Positions 1 to 64,000 of a DNA stretch of 64,000 nt are shown here, piece after piece; the first letter of the stretch is position 1; each line of letters starts with the position of its first letter. The notes beneath the pieces were generated by a model, which was given only the letters and a program-made list of their open reading frames with translations, made no database searches and was not told the DNA's origin. A program made the translations under genes and the position numbers. Origin of the DNA: Eledone cirrhosa (lineage: Eukaryota); assembly GCA_964016885.1 (NCBI GenBank), contig OZ024740.1, positions 51,088,001-51,152,000 of the forward strand. Reading direction: 5' to 3'.

Positions 1-442
1 AGATCAATAGTAATAGTTTGAAACTGGAGTGAAAATAAAAGGTATGATTTGAAATTACAGTGTAAGGAATATATAATATGACAATGTTGATAACAGATAG
101 CAATAAAAAAAACAATTAGAGTAGACTTTGTTTTAAAAGAAACTTTTTAAAAAACTGTAATGGTTTCCTTCATCAGAGAAATTGTCTGCCACAATACTGG
201 CAAAGTTCTCTGCTTGCTCTAGTTACAATCAAATGAACATTTGTGCAGTAGCATTTTCTTGTATAATCATATATTTATTTATGTAGTTACTTTCAGTAAG
301 CATTTGAAACACACACACACTTATTTACATATAGTCACATGCACACATCATCACTATCATTGTTTAACATCTATCTTCCACGCTAGCATGGGTTAGACAG
401 GCACAATAATATATATCCCTAACCAATGCATATGCACACAAC

Positions 443-590
<148 letters not shown>

Positions 591-1269
591 TAATGACCAA
601 AGAATGGCATTGTAATTTCCACTTTCTTTAGGCAGTTGCAATGCTGAAAATACAAACATTTCTTGAAACAGATAAAAAAATGTTACCAAAATTTTAACCC
701 TCAGTAACAATATTACCACTAAAATAGAAAAATAATAAAATAACAATAAATGATAATTAATTAGAATAAGCAATTGAGAAAATGATTCAATAACAAATAA
801 AAAATTTACATGACTGAAATAAGTAAAAAAACAATAAAAGAATATAACAGTCAAAAAAGCATGTTGGAACATTTGGTAAACATCTAAGCTGTGATTGAAA
901 AAAGCAAAACTGACTGGAAGTTCAATAGTCAAACAGCATTAATTGATTAAACATCAGTGGAATTATTTTGGTTGTTAATGGTAATGTAAAAAAATTAACA
1001 ATCATTATAATAATGTTTCATTGTTTGTCTTTAGGATAAATATAAACAAATATTTTGATTGTTATTAGTAAGAATATTCTACAATCAATATAACAATGTT
1101 TCAGTTGTTGGTCTTGTGATTGTTTATCCCTTTAGCATTTAAACCGACCATATCCATCCAGAATTATGTAAGTAAAGACTTTATGATGAAAATATAATAA
1201 TATATATAGAGTAATGTAAATGTTAAAGGGATAATTTCAACATAATTAATTTGATTGTTTTACCCCACC

Positions 1270-1495
1270 CCCGGCTACCAACAGCTCATGTCCTCCACCA
1301 TTAATCAATTTATCTCTTCCTCTCTCTTAACACCAACTGCAACTAATCTTATAGCACATATCCCTCATACTCCCACCATCTACTTCTTCCCCAAGATATA
1401 CAAGTCCGATAATCCTGGCCACCCTATCATTTCAGCCTGTAACTGCCCTGCTGAAATTATCTCCCAATATCTTGATACCCTACTCGCACCCCCAA
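1270..1495 (+). mobile_element. Penelope-like element RT fragment
   Basis: PHTPTIYFFPKIYKSDNPGHPIISACNCPAEIISQYLDTLLAP matches the PLE RT motif Y-x-LPK(I)HK...PGRPI(V)S...P...IS.YLD..L.P. Confidence 0.75.
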
Positions 1496-2112
1496 AGTAT
1501 AACCATGTATTATTGTTCATTTTAACACTAACCATGTATGTATTATTGCTGGTTTTAACATTAAATATCAACATAATTATTTTGATTGCTAACAGTAAAA
1601 CAATTTAATAATCAATATAGCCATGCTTCATTGCTGCTTTTAAGGTAAAATAACAAAATTATTTTGATTGTTAATGGTACAAAAAGAAATTCACAACAAT
1701 CAAAGTATGTATGATTGCTGGCTTGGAGATTAGAACATCAACATAATCTATATTGCTTGTTAATTGTAAAACAATATAAATATGATTATGTTGATATACT
1801 AATAGTTTAATGAAACCAACATAAATACAATGCATTTTTTTCTGATAAAACAAAAAATATAATAACAAAATAAAATAAAAAATAAATTAGCAATCAGAGT
1901 GTAGCTATGTTGATTACCATATATACACATATATTCTTAGAAAATTTCAAATGCAGAAAATAACTTTTTCCATCTACAGGGATATTTTACCTGCTTTTCT
2001 AAGTTACTATTTCTAGCAATCAACTGTTTTTACAGTTATTTTCTGCATTTGAGATTTACTATATTTTCTAATAATTTCAATCCACTTAACACTCTGATGG
2101 TTTATTTACAGA

Positions 2113-2148
<36 letters not shown>

Positions 2149-2161
2149 TTAATATAGATGA

Positions 2162-2210
2162 GATTCTACAGGACTAGAACTGTTTCATTCATTTGAAATC
2201 ATCAGGAATC
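2162..2210 (-). ncRNA. type I hammerhead ribozyme motif (family A, mirror copy)
   Basis: Exact reverse complement of 2214-2262 within a perfect palindrome centred on 2212. Confidence 0.78.
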
Positions 2211-2213
2211 ACT

Positions 2214-2262
2214 GATTCCTGATGATTTCAAATGAATGAAACAGTTCTAGTCCTGTAGAATC
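2214..2262 (+). ncRNA. type I hammerhead ribozyme motif (family A)
   Basis: GATTC-CTGATGA-tTTC.aaat.GAAt-GAA-ACAG.ttctagtc.CTGT-A-GAATC: complete core, 5-bp stem I, 3-bp stem II with U-U closure, 4-bp stem III, GUA cleavage triplet (cut predicted after 2257). Confidence 0.8.
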
Positions 2263-2345
2263 TCATCTATATTAAAACTGTTATACTCTGCTATGTATTG
2301 AGTACCTTACTTACTGTGGTTACCTCCGATTCAACCCGGAATAAC

Positions 2346-2416
<71 letters not shown>

Positions 2417-3333
2417 TACTTTGGGAGGGTCATGCTGCCAATAAACACACACAAACCTTATTGGCTGCATGACCCTACCAAAGTATAACAATATAACAAT
2501 ATCTGTTTCAACACATGTTTTCAGATAAGAAATCTTGCAGAACAAATTCAAAAACGAAGTATATATATTAAACAATACTGCAATTAAACAATTAAAATAA
2601 AGAAGAAAAACACTGAAATATCAACAATAATGTTATTAAAGCATCTCAGCTTCTTCACTCCTTCACAAGGAGAGAATCAACAATATTGAAAATATTCAAA
2701 CATTGTCATTCAGAGTTGAAATATCAATGAGGCCATATCAAAGTAAATTCAGAATCTACCTCCTATCCATGTTTCTTTTATTATGATCACATTGTCCCAT
2801 TCAATTGAAAAACACACATTAATTATAGTACATAGAGGATATTTTAACCTGTTCATCACCATATTTCTAATGAAATACTCTCCCCAATATGTTTCAATTT
2901 TGAAAATAATCAAATATTTGGAGGAATTTAATAAACTTAGTTTTTCATTAGTAAGATGACATTTAGAACATTGCTAAATAAAAATGTCTAAAATAAAATT
3001 ATGATGGAAGATTTTAGAAGTATAAACATTTTAAAATGAACAGTTTTATATCATAGAATGAGAGGCAGTTTTAGACAGTTTGGTACCAAAGGAGTTAATG
3101 GGGTATTTTTTTTTTTTTGTCTTTTGTTGACAAGGTGACATAAAATGAAGCTAATTAATTTTTGGAGGTGATGAAAAAATGGGGGGAGGGGGTCAAGCAC
3201 TATTTATATTCATTTTACTATCTTTTTTAATTATTGCTATCATCATCATTTCCATCATCATTAGTACTATGATTATTATCATCAACCTCTTTATGATCAT
3301 TAACTTCACAATTATCATCATCAACATCTCTCT

Positions 3334-3720
3334 CTAGACACTAACTCTGCCAGTTGCAGACTGCGCAACATGAGATATTTTTCTCCACAAAGTTTGATCA
3401 CCAACAGCAGAGTTTAAAGAGCAAAGGTCAAGTCCAGTCCATAAGTTGACATTATCAAGCCATCGTTTTGGCTGCCAACCTCTGCTTCTCTTACCAACCA
3501 ACTTTCCTTCTAGGCATAACTTACTTACACCACGAGTTGATCTTTTATTATGACCATACAGTTTAAGCACTCTTGACCTGACAACTGATGTGATTGGTCT
3601 AAACCTGCTGATGTTGAGCAGCTCACTGATACAGATACGGTTGCTGAGCTGCTTGCCTATCATAAGTCTCATGATGTGGTTCTGGAATGTAGAGAGCTTC
3701 TGAATTTATTGTTGTCAGAG
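3334..3720 (-). mobile_element. RTE-clade LINE 3' end fragment
   Basis: LKLYGH...LEGKLVGKRSRGWQPKRWLDNV resembles the RTE C-terminus; a related piece lies at 27033-27190. Confidence 0.7.
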
Positions 3721-4408
3721 TTATCATCATCATCAACATGTTTACTGTTAACATTATTATCATCATAACCATGAAGGAAAGGAACCGATCATTAGGTCAG
3801 ACTAAAGAATCAATGTTTTCATTGTTTTTTCAATTACTGATACTATATCAGTCACAACTCCTGGTAGAAAGGTGTGGGATTTGAACTCAGAATGCACAGA
3901 GCCAGAGCAGATACCACAAAACACCCTGTCTAATTCTTTAACAATTCCACCAATCCAACACCCCTGGACTGGTATTTTGTTTATTCACTACAACAAGGGT
4001 GTAAGCATATTTGACCCTGGCAGAAACTGAACTCAGAGAAAAAATACAGAGACAGTTTATCTGATTTCACAACCTGAACTCATAAAGGCAGATCCTTATA
4101 TAATGTAACATGACAGGGCTCACATGTATTAAGTAGTGAATCAAATGGTGGTTGTGGTGATGATGATGATGATGTAGCATCTGCCTTCAATGTGACTCTT
4201 TTACACAAGAGGTAGATTAAGAGATATGATATGACCTCACAGAAGTTATAGAATTCAATAAAACATTATAAGCAAGGTTCTTTCACTGCCATAGATATGT
4301 TTCACTTTGTTACCTTTTTTTTAAAATATCTTTTCCATTTAAAATAGCAAAAAGATTTATACACAATATATAAGAATCATACATGATTTACAATTATATA
4401 TATATGTA

Positions 4409-4459
<51 letters not shown>

Positions 4460-7007
4460 CATACAACACTGACACATATATACATCACAATCATTTAATG
4501 AGCGTCTATGAAGATATATGAATAAATAAATGAATGTACCAACACATATATACGTTTACATATACAAGCAATGATGTCTGTATTTAGAAACAAAGACACA
4601 CATGAATACATACAAAAATACGTGATAATCAATATTGGTATATCTCATAAGTCTTATGTTATAGAAATAGTCCTTGTTCTATCCAGGAAAGTGTATTTTA
4701 TTCACTAAATTTTCACCACCCACATTTAATTTTAATTCTTTATCTTTGTTAGATTCCTTTGGTTTTTGTTTATTTATTTTGTTTTGTGCATGTGTAGGAC
4801 ACTTCTTCAACTGATGGAAGAAGTCACATATGAGTATGTTTTTCACTATTTTTCACTATATAAGTGTGGAGCCAGTGAGAAGACATAACCCTTTACTTAA
4901 CCTGATAAACATACAAACCCACCCATCACCAAACTTCATGTTATCTTTAAAATGTGGACCTCCCATGTTTCAAATCTTAAGAAAGAATTTACTGCAATAA
5001 AAGCATGATGGCTATAGTTAGAATACTGAAATTTCAACCTATTTAACTTAACCAGGCCTACAATAACTAACTCTCTGGGGTGCTTGGTATATGGATTGCA
5101 CTTGAATATATGATTGTTATCTTTTGCTCTGGCAGCAGTTTGTTTGTCCACCTCTTTCGCCTGCCTTTTGCTTTATGTGGTCCTAGATGTGTGTATTACT
5201 TGTTTGTGTATGTTTTTGTTTCCTTTCTCTTTTCTTTCTTTTTTTCCCTTTTTATTTGTTGACCGTTACGCCATAACAAATTTTAAAAGTTAGATGAAAA
5301 AAACGGAAAAGTTTATTAAGCAACCTAAATTGCTTGAAAATACTCTGTTGTATCATTGGAAGTAATAAAAATGTTTAATAGAAAATTAAAATATAAAAAT
5401 TATTGTATATATGATTGGTTATTTCAATACCTTCAGTTCTGTCTAATCACACAAAACTGAAAATGCTATTCAACATTATCATCAACAACACCAAAATCGC
5501 ACCAATTGGAACATGTTGATGTGGGACATGTTGATGTGAGACAACAAATCTTGTTTGAAGTATAAAATCATTTCAAAGAGACAGATGGCATCTCTCACTT
5601 TCATTTTCTTCTTTGCATTCATGCAAAGAAAAATTTAAATTATTTCTTCTCCATGACTAGCACGAAAGGAAAACCTGACATTATTACGGTGGATTGGCAG
5701 TATCGGTAGAGAGGCGGACGCCATGCTTTCCAGCATAGTTACGTCCCTTTACGATCTTAGTTCAAATCCCGCCAAGGTAAAATTATGTGTAAAATGTTTT
5801 GGTGTAAAGATAACCGATTGCGTTATTCGTTATAATTGTTTTTACATTTGGCACAAGGCCAGCAATTTGAAGGGAAGGAGAAAGTCAATTAAATCAATCC
5901 CAGTCTGGTACTTTATTCTATCGACCCTGTAAGATTGAAAGGCAAAGCTAACCTTGGCAGGATTTGCAATCAGAACACATAGGGCTGTAACTATATGCCA
6001 CAAAACATGTTGTCTGACACTCTACTAATACTGCCAATCCACAGCCTACTTCCTTATTCATAATAATAAAAGACTACAATGACTATTTACTCTTATTTTG
6101 AGGAAATTTCCTTATAAAAAACAACAAAAACAAATTGGAGACATTACAAGAATTATACAAGAAACAAAACAACAAATTTCTCAGTGGCACATGTCTGGCA
6201 AGGGACTTGATCTAAGACAGTGTGTTAAATCTAAAACAATGTGAGGTAGAGTCATTTTAGCCATTTAAAACCACCCAAAAACTGTTAGCTTTATATATAT
6301 CATTTATTTTCTAGTGACAAAGATTTTGTCAGACTGCATGCAACTTGGATGGTGACACATTTCTACTGATTGAGAATTTTGACACTAGAAAATAAATTAT
6401 GCATAAAGTAAACAGTTTTGTTTTCCTCCTTCTTCTTCTTCTTCTTTGCCCACTCATTCCTGAGAGGGTCATGGGAACAGAGTCCTCAAATACTCCTTCT
6501 AGCTGGTCATGTCAGAAGCAACTGTCTCCAACTATTTTTTTTTTTTTGTATTTTTAAATAGCTAAAATGACCCTTCCACGTAGTAAAACTATAAATGAAA
6601 CTTACAAGTAAGACTATATATGTGCATACCTTTGTTTTTGTGAATGCATGCATGTTTGTGTGTGTGTGTGTGTGTGTGTGGCTACATACAATGGAATGTA
6701 CAAGTGTACAATGAAACAAAGACAGAAGTATTTACTGAGTATTCAAAACAATGGTATCACATTTAGAATTGTATTCTCTCCCTCATCATAAAACAAGTTA
6801 GAACATGAGTATATCTGGGTACATAAAACAATTTGACCAATACATTAATCAAAAGCAGTATTTAAATTGAAAAGCTTTGATAAACCTAAATGACTTAATG
6901 ACAAAGAAGCATACTGTAGGTATTTTATATATGATCATCATCATTTAAAAAGTGTTTTATATATATAGACATACACACATGGATGTATATGTATATATAT
7001 ATATATG

Positions 7008-7050
<43 letters not shown>

Positions 7051-7478
7051 TCTGAAGTGTGAGCAGACGTGTGAAGTACTGAACCCAGCATGACTCCATT
7101 GAAATGTGTCGGACAGAAAATGGTTGATGAACCGTGTGGCAGCAGATACTGACCAGAACTTGTGATGACATGGAGTAAAAACAGCCAATGGCATGAGTGG
7201 AAATAGGGTTTTTTGAGGGTGTTTTTGATGATAACACCCAGTGATAAAATTTGCTCCGGACGAAACACCCGTGTCTGAAAGAACCCGCAGAAGTAGAATC
7301 AGCCAGATCCATGTCTCGAGCTACCTGCCGGCGAAACATTTGTAACACGAAATAAACTAAGTCCAGATGCATCACTGATTTTTCGTTTTCTTTATAATAT
7401 CTACACTCTACTCTGGTGAATATCGAGTGCTAATTTTGGCATACCGCCTATGGAAGCACCATAGCTACCACTATACAC

Positions 7479-7521
<43 letters not shown>

Positions 7522-7544
7522 CATACATATATATATATATATGT

Positions 7545-7760
7545 TGGTTCCCAAATTGCGTTGAAGGTAACCATAGTTTAAAAAGGTACTCAATACGTAA
7601 GGTAGAATATAGGCATCTTTATTATACATAGAAATGACTTCTACGGGACTAGAATTGTTTCATTCATATGAAATCATCTGCACATTCCTGATGATTTCAT
7701 ATGAATGAAACTGTTCTTGTCCTGTAAAAGTCATTTCTATATATATTAAAGATACATATA
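7545..7760 (-). mobile_element. family A hammerhead element, decayed palindromic copy
   Basis: Imperfect palindrome centred near 7683. Plus arm CTGATGA(7688-7694)tttcatatgaatGAAACtgttcttgtcCTGTA; minus-arm core mutated to CAGATGA. Flanked by (TA)n. Confidence 0.65.
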
Positions 7761-9304
7761 TATATATATACATATATACAATACACACTTCCACACATGT
7801 ATAAATACACAAATATATATACTGTGGCATGAATTTTCATTAAAAGCATTCTCATTGACTAAATTATTTTTATTGAATAACTTTTATTGAAATGACATCT
7901 TATCAAATTACTTTTCATTGGATATTTCATCAAAACTACATAAAATAATTATGTAAACATTATTTTGTAGAATAATTTTAATCACAGAACTTTTAATATA
8001 AAATATCAATAAGATTAAAGTTGAAATTAAAAGTCTGACGCAAGCATGGAGACATTTCAAGGCCAGTGTTTATTCTAGTTTCAGTAGCCTTAACCCTTTA
8101 GCATTTAAACTGGCCATATCATCATCATCATCATCATTTTACGTCTGATTTTCCCTGCTTGCAAGGGTATCTAGCCAGAATTCTCTCACTTCAAACCAGC
8201 TGTACCTGGCCACTCATAATGATGTTCTCAAAATAAATAGTATCAAAATCTCATAGATTCGATATTATGTGAGATAATTATGAGAGATAAAGCCTTTACT
8301 GCATACAGTAATAAATATAGAGTAATGCAAATGCTAAAGGGATAAGTGACCAAGAGTACAAACTCTCCTACCCACTGGACAAGACACTACTCTTGGTGAG
8401 CATTTTCAGCTGAGTGGACTAGATCAACGAGAAATGATGTGTTTTGCTCAAGAACACAACATGCCACTTGATCCAAGAATCGAACCTACAACATTACAAC
8501 TGTAAGTTTTACACCCTAACCACTAACCTTCACAAAAATAGAATTACCATCGAAAAATTAATTTTTGAAAACTAGTAACAGTACTTTAAAAATGTCTTAT
8601 TTGTATCAGCTTCATAAATGAAGTGACAGTTAAGGTAGAGGATACAAATACTGTTATATAAATACAACCAGTATAGCTGAGGTACATAAGTATGTGTCCG
8701 TGAAATATATACATATACATCAGGTCCAAACACAAAAGAACCAAACTCCCACTGTCACTGCCTCCATCTCTCCCACTCTCACCATCTCTCACTATTATGA
8801 GCAAATTGGGGCCCATGCACTGGCCACCCCGTGGCCCCGGTGGACAGAATAGAGATGGTGTTTACCCTGGTGGACAAGATAGTGAAAGCATTATTTTGGA
8901 GGATGGGGAAGAGGATGCACTGGAAGAGCCATGCAGGGTTCATTCTTGCAGAAGACCATCTCAATCCTAGTCATAGTGTGTAGGGAGGTGATTCAAGGAC
9001 CCAGAATGCCAGATGTTTCTGCCACCTTTTGTTCAACAAGAAACATATCAGTAAGCATCTAGTACTTTTTCAGCTTGCAACCATTAATTTGTTGGCCGAA
9101 AAAAACCTGGGCCTCACACCAAATATACCAGGTTGCCATGAGAGAGAAAAAAAGTATTACTGCAGGTTATATTCCAGATTAGCAGTTTACCACTTCCTAA
9201 TGGGAAGACTGTGATGTCATTTTGTCAGATAATTAATTATTGAATTATTAACAGCATAATATCCAGTAGTGGATCATCAAACAATAACAATTTACATGAA
9301 TGTT

Positions 9305-12272
9305 GATGAAAATTGTTTTACAAAATCTTCCACGCTTGCATGGGTTTGGATGGGAGTTTTCCCACTTGAGGCAAAATTGGTTGTCTTGCTCGTGTAGGAC
9401 TGTCTGGCGGGTTTTCTACGGCTGGATGCCCTTCCTAACACCAACCACGTTTAGTGTGGACTGGGTGTTTTTTACCGTGTTACTTGCACGGCCACATTAC
9501 AGCGTGGACTGTGTGTTTTTTTTTCGTGACACCTACACGACCTCATATATTTCGAACGGGATGTTGTGGTACCAACATAACTTTACATCGAAAGGGGTGG
9601 TGTGGATGGGGTGGGGTGGGTGGGACGGGGGTGTATTTTTGTTAGAGGTGCCTACTGAGTGTAGGTTTCGCTTTGTACTTAGGCAAGGCGGGTCTTCTGT
9701 ATTACTGTGTAGCGCCAATGATCTCGGTCCAGTGACATTGTCTTGGAGAGGTGTAAGTGTGTGAGGTCGGAATTTATCAAGTCGTCCCAGGTTTTTCTGG
9801 GTCTGCCTACTCCATGGCTACCGTCTATTTTTATCGCCCTGCACTTTTTTATACAGCTGTCGTCTTTCATGCGCATCACGTGACCATACCAACGTAGTCT
9901 TCTCTCGAGTAAACAACATCTGATTCCTCTTATTCCTAATTTCTCCCTTAGTTCATTTATGCTTTGCCGTTCACGTATATTACTATTACACATCCAACAG
10001 AGCATGCAAGCTTCGTTCCTCTCCAGTCTGCGTATATCCTCTGCACACAATGCCCAAGTCTCACTGCCATGTAACATTGCTGTTCGTATGCAGGCATCGT
10101 ACAGCCTGCCTTTCATTTTTAGAGAGAACCCTTTAGCGGCTAAGTGGTATAAGCTCTCTGAACTTTTTCCATCCAGTTCTGACTCTAGCTACTGTACTTT
10201 CAGAGTACCCTCCCCCACTGCTGATTTTGTCACCCAGGTAACGGAAGGTGTCCACTATTTCTATAGAACCATCTGTGCAATGGAATGAGCTAGTATTCTG
10301 TGGGCACTTGCTGCTACTTATTGCACCTGAGCACCGGCCACATATAAAATCTATATTCTTAGTTAGCTTACCTGTGATACCACTACATCTTTTATGCACC
10401 CATACTTTGAATTTGAGACATAAAATGGAGTTTCTGCGTACTCCTTTCCTACACACTGAACATGGCCATTTCCCAGATGGGATCAGTGCCCTATTTTCCT
10501 TCCTACAAACTAGAACTTTAGTCTTAGACAAGTTAATTTTAAGGCCTTTTGATTCTAGGCCATGCTTCCATGTTTGGAATTTCTTCTCTAGTTCAGCCAT
10601 TGATTTAGCTATGAGCGTTAGATCATCTGCGTATAGAAGTTCCCATGGGCAGCCGGTCTTGAACTCCTCTGTAATAGCCTGAAGGGCAATAATAAATAGT
10701 AAGGGGCTAAGGATGGAGCCCTGATGAACACCAACTTTTACGCTAAACTCTTCACTATATTCGTTGTTAATTCTAACCTTGCTGACTGTTTCTTTATACA
10801 TGGCTTGTATAGCTCTCACAAGCCATTCATCAACACCTAGTTTTCTAAGGTCCCACCAGATAATCGAGTGGGGTACTCTGTCAAAGGCTTTCTCCAAGTT
10901 AACAAAAGCTAAGTATAGGGGTTTACTTTTAGCTAGGTACTTCTCCTGTAGTTGTCATACAATGAAAAGAGCGTCTGTTGTACTTTTGCCTGACACAAAC
11001 CCGAACTGCATTTCATCTAGATCAATTCGCTCTCTGATTAGTTGCGCTATTACTTTTTCTGTGACCTTCATGACCTGGTCAATTAATTTAATGCCTCTAT
11101 AGTTTCCCCTATCTAGGGCATCTCCTTTACCCTTGTAGCAGTTAATGATGATGCTGCTGCACCAGTCCTTCGGAACGACCCCATTCTGTATGACTTGGTT
11201 TACTATCCGGGTGACCATGGTGTGTCCCACCGTTCCAGATGCTTTCAACATTTCAGCAACTATTTCCGAAGGCCCAGCCGCCTTGCCTGTCTTCATGTCT
11301 TTGATCGCCTTACTTATTATACTACCTTCAACTTGCACTGCTGGTCTCTCTATTGGGTCGAAGTAGGGGAGACTGTCTTTCTCCCAATTATTCTCTTCAT
11401 TTAGTAGCCTTTCGTAGTGACACTTCCAAGCTACCTTCTTATCAGCGTCAATGATGGCAAGTATACCATCATCATTAAGGACACACTTCTCCCCGACAAT
11501 ATCATGGTTTTCCTTGACACATTGCCTAGCAATCCTGAACACCTCACATTTTTGGTCCTCGCGTTGTAGAACATTCTTGAACTTTCTTTCCTCTGCTTCC
11601 CTTCTTGTGAAGTACACTTGTCTCCTAGCTTCCCTCCTGGCCACTTGATAGTCTTCTCTACTTCTCCCATCCCGCCATACTTTCCAAGCCTGCTTTTTGG
11701 CCTTGATCGACTCTTCCACCTTACTGTTCCACCACCAAGTTACTCTCCTCCTGCCTATAGGTCTGCTCCAGCCACAGATTTTATCTGTCGCCTTCAGCAG
11801 GTTAGCTTTCAGGAATTCCCACTGTTCCTCTATATTGTACGACTCTAATTGCTCTTCCTTACTGTCAAAAGCATCAAGTAATATGCTTTTAAATTTATTA
11901 CTGGCTGTGGGGTCCTTTAGCTTCCATATTTTTCTCCTGAGGATAGTCCTCCTCTGTTGTCGAGTATGTCTCGTCCTGACTATGAGGTCGCTAACTATGA
12001 GTCTATGTTGGGAGGTGCATTCTTCATGGGGGAGGGATTTAGTGTTTACAACAGACACTCTGTCACGTCTTCTGGTAAGGATATAATCTATCTGACTGGC
12101 GTGTTCCCCTGATCTATAGGTGATCAAGTGATTGTCTCGTTTTTTGAAGTTAGTGTTACAGATAGTTAGATTATTTGCATCACAGAATTCCAGGATTCTG
12201 GATCCTTCTTCATTTCTAGTACCAAACCCATAGCCTCCATGGATTCCATCATAGCTGTCACGGTGTTGTCCA
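9305..12272 (-). mobile_element. RTE-clade LINE, 5'-truncated, frameshifted
   Basis: End of APE endonuclease (TYRSG...SQIDYIL), RT (NYRGIKL, EMQFGF, KAFDRV, GVHQGSILSP, LLYADDL), Cys/His-rich insert, C-terminal RLRWYGHV...GRPRKTW, and family 3' tail. Confidence 0.95.
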
Positions 12273-12423
12273 ACATATATATACATATATATACATATAT
12301 ACATACACACATATATATACATACACACATATATACATACACACAAATACATACACACACACACATATATACACACACACACACATACACACACATACAC
12401 ACATATATATATATATATATATA

Positions 12424-13310
12424 CAGGGAGCGGACAATATTTGTTTGCAATTTTCAACTGCTAATTTTATGCAAACTTTTTTTACTTCCGTTGTCACTCT
12501 TGTTTTCATAAAAACAGTGACTATATTTCCATTATTTATTTTCAGAATAATTGATTATGAATAATTTTGAACCTCCAAATTTGTGGAAGAGACACGGAGT
12601 TCTTCTTGGAATCCGCGCCGGGAGGACAAATAAGACCAGAAGATCAACTCCCAGAACAATAGGTGGCTCGCTGTCTCATCCAAAGACGTGCCCAGAGTCA
12701 TGCAGACAAAGTTTCCAGCGACAACATTGGTCTTAGGTGTCGTCAGTAGTCAAGGTGACGTCATGCCACCTCACTTCTTCCCTGAGGGCCTCAAGCTGAA
12801 CACCGATGGCTACATCCACATTCTGAGCGAGGTAGTAAAGCCCTGGATCGACCAGGTAGCTGCAGGTAGGCCGTACGTGTGGCAGCAAGACTCAGCGCCC
12901 TGCCATACCAGCCGAAAGACCCAAGCCTGGCTGTCAGAGAACTTCGTCGACCACACTTCACCTGACATCTGGCCTCCCAGCTCGCCTGACTGCAACCCCC
13001 TCCACTTCTTTGTGTGGGGCGTAGTGTAAAGAGACACCAACAGATCTAGCTGCAATACGAAAGACGATCTGAAGGCCAGGATCACAAGTGCCTTTAGGGG
13101 CCTAAGTCGGGGGACAGTGACGAAGGCCTGTAGCCGGTTCCGAGGCTGACTTGAGACCGTCATCAAAGCCAATGGCGAGTTTATCGAGTGATATCGAAAG
13201 AACAAGTCATGAAGACAAACTGACACAAGTTTGATAAATATATCTTAAAAAATAAAACTACTGTTACTTTTTCCTAGACAGTAATCTTGCGAACAAATAT
13301 CATCCACACC

Positions 13311-13313
<3 letters not shown>
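12424..13313 (+). mobile_element. Tc1/mariner DD37D (maT-type) DNA transposon, internally deleted
   Basis: TIRs cagggagcggacaatatttgtttgcaa / ttgcgaacaaatatcatccacaccctg inside (TA)n. Transposase WQQDSAPCH...WPPSSPDCNPLHFFVWG has 37 residues between the second D and the third position (here H); in-frame stops present. Confidence 0.9.
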
Positions 13314-13351
<38 letters not shown>

Positions 13352-13544
13352 TATATATATATATATACACAGACATATATGCATATATATATATATACAA
13401 TAAATGTAATGAAAATTTGACGCCTCATCCATATTATCATTATTATTATATACACATATATATATAAAGGTATGCGCACACATACATAGATATTATATAT
13501 ATTACATTAAATTAAATGTCATTTATTACAGATGGCCAAATGTT

Positions 13545-13576
13545 TCATTCTGTAAGAGGATTTTCAAAAGAATCAG
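13545..13576 (-). CDS. candidate terminal exon B of PDLIM-family gene
   Basis: Strong acceptor cccttctcttcttcaacag; a phase-1 join reads TDSFENPLTE-TGA; AATAAA at 13522-13527 (minus) just downstream. Confidence 0.4.
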
Positions 13577-14324
13577 CTGTTGAAGAAGAGAAGGGTGTCA
13601 CTGATTTTTCATTTTGTCATACACAAACAAATAGTAATTGCTTAGCGATGCAACAACACTAGAATGGCTGTACTTGAACAGGATACAAACTGCTACTTTT
13701 GCAGATGGTAGTCAAACCTCTAAACCTTTCAGCCATGCCACTGTGTGTCTCCATATAAATTTCGATCATTTTTTAAACTTATGGGAAAGCAATCAGATAG
13801 TAGAGTTACACTGAAATTCTATATTCACCAAAACATCAGATCCTATAAAGGACATGATGGTGGCAATGCAGAAAAATGGTACAAAGGTTTAATGACAGTA
13901 ATAGTAACAGTAACATTAATACTATTTGTAATATTAGTAGTAATATCATCTGCTGAGTTATATTTCTATATTACCTGCTTCACTGATAGATGTATGCATC
14001 TGTTTGCTAACATTTTTGTTCATTTATTTCTTATACGACAGCTGTTAGTGAAATGATAAATTTTAGCAGGGGGGAATTAGCAGAAATGACAGGATACTGG
14101 ATTATATGTCTTAATGTATTTAGTTTCGTCAATTCTAAACTTTGGTTTGAAATCCTGCCAGGAATCAACGATGCCTTTCACTCCTCCAGGACTGATAAAA
14201 ATAACTAGCAGACAAACAGACATGATGCTACATTGAAGTCAATTTAATCAACTATATCCCTACAACTTCTTAAATAAAGTAACCAAATTGTTCTACCAAA
14301 AGAAATCAAAACGATAATTGTAGG

Positions 14325-14410
14325 CTAGAGAGGTTGCCCAGTACTTCTCACAACGTTGCTGTCTTTTGCTCTGGTGTTGGCTCGGTTGTTCACCCCTTCC
14401 TTTACATTTT
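14325..14410 (-). CDS. candidate terminal exon A of PDLIM-family gene
   Basis: GC-richer island in AT-rich DNA; a phase-1 join reads KNVKEGVNNRANTRAKDSNVVRSTGQPL-stop. The acceptor (attaaag) is weak and no homology was recognised. Confidence 0.3.
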
Positions 14411-16126
14411 CTTTAATATTGTAACATTAAAAGAAGATATCTTTCTGAATGAATCGCGAGCAATTTATAATGTTGTCTAAGCATTTGTAATGTTATTTAT
14501 GTATATATTTAAAACATATTTGTTATTCTACTGTAAATTTATTTATATGCTCTGTTTATATTTTCATTCTAAAAGAATTGCAAACGGTTTGTAATGTATT
14601 TATACAACTATGAATAAAATCCTAAAGTTAGTGTCAACAATATACAAACCAACATTTTACAGCTTCTTATAATGAAACATTGAAACATAAAAAGTATACT
14701 TCATGATCACTTGTCTGTTGAGTTTGCAAATAATAACTTAGCAGCTTGACAAATAGAGATCGATAAAATAAGTACAAGACTTAAAATAAGTACCGGCGTC
14801 AACATAATCAACTAATCTCTTGAAGGTGGTGCTGAAGCATGGCTGCAGTCTGATCAGTAAAAGAATAAAAGAATAGGTATACTTTGATAGCAAGAACCTA
14901 AAAACATCTTTTACTCAGCCATAATCCAGAAAAAAATCGAATACAAAAACATCAAGTTGATTGTAAGAATCAATGATAGCTGAAAAAATTTCCACAAATT
15001 ATGTATTCAATATGCATCCAAAAAGCAGTAATCTGCTGCACACTTCTTTTCTGCCAGCATTTTTGGCACAGTAGAGTTATAATATGATGCTTTGTAATAT
15101 CTAACCCAGTACATCACTAATCTGCATTAGCTAAAGATAGTAAGTTGTGTTCTATTGACTGACTGATTGCTTTCCATAAGTTTTGGAAATTATTAAAATC
15201 TTTAAGAAGTCACAATATCTGAGAGTTTAAATTGTTTCCACTGGTATTTCTTCCTACTACAGGCAGATAGAAAGACCAATAGAAACATAGTTTGTTTGGT
15301 CTGACCTGATGATTGGCCTCTTTCTTTATTCCTTACTTTTTTATTCTGTTTGACTAGAAACCACAAGGTTATTGGTCCATATCTCCTTCAAAGTATAGAT
15401 ATTGATGTTGTTGTTGCTGTTATCCTTTTTCTGAGTTTATAACATCGCGGTAATTTTCCCATTCCTTGCCTTCTCATTTCATGCACAAATCACTGAATTT
15501 CAATAATGAATTCTAATATAGACACAAGACTACACATTGTATGTAGGAGGATAGGGGTAGTTGATTATAATGACCCCCTCCCTCAATTTTTCACTGGTAC
15601 TTTATTTTATTCCCCACCCACCCAAGTATACCCTGACAGTATTTGAACATAGAACATTAAAAAAATGTAACTAAATAACACAATGTTTGCTAGTCTATTG
15701 ATTCTGTCTATCTACACCATATTGCTAAACTGCATTAATTAAACATTAAACATATTTAATATTGCTCATATATTAAATTAATTTGCTATGTTCAGTTTAA
15801 GACTTTCCAGAGAAGATAACAGAACCTCAGTCAGGTGTATTCTGCTTTTGGTGTCTAGTAAATGTTTCATAGAACTTAGTATTAGATTTTTTTTTGATTT
15901 TTTTATTTTGCTATTTGTATATCACAAATGTTGAAGGCCCGTGGCCTAATGGTTAGGGTGTGTCACTTACGGTCTTAATGCCATGTGTTCAATTCCTGGA
16001 CTGTGTTGTGTTCTTGAGCAAAGCACTTCATTTCACATTGCTCTAGTATACTCAACTGAAAATGAATACCAGCAGTATCTGTGGGCTTAACCCTGTGCAT
16101 GCTCATGCATATCTTATATGTGTGTG

Positions 16127-16185
<59 letters not shown>

Positions 16186-16529
16186 ATCTGTGTTTATGTT
16201 TACATCCCTCTAAAAATTGATATTGCTTACATGTTGGCCCTGTGCTTATATAACTTAGTGATTTAACAAATAGAGATCGATAAAATTAGTACCAGATTAA
16301 AGAAAGAATTGGGAGTCAACAAAATCAACTAATACCTTGAAAGTAATACCCTAGGATGGCCCCAGTCATTGGACTAAGGCCAATAAAAGAATAGAATTTC
16401 ATTTAAATACTGCTTTTGATGAAACTGACATTATTTATATAAATAATTGAATGAATAAAAAATATTTAAACAGAGTACCAATGGCAGTGCAAGAATATAG
16501 GGTTAAATTGCAATTGTTAGTATACATAC

Positions 16530-16720
16530 TCTCAACCTCTGCTTTGTTAAGCTCATCTTCCAGTCGACCAAATGTTGTAGCGCATTGTTCATGCGGAGCA
16601 AGCTCATTTGTAGAATTATCACATGCATTCGTTTCTTCACCTGGGGGGCTTGGAGCTGCTACAGGTCGGAAACCACCAGCAACTATTTGAGAACCTACAG
16701 GATAGTTACTCACATCCATC
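16530..16720 (-). CDS. PDLIM-family gene, post-ZM exon
   Basis: Acceptor ttttctctttttttaag; the phase-2 join gives KMDVSNYPVGSQIVAGGFRPVAAPSPPGEETNACD...LNKAEVE. GFRPVAAP resembles the GFRSVxAP motif of ALP-type PDLIMs. Donor taken as GTATGT at 16529 (phase 1); the 3' boundary is less certain. Confidence 0.78.
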
Positions 16721-17523
16721 CTTAAAAAAAGAGAAAAAGAAGATTAATATTTTGCATATATAAAATTACATGACTTATATAAAACACCCTACACCAAGAA
16801 TATGAAATTAGTAAGTCTAAACATGTTTTCAGTATATAAATATGTTTTTTAAACTTTTATGTTTAAAATGTTTTAAATAAACTTTCACATACCAAACTGT
16901 TTAGTAAATATTTGGGACAAATATAAATGACTGAATTGGTAGGATACTAGACAACCAACAAGGAAGCTAACAACAAGGAAGCTTCTGTATGACTGTTCAA
17001 CCTGCTAGAAATACCAACCAGATTTTCTTTTATTACACCATACTACCTTAAAGAAGAAGATACTTTAGACTATATCGGACAATGTAGTATAAGATGTACG
17101 ATGATTGAAAAAAAAAACAGAATGGTCTTAGATGGTATACCCATTCAAAGTCAACTTGAAATTAAACAGCAACTAGAATAACATACAAACCTAAACAGAT
17201 ACGTGGTGGTGTAGTTCACCTCTAAAAGCAGCAGAACTGAAAAATTGGCAAGTGTTGAGTTAATTAGCAGTTTGCAGTTCAAATCTCCCCATGATAAAAA
17301 TTGCCCTTCTTAAAAAGTAACAGTGTGGACATTAGGCTAACAAACCAACCTCATCAAATATATATTAAAATGACAATGGTACACAAACATTTGTTAATGG
17401 ATATGTATGTTAAAACAATTTAGAAGAGAGAAATTATTTGATTAGTTTCATAGTATAAGTTATCTCTCAGAAAGGTGTTTCTGATAATAATAATGAAATT
17501 ATTATTATCAGAACTACAACTCA

Positions 17524-20290
17524 TTAAAGGTGCATGTATAGTACATAGAATAATGTACAAATGTCAGGAAAGTGAACAGTGTATGAGTCATGATATACAT
17601 GTGTGCGTGTGTATGGAGGGGGTTTATCAGGTGTAGTGTTGGAGAATTTCAGGACGCATGGAGGTTTTAAAAGGTGCAGTGTCGTGGCAGCTAACAACTG
17701 ATGCAGGGAGTTTGTTCCATGCTTCAGCAACTCTGAGCATGAAAAAATGTTTCCGAAAGTCATGGGAACTGTGCTGTTTTCTGACTTTGTGGGCATACCC
17801 ACGTATGTAAGACACATGAAAATCAAAAGGGTGCTCAGAGTTGTTGTTGGCAAGATGGTTAATAATTTTGTGGGTGTTTACCAAGTCAGTTGCCAGGCGT
17901 CGGAGCTTCAATGTATCCATGCCCAGGGAAGCAAGGCATTCAGAGTATGGTAGATGTCTGATGAAGGGTATTCGCTTGGTTGCACGTCTCTGAACAGTTT
18001 CTAGGTGGTCAATGTTCTGAGCAAGATAGGGGTTCCAGACTGGTGATGTAAATTCTAAGTGTGGCCGCACCATAGCTATTTACAGCTTTAAATAGATAGC
18101 TGGAGAGCGGCTGACAAAGGTCTTGCAGAGTGATGCCAAGACACCTTCGGCCTTCTCGACAATTTTAGAGACGTGCTTTGTCCAACGTAAATCGCTGCTG
18201 ACAGTAATGCCCAGGTCACGTTCACAAGAAGACTTCTTGATATTAGTGTTGTGGAGGGAGTATGTGGACACTGGGTCTTTTCTCCCAAAATGCATGGTGG
18301 TATAATTGTCCACAGCCAACTTGAGTTGCCAGTCCATGATCCATTGTTGCATTGTGTCCAGGTCAGATTGTAGGCAAGATCTATAGTGTTCAGGACCTGT
18401 CCTTTTTATCTCAAGGTACAGCTTGATGTCATCTGCATATTTCCGCACTGTGGCATTCTTTAAGTTGGCATCTATGTCATTAATATATGCCACAAACAAA
18501 AGGGAACCAAAAACAGATCCCTGCGATACACCAGATGACATCTATAGGGTGAAGAATACTGTCCTAGAACCGTAGCTACCTCTTTTTGACTGAGACTGAG
18601 ACTAAAAATTTCATCCTTCACACCCATTGCAGAGATTTTTGCCATAAGTCTTTTGTGTGGCACAGAATTAAAAGCTTTAGAAAAGTCAAGGTAAACAACA
18701 TCAACCCATGAGCCGCTATCAGTGATCTGGCTGATGTCTTCAAGAAAGTTGATAAGTTGATCACAGCAGCTGGAGTTAGGGATAAATCCAAATTGCGAGG
18801 GCCGGATAAGACTGTGAGAATTCCAGAAGTTCCAGAGTGTTTCTCTAACACAGGATTCCATCAATTTGGCAATGTAGCTAGTAAGACTGACTGGACGATA
18901 GTTGACAGGCGACGTGCGGAATGACACTGGCAGTTTTCCACTGCTCTGGAGTAGCACCGTTATTAAGACAGAATTGAAAGAAGCGATATAGCTGGTGCAG
19001 AAGGAAGTACCCACCACATTTGAGAAGCAGGTATGTAACACCATCAAGACCAGTAGAGATATAGTTGCGTTTATTCTTAAGGTGATGTCACAGCATTGCA
19101 GGTATAAATTTCATAGTTGTTATAGAATTTGATGTCAGAGGTGGTGGAGATGGTACGTTTTGGCTTTCAACAGTAAAAATGCCTGTATAGCATTTAGCTA
19201 TGAGTTCTGCACATTCTTTGGGATTGTCAGTAATCTGGCTTGTGTGGGGATTATGGAAGAGGACCAATTGGAGAGTGAGGTCTCTGCTTTGAATGTACAT
19301 ATTTCCAGAACACCTTACTGTCAGTGTTCGTTGCTATGTGCTGTTCAAATTCAAGCACTGCTTTTTTTGTCACCTGCTTCAGATAGTTGGATGATTTATT
19401 GCACTTTTTTCTATTGATACCTGATTTATGCAGTTTGCATTCCCATTCAGCATTACGGTGTTCTTTCCTGGCAAGTCGACTGCTGCAGTCTCCCAAATTG
19501 CATTTTTTTAGATGTTTTTTGTGCTTACGTGGTACTGATGCTGGACATGCTGTCCATATTAGGTTCAGGATGTTCTGAAGTATAGTGTTCACATCTCCTG
19601 AGTCGTAAAATTCAAGCCGGTTTGGGCATTGTAGCTCGGTGCAGTAAGAGTTCCAGTCTGCTTTATTCCAGTCAAAATGAGCAGTTTGGAGATGGTTGTG
19701 GTTTTTGTTACTGCCTATAAGAGACAGATTGGCAATGATCATAGCATGATCAAAGTCACCTAAAGGTTCCTCAGTAGTAACACTAATAACCGTTTCAGGA
19801 GTAGTGGTAAAGAGTAGATCCAAAGTGTTGTCACCTCTTGTTGGGGAGGTGACTACTTGGGACCAATTCGAGTCCAGCGCTAGCTCAAGGAAATCATTTG
19901 CACTTTGCGGCCAATGAAAGGTTCTCCACTCAATCTCAGGGTTATTGAAGTCCCCTGCAATAAAAACACAAGTGGCTGTTTTCCTTCCTGGCAGTAGCTC
20001 TGAAGATATCACAGAGCTGTGTGTCCTGATGGTAATTTGGGGTGCAGTAAACAACTCCAAGTAGAAGTGTTGACATGGTCATACGTATGTCGCAGAAAAA
20101 TACTTCTTCTTGTGTTTGGTTCAAATCAACGCAAGGAATTGCTGAAAAGTTTCTAAAGTATAGTTTTGATTCCTGCTTAAAGTCATTTTACTTCACTTAC
20201 CTCACTAATTCCCTTGGAATGGGTATGAACATCACACCAACACACAACATATATCACTCCCTCCTATGTCTAGTTAAAATAAACTAGTGT
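17524..20290 (-). mobile_element. CR1/L2-group LINE ORF2, decayed
   Basis: Endonuclease (AGDFN, PTRGDNTLDL), RT (NYRPVSLTS, SQFGF, VYLDFSKAFNSVPH, GVSQGSVFGS, KYADDIKL, ERDLG), and C-terminal VRPHLEF..PVWNP..QRRATK...WNKLP; split by frameshifts. Confidence 0.93.
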
Positions 20291-20481
20291 TAACTATGAC
20301 AAACAGATAATGATTTCTTTTAGCAAGGTACTCAAAGCATGAAGTCAGTTGAGAATTAGTTCAATTCCTGGTGGTAATCTAAGGATTCAGGTTTTCATAT
20401 TTGTGATATCCAGTTTTAAACATAAATTCGACCACATTCATTTGCCCTAGTAAGATATCCTTGGGGTAAACCAATGTTACA

Positions 20482-20755
20482 TTAATCCTTTTGATACCAA
20501 ACTACCTAAAACAACCCCTGGTTCTACAGTATAAAGTTATTTATTTTAAAGTGTTTATACAAAGTGTTTGTAATTAAATAAAATCTTTCCACCATTACGA
20601 CACGTAAGAACCTTTAGGTTATGTCCAATTATCAACTTAATAATGAGAAGTTTAGTTATATTATTAAACCCCTCCAAATTTTTTATCATTTTCGAAACCA
20701 TTTGAAAATCGTAGACAGTGTCTTTCATTAGAAAAAGAGTAATGAAAACGTTAAC
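20482..20755. mobile_element. second TTAA-flanked MITE family (related copies about 2843-3098, 33812-34056, 37598-37810)
   Basis: Shared ttaa.cc.tt.gatacca...cctg..acc.cc.ctg start and ...taatgaaa..gttaa end. Confidence 0.55.
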
Positions 20756-22139
20756 ATTTTGATAATTGACTTAATCTACCCAAATAAATTATTGACACTT
20801 ATTTTATTAACAAAGGCAAAAATCAATCTTGGGTGGGTTAGAAATCAGAGCTGAAAAGGTTGATGATAAATAAAATATGAAGTATTAAATTCTTTATTCC
20901 ACTATCTTTGCCATCCATACTGTCTTTTTGATTGACAAATACTGATCTCTGACATTGGCACAGGGTACAAATTTCTATAGTGTGGACATAATCGAATGAA
21001 CTGATTAAAAACCAATATCTAGTATTTATCTTACTAACACAAAAGAGATGACATGCAGAATTTGAACTAAAAGCACAGAGGAGCAGAACTAAATCTGTTA
21101 CCAAGTTTAACACCACCACATGACCTATGGGTACCTTTAACCGAGTCAACTCTCTTGCTTAAGGTTATGTTTTTGGTTTAAGAATATCTTCCTCCCTTCT
21201 TCTCAACAGTTATCAATACTATTATCACTGTTACATTATTGAAGATTAAATTTTTAGATTCTTATAAGCCCTAATTCCACTATTCCAAACAGGGACTCAT
21301 TTCAGACCAGTTAAGCATCATGGAGTAAAAAAAACAACAATATTTTCCAATCAGAATATGCTGTCAATATAATATATTGACAGCATATTCTGTCAATCCT
21401 TAAAATTTCTTTAAAGTATGAGTTCAAATAAGAGAATAAATAGGTAAAAAGTTTATACTTTAGATCATTGACATCAAATTTATCAACTTCCTTTTATTTT
21501 TATTTATCTAATTCTTTATTTATTTACCACTTCAGAAATCTGTTAAAATACTTCATACCCTCATTATATATATATGACTATGTTCATTAGCATAAGATAC
21601 ACCCTTTAACTTCTAAAGCCTTACTGGAAAGATTTTTTTCGCATTTTAAATTTTGTCTGTCATTTACGTGAATAAATGTAATTGAAAATTTCATTTTATT
21701 TCTTCCATCAATCAAAAAATTGTAATGCCTCATGCATTTTGACCTTTAAAAACCCACAGTATTCTACATGCACATACACATACATATCTTCCTTTCCTCT
21801 ACCGCCCTTTCATTTTTCTTTGACTTGATACATAGTCCAAATATATCTTTTTCTGTTTCTCTTTTCTATTTTTTCTTCTTTTGACTAAGCTACTGTGCAC
21901 TGCAGTTCTATATCTTCCTTTTCAGTTTAAGCACATTGCTGTGTAGTATTTTTTGTCATTATTTGTGTAATTCTCTAAAAGGCACAACTTGTCCTGTGTT
22001 TCCCTGCTTTGTTGCATTCCAATGTGCACTTGATTGAATAGAAACAACCTTAATGCACTGAAACTATAGTGATTTTCAGAGGTTGACTGTTGAAAAGCTA
22101 CTGTTTGTTTTTTCATTGCTTTTGTCCTACACACCCTCC

Positions 22140-22182
<43 letters not shown>

Positions 22183-23637
22183 TCATCATCATCGTTTAAC
22201 GTCCATCTTCCACGCTAGCATGGGTTATACGGTTTTGTTCCATTTGATGGAGGAATGGTCGGGAGACCATGTCTCGCTCGTACGGAAGTGTTTCTGGCAG
22301 GTTTTTACAGCTGGATGCCCTTCCTAACACCAACCATATTTACAGTGTGGACTTTATATATATATATACACATATATATATATAAAGAAAAATTTGTTTT
22401 CGGTCTTAACATGGTGGATACCTAAATGTATGCATGAGTGAATAATAATAATATTATAATATCATAATATTATTAATATTCAGTTTGTTTACAAGTAGAC
22501 AGCCTCATAAAACACCACATGGTAGATGATGTCATCCTTTTGTTCCAGCTCCCAAAATATGGCTCTGCTATGAGCAGGGTATGGTGCAGCCAACTGGCCA
22601 AACCCTTCGCATAATGGTTCCACCCAGTTCCACACTAAATGCAATTGGTGTTAGGAAGGGCATCTAGCTGTAAAGATCCCAGTCAATATTGGCCCAAACC
22701 TATATAAGTTTATTTAAGTACACATACCAGATTAATAGATAAATGTATTAACATTTTTAGTTTTTCCTCTCAAAAATATTTTCAAAAAGGTGGTACCTGT
22801 TATAACCTGGTGCATTCAATACTTTGGTTCAATATTCTTTAAACTGATATTAAGATAACATTATTAAGTTACGCCCCTTTATCGTGTGAGTTCAAATCCC
22901 GCCGAAGTTCACTTTGCCTTTCATCCTTACGGGGTCGATAAAATAAAGTACCAGTAATGCACTGAGGTAATTGCTGGCTTTGTGCCAATAGGAGAAACAA
23001 TTATTAACTATGCTTCTAGATAGAATGTACATATCATCATCAATTTTTAGAACTGTTTTCTATGCTAGCGTGATTGGACACTCTAACACAGTGTCTCACC
23101 ACTTGTGGAGCATCCCCATAACTTTTATGAGATTCAACATCGTAAGATCTGCCTTCACAATTTCTGCCACTGTCTTTTCGGTTTCCTTCTTTTACAGGTT
23201 CCTTCCATTTGGATATCTTGGCACTGCTTTGCCCAGCTGTCTTCCTCCCTGCTCACAACATATCTGCACATGCACAGTCTCTTCTTAAGCCCAGTATTTT
23301 TTTATCAGCTTATCTGAGCTTCATTGTTCATGCACACTAAGATAGCACATTCAGTAGAACATGTTCACCACATTCCTTTCTAGCCTTCACATATACTCCA
23401 CATTCATGTTTCAATATCATGCATTCTGTATATGTGGATCATACAATGTGACTTTCACAGTTACCTTCGCTACCTATTTAGGTAACTAAATTTTTCACCT
23501 CATTCTTACTCTGGCTATTAATATAGAAAGTAATGATAGGATATATAGCATAAGGAAATTATAGTAGTAAGTTTTGAAATGGAATGTATGAAATATTACA
23601 TTATATTTGTTATAAAATCTATTGTATATATATATAT

Positions 23638-23987
23638 CATCATCATCATCGTTTAACGTCTATCTTCCATGCTAGCATGGGTTAAGACGGGAATTGTCCC
23701 ACTTGAGGCAAGATTGGTTGTCTCGCTCGTATAGAACTGTCTGGCAGGTTTTCTATGGCTGGATGCCCTTCCTAACACCAACCACGTTTACAGTGTGGAC
23801 TGGGAGGTTTTTACCGTGTTACCTACACGTCCACATTACAGCGTGAACTGTGTTTTTTTTTGTCATGACACTTACACGGCCTCATTTATTTAGGACTGGA
23901 TGTTGTGTTACCAACATAACTTTACAGAGAAAGGATATATATATATATATGTATATGTGTGTGTATGTATATATATATATGTATATG

Positions 23988-24018
<31 letters not shown>

Positions 24019-24027
24019 GTATATGTA

Positions 24028-24078
<51 letters not shown>

Positions 24079-24450
24079 ATATACATATATATATATATAT
24101 ATATAACAAAATACACCCCGTCCCACTACCCCCACCCCATCCACACCACCCCTTTCAATGTAAAGTTCTGTTGGTACCACAACATCCAGTCCGAAACAAA
24201 TGAGGTCGTGTAAGTGTCACGACAAAAAAACACAGTTCACGCTGTAATGTGACCGTGTAGGTAACACGGTAAAACCTCCCAGTCCACACTGTAAACCTGG
24301 TTGGTGTTAGGAAGGGCATCCAGCCATAGAAAACCTGCCAGACAGTCCTATGCGAGCAAGACAACCAATCTTGCCTCAAGTGGGACAATTCCTGTCTAAA
24401 CCCATGCTAGCGTGGAATATGGACGTTAAATGATGATGATGATGATGATG
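23638..24450. repeat. inverted pair of RTE 3'-tail elements around a (TA/TG)n spacer
   Basis: 23638-23925 is closely the reverse complement of about 24155-24450. Confidence 0.85.
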
Positions 24451-24483
<33 letters not shown>

Positions 24484-24562
24484 CATACACACATATATAT
24501 ATACACATATATACACACACATATATACATATATATGTGTGTGTATACATATATACATGTAT

Positions 24563-24601
<39 letters not shown>

Positions 24602-25735
24602 CAACATATATATATGTATACAGACACACACGCATGTGTGTGTATGTGTGCCTCTAGGATTGTCAAACTTCACGACTATTTGCAGAGGAATTTTAAAATT
24701 TGACACAATTACTCTAATAGGCTAACATCACTGACTACAGTAGCATTGAATTCTCTTCCCCACAATATCAAACAAAATACCAGAGAAAACAAGAATTCAT
24801 GGTCTCAAGAGCATAAGTAAATCTAACTCTCTATGTCATCAATCCGCTCAAAAAATGGACAAACACAGAAGGGATCTGTAATTCCCTTGATGAATCATAT
24901 AAAAATGTGTTATGTTTATTACCAGAACATTTTTGTTCTGGTAATAAATATACACATACACAGAGATACATTCACACCTTCTCATTATAATGCTGAAGCA
25001 CACACACAAATTTCATTTCTATATGGTACCTGCAAAACAAGTTTAGCAAACTCAGTCCTACTCCAAGCCATGCTAGTGATATCTAACCAACTATATCAAA
25101 GTCTGAATATGGCATATAACTGAAAACAGTACTACAAACTTACAACATACATATCAATTATACAACAGTTTAACTCTTTATACTGGTAAGCTTTGCTTAC
25201 ACTACCAACTTACAGCCTGGTGAAATAGATCATTTGTGAATTAAGTGTTTTGTTCAAGAGCACTGCATAGTATGGGAGGGTGCAGTTTGAAATGAATTAT
25301 TAGCTCATCAGCTGACAATCTGACATTCTTCCTCCTTCTCCTCCTCCTTATTATCACCATGATCATCACGACTGTTGTCTATAGTAGCAGAAAGTCACGA
25401 TCCTCCTCTGCCCAATGCAGCTTTCATAATCAGTTGAGGTCCTGAGGTCAACTGATTAGTGGGGGCTCGTGAGGGCAAAGTCTTCAACCACACTTTCTAG
25501 TGGGTCCTCTTTAGGGTCTCAGGATATACAACCTTTGTGCACCGCCCATCCCATGCCTCCCAGGAAAGGTCATAGGCCCATCACCATCACAGTGTTCGAT
25601 GGAGACTGCAATATACTTTTCAAACAGCACGTTCTATCTAAAGCGTGAATGCATACCCTGTTATCCTGCATAAAGGCCAATATCATGATATATATATATA
25701 TCAAACAAGAAAATAATATGAAATAATGTTCTTAC

Positions 25736-25950
25736 TTGTTCAGATTGTCTGCAAGAATTGTAGTTTGATCAGCGTAGGTTTCAGCTAGGTTATTAGCAGA
25801 ATACAGGGAGATTGGGGAATTGAATTGGGCATGGACTACATTTGGTACTGGTTGGATTCTTTCTGATGGGTGTTGTGGAACAGGTCCAGATCCAGGAACA
25901 TTAAAAGGTCTAGCGGAACGATTATGGCTGCTACCAATATTACTGGGTTC
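25736..25950 (-). CDS. PDLIM-family gene, ZM (Zasp-like motif) exon
   Basis: EPSNIGSSHNRSARPFNVPGSGPVPQHPSERIQPVPNVVHAQFNSPISLYSANNLAETYADQTTILADNLN. Contains the ZM motif (VVHAQFNSPISLYS) and an IGSxHNRSAxPF motif typical of ALP-subfamily PDLIMs. Acceptor tttcctcag, donor GTAAG; 215 nt, phase 0 to 2. Confidence 0.93.
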
Positions 25951-26794
25951 CTGAGGAAATGTAGAAAAACAAAAAGGGTTTTTTTTTAAATTTTCTCGTT
26001 ACTGATTTAATTTTTTTAGATTTTATTTAAATTGCTGATTTAATCAATGTATGGTATAAGAATAAATCATAAAGTTATAAGGTTATGAGTGTATGTATGT
26101 GCATGTGTGTATATATATATACATGTGAGTGTATATGTGTATGTATGTGTATGTGTGTATGCCTGTATGTGTATGTGTATCAGTGTGGGCCAATGTGTGT
26201 CAGTGTGTGTATGCATATGTCTGTGTATGTGTTTGTTGTAATTAGTACAGACAAATTTAATAAATAAAAAGAAAGTGTGTAAATTTTCCTTAGAACCTAA
26301 CTAATAATTGTTCATGGAAACTGCTGCCTATTCATGGAATCGTAAATATCTTCCGCAATTTTTTAATGGCTTTTATTGTGGCAATATATATTTTTTCATG
26401 CTTTTTAAAGCTAAATTATTAATAACAATATATTGTATTTGCCAGCCTATAGTTTTTGTTATGTTTTGTTGTTTATAGGCATTTTTATGGACCATGCCCA
26501 ATATTCGCATTTTTTCACTCTTCGTGTATTCTCTAGGAATACCGGGGGAGAACTGTATAGCAAATATACATCAATTGGATGATTATCATCTCAAGTAAAT
26601 ATTAATTATTAACATTGATACATAGTTACAAATTTGTATGTGGTAGGGAGGTGTATAATCTCTTCAATCAGTATATAAATGGAAATTATTTTACTGATCC
26701 TCTCCTACCCACCCAAAAAGAAATGTAAAATACAGGTAACTTAAGCAGAATTTGAACTCAGAAACTAGAAGAACAAATTCAAATGCTGTTAAAT

Positions 26795-26958
26795 CAGACA
26801 TGGACAACCTTTCTCAAGCAGTGGGCTGCATAGGGTGTGGTTCATCATAAGATGAGTTGCACTACTAAAAAGTACAAGGCAATTTTGAAATTAGGCAGGC
26901 CATTCAGAAAGCCAAATGGGCTGCATGTGGCCTGCAGTCTGCAGTTTGCACATGACTG
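26795..26958. mobile_element. hAT (Charlie/Buster-like) MITE
   Basis: Imperfect TIRs cagacatggacaac / gtttgcacatgactg, subterminal gggctgcat motifs, flanks tgttaaat / ttttaaac. Confidence 0.55.
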
Positions 26959-28371
26959 TTTTAAACACTTAGAAACACTTAATTCAGTGATTTGACATTT
27001 TTGTTATTTCAACATATTCTTCTTGTAATGCTAAACTCCGCCAGTTGCAGACTGCGCATCAACATGTGATATCTCTCTCCACAAAGTTCGATCACCAGCA
27101 GCAGAGTTTAAAGAGCAAAGAGCGGCTCAGCGACCGTATCTGTATCAGTGAGCTGCTCAACATTACCAAACTTAGACCAATTACATCAACATATTACTGA
27201 TCTGAAACAATTACTAATTCTGAGACATATATGACTTGTGCTGCAATAAGAATAGAAAGAAATACACCATCTTCATGTAAATCTACAAGCAAATTCATTC
27301 TATTTTGAGCATCAGATATCTGTAGTCTGACAATAACAAACAACCTCTTTAGTGTTGGTGCTACAAAAATGCACCTGGTATGCCCTGTAAGGTGGTTGAC
27401 AATAGGAAGGGTACCTTGCTGTAGGAACCCTGCCAAAACGTTTGAGAGAACCCTTCAGTTGTGTCAACAGTGCAACAACCTCTCTAGTGTTGGTGATGAT
27501 GATGATGATGATCATCATCTTCGTTTAACATTCACTTTCCACGCTAGCATGGGTTCTACATGATAAATACATCCAATACATACTGTATTGTGTACTGTGG
27601 TTGATGATAGATAGGGCATCCAGCCATATAAAGCTTAACAAACAAAAGGTTGGGAGGACCCTTCACTTGTGTCTAGGACTTGACAACCTCCCTAGTGTTG
27701 GTGATCTCTATAATAAATAGTGTAAAGAGGTTGGTAATAGGAAAGGCATCCATCCATAAAAAGCTTGCTAAAAAAGGTCATGAGAACCCTTCAGTTGTGT
27801 CAAAAACTTGACAGCTTCTCTGGTGCTGATACCATGTTAAAATGCACTCAATAGAACATGGGGCTGTATATACATGAGATGCAGACTCTGACCCGTGTGG
27901 GAGATCAGTAGCAACACCAGTACTGAGTTGGTCTGTAGAGACTAGTCCAACTCTAGCTAGCAGGGAAAGTAGAAGTTAAACGATGAGGATGATGATGATG
28001 ATGAAAAAATGACAATCCAACTGGCAGTAAGTCCAGATTCAGTAAATTGTAGCTATTGTCTTCTGAAGCTCTCTGTCTTCTGTAAGAACTGAACAGTGTC
28101 TCTTACTTACTGAATCACTACAAGACTTTCTTCAGTGAGTCTAGCAAACAATTTGTTGTCTACAAGCCTTGATATATCATTTGTTTGTTTATTTGTTTGA
28201 GTCAGTTGACTGCAGCTATGCTGAGGCTTATTTTTTCAAGTATGGAACTTATTTTATAAATCTCATTTTTGTTAGCTTGCTAAGTCAGAGTCACACACAG
28301 TTGCTACCTCTCTCTGAAAACCTCACATACCTTATTCTAAAAGCATAAAAGCGACATTAAAAAACACTTAC

Positions 28372-28510
28372 ATCTACATATTCTTTAGCAAGGGATGTTT
28401 TCTGGACTGCATGGACTTCATCTCCTGTTGCAGATACAACTGGTTTTAGTTCTGTTGGACGAAGTTCTGATAATGGGGTTACTTTTGGTTTCCAGATAGA
28501 TACAGCACCT
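28372..28510 (-). CDS. PDLIM-family gene, post-PDZ linker exon
   Basis: Acceptor cttattttag, donor GTAAGT; 139 nt, phase 2 to phase 0. Joins the PDZ exon in frame (AG+A=R): RGAVSIWKPKVTPLSELRPTELKPVVSATGDEVHAVQKTSLAKEYVD. Confidence 0.88.
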
Positions 28511-29511
28511 CTAAAATAAGAATTGTATTAATAGAGACAATTAATTCTCTCTTTTTTTTTTTCTTCTTTTATTTAGACAGTGTATTTAAGACAGCATTAT
28601 ACAATATGTTCCTTCCTTTTAAAGATAGAGTGTAATTTGAAGGAAATCTGGCTGCTATTTCCAGTAATTTGAACAAACATATACCAAGCACTATTGGCCA
28701 GTTGTTGTTGTCTAGTTTGAGATCAACTCTAATCGAGTGCACCAACGGCATATAGAAGATCAGTATAAGAATTTAGAGCAAACCATATCTACATATATAT
28801 ATTATTCCCATCTAAGATCAACTCCAGTATTTGACAGGTATTTTATTTTATCAACCCTAGGAAGATAAAAGGCAAAGTTGACCTCAGAAGGATTTGAATT
28901 AACTACAAATATTGTGTTTGACATGATCATGACAATTTGTCAGTAATTTGATCTTAAATACAAAATATTTTCAGTGTTGGTAGCACAGTAGGTAACATGA
29001 CAGGTAATATACAGTTTATTAACATCTTCAGTATAAATTAATGATTTTATACTTAGGAATAAAGCCTAAAGACTAAAATCTTTTTCCAACAAGCTAATGC
29101 ATATGTATGCATGTGTGTATGTGCGTAAACATACATTTATACATATGAGTATCCATGCTAGCATGGAAGATAGACGTTAAACGATGATGATGATGATGAT
29201 GAAATGCGCAAACACAGACGCACTTACAAAAATACAGACATACATTCACACAAATGTACATACATTTACACAAACACACACATATACTCACACACAGCAT
29301 AACAAATAGAACACCAGCCGCTGTTTTGCTATAGTTTTTTCACCATCTCCTTCCTTCCTTTTACACACACAAACACATTCACACAAACAAATACACACAT
29401 TGTGTGACAGACGGAAGTCGCTTAAATTTATATATAGAAGGGCATCAACAAGTATTTTACTAGTATTTATTTTAAGATCAGAAGGATAAGCAAAGATGAC
29501 CTCAACAGGAT

Positions 29512-29933
29512 TTAACCCTTTAGTATTTACATTACTCTCTCTATATATTATTATATTTTCATGGTAAACACTTTATCTCACATAATATCAAATCAATGAG
29601 ATTTTGATATTATTTATTTTGAGAATACCATAACCCTTTAGCATTTAAACTGGCCATATCCGGCCAGAATTCTCTCACCTCTTTCAGTTCAAACTGGCCA
29701 CTCATGCTGATGTTAAGGTATTATTCTCAAAATAAATAATATCAAAATCTCGTAGATTTGATATTATGTGAGATAATATGTAAGATAAAGCCTTTACCAC
29801 AAAAATACAATAGTAAATATAGAGTAATGTAAAATGTTAACATCAGTATGAGTGGCCAATTACGGCTGGTTTGAACAGAAAGAGGTGAGAGAATTCTGGT
29901 CGGTTATGGCCGGTTTAAATGCTAAAGGGTTAA
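29512..29933. mobile_element. piggyBac-like MITE with a nested copy of the same family
   Basis: TTAA-CCCTTTAG...CTAAAGGG-TTAA ends; inner opposite-orientation copy at about 29630-29840. Confidence 0.75.
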
Positions 29934-30088
29934 ACAGTTTGTCGTTGTTATCTGAATCCCTTTTATATCCTTCAAACTGAATGCTTAATATTCACAAAAT
30001 GTAAGATGCACAGGATATATATATATATATATATAAATATATATAGTGAAAGAGTGAAGAATAACAGTCGGCTGTACAAAAAGGGTTT

Positions 30089-30206
30089 TATTTACAGTAT
30101 TAACAACTGTTTCATTGATCAGGTGAGTCTAAAGGCCCCTAATCACTTGAAATTGCGTCATTCGACCTTAAATACAGTGTGTGTCTCTGATCAAATCATC
30201 GGAATA
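30089..30206 (-). ncRNA. type I hammerhead motif with extended loop II (family C)
   Basis: TATT-CCGATGA-tTTGATCAG[64 nt]CTGATCAAt-GAA-ACAGT.tgttaat.ACTGT-A-AATA, with AATAAA directly after the cut site; U4C core variant; element lies next to (TA)n. Confidence 0.62.
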
Positions 30207-30421
30207 CTGGAGGGTGTAACATATGGCATTGGTATTTATAGATACATCAGAGAATCAAGTGAATGAAAACAATAACATCAATAATAAAAGATAATAATAA
30301 AGAAGTAAAAATGAAAACGATAAAGATGTAAAAAATAAATACAAAATAAGTACAAAATACAGTTGTGATGGTAGTTGAAGTTGTAATGGTGAGTAAGTGG
30401 ATGTGTAAAATAGTGATGACA

Positions 30422-30468
<47 letters not shown>

Positions 30469-31789
30469 TCATCATCATCATCATCGTTTAATGTCTATTT
30501 TCCACGCTAGCATGGGTTAGACGGAAGTTGTCCCACTTGAGGCAAGGTTGGTCGGGTGACCATGTCTCCCTCGTATAGGACTATCTGGAAGGTTTTCTAC
30601 GGCTGGATTCCCTTCCTAACACCAACCACATTTACAGTGTGGACTGGGAACTTTTTACCGTGTTACCTACACAACCACATTACGTGGACTGTGTGTTTTG
30701 TTTTTTTTGTGGTGACACCTATTATCTCATTATCTCATTAATTTGGACTGGATGATATATATATATATTAACATTCCATTGATGTTTAGCATAACATCAA
30801 TAGGTAATTACATAACATAATTAGGCATCACTTGAACCGAATTGCCACTGTTGACAGCGTAATTAGTAGAACACTCCTCATTAAGTTCTTCTCCTTAAAT
30901 AGTTAAATAATCTAACAGTGCTATCACTCGACACCATAAATTTACATAAATACATACATAGTACATATACATTTACATATATGCACATACATATGCATAT
31001 GTTCCTACATACATAAACATACATATATACACACACACACATGTATGCATGTATACACACACACACATAAATGCATACATATATGATGGCTGCATCTCGA
31101 TTTCCAGAATTGCCACCACCTGATCCCCTTCTCACACATGGGTGGCACGAATATGACTTTTTAGCCCTGCCAAGGACTTACATTCCCTTCTGCATATACT
31201 GCAATAATGAACATTACTTCCACTTTGGTTCCCTGTTTTATTTTAGTGAGCTTTCAAATGATGTTGGGATCCGCTAACCAAAGCACTTTGTTTTCCACTT
31301 TTCCAACAGGAAGAAATGCTAAAGAGACCATAAACAGCAACATTTTATGATGACTTCTATGACCAGCTTTACTGAGGCAAATCTGGCTACACACATTTGA
31401 TATAAAGTCATTTTGAGCATCTGAAATTTTTCATGCTCCACACAAGATTTTTCAAATTCTTGTTTTCCTCTAAGATGATTTATATAAAACAATGTCTTTC
31501 CAATTATCTTCTCTGATTTTTTTATTTTATCAAAGTTCTTTTGATGCAGTTTTATACATGAGTTTTGGTTTATGACTTGGCCATTTGCCTTTGACTAAAA
31601 GTACAGTAACTGCTTGAGAAATATGATGATTTGACATTCCTACAACTTTGCTGCTATATTGAATTATGAGAGATTCAACTTTCAAAATGACTTCCTTCCA
31701 ACTCTTCAACATCACTCATATGTTGAGTACAGATACTCAGTAATACTGAGTATTCAGTAAAAATACTGTTGATGAAAATATTCAAGTAT

Positions 31790-32715
31790 TTTTATATTTC
31801 GGTGGTAGGTGATCCAAGTTTCACATGTATACAGCAAAGACAACAATACACATGTTGTATACACTTTTAATTTTGTATCAATGGAAATCCCATGATGACA
31901 CCAGAGGTGCCCATTTAATTTACCAAAAGAATCACTTGCTTTTTTTAATCATAACAAGATTTGATCATCAAGGCTGTTTGTCATGTTAACTGTGCTGCCT
32001 AAATACACAAATTTATCCTCCACCCTAAATGTTTAGACCAGGCTCAGTGAAATCCTTGCCTGGAGCACGTTGATATATGACAACTGTCTTGGCTAGACAT
32101 TGTCAGACCCAACGTGCTTTCAGCCTCCGACAAAGAATCCATTAGGTGCTGCATGTCACTCTCAGAGTGAGCAACAAGATCACAATCATTAGCATACAAA
32201 AATTCACATATTAAAGAAGTGAACACCTTTGTTTTGGTAGCAAACCAACTGATGTTAAACAACTTACCTAGTAAACGATATTTGATATAGATTCCATGTG
32301 TGCAGTCTTCAAATGCCTTAAGGAAAACCATAGAGAAATACAATGCAGAGTAGGTGCAGGTATATCTCCTTGTTTTACCACATTTTCAACAAAATGTCAG
32401 TTATGAGTAAAGTCTTGTATAAGATCATGCTGGACAGATTGTTTGATAACATCACTGGCAATGTTTTTCCTGAGTCACAGTGTGGCTTTAAAAATGGCTG
32501 ACGGACAACAGACATGATCATCTCTGTGAGACAATTACAAGAAAAGTGGATTGAACCAAGAATAGATTTCTACCACATATTTGTTGACTTGACAAAGGCT
32601 TTAGATACAGTGAATACAACTGCCTAATAGAAGATTATAACTAAGCCCAGTTGTCCTGACAAGTTTATATCAGTTGAGTTTTCCTGATGGTATGTAAGTT
32701 TGTGTTAGTATAGAT
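31790..32715. mobile_element. BovB/RTE-like RT fragment with internal inversion
   Basis: Minus 31790-32390 encodes EFLYANDCDLVAHSESDMQHLMDSL; plus 32400-32715 encodes the upstream RT part ESQCGF...VRQLQEK...FVDLTKA. Confidence 0.75.
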
Positions 32716-34513
32716 GGACACACACACACACAATTATATGGATATAAAAAAGGAGAAAGGAAAGTCCTTGCTGGAGTTCTTTTAATTATTTCTATACTGG
32801 AAGATTATAGTCAAAGCTAAGAAGATGATAGTCAAAGTGCTGAGTGTATCCAAGAGTCAAAAGTTTCTGTCACACAGTCACCACCACTGCACAGTTATTG
32901 CACTTAATTCTCTACTCCTTTTTTCACTTAGCAGTCAACTAATACAATGTATTTTTGCCCACCAAAAATCCAGATGTGATTCTTCCTCATTCCTTGAGAA
33001 AGAACACGTGACCCCTGCTGCTATAGTTGATACTATAGTATTAGCAGCAGAGACATTACATTGAGCAGTTGGCACACAGAACAAAACCCCTTGTTGATAA
33101 AGTGTTTCCGCATTCAATCTTGATACAGTACACACTTGCGCATTGCATAATTTGGAGTGTTAATTTAGGATTCACAGAAACCAATCGAATATATTTTATA
33201 ATATCTATCGACTAGGGCAGGTGCATATTAACCTGTTTGTATTTTTGTTGTTGTAGCAGAAGTTGTGGCATTCTTTTACCTAGCCACAGTTTTCAATTTG
33301 TCACACCATAACGTATGTTTATTACTCTAAGATTTGATTTATCAATATCATCTTATTAAGTGCTTGTCAAAAGCACCTGAGAATTGTCCCTTCAAGAGAT
33401 GCTGCATTAGCTGCAATTTCAATTTTACACACGATCATATATATATATGTGTGTGTGTATATAATTAGAAATAGAAGCTTTCGCCATGTTCATACATGTG
33501 CATCAATACTCATCTTTCCCATTTCTTAGAGGGTTCTAAACCCCACTATCAGGCTAAAATTTCTTTAGTAAAAAAATACAGCGAAAGCTTCTATTTTTTA
33601 TTTCAAACTTGCTCGCTGTTTCAAAACATACTTACTTGTCATTTATATATATATATACTTACAACTAACAGTTTGCTACAAGAGTACTGTATTTACTTAT
33701 TATCTCATGTATGAGTAAAGTCAACAAGGAAAAACCACAATAAAGAGCTATAGAGTATAATGATGATATATATTAGTTTATAGATTATTTATTATCAAGT
33801 GTTTTTGTTAGCTTAGCCCTTTGATATTAAACTGCCTGAAGCCACCCTGGATTTGTGATACAAAACTGCTCATTTTAAAAGGTTTATCCGTATATCAAAA
33901 CCTTACATCATAATTTTATTTTAGAAACTTATGTTCAGCAATGCTCTAAATATCAACTTAGTTATTTTTGAAATTCTGCCAAATTTTGTCTATTTTCAAA
34001 TTAATTGAAACACATAGGTAGTGTTTTTCATTAGATATGTGATAATGAAAGAGTTAGAGTGCTAAAATGAATGTCTCTTATGATCCTAGCTGACTTGCCT
34101 GGTAGATAAACTGAATGAAAGCCAAACTTTCAGTGTTGTCATCAACTTCATCACCACCCATACACACAACAACTTATGAGTTATGGAACTCACCAATCAT
34201 CAAGAGCCCACTAGCAGACTGGAGATAACCTTAGTGGTGGTCTTAATTAAATTATAGATTAATTTAAGGAATTGTTGTAGATTAATATAGAAGGAAAACA
34301 GTAAAAAACGATGTTGTTGCAAAGAGATGTATTTAAGAGAGAGATTAACTAAAAGCAATATTTAGTATGAAGTTTAGTGGAAGGTGAGGCAGATTATGGG
34401 AAACAGGAAAAGCAAGAGTGGATTCATCAAATATGCTTAAATGTGAAAGGTTAGCAAAGAGTTTGCAAGAAGATCAGAGGGGAAGTGGTAGTTGGGAGAT
34501 GGAGTGATATATA

Positions 34514-34551
<38 letters not shown>

Positions 34552-34634
34552 ATAATAATAAATTTGAAGACTAAAATCCAAAGAGGGCTCGATAAGGATA
34601 AATATATATCAAATATATAAAAACCGTAGAGCAA

Positions 34635-34762
34635 ATATTTATTAAAATAACAGATTAAAGTTTAGCAAAGAATCGCTGCTTTCACCCTTAACGGGATCTT
34701 CAGAAGATCCCGTGAAGGGTGAAAGCAGCGATTCTCTGCTTAAACTTTAATCTGTTATTTTA

Positions 34763-34770
<8 letters not shown>
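34635..34770. ncRNA. palindromic double hammerhead motif (family B)
   Basis: Near-perfect palindrome centred on 34702. Minus: CTGAAGA-tCCC.gttaa.GGGt-GAA-AGCA...TGCT-A. Plus: cAGAAGA-tCCC.gtgaa.GGGt-GAA-AGCAG.cgattct.CTGCT-T. The 5' strand of stem I is lost at the inversion junction. Confidence 0.65.
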
Positions 34771-34804
<34 letters not shown>

Positions 34805-34808
<4 letters not shown>

Positions 34809-34985
34809 GAGCTTCTACAGGACTAGAACTGTAGGACTAGAACTGTTTCATTCGAATGAAATCATCAGGTATGAAATAGTTCTAGACCTATATAAAATAA
34901 ATATTCCTATACTCTACCAATGTATTGAGTACCTTTTTTAACTGTTGTCATCTGATACCCATTGGGAATCCACCCATAATTATAT
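34805..34985. mobile_element. family A hammerhead element, rearranged copy
   Basis: Minus strand CTGATGA(34868-34862)tttcattcgaatGAAACAGttctagtc with a 14-nt tandem duplication (34819-34846); family tail on plus strand. Confidence 0.65.
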
Positions 34986-34994
34986 AAATGGATA

Positions 34995-36927
34995 GATAAG
35001 GTAAGTTAGTTAGAGTAAGCGACAGAATTATCAAACTGAGAATAGTCACAGGCTAATAATAATTATCTCAAGCTATCACCACAAGAAACAAAAGGACTGC
35101 TTCTATGAACAACTTTCACAGACAACCTTTGTTACAAATGACAGAGACCTCATCATGTTAGCTGGTGACTTCAATGGGCATGTTGGACAGTACCAGAATA
35201 GATACACTAGAGTACACAATGGATATGGTTATGCTGATTCAAATGAACTATTTGCATCACTAATTTCAAGAAACCAACCAACAACCTGGTCACTTATCAA
35301 TCAGGTGAACATACAAGCCAGATTGATTTTGTAATTGTTAGAAAATGTGACAGGCTGATAATTTTGAAAATTAAGTTCATCATTAAGTGCACCACACAAT
35401 ATAAATTAGTTATTAGTCACATCAGAATAAGCTTTAGTCCAACCAGACAAAGGGTGTTTTGACAGTGGAACAACACTATGGATAGAGCTGTTAAAGAAAA
35501 TAGGCTGGCATGAAAAGACTGGAGAAAGGGGGGACAGTAAAGATTGTTATCATGTAGTAGCTAAAAGAGAAGCTAGATAACAGGTATACATAACTTGCAG
35601 AAAAGCTGAAATTGGGAGGTTTACCAGTGTCTTGTGATGTGAGGATCAGATATGTAAGATGTTCCTTATCACTAAATAGTGTATCCATGATAACCATAAC
35701 CAGGACGTTGTTGGAGAAAAGTGTGTATGGAATGATACTGGCACACTCAGCATCATGGAAACCTAAAGAATGAGTTCTGGAAATGCTGCTACGAGAGACT
35801 AATGATTGTGGAGAATGGATGCGAGGAAGAGAGACTACCTCTAGCTGACACAACAAAGGAAACAGCTAAGGGAAGTAGGAGTTAAACTAGTCACCCATAT
35901 AATCAATCAAGTAATACAAGATGGAGTCATACTCAATGACTGATGTAGTAGTATACTCATCAATTGCTACAAGGGAACGGGTGATGTGCTAGAAAGGAGC
36001 AATTACAAGTGATGAAAGTGACAGAAAGAGTCTTAGCATAATTAATTAGGCAAACAGTCAAATTAGATGAGATGCAGTTCAGCTTTGTGCCAGGAAGAAA
36101 TATTACACAAGGCCTACAAGGGAAGTTCCTGGCTAAGAATAAACCACTATATTTAGCTGCCGTTGACCTAGAGAAGGCTTTTGATAGAGTACCTCAATCT
36201 CTCATTTGGTGGTCTTTAAGGAAACTAGGCATATAAAAATGACTTGTAAAAGAGCAGTGCAAGTCATGTACAGAGAAGCTGTTAGTAAGGTGAGAGTAGG
36301 CAATGAGTTTAGTAAGAAGTCAATGTGCAAGTAGGTGTACATCAGGGCTCCATCATCAGCTCACTCCTGAAGGCCGTAACAGAGGAGTTTAAGGCAGATT
36401 GCCCATAAAAATTCCTGTATGCTGACGACTTGAATCTAATAGCCAAATTTGAGGAAGAAACAGAACTTAGAATCAAAAGGGCTTAAAGTAAACTTGAGAG
36501 AAACTAAAATTCTGGTAAGCAGGAAAGTGTCCCTGCTCAATAAATAGACAAGAAGAAAGTAGTAACTCTATCCGTTGTACACAATATAAATCTTGGGTAC
36601 ACAGGAGGTGTAGTGGTATAGTAGGCAGACTAACAGAAAAGGTAAATTTTGTATGCAACAGGGATAGTTAACAGTAAAATCACAAGTAAAATAAATGTTT
36701 TCCAAGGTGATAAAATTAGTTGTGGAGGAGGCTGCACAGAGAGCATAATAGCTAGAGTAATAACAGGATGGAAAAAGTTGAGGGAGCTACTACCTCTGTA
36801 GACAGCAAAAGGTTTATCTCTATGAAAGAAAGGCTGGCTGTATGATGCATGTATACAAAGTGCAATGTTGCATGGTAGTGAAGCATGGGCAGTGAATGTA
36901 GATGATATTCAAAGGATTGAGAGAAAT
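34995..36927 (+). mobile_element. RTE-clade LINE, old degenerate copy
   Basis: Residual motifs AGDFNGHVG, SQIDF, LDEMQF, DLEKAFDRVP, LYADDL, LHGSEAW; many stops. Confidence 0.88.
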
Positions 36928-37060
36928 CAGGAATGAAACAGTTCTAGTCCTGTAGAAGTCGTTTCTATATAAAAATAAAGATGCCTATACTTTACCAACA
37001 TATTGAGTGCCTTTTTAGCTGTGATCATCTGATACCCTTCGGGAATCCACCCATAATTAT
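36928..37060 (+). mobile_element. family A hammerhead element, 5'-truncated copy
   Basis: gaatGAAACAGttctagtcCTGTAgaag followed by the family tail ending gggaatccacccataattatata; the CTGATGA half is missing. Confidence 0.65.
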
Positions 37061-38869
37061 ATATATATATAATTATCCCACCCTTGCAAGCAGGGAAAAG
37101 TGGACGTAAAATGATGATGATGATAGAAGAGGGGGGGGGGGGTAATACTAAGAATGCAAAATAGTGGAAGCATAGTGTTAAAAACTGAAATTTGCAGATC
37201 ATGCAGCATGTATTTTGGGGGATGCAGTCTAAGATTGCATATATGTATATGAAGATGGATACATTTTACAGATTGTGTAAACATTACTCTATTTGTACTT
37301 TGTAAAACACCAAAATAGCTGAAGTATTTTCTGATTCCCAAGAGGAAGAAACCTAGTCTTTGTGATGGAGCCTTAACAATGTGTAAAATAAGAGAGTTAT
37401 GAAAGACAAATAGGTATTGCACTTATAAAAATATTTAATAAGTTAGAACCGTGCCAATCCTATGAAATGAATGCAATGTTGAGGAGAAGGGTTAGTGAGA
37501 TTTCACTACTCTTGTTGGTAGATTAAGCGAACGATACAGGCCCACTCATTGGTCAATAAAGTGGGTTTGTTTGCAGAGATTGTGTTTATATATCTTTTTA
37601 ACTTTTTGGTACCAATCCACCTGAAACCACTCCTGATTTTATGATACTGCTCATTTTAAAGTGTTAAAATTATATCAAAACCTGCCACCATAATTTTATT
37701 TAAGAAACTTTTTGTTAATTGATATTTCAAACATCAGCTTAATAATTGTTTTATAGAATTCCTCCCAATTTTTTTATTATTTTCAAAATTAATTGAAACA
37801 ATAATGTGACAGTGTTAATAGTCTTGATGTCTGGCACAAGACTATAACATGTAAAGAGAGTGTATACTGAATTGAATTAACTTCAATATGTGTCTAATAG
37901 CTATTCTATCACTGAGTAAACCCAAGTGGGATTTGAACTGATAAGATTAGAGAACAGAACTAAACACCTACAAATGGAAACATATTAAAGGAAAGGTAAA
38001 AGATTTCTCTTTGCTACCGCTAGAACAAAAGGATGACGATAGTCATCTAAAACACATTGACTTTGCCTTTCATCCTTACGGGGTCGATAAAATAAAGTAC
38101 CAGTAATGAACTGTGTAATTGCTGGCCTTGTGCCTAAAGTAGAAACAATTATGAGGCTGTTTGCTTGCAAATGAATTGAATATAATTACATTATTATTAT
38201 TATTTGATATAAAACTCACGAATGCATAGAAAATAATGTTTTGTTTGAAGGCTACCACAATGGGAATTGGATGGTAAATATTAAAAATATGGTGATAACA
38301 ATGATGTTGCAATTCTGGGCAAGGTTTGTGAGTGTGTGGAAGGTCAGCAGATGTCCTTGTATGCAAGTCTCCTCTCTCTATGCCACCAATGTTGTTCAAG
38401 GGAAAGCTTGGTGCCAGTATTATCACAGATGAACTTAGAATGTCTCATAAGACTATAGAGCAGCACTTAGAAAGTTCCTCTTTTTTGTGTGTGTGTAGAA
38501 GACTAGCAGTCACCCTCACATGCAAGTTCTCTTCTTCCATACCACCAATATTGTTCAAGAGAAAAGCAAGGGCTGATACAACTTGACACAAATGACAGAT
38601 AAACAAATGAGATACACAAAGCATCATGTTGATGCTTTAAAATCCTTCCAATCCACTTCCATGGACATGTATTTTATTTATCAACCTAAAGAAGATGAAA
38701 ACAAAACTGATATGAACTCAGAACACAATGAGCCAGAGCTGTAACAACTTTGCCAATTTGTCATATTGAACTGTCTTCATGACCCTCCCAGGAACAAGTG
38801 GGCAAAGATCTTGAATAATGTATTTAGACAATTTACTAGATTCCTATAGATACTCACTGCCTTAAACAC

Positions 38870-39940
38870 TTACACACATATACATATCAACCATTTATTC
38901 ATACACACACAACATATCAACCATCTATTCACACACACACAACATAACCATCCACATACAATGTATTCATTCACACACACAACACATCCATCCATCTACA
39001 CACATCCATCCATTCATCCACACACACACAACACATCCATTCACACACAACATAACCATCCACACACACAACATAACCATCCACACACATAACACATCCA
39101 TCCATCCATCCATCCACACACACAACACATCCATCAACACACAACACATCCATCCACACACAACACATCCATCCACACACACAACATAACCATCCACACA
39201 CACAACATAACCATCCACAAACACAACATAACCATCCACACACACAACACATCCATCCACACACAACACATCCATCCACACACACAACACAACCATCCAT
39301 ACACACAACATAACCATCCACACACACAACACATCCATCCACACACACAACACATCCATCCACACACACAACACATCCATCCACACACAACACATCCATC
39401 CACACACACAACATAACCATCCACACACACAACATAACCATCCACAAACACAACATAACCATCCACACACACAACACATCCATCCACACACAACACATCC
39501 ATCCACACACACAACATAACCATCCATACACACAACATAACCATCCACACACACAACACATCCATCCACACACACAACACATCCATCCACACACACAACA
39601 CATCCATCCACACACAACACATCCATCCACACACACAACATAACCATCCACACACACAACGTAACCATCCACACACACAACATAACCATCCACACACACA
39701 ACACATCCATCCACACACACAACACATCCACACACACAACACATCCATCCATACACAACACATCCATCCACACACACAACATAACCATCCACACACACAA
39801 CACATCCATCCACACACACACACAACACATCCATCCACACACAACACATCCATCCATCCACACACACAACACAACACAACCAGCTACACACACAACCCAT
39901 TCATTCATCTATCCACACACACACACAACATAATCATCCA
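38870..39940. repeat. 19-21 bp minisatellite (ACACACACAACACATCCATCC / ACACACACAACATAACCATCC variants)
   Basis: Direct reading; produces the spurious C/V/W/D-rich ORFs. Confidence 0.95.
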
Positions 39941-39954
39941 TTAACAATCCTTAC

Positions 39955-40106
39955 CTTTTAACAAGCAAATTTATCTCATTTCCTGATCGAATAATTTCCA
40001 TTTTAGCCTGCTCATGAGTGAGAGTATCAGTATTTGTATTGTTTATCATCAAGATACCATCTCCAGCCTTAGCTCCAGCACAATCTGATATGCTGCCCGG
40101 TTGTAC
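39955..40106 (-). CDS. PDLIM/ALP/Zasp-family gene, exon encoding C-terminal half of the PDZ domain
   Basis: Manual translation VQPGSISDCAGAKAGDGILMINNTNTDTLTHEQAKMEIIRSGNEINLLVK(R) fits the second half of a PDZ domain (GD-x-I ... THxxA ... I). Acceptor ttttttcag at 40107, donor GTAAGG at 39954; 152 nt, phase 0 to phase 2. Confidence 0.93.
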
Positions 40107-40851
40107 CTGAAAAAATAAAATATAAATGAATTAAGAACTACTTAAGTATTTTGAGATGTTTATACTATGACAGTCTAACATCCTTCCCAGTAGGGAGAAG
40201 CCACATTTATTTGCCTCGTGCCATAAAACTGGAGTTAAATACTGGTTTTTCTAGAGTACTAGGAGACAGAAAAGAAAATTACTTATATAGATGTGCATTT
40301 ACTGATATAAATGTCTATGATATTTACTTTTACAAATGTGTATATTTATAAAGATGTTTATATTTGCTTATATTGATGTGTTCTAACATTCTGGGTGGGC
40401 AGTCTAAATTGCATTACTTCAAAGGTAGAGTTTTTTAATAAATATATCACCATAAACTTTTCTAAATCTGAAGGTGCTCCATTGGAAAGTTGCGGATAAG
40501 TGTCATCCAATGCTCCCCAACCCCACCCATGGCTGGAGGCACATTTTCACAATGAAACTGGATTTTGAGAAAAAAAGCACTTGGTTCTACTTGTATAGTG
40601 GTTGTGCTGGTGACACAACAAAAACCACCAAATCCACTCTGTTAGATCGTCATTTTGGTTCCACAATAAAGAGTATTTAGTCCGCACTGTAATGTGATCG
40701 GCATTAGGAAGGGTATCTAGCCATGGAAACCAAACTGAAATACAGATTCGTATGAGCAAGACTTGGTCACCTGACTTGACTTGCCTCATAACATGACATT
40801 TCTAACCCATGCAAGCATGAAAAATAGATGTTAAACGATGATGATTTTCAA

Positions 40852-41160
40852 GCTATGAGTATGATGCACTCTGTCGGTTACAACGAGTGTTCCAGTTGAT
40901 ACGATCAATGGAACAGCCTGGCTGAGCATTCCACACATGCGCGTACTCTTGACGTAGTTCTCAAGGAGATTCAGCATGACACTTAATGTGACAAGGCTGG
41001 CCTTCGAATTAAAGATTCAACTCATTTTTTCCAGCTGAGTGGACTGGAGCAAAGTGAAATAAAGTGTCTTGCTCAAAGGACACAGCACGCCGCCGGGAAT
41101 CAAACTCACGACCTTAAAATTTTCAACCAAATACCCTATCCACAAAGCCATGTGCTTTCA
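40852..41160 (-). mobile_element. CORE-type SINE with a different tail (relatives about 8360-8530 minus, 15937-16080 plus)
   Basis: Reverse complement carries ttgagcaagacactttatttcactttgctccagtccactcagctgg behind a decayed tRNA head. Confidence 0.7.
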
Positions 41161-41439
41161 TGAAAATGGGTCTATATACTCATCAAATACATGGATGACA
41201 TACACGTCATTAAGGGTTCAATAAGATTAAAAAATCAATTAAAGATGTTTATCCTTTTATCAATTTACAGAGAAATTCATATTTTCTGTCATGTTTATAT
41301 GCCTATATAGCGTGGAAGATGGACGTTAAACGATGATGATGATGATAAAGATGAGTTATACATGTTAGTGCAGTTTCAGCTACACACTCTGTATTTATAG
41401 ACATAACTTTATATATATATATATATACACACACACACA

Positions 41440-41443
<4 letters not shown>

Positions 41444-41525
<82 letters not shown>
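41444..41525. repeat. (GA)n microsatellite
   Basis: Direct reading. Confidence 0.95.
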
Positions 41526-41527
<2 letters not shown>

Positions 41528-43768
41528 TTGATGTTGTTAGGGATGAGTGTGTTCGTGATGATAACAGAGTGCATGCCCTCACTGATGCTGAAAAGAAGGT
41601 AGCATGGAAGTGCCACTATGAAAGACTACTGAATGAGGAGAATGGATGGTATGAAGATAGTTTGCCACAAGTTTACCCAACAGAGGGACCGGCTGAGTAA
41701 GTTAGCACCAGTATAGTAGGTAAGGCAATCAGGGATATGAAGACAGGCAAAGCAGCTGGACCTTCAGGGATAGTTGATGAGATACTAAAAGCACCTGGGA
41801 TGGTAGATCATGCCATGGCCACCTGTAATGTAAACCAAATAATACAAAATGGTTATCATACCCAATGATTGGCGTAGCAGCATCATTGTCAACTGCTATA
41901 AGGGTAAAGGGGATGTTCTAGACAGAGAAAACTATAGAGGCATTAAGTTGTTTGACCTGGTCATGAAGATCACAGAAAAAGTCATTGCACAGCTAATTAG
42001 GGGCCAAGCTAACCTAGATGAAATGCAATTTTGGATTTGTGCCAGGTAAAAGTATCATGGATGCTCTTTTTCTTGTGTGGCAACTGCATGAGAAGCACCT
42101 AGCTAAAAGTAAACCCCTCTACTTAGTTTTTGTTGACCTGGAGAAAGTCTTTGACAGAATCCATCATTCCATTATCTGGTGAGCTCTTAAAAAACTAGGA
42201 GTAGATGAATGGCTTGTGAAGGCTGTACAAGCCATGTATAGAGGAACAGTCAGCAAGGTTAGAATTAACAATGACTATAGTGAAGAATTTAGCTTGCAGG
42301 TAGGTGTCAATCAGGACTCTGTCCTTTCTCTCTCCTGTTTATTAATGCCCTACAGGCTATAATAGGAAAGTTTAAGACTGGCTGCCCATGGGAACTTCTG
42401 TATGCTGGTGATCTAACCCTTATAGTTGAATCGATGGTAGAATTAGAGAATAAATTCCAAATCTGGAAGCATGGCCTAGAATCAAAAGGTCTTAAAGTTA
42501 ACTTGTCAAAGACTAAAGTCCTAGTATGTAGAAAGGAAAACAGGGTCCAGATTCCCTCAGAGAAATGACTTTGCTCAGTGTGCAATAAAAGGAGTAAGTA
42601 GAAATTCCATTGTATGTCCCAAATGCAAGCTATGGGTACACAAAATATGTGGTAGGATCACAGGCAAAGAATGTAGGTCTTATATGTGGCCGATGCACAG
42701 GTGCAGTAAGTAGTAAGAACCCACAGGATACTAGCTCCTTTAAATGCCCAAAGAGCTCTGCAGAAATAGTTGACTATTTCTATTACCTGAATCACCAAAT
42801 TATCAGTGGAGGAGGGTGTTCCAAAAGTACAGTAGCCAGAGTAAGAATGAGATGGAGAAATTTCAGAAAGCTACTACTGCAGCTAGCTACAAAACGTTTT
42901 TTTTCTCCTCAAAATGGAGAGCAGATTGTATGATGCATGTATGAACAGCAATGTAGCATGGTAGTGAAACCTGGACGCTATGTGCAGAGAATCTGTGAAG
43001 CCTGGAAAGAAATGAAGTTTGCATGCTCTGATGGATATGTAATAATAATATACACGAACAACAAATCATAAATGAATTGAAAGAGAAATTGGGCACATGA
43101 GGGATCAGATGCAGTGTGAAAGAGAGGAGATTGCATTTGGTGGCCATGTGATGCATATGAAGGATGACAGCTGTATAAAAAGGTGCAGAATGATCAAAGT
43201 TGATGGAAGCTATGGAGTAGGAAGACAAAGGAAGGCCTGAGGTGAAGTGATAAAAGCTGACCTTGCACAATTACACCTCTCAAAGGCAATGACACAGAAT
43301 TGAGGTCTTTGGTGTTATGCAGTAATACAGAAGACCTGCCTTCCCATGCACATGGATTGAAGCATACATCTTGGATGCACCTCTTAACTACTATCCTCCT
43401 TCCCCATTCCGTACACCTCCCACATTCTAACACTCCACCCACATCCTGATCTCAACACCCTTCTCCATGCCTTTACACCTCTGCCCCAATCCCCATTCAA
43501 CACTGTAAGGTCATTTAAATGTCATGACAAAAAGCGCCCAGCCCACACTATAAGGTAGTCATGTAGGTGTCACAACAAATAGCACTCAGCACACACTGTA
43601 AATGTGGTTGGCATTAGGATGGGCATCCAGCCATAGAAACCAAACCAGAAACAGTTCTGTATGAGCAAAACACAGTCACCTGATTTGACTTGCCTCAAAT
43701 GGGACAACCCATCTAACCTATGCTAGCATGGAAAATAAATGTTAAATGATGATGATGATGATGATGAT
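41525..43768 (+). mobile_element. RTE-clade LINE, 5'-truncated degenerate copy
   Basis: Same family as 9305-12272 (AWKCHYERLLNEEN, NYRGIKL, TGCPWELLYA); 3' tail ending in (TGA)n. Confidence 0.92.
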
Positions 43769-44097
43769 ATATATATATATGCCAGAGCTGTTACTACATT
43801 GGATTTTAAATGATTCACCATTTGTTTCAGCTCACTGCACTTTGCATTCAATTCCTGCTGAGGTTAACTTTGCTTTTCATTTTTTTCAAGGTCAATAAAT
43901 AAATTTCCAGTCCACTCCAGTACCTCTTTTTCTCTGTATTTTTTTTCTTTCTCTTGAAGACATTGCTGTGCTTCAACCTGGAGAAGGAAGGGCTATGCCA
44001 GGTTTAAAATGCCCAAGACATGCCATATATCAGGCCAGTGTCCCTATGACTCCATCAGAAGTTAGGGTCCCTTTACTTACCTACCTATATATATATA

Positions 44098-44432
44098 TAG
44101 TGGTTAGAGCATTGGCCGTGCAATCGAAAGGTTGTGAGTTCAATTCTCAGACCGGGTGATGTGTTGTTTCCTTGACCAAGACACTTTATTTCACATTGCT
44201 CCAGTTTACTCAGCTGTAGAAATGAGATGATAGGGACTGGGGTCCATATCATTCCACTGCAAAGTGGTCGTGGAGGTGCCACGGCAAAAAAGCACCCAGC
44301 ACTCACTGTAAATGAGGTTGGTGTTAGGAAGGGCATCCAGCTGTAGAAATCAAGCCAGAATCAATTCCCGTCCCACCCTTGCAAGCAGGGAAAAAGCGGA
44401 GGTAAAATGAAATGAAATGAAATGAAATGATT
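44098..44432 (+). mobile_element. tRNA-derived CORE-type SINE with RTE-derived tail
   Basis: Nearly identical to 63185-63522; ends in (AAATG)n. Confidence 0.85.
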
Positions 44433-45827
44433 TATCCAGTCCTAAATAAATGAGGTTGTGTAGGTGTCACAACAAAAAACACACAGTCCACGCTGTAATG
44501 TGGCCATGTAGGTAACACAGTAAAAACCTCCCAGTCCACACTGTAAATGTGATTGGTTTTTTGACTAAAGTGTACTTATATTTCCCTCTTGCTGGTGTTA
44601 CCATTTACACAACTCATCTATACCATATCCTGTCCTGTTTCTAATCTAAAGACATGCACTTCTTCTCCCTCGTTTCTATGTTGTGTTGTCTCATATGCAT
44701 CTTTGTGGCAGCTTGTTCTCAGCCATCATGCAACCTGGGCTCAATATTATGCAAAAATACCCTTTAGCATTGTCAGAGTATGGCTGGGAGGGAGATGGAA
44801 GTTTTTATTTGTTTGTCCCACATGTTTCGTTTTTTTTCCATGAGCAACTTTGCTATATACACACACACATATATATACAGGTTAATAGAACAGAAAAACA
44901 AGTCACATTTGCTGATATTCAATGATACATTTATTGAATACTAGAAAGTCTAACATATGTTTCAATGCATTATGTAACCAGCCTATCAAATCTACATTGT
45001 TACATAATATATCATTTCTCACTACTCGATAGTACTTAACGTATCCCTTCAGAGAAAACCCAAAATATATATTGTAATTTATATTTCAGAAGAAATTTTA
45101 AAAATTGAAGCAATCAATGGTGACCAACAAAAATGAGAATCAGAACATAAAGTATCACATTTGTGACTCTGGAGAAGGTTGCCCTAAATAACTGGCTATA
45201 AGATATGGATTTGTCACCATGACATTATGATGAAATAGTAATTCAAACACTGAAAGAATAAGGATTCTCTGCTGCCCAAGACATTTAAAACTTCAGTCCA
45301 ATACAATCAAGATAATCATCTATGATCCTAAGGACATCTTGAACTATGGCACCTCACAAAACAAAAAGAAATCACATGTGCTTTATATCCTGATTTACTA
45401 CGGCAGTAGCAAGACAAAGTGCTGTGGAATGTTGAGTGCCAATATCTATCCTGCTTTTTTTGAAACAATGCACCAGCTCACATTGCTCATTTGTCAAATA
45501 CTGCTATTTATGAATGTGGCTTTGAAAAGATAAATAGATAGATATCTCACCGAGCAACACCTAATCACTATAGTTCTTTGCTCCCTATAATTTTCACCTG
45601 CTTCAAAATTTGAAGCACCATTTGAAGAGAAGACAATTCTCCAGTAATGAAGAATTGTAGTCAGCTACACTACAATGGTTGGCTGAGCAGGACAAATAGT
45701 TCTAATTTACTCTTAACATTCTGTAATTATTTAGCAGAAGATATCTAAAAATGGGTTTGCTAATTCAAATTTTGATAGTATCTTTACGAATGGATAAATT
45801 ATAAAAAAAAATTTCAATAAGCTAAGC

Positions 45828-48800
45828 TAAAACTCCAAGTTGGTACCATCAATGTAAGCACAATGAAAGGAAGAGCAGGAGAAATCGTAGAAATGCTAGA
45901 GCGAAAGGAAATTGATGTATGCTGTGTGCAAGAGACTAGATGGAGAGGAGAGTCTGCTAGAGTCTTTGTAGGAAAAAGTCAGTGCTACAAATTTTTCTGG
46001 GTGGGAAATGACGATGGGATGGGTGGTGTAGGTGTCCTACTAGCTGACAAGTGGGTAGATAAAGTAATCTCAGTGTACAGGGTAAATGCAAGAATCATTA
46101 AACTCAGACTAGTCCTGAATAATACAATTACCACAATAATATCAGCTTACGCACCCCAATCGGGGTTGCCAGACGAACTTAAGGTTAGATTTTATGAGTC
46201 CCTAATGCACACTACTGCTCTAACAAACGACAATGACTTCCTAATCATCGCAGGAGATTTTAACGGACACGTAAGTAAACACTGTGACGGCTTCAATAGA
46301 GTCCATGGAGGCCATGGGGTTGGCACAAGAAATGAGGAAGGATTCAGACTTCTAGAATTCTGCGACACCAATGACATGTCGATATGTAACACAAACTTCA
46401 AAAATCCCGACAACTACTTGATCACCTATAGATCAGGGGAGCATTCTAGTCAGATAGATTTTATCCTCATCAGAGGACGTGACAGATGGACGGTTGTAAA
46501 CACAAAAGCCTTCCCTAGTGAAGTGAGGAATGTACCTCCCAACATAGTTTAGTTGTCAGCGACCTCACGGTCAGAACTAGATGAACCTGGAAACAGAGGC
46601 CAACCTGGAGAAGAAATATCTGGAAGCTGAAAGACCCCTCAGCCAGTAACAGATTTAAAGATATTTTACTCAACGCCTATGACAGTAAAGAAGAACAGAT
46701 AGAGACATTCAATGTAGAAGAGCACTGGGAGTTCCTAAAAAATAACTTACTAGAGGCGACGGATGAGATCTGGAGTAAGTGACTTGGTGGTGGAACAATA
46801 AGGTAGATGAGGCAGTTAAGGCCAAGAGACAGGCATGGAAAGAATGGAAGAACGGGGGGAGCAGGGTACATTACATAGAGACCAAGAGGGAAGCTAGGCG
46901 ACAAGTATACTTAGCTAGGAGGGAAGCAGAGGATAGAAAATTCAAGCATGTTTTGCAACGTGAAGACCAGAAACAGGAGGTGTTCAAGAATGCGAGGCAG
47001 TGTGTCAGAGAGAATTGTGATGTCATTGGAGAGAAGTGTATCCGGAATGATAAAGGTGAGCTTGCCTTCACAAGTGCTGAGAAGAAAGATGCATGGAAGA
47101 GCCATTATGATAGATTACTAAATGAGGAGAATGCATGGGATGAAGAGACCCTACCCCAAGTATACCCTATAGAGGGGCCAGCAGTACAAGTCAGCAACAG
47201 CGTAGTAAGTAAGGCAATCAAAGATATGAAGATGGGGAAGGCAACCGGTCCATCTGGTATAGCTGCCGAGATGCTGAAGGCATCTGGGTCTGTAGGTCAC
47301 ACTATAACCACACGTAGTGTTAACCAGGTAATACTAGAAGGTGTCATACCAAAAGATTGGTGCAGTAGCATCATTGTCAACTGCTACAAAGGTAAAAGTG
47401 ATGCACTAGATAGAGGAAACTATAGAGGTATAAAGCTGATGGACCAGGTCATGAAAGTAACAGAAAGAGTTATAGCACAGTTGATTAGGGATCAGGTGAA
47501 ACTAGATGAGATGCAATTTGGGTTTGTACCAGGAAGAGGCACCACTGATGCCCTCTTCCTTGTGAGGAAAAGTACCTAGCTAAAAGTAAGCCACTCAACC
47601 TGGCATTTGTCGATCTCGAGAAAGCCTTTGACAGAGTTCCACGTGCTGTAATCTGGTGGGCTCTTAGAAAACTAGGAGTAGATGAATGGCTTGTGAAAGT
47701 GGTACAAGCCATGTATAGGGGAGCAGTCAGCAAAGTTAAGATTAGCAATGAGTATAGCGAGGAATTTAGCGTACAGGTTGGTGTCCACCAGGGCTCTGTT
47801 CTTAGCCCTCTCCTGTTCATCAATAGTCCTGCAGGCAATAACGGAGGAGTTTAAGACCGGATGCCCATGGGAACTCCTGTATGCTGATGACCTCGCACTT
47901 ATAGCTGAATCTATGGTAGAACTAGAGAAGAAATTCCAAATTGGAAGCAGGGACTAGAAAGAAAGGGTCTCAAAGTCAACGTGACAAAGACTAAGGTCCT
48001 TGTAAGTAGATGAGAAAACAGAACCCAGAACCCCTCAGGGAAATGGCCTTGCTCAGTATGTAGGAAAGGTGTAGGTAGGAACTCCATTCTCTGCCCCAAA
48101 TGCAAACAATGGGCACACAAGAGATGTAGCAGGATCTCAGGAAGCTTAACTAAGAATGTAGGCTTCACATGCAGCAGCTGTGCTGGGACAGCAAGCAGCA
48201 AACAGCCACAGGAAACAAGTACCACCAATCTCTGGGAGGGCTCTGTAGAAACAGTAGACAGCTTCTGCTACCTAGGTGACCGAATTAGCAGCGGAGGTGG
48301 GTGTTCAGAAAGTACAATAACTAGGGTAAGAACGGGATGGAAGAAGTTCAGGGAACTACTGCCACTACTAGCTGCAAAAGGCTTCTCCCTCAAAATGAAA
48401 GGCAGACTGTATGATGCGTGTATCCGAACAGCAATGTTACATAGTAGTGAGACCTGGGCGCTGAAGGTGGCAGACTTACGTAGATTAGAAAGAAACGAAG
48501 CCTGCATGCCCCGATGGATGTGTAATAGTAATATACGCGAACGACAAAGCATAAATGAATTGAGAGAGAGACTGAGCATAAGAGGAATCAAATGCTGTGT
48601 GCAGGAGAGGTGGTTGCATTGGTATGGACATGTGATGCGTATGAAGGATGACAGCTGCATAAAAAGGTGCAGAGCACTAGAAGTCAATGGAAACCGCGGA
48701 GTCGGGAGACCCAAGAAGACCTGGGATTACCCAATTACACCTCTGGCGTCATGCAGTAATACAGAGTACCCGACCTCCCATGGGTACAAGCTGAAGCATA

Positions 48801-49100
48801 TAGACAATATGCCCCCACACCCTCCCACTGCAAGGTGGTCGTGGAGGTGCCACGGCAAAAAAGCACCCAGCCCACACTGTAAAGTGGACGTGAATGCGCC
48901 ACGGAAAAAGAACCGAGCACTCACTGTAAATGAGGTTGGTGTTAGGAAGGGCATCCAGCTGTAGAAATCAAGCCAAAATCAGTTCCTGTATGAGCAAGGC
49001 ATGGTCAGCCAACCAGATACTGCCCACTACAGGACAACCCGTCTAACCCATGCTAGCATGGAAGAACGGACGTAAAACGGTGATGATGATGATGATGATG
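45828..49100 (+). mobile_element. RTE-clade LINE, near full-length ORF with frameshifts
   Basis: APE endonuclease from GTINV...CCVQETRW...SAYAPQ...AGDFNGHV, RT with LYADDL, C-terminal WYGHV...GRPKKTW, 3' UTR and (TGA)n tail. Confidence 0.95.
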
Positions 49101-49971
49101 AAAGACATGAATTTGTAACGTGATGCAGTCATAATGGTGTTTCGTGCTTTTCAATAATGTCTTGCTAATGTGGTCCCATATAGCACAAGATGTTATGAGT
49201 TAAATAGCATTGAGCAATATCCCTCCAAATTTGGTTTATTCAACTATAACTTTGTTAGGCATAAATAAAGCTAACTAATATTCATACATACATTCATGGT
49301 CACACACACACATGCATGCTTGCATATATGACATATTCAAACATGCAGATATATTTACTGATATACATAAACAGAGGAAGGGCATCCAGCTGTAGAAAAC
49401 ATGCCAGATAGTTCTATACAAGCGAGTCATGGTCACCCGACCAATCTAGTCTCAAATGGGACAATTCCTGTCTAATCCATGCTAGCGTGGAAGATAGATG
49501 TTAAACGATGATGATGATAAATGCAGTAATATATATATATATGTGATGTATGTGTGTAGTTAAGAAATTCACTTTGCAACCTTCTGCACAAGCTTATGGA
49601 CATTAAATCATGATATATATATACATATATAGACATATGCTTATACATGTATACAAGCATATATATACATACAAACAAACATACACACGTATGTATGTAT
49701 GTATGTATACATATACATGCACAGAAGGAGGAAGAGGAGAATATGAAAGTCTAGGAAAACTAAATGCTTCAAGCATCTTCATTATAAAATATTGTAATCA
49801 AGGAATTATTAAATAGGGAGTGATGAGAATTTTATAGTAGTATTAGAAGAATAGTAAATAATAAGTGGATTCTGTCCTACAATATACCTGGACCATGGAA
49901 AATGAAATTATCACATGATCCACAAATACTATTTCACTATACACCGTTATTTTTAACTGGTACTATGGTAA

Positions 49972-49985
49972 TGTGTGTGTGTGTC

Positions 49986-50078
<93 letters not shown>
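49972..50078. repeat. (TG)n microsatellite
   Basis: Direct reading. Confidence 0.95.
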
Positions 50079-50080
<2 letters not shown>

Positions 50081-52555
50081 ACACACCTATATATACATAT
50101 ATTTAAGTGTTGTGGGGGATTTATTTCCAGGAAGGAAATTATTTCAACTGTAAGAGTGCGAGAGAAAAAAACGTATTACAAATTCAATACTGCTTAGTTC
50201 ATTAAAATATATATATTTATATAGCCAGCTTGTGTCTATTTTAGTAGCAACAAATATTGAGGAAACTAATGATAGTTACCACCACTACTAACAATACTAT
50301 TATCTCTACCAATACTACCATCAACATCATTGCCATATCACTACCACCATCATTATTACCATTTGCCTTTCATCCTTACGGGGTCGATAAAATAAAGTAC
50401 CAGTAATACACTGAGATAATTGCTGGCCTTGTGCCAGAAGTAGAAACAATTATTACCATTATAAGCACCTCCATCACCACCATCCTGTAATACTGCTGTC
50501 AATAACACCACCTACACCAACACTAACATCACCTCTGCCAAGGCCAGCATCACCCCCATTTGTTTCTGCTTCTCCTATGAAGGAAGCAGCTGGTAAACCT
50601 CTTGAAGGTTAATAGGATAGGTAGCTACCAATACTAAGTAAATGTTTTTTAGTGTAATTTAGTTGAAGACATAGTCTCTAGAAAATGATGTCTATAAATA
50701 ACTGGAATTTGGTAACTGGAAGTAGCATAGAAAAAGAGGAAGGAAGTCGGTGAAAAATAATTCACAAATATTTTGTTGCTAAGAACCAAATAATTAGAAG
50801 GAACTGAACTGCTAGTGGAAATATATCTTCAACAGATATTATGATGTAAGACTTTATGAATAACGTTAGTTTTGTACATATGTATAAACACAAATATTTG
50901 TACAGACATGCATCAGTGTGTATAGCAACACACATACACAGATGCATATTTATGTGCATATGTGCAAAATAAGCATTCGTGCACATAAATACATACCTGA
51001 TGATATGATATTTGAGATATAATTACAAAGTAGAAATTTATCACTGATACATTTATATCAACAGTTATATAATATCATCATCATCAACATCTGTTTCTTT
51101 GCAATCTACCTAACTTATATTGTATCAGCCATGGGAATTAGGTAACTCTAGGTGTGTCAGCCTCTTCTCTGCATCCCAGCCCTCAACATTATTTCCACAC
51201 ACAACCATAATCTCCTGTTTGGAAATAAACTTAACTTCCTTCTGCAGTAATTTCTAGAAAAATCTTTGGTTGGGTTTGAGATTTGTTGAGATCTACATTG
51301 ATAATGACACAAGTGAATATTACGAACCTAATGGCTTCCTTTCAGTATCTAAAATTATTAACAAGCATAAAATGTCAAGCACAAAATCCCCATAAGAAAC
51401 GAAAAATCATTTGTGAGCTGATTAGAGTAAATAATTATAATTACAGGGCAGAGTTGGCTACCCACAAGATCAAGCACCATGAGCTGGAGTGGCTGTTCTA
51501 GTATGTCTCCCTCACCATCCTCCAGGGAAACATCTTCTTCATTTTGTCCACTGGAACCATGAAGTGAACTAACCCTTAAACAATGAGGATTTATGATGAC
51601 AACAATTATAACAACACCTGATCACTATAGTTCTTTTTCAGGAATAGGACATACCTGATCATCATTGGAGATCAATACTATCTTAGTAATGAAATACTTA
51701 ATAAATTTAGTAATTTTATTAAAATACAGTGTATGTCATTAGAAATATAACAAATGGGATAATTTACCTGTGAAGGCATAACTTTCTCCGAACCATAGAA
51801 CCACATCTATTAGATATGCTTTTATAAAAATAATGGTTTCTACTTTTGGCACAAGGCCAGCAATTACCCAGTGCATTACTGGTACTTTATTTTATTGACC
51901 CTGTAAGGATGAAAGGCAAAGTTAACCTCGGCGGGATTTGAACTCAGTCCGTAAAGGGACCTAACTATGCTGCAAAGCATAGTGTCCGACCCTCTACCGA
52001 TACTGCCATAATGCAGTAGTTTCTTCTCTGTGCATGCATTATGCAAAGCCTTATATATATATATGATGATGATGATGATAGATTCATTGGCATTTAACCT
52101 GTCTTTTCCATTTCTCCATTCTCATCCTTACAAATTTAATTCTTCAGTATACTATATTCCTGATATACACCACCCACCATGCTATTCTAAGATAGCAATA
52201 AAACCTTCAACCCAAGGGTGTACAACACAGTGAATGTGGCCATTGGACATCAACTAAAAATTCATAAAGTTTAAGCGTTCTGGATTCTACAAACCTGAAA
52301 TTTATTAATTCATGTCCAATGGCCAAAATAAAGAAATGTGTTTACACATTTGTGGCTATGATGACTAACATCTGGTGCCCTTTCAGATAATTGAAGGTAG
52401 AGAATGGAATACCATTCATCATAAAAAAGTAGATGTCACTAGCAATCATCCTCAAAATTTGCTGATTTTTCATGTCGAAGTGTGCCAGGATTATTGTCAT
52501 AGCAATTTTTTCCAAATTTCTAATAGTCAAGTGTCACTAACTTCATATTAGCATT

Positions 52556-52825
52556 TAACCCTTTAACATTTACATTACTCTATATTTACTATTGTATTTT
52601 CATAGTAAAGGTTTTACCTCACATTATATCTTGCATAATACTGAATCTATGAGATTTTGATATTATTCATTTTGAGAATAATACCTTAACATCAGTTGAG
52701 TGGCCGGTTACAGCCAATTTGAACAGAAAGAGGTGAGAGAATTCTGGCAGGATATAGCCGGTTTGAACAGAAATAGGTGAGAGAATTCTGGCTGGATATG
52801 GCTGGTTTAAATGCTAAATGGTTAA
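52556..52825. mobile_element. piggyBac-like MITE (other copies about 1125-1235, 8090-8345, 62605-62828)
   Basis: ttaaccctttaacattta...taaatgctaaatggttaa termini and shared internal sequence. Confidence 0.75.
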
Positions 52826-53194
52826 ACTGCCTTTGAATCTCTTATTTCAGCAACTTCACCTTTCAACTAAAATTTGCTAACTTTCTGGCCAAAGTTATAA
52901 TATTTCCTGGTGAGACCCTGACATTAGAATTAAATGTATCAGGGACTTCTTTGAGAAACAAAACATTCCGTGTGTAACGGATGGTGGGGTGATAAATTAA
53001 ATTCAAGCTATCATCATCATTGTTTTTATGTCCACTTTTCCATGCTGGCATAGGTTAGGTGGGACTTTTTGAGGCAATGTTTTATGGCTGGATGCCCTTC
53101 CTGACACCAACCCTTTTAGTTGCTTCTTACAACATACAGGAATATGGTGAATCTATTCTAAACCAGCTACACACAGCCTATATATTCAAATAAT

Positions 53195-53377
53195 TGTTTC
53201 TACTTTTGGCACAAGGCCAGCAATTACCTAGTGCATTACTGGTACTTTATTTTATCAACCCCGTAAGGATGAAAGGCAAAGTCAACCTCGGCGGGATTTG
53301 AACTCAGATCGTAAAGGGACGTAACTATGCTGGAAAGCATGGCATCCGACCCTCTACCGATACTGCCAATCCACCAC
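53195..53377 (-). mobile_element. tRNA-derived Meta-type SINE, full length with TSD
   Basis: B box gagttcaaatcc, central gcctttcatccttacgggg.tgataaaataaagtacc; 18-bp direct repeat cctatatattcaaataat at 53177-53194 and 53378-53395. Confidence 0.88.
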
Positions 53378-55719
53378 CCTATATATTCAAATAATACTCC
53401 CCCATTAGAATACATTCTAAAAATTGGTTGTTACAAACAAAATTGGTAGAATACATTGCAACAAATTCTTCATTCTAAACTTACATTTCAAATTATGTTT
53501 TCACAGACATGAGGAAAATGTTACAGGTAGGGGAATATTCTTGACTTGCAAATAAAGCAATTAACAAGAAAAGCTATGTTATGTGTGTGGGTGAATGTTC
53601 ACTGAAGGCATTTAACCATCAGCCTGATCGTATTTCCCCACTGGCTTAGGTAACAAGAAAAAAAAGATTATTACTATTATTATTATTATCACACACACAC
53701 ACACGCATGTATCTATGTATGTATACTATGTATACATACATAGTATTATTTTCTTTATCTATTCAGAACTAGAGTTGGCAAGAGAATTTATTAGCAGTGC
53801 CAAATTAACAAGCCAAATCAACAGATGTGATTGTAACAATATATTATGTATAGCAGCATGGATTCAAGATTGAAAAATTCCATTAGCTACATTTGAACAT
53901 CTATTCCTCTTCAAACTTGTTACTTCTTTCTTTACATTCTCATTATTAGCAATGTTGTTTAGCTCCAGATCAAACCTGATCAAGCAGACCTATGATCAAA
54001 TATATTCTAACTGTGACATTCCATTCTTTTACCAAGGCACAATGCACTCAGATCCACAGTGTCCAGTGTGTCCTTTTTTTCTGATATGGCAGAAGATTTG
54101 GCTACTCATACTGAGCTGTCATATAGATGACAGCACTATCCTTATGTCGGACACATCATAAATCAAGGTGCTTGGCATTATACTGAGGGGTTGCTAGGAG
54201 TTAATAAGCACAGAGTAACTGGTAGAAGTCAGTGGACATACAACTTGGCACCTGGAGGGAGCAAATTGCAGAATAATGGCTTCTGTCACTGGACAATTTG
54301 TAGTTAGGGAAAAATTGGATATGTCTCTTCCTTTTCAAGACTTCTGAGACTGGTTAGAAGGCAGGGGGAAAGATATCCTCAAACAGAAGACCTAACTCAA
54401 ATGCTTGCATCAAAGTGAACACTGCTAAAGGCACCCAAAAGTCAGACAAACCTAGCAACAGATTAAACTACCACCCAAGTAGGCCACATCAAGATTTGAA
54501 TGCAAAAATCCAAAATAAATACTGTAAAGCTTCATGTCTGACACTAACAAGTCATTCTAACACTATCCTGGACTGTTACTTCATTTTATCAACCCTGACA
54601 GGATGAAAAGTAAAATTGATCCAGGCAAGACTTGAACACAAAGGTCAATGAGACAGAACAATCACTTCAAGGCATTTTATCCTATGCTCTGGCTGGTTAA
54701 TGTGTTAGAGCTCAGATTTGGACCTAACCTCTTGGTGATAAAACATCTGAAATGAGGCTATAAGCAAAATGGTTAGTCTCACTCATGGTCTAAGAGGAAA
54801 CTTCCTAAAATATCAGGCAGAAGTGACTAACAACTACATCACTTTGATAGTATACAACAGCTTGATTGCCATGTCTTGCCCTGGGTTATATCTGATCAGA
54901 TTGAAGTGCATGCACATTCATCTCTTATGGAAGAGACAGGTTTCTCTTATATAGAAGTCCATCCAATGCCAATAACTAATCCCTATAGGAAACTCTTTTG
55001 ATGATGTGTAGGCACAAACAAAGGCTGGTACATCTGTAGAGATTCTTGAATGACAATAGTGAACAGGTGTGGTTGCCATTTGTGCCACATGTCTTTCTGC
55101 AGCTCATCTCTCTGACTCAGCTGCAATCCTGGATCAAGCATAAACTAAAGTTGGCATTTTGGATCTGGAATGTTGTCAAGTCTTTACTGCTCCCTACCAG
55201 CTGGACGATGTAGGGGGGAGGGGGGTTCATCCTTGCATTCTATGGAGTATATGAGCAATAATGACATGCAAGGGATTCTGGGTATTGACAAGAACAGTTT
55301 CAGTAGGTTCTTCTGGAGGACTCTCAGATCAGAGATTATTGACTGTTTCCAAAAGTCCTTGGTCTAGTACCATTATTGGGGAAAGGAGTATTTTCCTGTT
55401 TGGAATAAATTCTACAAGAATTGACAAGAACAAAACCTGTTCAAGATGCATGCAGGATGATGAAACCATTTAACATGCAATTGTTCAATGCCCCTGCATT
55501 GCTCATTTGTGAATTCCTGTCGAATAGCTATCATCACATGTGGGAAAGACATTCACCTCCCAAAAATTACTGGCCTTGTGTATAAAGTAGAAACAATTGT
55601 TATTAATATAATTGTTTCTACTTTTTGGCACAAGGCCAGCAATTACTCAATGCATTACTGGTGCTTTATTTTATCGACCCCGTAAGGATGAAAGGCAAAG
55701 TTAACCTCGGCGGGATATA

Positions 55720-58700
55720 TGGCTGCCAATTTAGTCATATCTGTGTATATATTCAAACTTGGCAAGGACTGGGCAACCAAAGATGATGTGAATAATCATC
55801 TCATTATGCTGGCTGCATATTCTGCATATGGTGTTAGGAACCATTTGGATTATTTTGTTCTTATAGTTGTTTGTAGCTAGACATAAGTGTTGTGTTGCAA
55901 GAATCAGTCCTTCAGCTTCTGCTTTTAGTCTGGAGATTCTGAGTCATAGTGGACTTTCATCTTCATTCCGTTCTTCTCTATTGAGTTTTGCAATGTATTA
56001 GTTGTAGAGTGATTTTTCATTCCATTTCTCCTTTAATCATCATTATCATTGTTTTAATGTCTACTTTCCCTGCAAGCAATGGTTGTACAGGTCTACATAG
56101 ACCAAGTCAGTACTGAAGTGGTGGCTACTAATCTCCTAAACAAACCAAGGATCTGTCGTCTTAATTATGTCATCTTACACATTCTATCAAGTGCACAATA
56201 TGTTTTGTAATTTCATTTTCATATTATTTTATTGTCTATTTAACCATTTTTGAAGTGTTATCTAAACTTATTGTTTCAACATAGTTTCTTTCTGTTTTGT
56301 ATTTTATTATTTCTTTGTATAGAAAAAAAATTTTTTTTTATGTTTCCTTATTACATGTATCAGTTTTCCTCTGTCTGGTCATGTCCTACTTGTGTTTGCT
56401 TTGGGATTGTGGTTTGGGTATATTGTCAGTGGTTTCCTGGTTCTTCAGCTCACTTAGCTTCTACTTTATGACATTGAAGCTGGTATGGCCAAAGTATTTA
56501 TACTTATTATCTTATTTTCTTATTTCTAGCATTGAGTTCAGGTTTTAATATTAGTCTAACTTTCCTGAAATATTCTTTCCAAATATTTTATTTCCTTGAG
56601 TTGTATTTTAGTCATTTTGTCTATTTGTATGGGTGATTATAATCTAATTTTACTATTTCAGTAACTAAGTCTAGTGTAATATTTTCAGTGCTCTTCTTTT
56701 TAGAGTGGCTTTGGCATATTGTCTAATCTCATATCATCTGTATGTCTTTGCTGAAGCTAGGGACAATTTTTATGAGGTTCTCTAGTTCAGTGTTATTCCT
56801 TGTAAAAATGTTAGTCATCTGTATCTAAGAGAATATTTATATTTCATCCATAGCATCTGTAACCCATGGGGGTTTCATTCAAGTTTTTTTTAGTGGGGTT
56901 AGAGCAAAGCAAAAAAGTAATGGGAAAGGGGGTAATGAGAGGTCTTTAAAAATTTCTTATTTTATAGGTATAAGGCTGGTTTTCATGGACTTTTCCCTAT
57001 TTTTCAGAGTTATAGTGGCTTTCCCTTTTGCCAATGTATGACTAATATATGTGAGTAGTGTTGGGGCTATTTTGTCTTTGTGGATTGACACCAGTATCCA
57101 TGAATGTGGAATACTGCCAAAAGACCTTCTGCTAGTCAATCCAAGCCATGCTGAGGTTTGTTTTCTTTTTACAGCCTTCTTCAATAGTGAAATTCACCAG
57201 CAGCTACTCTTTACAGCCATACTTCCCTTTCCAGTACCCTTTTCCTTCTTCTGGTAGCACAGTGTTGCTTTTCAGATGCATGACAAGCTAGCTTTACATT
57301 ATTGATGTGAGGGCTATAATTTCATGGGATGTACAGAGTTTTTGTTTTGGAAGATTAGAGGGGATTTCCCCTCCAGCATCCAGTCAGAAGTTGATTCTGA
57401 CCTGCTTAACATTTCATTAAGTGCTGTTGCTATATATCCATGGGTACTGATGAGATGTTTCAGTCAGAAGTTTGGGTCCATGTCTATTCCTAATGTTTTT
57501 CAGTTGCTACCAGCTCTGAATGTGTTAATGATTTCCTTATCATTGGACAAATACATACCAGCATTTGTTTAAGCTCTTTACATTCTGAGTTCAAATCCTG
57601 TCATGGGGAATTTTGCCTTTAATCCTTTCGGGGTTGATAAAATAATGTCGCAGTCAAGTATGAGGTTGATTTAATCGACTTCACTCCCTACAAAATTGCT
57701 GGCCTTGTGCTTAAAGTAAAAATCATTATTATTATTGTTATGAGGGTGGTAAATTGGCAGAATCAGTAGAGCATCAAAGATAATAGTTTGCGATACTTAG
57801 TCACAACTTTCTACGCTCTGAGTTCCCATTGCACTACGGCCAGCTTTGCCTTTCATCCTTACAGGGTCGATAAAATAAAGTACGAGAAACGCACGAGAGT
57901 CAATTTAATCTACTTTCCCTCTTCTCTTTAAATTGCTGGTCTTGTGCCAAAAGTAGAAACAATCGTCGCCGCCACCAATGCCACCACTACCACCATCATC
58001 ATCATCATCATCACTTTTTCATGTAGTGTAGATGGTTAATGCACAGGAGTACTTAATCAAGTAACACAAACCTCAGACATAATACTTTCCTTAAAATGGG
58101 TGCAGTACCTAGCAAGGTTGATTTTTGTATAACAGCGATCTTTCATGGTATTCTCAACCACTTTAAAGGTTTTGAAGTTACAATGGGATTGGCCCTAATG
58201 CCCTTATCACAACTGGTATCACTTTCAAATTACCCTCTTGCATTCCAAACAATCTTGCCATATCCACTTTCAATTTGTAATACTTGGTGATTTTCTCACC
58301 TCTTTTCTCACAATAATCATGTCATTTGGATGGCTACATCAATGATCTGAAACTATTTGTCTTCTTTGTTCAATATGACAATGCCCAGTTGGCATAGCTC
58401 AATTACTCTATCAGTCTGGTAATCATAATTGTTTCTACATTTGGCACAAGGCCAGCAATTATCCCAGTGTATTACTGGTACTTTATTTTATCGACCCCGT
58501 GAGGATGAAAGGCAAAGTTAACCTCGGCGGGATTTGAACTCAGACCATAAAGGGCCGTAACTCTTTGCTGCAAAGCATGGCGGCCGACCCTCTACCAATC
58601 CACCGCCCTGGTAATCATAATCCTAGAATATCATTGATTTCCCATCCCCTTACATTACTATACAAGGCACATGCTTACACCAACTCTATTACTTTAAATT

Positions 58701-59290
58701 AATATTTATGACTGAAAAGTTAATGAAAATACAAACACACTAACACACTCTATTGTGACAGTGTTTGTATTCTACAATTATAAAGCTTCCAGTGGCACGC
58801 TTCAAATTGTCTAGCTTAAGCTACATTCACGATATTGTTTTATCCTTCATATTCTGCGTATCTCTTCGAAATTGACCATGCATTCTCATCCCTACAAGAT
58901 CTTTTCTCTTCAACTTTCCTAACATTTCATCTTTATACCCATATCTTTTCCTGCCTATTGCAATAACTCTTTGTCACTATTTACCAAATATTCTGCAAGG
59001 GTGCTCCTTTCATTCCTTATACAATAATCCACACAGATGACACCTCTATCACAATTCTTTCTCTTCATGTACAATCTATTTATATTTGCTTTCAGGTGTA
59101 AAGTCATCAACTTTCTCATCTTTCTATCCAACTTTGCTATTTCTTCTTCAGTCCACCTGAGAGTGGACGCACTTTATCTAACCACTGCAACTGCCCAGAT
59201 ATTCATTGCAGTGACTAGATTTCTTGCATTCAGGTTGGATTTCAAAATCATTTTCACTCTCTTTAAATATGTCTCTCTAACCTTTCGGTG
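55720..59290 (-). mobile_element. fragments of R4/Dong-like restriction-like-endonuclease LINE(s), interrupted by SINEs
   Basis: Remnants NFxLKHL, SFGSIPHSWIL (cf. AFDSVPHSWI), and IIDVAI...EKITKY...VIPVVIRALG (RLE domain, 58070-58420); heavily decayed. Confidence 0.6.
58430..58607 (-). mobile_element. tRNA-derived Meta-type SINE with TSD (further copies about 5689-6045, 22868-23005, 38058-38150, 50362-50452, 51835-52010, 55610-55715, 57575-57960, 59287-59710, 60988-61083)
   Basis: 14-bp direct repeat ctggtaatcataat at 58416-58429 and 58608-58621; same body as 53195-53377. Confidence 0.88.
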
Positions 59291-62200
59291 GATTGGCAGA
59301 ATCAGTAGAGCATCAGACAACATACTTCGCGGCATACAGTTACGTCCCTTTACACTCTGATTTCAAATCCTGCCAAGGTTAGCTTCTACCTTTTGTCCTA
59401 AATGGTTCTATAAAATAAAGTACCAGTAATGCACTGGGTTCGATTTAATTGACTTTCCCCTCCCCTTCAAATTGCTGGCCTTGTGCCTAAAGTAGAAACA
59501 ATTATTATCACTATTGGAGTGATAGAATCATTAGACCATCAGACAGTATATTGTATGGTATTTAGTTATTGCGCTCGGAATTCCAAGTTCAAATCGTGCT
59601 GAGGGCAGTTTTATATTTCATCTTTCCAGGGTTGATAAAATGAATATCATCGTCGGGTGGATTTAATCAACTTTCCCCTTCCCCAAAATTTGCTGGCTTG
59701 TGCTTAAATTAGACCTTTATCATCTGCATCATCATCATCATTATCAGCTTTTAACAATTTTCTGTGAGCTTCTATCGCACCATCAGATGTAGCTCTATGT
59801 TCCTGGTGTGTGTGTGTCTGTGTGGGATTGTATTGTTGGAGAGGAGGCGTGTTGTAGGTTACATCTATTTTGTTGTGCATGTGTGTATGTGTGTGGGGAG
59901 GTACTTCTGGGATTTCATGTTTAATTTGTTGTTTGTTGTGTAGAATATATGTTGTGTGAGTTTTGTTGTTTTGTTGGGCATTGACTGTGTAGGATATGTG
60001 CTATGTGGGATGTGTTACAGTATTGACTGATGATTGAGTAGAATATGTATCATGTTAGTTGTGCTATTGAATTTAGAGTATCAAGCATAGAATGAAGGCA
60101 AGTGTAATTGTCTCCATTTATATTCTGAGTTCAAATCCTGTGACAATCTACTGTCTTTTCAATTTTGTAGATTGATATTGTAAATAATAAATCAGTTGAA
60201 CTCACTATAACCCTCAATATCGGTAGAGCATCAGACATGTTTTGTGGCATATAGTTATGTCCCTTTACATTCTGAGTTCAAATCCCGCAAAGGTTAGTTT
60301 TGCCTTTCATCCTTACATCATCATCATCATCATCATTTAATGTCATTTTGCATGCTAGCATGGATAAGATGGACTGTCCCTTTGTGAGAGACCAGGTTGG
60401 AGGACCATGTTTCCCTCACACAGAACTGATTTTGGCTTGGTTTCTATGGCTGGATGCCCTTCCTAATGTCAACCACAATAACAGTGTGTGCTGGGAGCTT
60501 TTTGACATGACACCTACACAACCACTTTAGGGTCAATAAAATAAAGAACCAGTAATGCACTTGGGTTAATTTAAATGACTTTCCTCTCCCTCCAAATTGT
60601 TACCCTTGTGCCTAAATCAGAAATCATTATCATTATGGAATAAAATTTTATTTCACTATTGAATATATTACAAGTACAATTAAAAAAAAAAAGAGCAGTA
60701 TTGGAAAGGACTATAAATGCCATAAATGAGAGGGAAAATGTTGGCCCAGAATTTTAATTCTTTAATTCTGAACCTAGAAATATATAATACCTTCTTTTTT
60801 TTCCTCATTATTTTTGACAAACTAAAGAATAGCCTATCAAACAAAAGATGAAATATTCACCAAATGACAAGGTTTCACATGTGCCAATGAAAGATCTTCT
60901 ATATGGTTGCTTGACGCACTAGAAATAGTTGCCAGATCTCCCTTACATCATTGCCGCATTTTCTTAAAAATATTAAGGACACATTATGTTGACTTTGCCT
61001 TTCATCCTTACGGGGTCGATAAAATAAAGTACCAGTAATGCACTGGGTAATTGCTGGCCTTGTGCCTAAAGTAGAAACAATTATATAATGAAATATGTCT
61101 GCTCAATTATGGCTAAGCTGGGGTGAAGGAACAAGAGGGGTCACTCAATCTGCGCACACACAACAGTAACATTATATAATGGTATTGCAAAAACAAAGCA
61201 GCCAGTATACACTCTAAAGTGGCTAAAGTGGTTATATTAGGAAGGGCATCCAGCCATAGAAACCATGCCAAATATGTAATGTATGAGCAAGATGAAGTTG
61301 CTCCGATATATCTGGTCTCAGACTGTGATAACCATGCCAGTGTGGAAAGTGGATGTAAAATGAAGGTCATCATCATCATCATCATCATCATCACCATTTT
61401 ATGTCCGTTCTTCCACGCTAGCATGGGTTAGATGGGTTGTCCTGTTGTGGGCAGTGTCCAGTCGGCTGACCTTGTCTTGCTCATACGGGAACTGATTCTG
61501 GCTTGATTTCTACAGCTGGATGCCCTTCCTAACACTAACCTCATTTACAGTGAGTGCTGGGTGGTTAGATATTTTGAATTTAATACCTGTATTTTTTCCA
61601 TTCCAATTACTTGCACCAAGCCGACTTTGATACATAAAATTTGGTGTTTGCTTTATATGCTAATTTTTTGTGTATAAGGGAACCCTCAAAAATTGAAGTG
61701 TCCCAGGCCCCCTGAAGTCTAAATCCAACTCTGCTGATAAAACATTTCTTTTTCTCCAACATTTCAACTTCCTCTTTCCTGATGATGGAGTAATGCCCAA
61801 TAAGCATGGAACAAATTAGGCTTTGTGTTGGATTTAGACTTTGGGGAGCCCAAGGCACTTCAGGTTTGGGGGGGCCCCCTCATACACAAGAAATTAGAAT
61901 ACACAGCAAAAGAGAGGGCTCTTCAATTGGGACAACTGACAACCTATCCAGTGTTTGTGCCATGAAAATGCACCAAGTACACCCAGTAAGGTGGTTAGTG
62001 GTAGGAAGGGTTCTCCACTATAGAAACCATGCCAAAAAGGGTCAAAAGGACTTTTCAGCTGTGTCAACGGCACAATAACCTCTAAAGTGTTGGTGATCTA
62101 CATAAATCCACCCAGTGCATGCTGTAAAGTGGTTTAAGAGTACTTTCAGTTGTATCAAAGACATAACAGCCTGCCTAGTGCTCAGCAGAATGTGGGATTG

Positions 62201-62385
62201 TATGGAAGTGAGATGCAGGGCCCCAACCCATCTGAGAAGTCAGTAGCCCTGCTTGAGTACCGACTAAGTCTGTGAATATTTATCCAACTCTTACTGGCAG
62301 GGAGGACAAGCATTAAATGATAATGATGTTGATGTATGTGTGTCTGTGTGTAATTCTAGAGTATAATTTCTTATTACAAACTAAC

Positions 62386-62428
<43 letters not shown>

Positions 62429-63184
62429 AACCAATAAAACAAAACAAATACAGGGATGCAAAAATACAAAGTCTTATTAGGATCACTCTTAGAAGAAAGT
62501 AGAGGAGGGTTTGGTGTACTTTGGATATAAATGTTTTGACAAGAAATGGTGAGTTTCTATAGGGAGAAAACAGATAGGTACTCCGGTTGATACTTTATTG
62601 ATAGTACTTTAGTGTTCAAACTGGCCAAAACCGGCCAGAATTCTCTACCTCTTTCTGTTGAAACTGGCTGTAACTGGTCACTCAAACTGATGTTAAGGTA
62701 TTGTCCTCAAAATGAATATTTTCAAAATCTCATAGATTCGATATTATGTGAGATAATTATGTGATGTAAAGTCTTTACCATGAAAATATAATAGTATATA
62801 TAAAATAATGTGAATGCTAAAGGGTTAAGGAATACATGTCATAGAGTGCTTTACATTTGTTTACGACCAAAGTCAGTGGATAATCTGATCACCAACTTCC
62901 TTAAATTGAATAATATATATTTAACTTTGAAAATAAGACCAAATACTGTTAATTATATCATATTTTAATTAAAATATGATATAATTAACAGCATTTTGTA
63001 ATATTATCTCTATATGTCTACATAAACACTCGTATTAAGGAATTCATGTTTTTAAAAATTGTATGTAGCCTTATGTACAGTTTACGGTAATAAATCTTGT
63101 ATTTTTGAGCTGTTAAAATCTCTTCGCCTACCTTTATCTGTTTTCATATTTGAAAATGACTTACTCTTTATATATATAGATGCA

Positions 63185-63522
63185 CATGGCTTAGTGGTTA
63201 GAGCATTGGTCTTGCAATCGAAAGGTTGTGAGTTCAATTCTCAGACCAGGTGATGTGTTGTTTCCTTGAGCAAGACACTTTATTTCACATTGCTCCAGTT
63301 TACTCAGCTGTAGAAATGAGATGATAGGGACTGGGGTCCTTATCATTCCACTGCAAAGTGGTCGTGGAGGTGCCACAGCAAAAAAGCACCCAGCACTCAC
63401 TGTAAAGAGGTTGGTGTTAGGAAGTGCATCCAGCTGTAGAAATCAAGCCAGAATCAGTTCCCGTCCCACCCTTGCAAGTAGGGAAAAAGCGGACATAAAA
63501 TGAAATGATGATGATGATGAAA
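63185..63522 (+). mobile_element. tRNA-derived CORE-type SINE with RTE-derived tail
   Basis: A box (tggcttagtggttag), B-like box (gagttcaattc), CORE-like ttgagcaagacacttt...ctcagctgtagaaatg, then tail ggttggtgttaggaag.gcatccagctgtagaaatcaagcc shared with the RTE 3' end. Confidence 0.85.
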
Positions 63523-64000
63523 TGATATATATATATATATATATAAAATAAAGTAAGGACGAGTGGTTACACTTTCATTACGTTTACACTCAGTCTAGCT
63601 CTACACCTCGACACAGAAGTAAACCTAAACATCGAGTGCTCACCCGAGTAAACCTACAGTAACTCCACATTATACTCCCTGGATATATATATATATATAA
63701 AAGGTAAACAGAAATAACAACACAATCGGTACAGTATATGGAAGGTATTAGAGAGAGAGAGAGAGAGAGAGAGATGTGTCAATTATGATTTGTTACTTGG
63801 CAGAATGAATTACTGAAGTTGAAAATAAGCAAGGGAATTAAGAATGGTACTGAGGAAGCATATATACAAATGCAGATGACAGTTTGCGAAAGGTACATTT
63901 AGATCGTAACTGTCATACACTCTCAATTGGAAGTACCATTGGGGAATAAAAAAGAATTACTTTAAATTAGAAGTTACAACATAAAAACTTCATTCTTTTG

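What the first reader, a model, noticed from the sequence alone, without database searches (positions are those of the whole stretch)
30040..30265. Intronic sense-strand hammerhead with a 64-nt insert in loop II and a U4C core
Seen: an 8-bp stem II (30115-30122/30187-30194) encloses 64 nt; 5-bp stem III; 4-bp stem I; core CCGAUGA; AAUAAA begins right after the GUA site. It lies on the same strand as the PDLIM pre-mRNA, about 1.6 kb upstream of the 28510 acceptor. Inference: a discontinuous hammerhead that short-motif searches would miss; if active it could cut the intron or couple cleavage to polyadenylation.
Basis: partly seen in the sequence, partly recalled or inferred. Interest (0 to 1): 0.72.

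Follow-up and report, generated by a model that had tools for sequence, protein, structure and literature searches.

The report
Long-armed hammerhead in Penelope retrotransposon tail
This is the cut-off tail of a common jumping gene sitting in an intron; it carries a predicted self-cutting RNA whose unusually long, structured arm is shared by thousands of copies in the genome, and this lone, worn copy likely does not cut the host's RNA.

Summary
The motif is real and lies on the sense strand of a PDLIM intron, but it is not a host-specific discontinuous ribozyme. It sits in a 380-nt, 5'-truncated 3' end of a Penelope-like retroelement with Hydra-clade motifs, inserted in (TA)n. About 5,200 pattern matches in the genome share the architecture. 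Relatives show a 7-bp stem I, a palindromic (dimer-type) stem III and a GUU site, with the cut predicted at 30102/30101. The 64-nt 'insert' is a family-wide helix-II extension with compensatory changes. C4 is not damage to this copy: it is the main state of several subfamilies (2,469 C4 against 2,724 U4 matches) and switches at least four times on an endonuclease tree, while the other core bases stay fixed. This copy has four private changes that weaken the predicted fold and no complete sense partner in the scanned 154 kb, so intron cleavage is unlikely. AAUAAA lies downstream of the cut. No cleavage was shown. The scan has already noted this long-armed family in this genome and others. New variant of a known kind.

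The parts
30044..30423 (-). 5'-truncated 3' end (3' UTR / pseudo-LTR) of a Penelope-like element, between (TA)n tracts
   Evidence: Homology to sibling loci starts near 30423 and stops near 30044-30046; longer siblings carry the endonuclease frame upstream and RT plus endonuclease (L157)
30203..30209 (-). stem I, 5' strand (pairs with 30101-30095; 7 bp)
   Evidence: proximal pairs covary across subfamilies
30196..30202 (-). first core half C3-C4-G5-A6-U7-G8-A9 (U4C variant)
   Evidence: C4 in 28 of 29 siblings
30187..30195 (-). U10.1 (mismatched with U11.1 at 30114) and helix IIa, 5' strand
30123..30186 (-). 64-nt structured extension of helix II: helix IIb 30169-30163 with 30138-30132; helix IIc 30160-30155 with 30146-30140; conserved GU/AC pairs 30175-30174 with 30128-30127
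   Evidence: the G-C pair 30163/30138 is broken in this copy
30114..30122 (-). helix IIa, 3' strand, and U11.1
30111..30113 (-). second core half G12-A13-A14
30103..30110 (-). 8-nt near-palindromic stem III (perfect palindrome in the family; A>G at 30107 here gives two G.U pairs in a dimer)
   Evidence: (self-duplex -3.4 against -6.4 kcal/mol)
30101..30102 (-). predicted cleavage site after G-U-U17 (between 30102 and 30101)
   Evidence: Inferred from the register; position 17 is A, C or U in 39 of 39 aligned rows and U or C in 29 of 29 endonuclease-selected hits
30095..30101 (-). stem I, 3' strand
30087..30092 (-). AAUAAA, 10 nt downstream of the predicted cut; likely the element's own polyadenylation-type signal
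   Evidence: At +9/+10 in most copies of 13 of 18 clusters; AUUAAA at that place in the printed members of clusters 7 and 17
28511..39954 (-). host intron of a PDZ-and-LIM-domain (PDLIM1/3-like) gene
   Evidence: tblastn of named PDLIM proteins, about 90% identity on both flanking exons; GT donor and AG acceptor seen

Best explanation
The motif is the type I hammerhead carried at the 3' end of a Penelope-like retrotransposon with Hydra-clade protein motifs, left in a PDLIM intron as a 380-nt truncated copy that is likely inert and decaying. Shown: the element's identity, copy number, the conserved register (7-bp stem I, palindromic stem III, NUH triplet), the covarying helix-II extension, and U/C switching at position 4 among subfamilies. 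Inferred: in tandem element transcripts two motifs would pair through their stem-III palindromes into a double hammerhead and cut after GUU, slowly and probably with help from the element's own protein; the long helix II is a selected RNA domain, most likely a protein-binding or core-positioning arm that lets weak cores (C4, mismatch at 10.1-11.1) work. A single copy such as this one has no partner and would stay uncut, so the host intron is predicted to be unaffected.
For: Sibling copies are 93-95% identical, 2,458 first-look candidates with 40 scored. The same motif lies downstream of RT and GIY-YIG frames; 29 of 31 loci picked by the endonuclease alone carry it. In 29 full-length hits from those loci the ten fixed core positions have a mean top-base frequency of 0.97 against 0.82 for other columns, while N7 and N4 vary. 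Proposed structure on 39 rows from 15 clusters: 83% of cells paired, 14 of 34 pairs with two-sided change, covariation score 0.288 against 0.18 shuffled and 0.05-0.12 slid; one pair of the extension is C-G or U-A in all 15 clusters. C4 2,469, U4 2,724, G5A 176 matches, so CpG decay cannot explain the split; at least 4 switches are forced by well-supported branches. Double hammerhead against two free monomers: about 3 kcal/mol better in 4 of 4 siblings, 3.4 kcal/mol worse in this copy. Within the subfamily the core decays about as fast as the rest, 7 of 290 against 106 of 3,045. Literature: dimer-type PLE hammerheads with low activity (PMC4209133); Hydra-clade table with palindromic stem III, U.U at the base of stem II and GUU sites (PMC8557442 File S2); protein-assisted cleavage of an anole PLE hammerhead (PMC11167929).
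Against: No cleavage or RNA data. RNAalifold on the same 39 rows recovered only 3 pairs, and 2 of the 5 measures were not beyond the shuffles (89 and 169 of 500). The structure was drawn from these sequences, cells are not independent events, and the core and palindrome were fixed by the search pattern in most rows of that alignment. Distal stem I is only 59% paired across subfamilies. Helix II closes with high probability in only some individual copies. 5' ends of truncated copies do not pile up at the predicted cut, 1 of 94 listed places. Pfam names none of the element's proteins, and the clade call rests on motifs, not on a tree with reference RTs. The protein-binding role of the arm is not tested.
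Confidence: 0.8

Rival explanations
1. The fold is kept for a non-catalytic job (a handle for the element's reverse transcriptase, or a 3'-end signal beside AAUAAA), and the C4 lineages no longer cleave at a useful rate.
For: U4C strongly lowers activity in vitro (PMC3088659 discussion). Position 10.1-11.1 is a mismatch in 14 of 15 clusters. Copies end about 55 nt or more downstream of the predicted cut, so the copied RNA was uncut there. In the anole element, cleavage is not needed for insertion in vitro. No pile-up of ends at the cut.
Against: Catalytic positions G5, G8, G12, A13, A14 and the NUH rule stay conserved across diverged lineages, including C4 lineages. U4C keeps enough activity in vivo for a viroid, and U.U is the best-tolerated mismatch.
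Confidence: 0.25
2. One reading: this copy folds alone in the alternative register (5-bp stem III, 4-bp stem I, GUA) and cuts the PDLIM intron or couples cutting to polyadenylation.
For: The A>G change at 30107 does complete a 5-bp hairpin stem III, and the motif is sense-strand intronic. The change raises the predicted weight of that register about 100-fold over siblings, 2e-6 against 2e-8.
Against: That register remains about 40-fold rarer than the family register with stem III open (2e-6 against 7.6e-5) and competes with a 7-bp stem I. It is not conserved. The core is C4 with a U.U mismatch. AAUAAA would lie on the 3' product. The copy differs from the sibling majority at 5 of 125 positions against a mean of 4.2, as expected of drift.
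Confidence: 0.04
3. The motif is a chance arrangement of short words in AT-rich intron sequence.
For: The single-sequence fold is unremarkable, z = -1.0; no Rfam match.
Against: Thousands of homologous matches against 1-3 control matches, covariation and fixed linkage to a PLE endonuclease.
Confidence: 0.01

Closest known systems
Hammerheads of Hydra-clade Penelope-like elements (Craig et al. 2021, PMC8557442; seen: passages, section 11, supplement parts 1-2 with File S2, and passages of File S4)
   Same: Type I motif near the 3' end, palindromic stem III, GUU/GUA/GUC sites, U.U or another mismatch at the base of stem II in many rows, (TA)n targets, the same protein motifs; an octopus member (Hydra-1_Obim) is listed
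   Different: The listed Hydra rows have 3-7-bp stems II with 3-10-nt loops and all read CUGA; here helix II spans about 78-84 nt with two further helices, and position 4 is C in about half of the matches
Minimal hammerheads of metazoan PLEs (Cervera and De la Pena 2014, PMC4209133; seen: first 2 of 4 parts of the text; supplements not read)
   Same: Dimer-dependent architecture, 7-8-bp helix II, palindromic helix III, mostly single truncated copies, low activity in vitro
   Different: They report a conserved G10.1-C11.1 pair and a shorter helix I; no long helix-II extension or U4C in the parts read
Hammerhead of the anole Poseidon element PAc (PMC11167929; seen: passages)
   Same: PLE pseudo-LTR hammerhead upstream of the insertion end and optional tail
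   Different: Other clade; its ORF starts in stem II; cleavage was shown and needs the element's protein, which is untested here
U4C and U10.1-U11.1 natural core variants (Perreault et al. 2011, PMC3088659; seen: passages and section 8)
   Same: Both deviations are known singly and keep some activity
   Different: U4C is cited there for a viroid variant; here it is the main state of several retroelement subfamilies with thousands of copies
Discontinuous Clec2 hammerhead (Martick et al. 2008; paper not held; seen only as a citation and in a search listing, details recalled)
   Same: Core halves lie far apart in a host transcript
   Different: As recalled, Clec2 is a host 3'-UTR ribozyme conserved at orthologous loci with a long variable spacer; this motif is a mobile-element part with a length-conserved, paired arm
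Non-LTR retrozymes (PMC7229834, passages; bioRxiv 10.64898/2026.07.22.740005, first of 5 parts)
   Same: Type I hammerhead in a short high-copy repeat related to PLE pseudo-LTRs
   Different: This copy is not a tandem non-coding monomer; its siblings run upstream into the endonuclease frame

Membership tests
Penelope-like elements with C-terminal endonuclease | RT followed by a C-terminal GIY-YIG endonuclease upstream of the repeat | tested here: met
   L157 (this subfamily's motif downstream of YRDD, WFNP and YIG frames), L149, L049. Read by motif; Pfam gave no significant hit
Penelope-like elements with C-terminal endonuclease | 5' truncation, inverted partner copies, optional 3' tail | tested here: met
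   Inverted partners in L010, L011, L015; two 3' end classes
Hydra clade of PLEs | RWK and DKT motifs | tested here: met
   RWK and DKT in the broken upstream frames of L049; DKT in L149 and L150; definition
Hydra clade of PLEs | [quoted passage not shown] | tested here: met
   Read by eye in the frames: linker present, one cysteine between IVY and YIG, CxxC before E and CRH after N
Hydra clade of PLEs | insertion into (TA)n | tested here: met
   Window copy flanked by (TA)n on both sides; many siblings likewise
Hydra clade of PLEs | placement with reference Hydra RTs in a tree | not tested
   Reference proteins were seen in a supplement but no tree was built with them
Hammerhead ribozyme, type I | core C3, G5, A6, G8, A9, G12, A13, A14, A15.1-U16.1, H17 | tested here: met
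Hammerhead ribozyme, type I | U4 | tested here: not met
   C4 in this copy and in 28 of 29 siblings; a known active variant
Hammerhead ribozyme, type I | paired 10.1-11.1 (usually G-C) | tested here: not met
   U.U here, mismatch in 14 of 15 clusters; U.U is known in natural hammerheads
Hammerhead ribozyme, type I | three helices around the core | tested here: met
   Helices I and II covary; helix III is an 8-nt palindrome suited to a dimer
Hammerhead ribozyme, type I | match to an Rfam hammerhead model | tested here: not met
   No hit at gathering score or at E up to 10
Hammerhead ribozyme, type I | site-specific self-cleavage | not testable with these tools
   Needs an in vitro assay
Discontinuous host hammerhead (Clec2 type; definition recalled) | locus-specific motif whose halves are parted by unconstrained sequence | tested here: not met
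   High-copy mobile motif; spacer 78-84 nt and paired
Non-LTR retrozyme | tandem non-coding monomers, each with a hammerhead | tested here: not met
   Single copy in the window; siblings continue into coding sequence

The most novel reading that the evidence does not exclude
This retroelement lineage uses a distinct hammerhead subtype in which an 80-nt, three-helix arm II binds the element's own protein and props up an otherwise weak core, so that U4C could become the main state of several successful subfamilies independently; thousands of sense-strand intronic copies would then be latent switches, cut only when the element's protein or a partner RNA is present.
Probability: 0.25. Interest if true: 0.62.

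Novelty: new variant of a known kind. Interest (0 to 1): 0.36.

Why it matters
The single intronic copy is ordinary transposon debris. The family matters in two ways. First, thousands of hammerheads with an 80-nt helix II escape Rfam and short-spacer descriptors (7-17 nt in PMC8557442), so PLE families scored as lacking a ribozyme may have long-armed ones. Second, natural U4 and C4 sister subfamilies with the same arm give a ready comparison for an open question: whether PLEs need their ribozyme to cleave, and what the element's protein does for it.

Tried and rejected
Rfam, whole window at gathering score and 29500-30800 at E up to 10: no hammerhead. U4 as mere CpG decay of C4: rejected, because the mirror change G5A has 176 matches against 2,724; within this subfamily the exact 23-mers are 332 C4, 57 U4 (4 in one tandem, 7 in one cluster) and 20 G5A. 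RNAalifold consensus: only 3 pairs, not supportive. A core-versus-rest decay figure was circular (rows chosen by the core) and was dropped in favour. Ends at the predicted cut: 1 of 94 listed places, no pile-up; only the first 100 of 1,225 rows were seen. Partner for a dimer within the same gene: the window, 80 kb upstream and 10 kb downstream hold only an antisense complete copy and a half sense copy in intron 1; the gene's 3' end was not located. Expression: no RNA holder listed; three contig sets of one sample showed repeat depth only and no usable empty-site joint. Pfam on 8 element frames: nothing significant. Lunse et al. 2017 and Martick et al. 2008 were not held; Lunse et al. may list long-stem or U4C PLE variants that I could not see. 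Paper searches for a prior description returned none that describes this arm in the listings or passages seen; most listed papers were not opened.

Full report
Observation. All named pieces lie on the minus strand: CCGAUGA 30202-30196, an 8-bp helix 30194-30187 with 30122-30115 around 64 nt, GAAA 30113-30110 and AAUAAA 30092-30087. The exon at 28510 is 91% identical to proteins that their sources name PDZ and LIM domain protein 1 or 3 of octopods. These proteins map exons at about 40106-39955 and 28510-28372, with GT and AG ends, so the motif is sense-strand in an 11.4-kb intron. Rfam reports no hammerhead, and the single-sequence fold is not unusual (z -1.0).

It is a repeat. A search of the genome gave 2,458 first-look candidates, 40 scored, with siblings at 93-95% identity. 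Homology runs from 30423 to about 30044, between two (TA)n tracts. Longer siblings continue upstream into a frame that ends in a CxCX5C linker and an IVY..YIG endonuclease; related loci hold up to 620 open codons with RT motifs, and L157 has this subfamily's motif downstream of RT and endonuclease frames. RWK and DKT occur in the N-terminal part. These are the features that Craig et al. give for the Hydra clade of Penelope-like elements (PMC8557442, section 11). Pfam named none of 8 frames, and I built no tree with reference RTs, so the clade call rests on motifs. Of 31 loci chosen by the endonuclease alone, 29 carry the motif.

The register. In 28 of 29 siblings the bases after GAA are a perfect 8-nt palindrome; this copy has A>G at 30107. 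Reading the palindrome as stem III gives U17 at 30102 (GUU) and a 7-bp stem I (30209-30203 with 30095-30101). On an alignment of 39 of 117 collected segments, from 15 of 18 clusters at 85% identity (clusters 6, 11 and 15 left out as one damaged copy and two of another family), the two core-proximal stem I pairs hold in 35 and 36 of 39 rows, the second as U-A, C-G or U.G, while distal stem I varies (59% paired overall). In this copy the pair probabilities are 0.68-0.96 for the 7-bp stem I against 0.001 for the 4-bp one. The predicted cut is therefore 30102/30101. This is the dimer-type architecture described for metazoan PLE hammerheads (PMC4209133; review PMC6765202).

The insert. The stretch between the core halves is 78-84 nt across subfamilies only about 57-85% identical to this copy. 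It folds into helix IIa, a 7-bp helix IIb and a 6-bp helix IIc. The whole model has 83% of cells paired, 14 of 34 pairs with two-sided changes and a covariation score of 0.288, against 0.18 in shuffles and 0.05-0.12 when slid. By cluster, one IIb pair is C-G or U-A in all 15, and others switch between G-C and A-U. Against this: two of five measures did not exceed the shuffles, RNAalifold found only 3 pairs, the model was drawn from these sequences, and single copies often misfold in prediction. I regard the arm as well supported but not proven.

Position 4. Genome-wide, the spaced pattern gives 2,469 matches with C4 and 2,724 with U4 (controls 1 and 3; a few matches belong to other families). 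The mirror CpG change G5A gives only 176, so both states are real lineage states. On a tree of 32 endonuclease-coding stretches (31 places; L121 and L153 are one), the label changes 5 times, at least 4 forced by well-supported branches; the tree has no outgroup, and single U4 tips may be CpG decay. In 29 endonuclease-selected full-length hits the ten fixed core positions have a mean top-base frequency of 0.97 against 0.82 elsewhere; N4 is C 16, U 10, G 3, N7 varies, and position 17 is U or C. So the core is conserved in lineages that carry C4. U4C is known from a viroid, with much lower activity in vitro but enough in vivo, and U10.1-U11.1 is a known tolerated mismatch (PMC3088659). The Hydra table shows U.U and GUU often, but loops II of 3-10 nt and U4 throughout.

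This copy. It differs from the majority of 20 equal-length siblings at 5 of 125 positions (mean 4.2), one of them a polymorphic site; one change breaks a IIb pair and one turns the palindrome into a weaker duplex. Predicted closure of helix II is 0.06 against 0.98 in 7 of the 11 siblings listed. Among siblings the core decays about like the rest (7 of 290 against 106 of 3,045), as expected after insertion. No complete sense partner lies in the window, the 80 kb upstream or the 10 kb downstream. I infer that the intron is not cut at a meaningful rate.

AAUAAA. It starts 10 nt after the predicted cut and sits at +9/+10 in most copies of 13 of 18 clusters, with AUUAAA in the printed members of two others. 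It is part of the element. Lying on the 3' product, it cannot polyadenylate an upstream cleavage fragment; cryptic use as an intronic poly(A) site is not excluded and was not testable.

Mechanism. Shown: identity, register, arm, U/C switching. Inferred: tandem transcripts form double hammerheads and cut after GUU; monomers stay uncut and serve as templates, which fits insertion ends downstream of the site and the anole element, whose hammerhead needs the element's protein and is dispensable for insertion in vitro (PMC11167929). That the arm binds the element's protein is a hypothesis; it also appears in earlier notes of this scan and I reuse it. Truncated copies do not pile up at the cut (1 of 94 listed places), so there is no genomic trace of cleavage in this family.

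Earlier notes. My reading was recorded before the look-up (no look-alikes by sequence). By words, the scan has noted this long-armed family in the same genome (e1-9903353) and similar ones in other genomes. One note on another genome calls a U4C hammerhead eroding (e1-10346284); here the rest of the core is conserved in C4 lineages, which argues against erosion for this family. One note on a non-coding element in this genome reports broken ends at the cut (e1-8664355); I did not see that here.

Novelty. PLE hammerheads, Hydra elements in octopods, U4C and U.U variants are each in print. A conserved 80-nt helix II with repeated U4C subfamilies was not found in my searches, but Lunse et al. 2017 could not be read and the supplements of PMC4209133 were not opened. 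Verdict: new variant of a known kind at family level; the intronic copy itself is ordinary. Interest 0.36.

Noticed in passing
window 29564-29936: A long inverted-repeat element directly beside the finding, with very high depth in the contig sets; looks like a miniature inverted-repeat transposon.
   Followed up: no
window 63187-63244 (+): tRNA-like match just over the gathering score, likely the head of a SINE.
   Followed up: no
L160:2827-3004 (G000:C1:51164827-51165004): Second insertion of the same family in intron 1 of the same PDLIM gene: a complete antisense copy joined head to head with half a sense copy.
   Followed up: partly
L127, L138, L164:5828 (+), L049:4670 (-): Other hammerhead-like families in this genome with 50-76-nt helix II regions of different sequence and palindromic stem III, so long arms are not confined to one family.
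   Followed up: no
L031-L034 (G000:C1:73305751-73305965): Four copies of the 5' half of the motif packed at 56-80-nt spacing, three in tandem and one inverted.
   Followed up: no
G000:C4:203858021-204604936: Seven U4 copies spaced 80-160 kb apart, suggesting a large tandem segmental duplication.
   Followed up: no
window 9682-12460 and 17527-20078 (-): Long frames resembling two LINE-type reverse transcriptase elements within the same gene (names from recalled motifs, no family search run).
   Followed up: no
clusters 7 and 17 (e.g. L089, L146): AAUAAA downstream of the motif is replaced by AUUAAA, the second commonest polyadenylation hexamer (recalled), which hints at selection on that signal.
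   Followed up: partly
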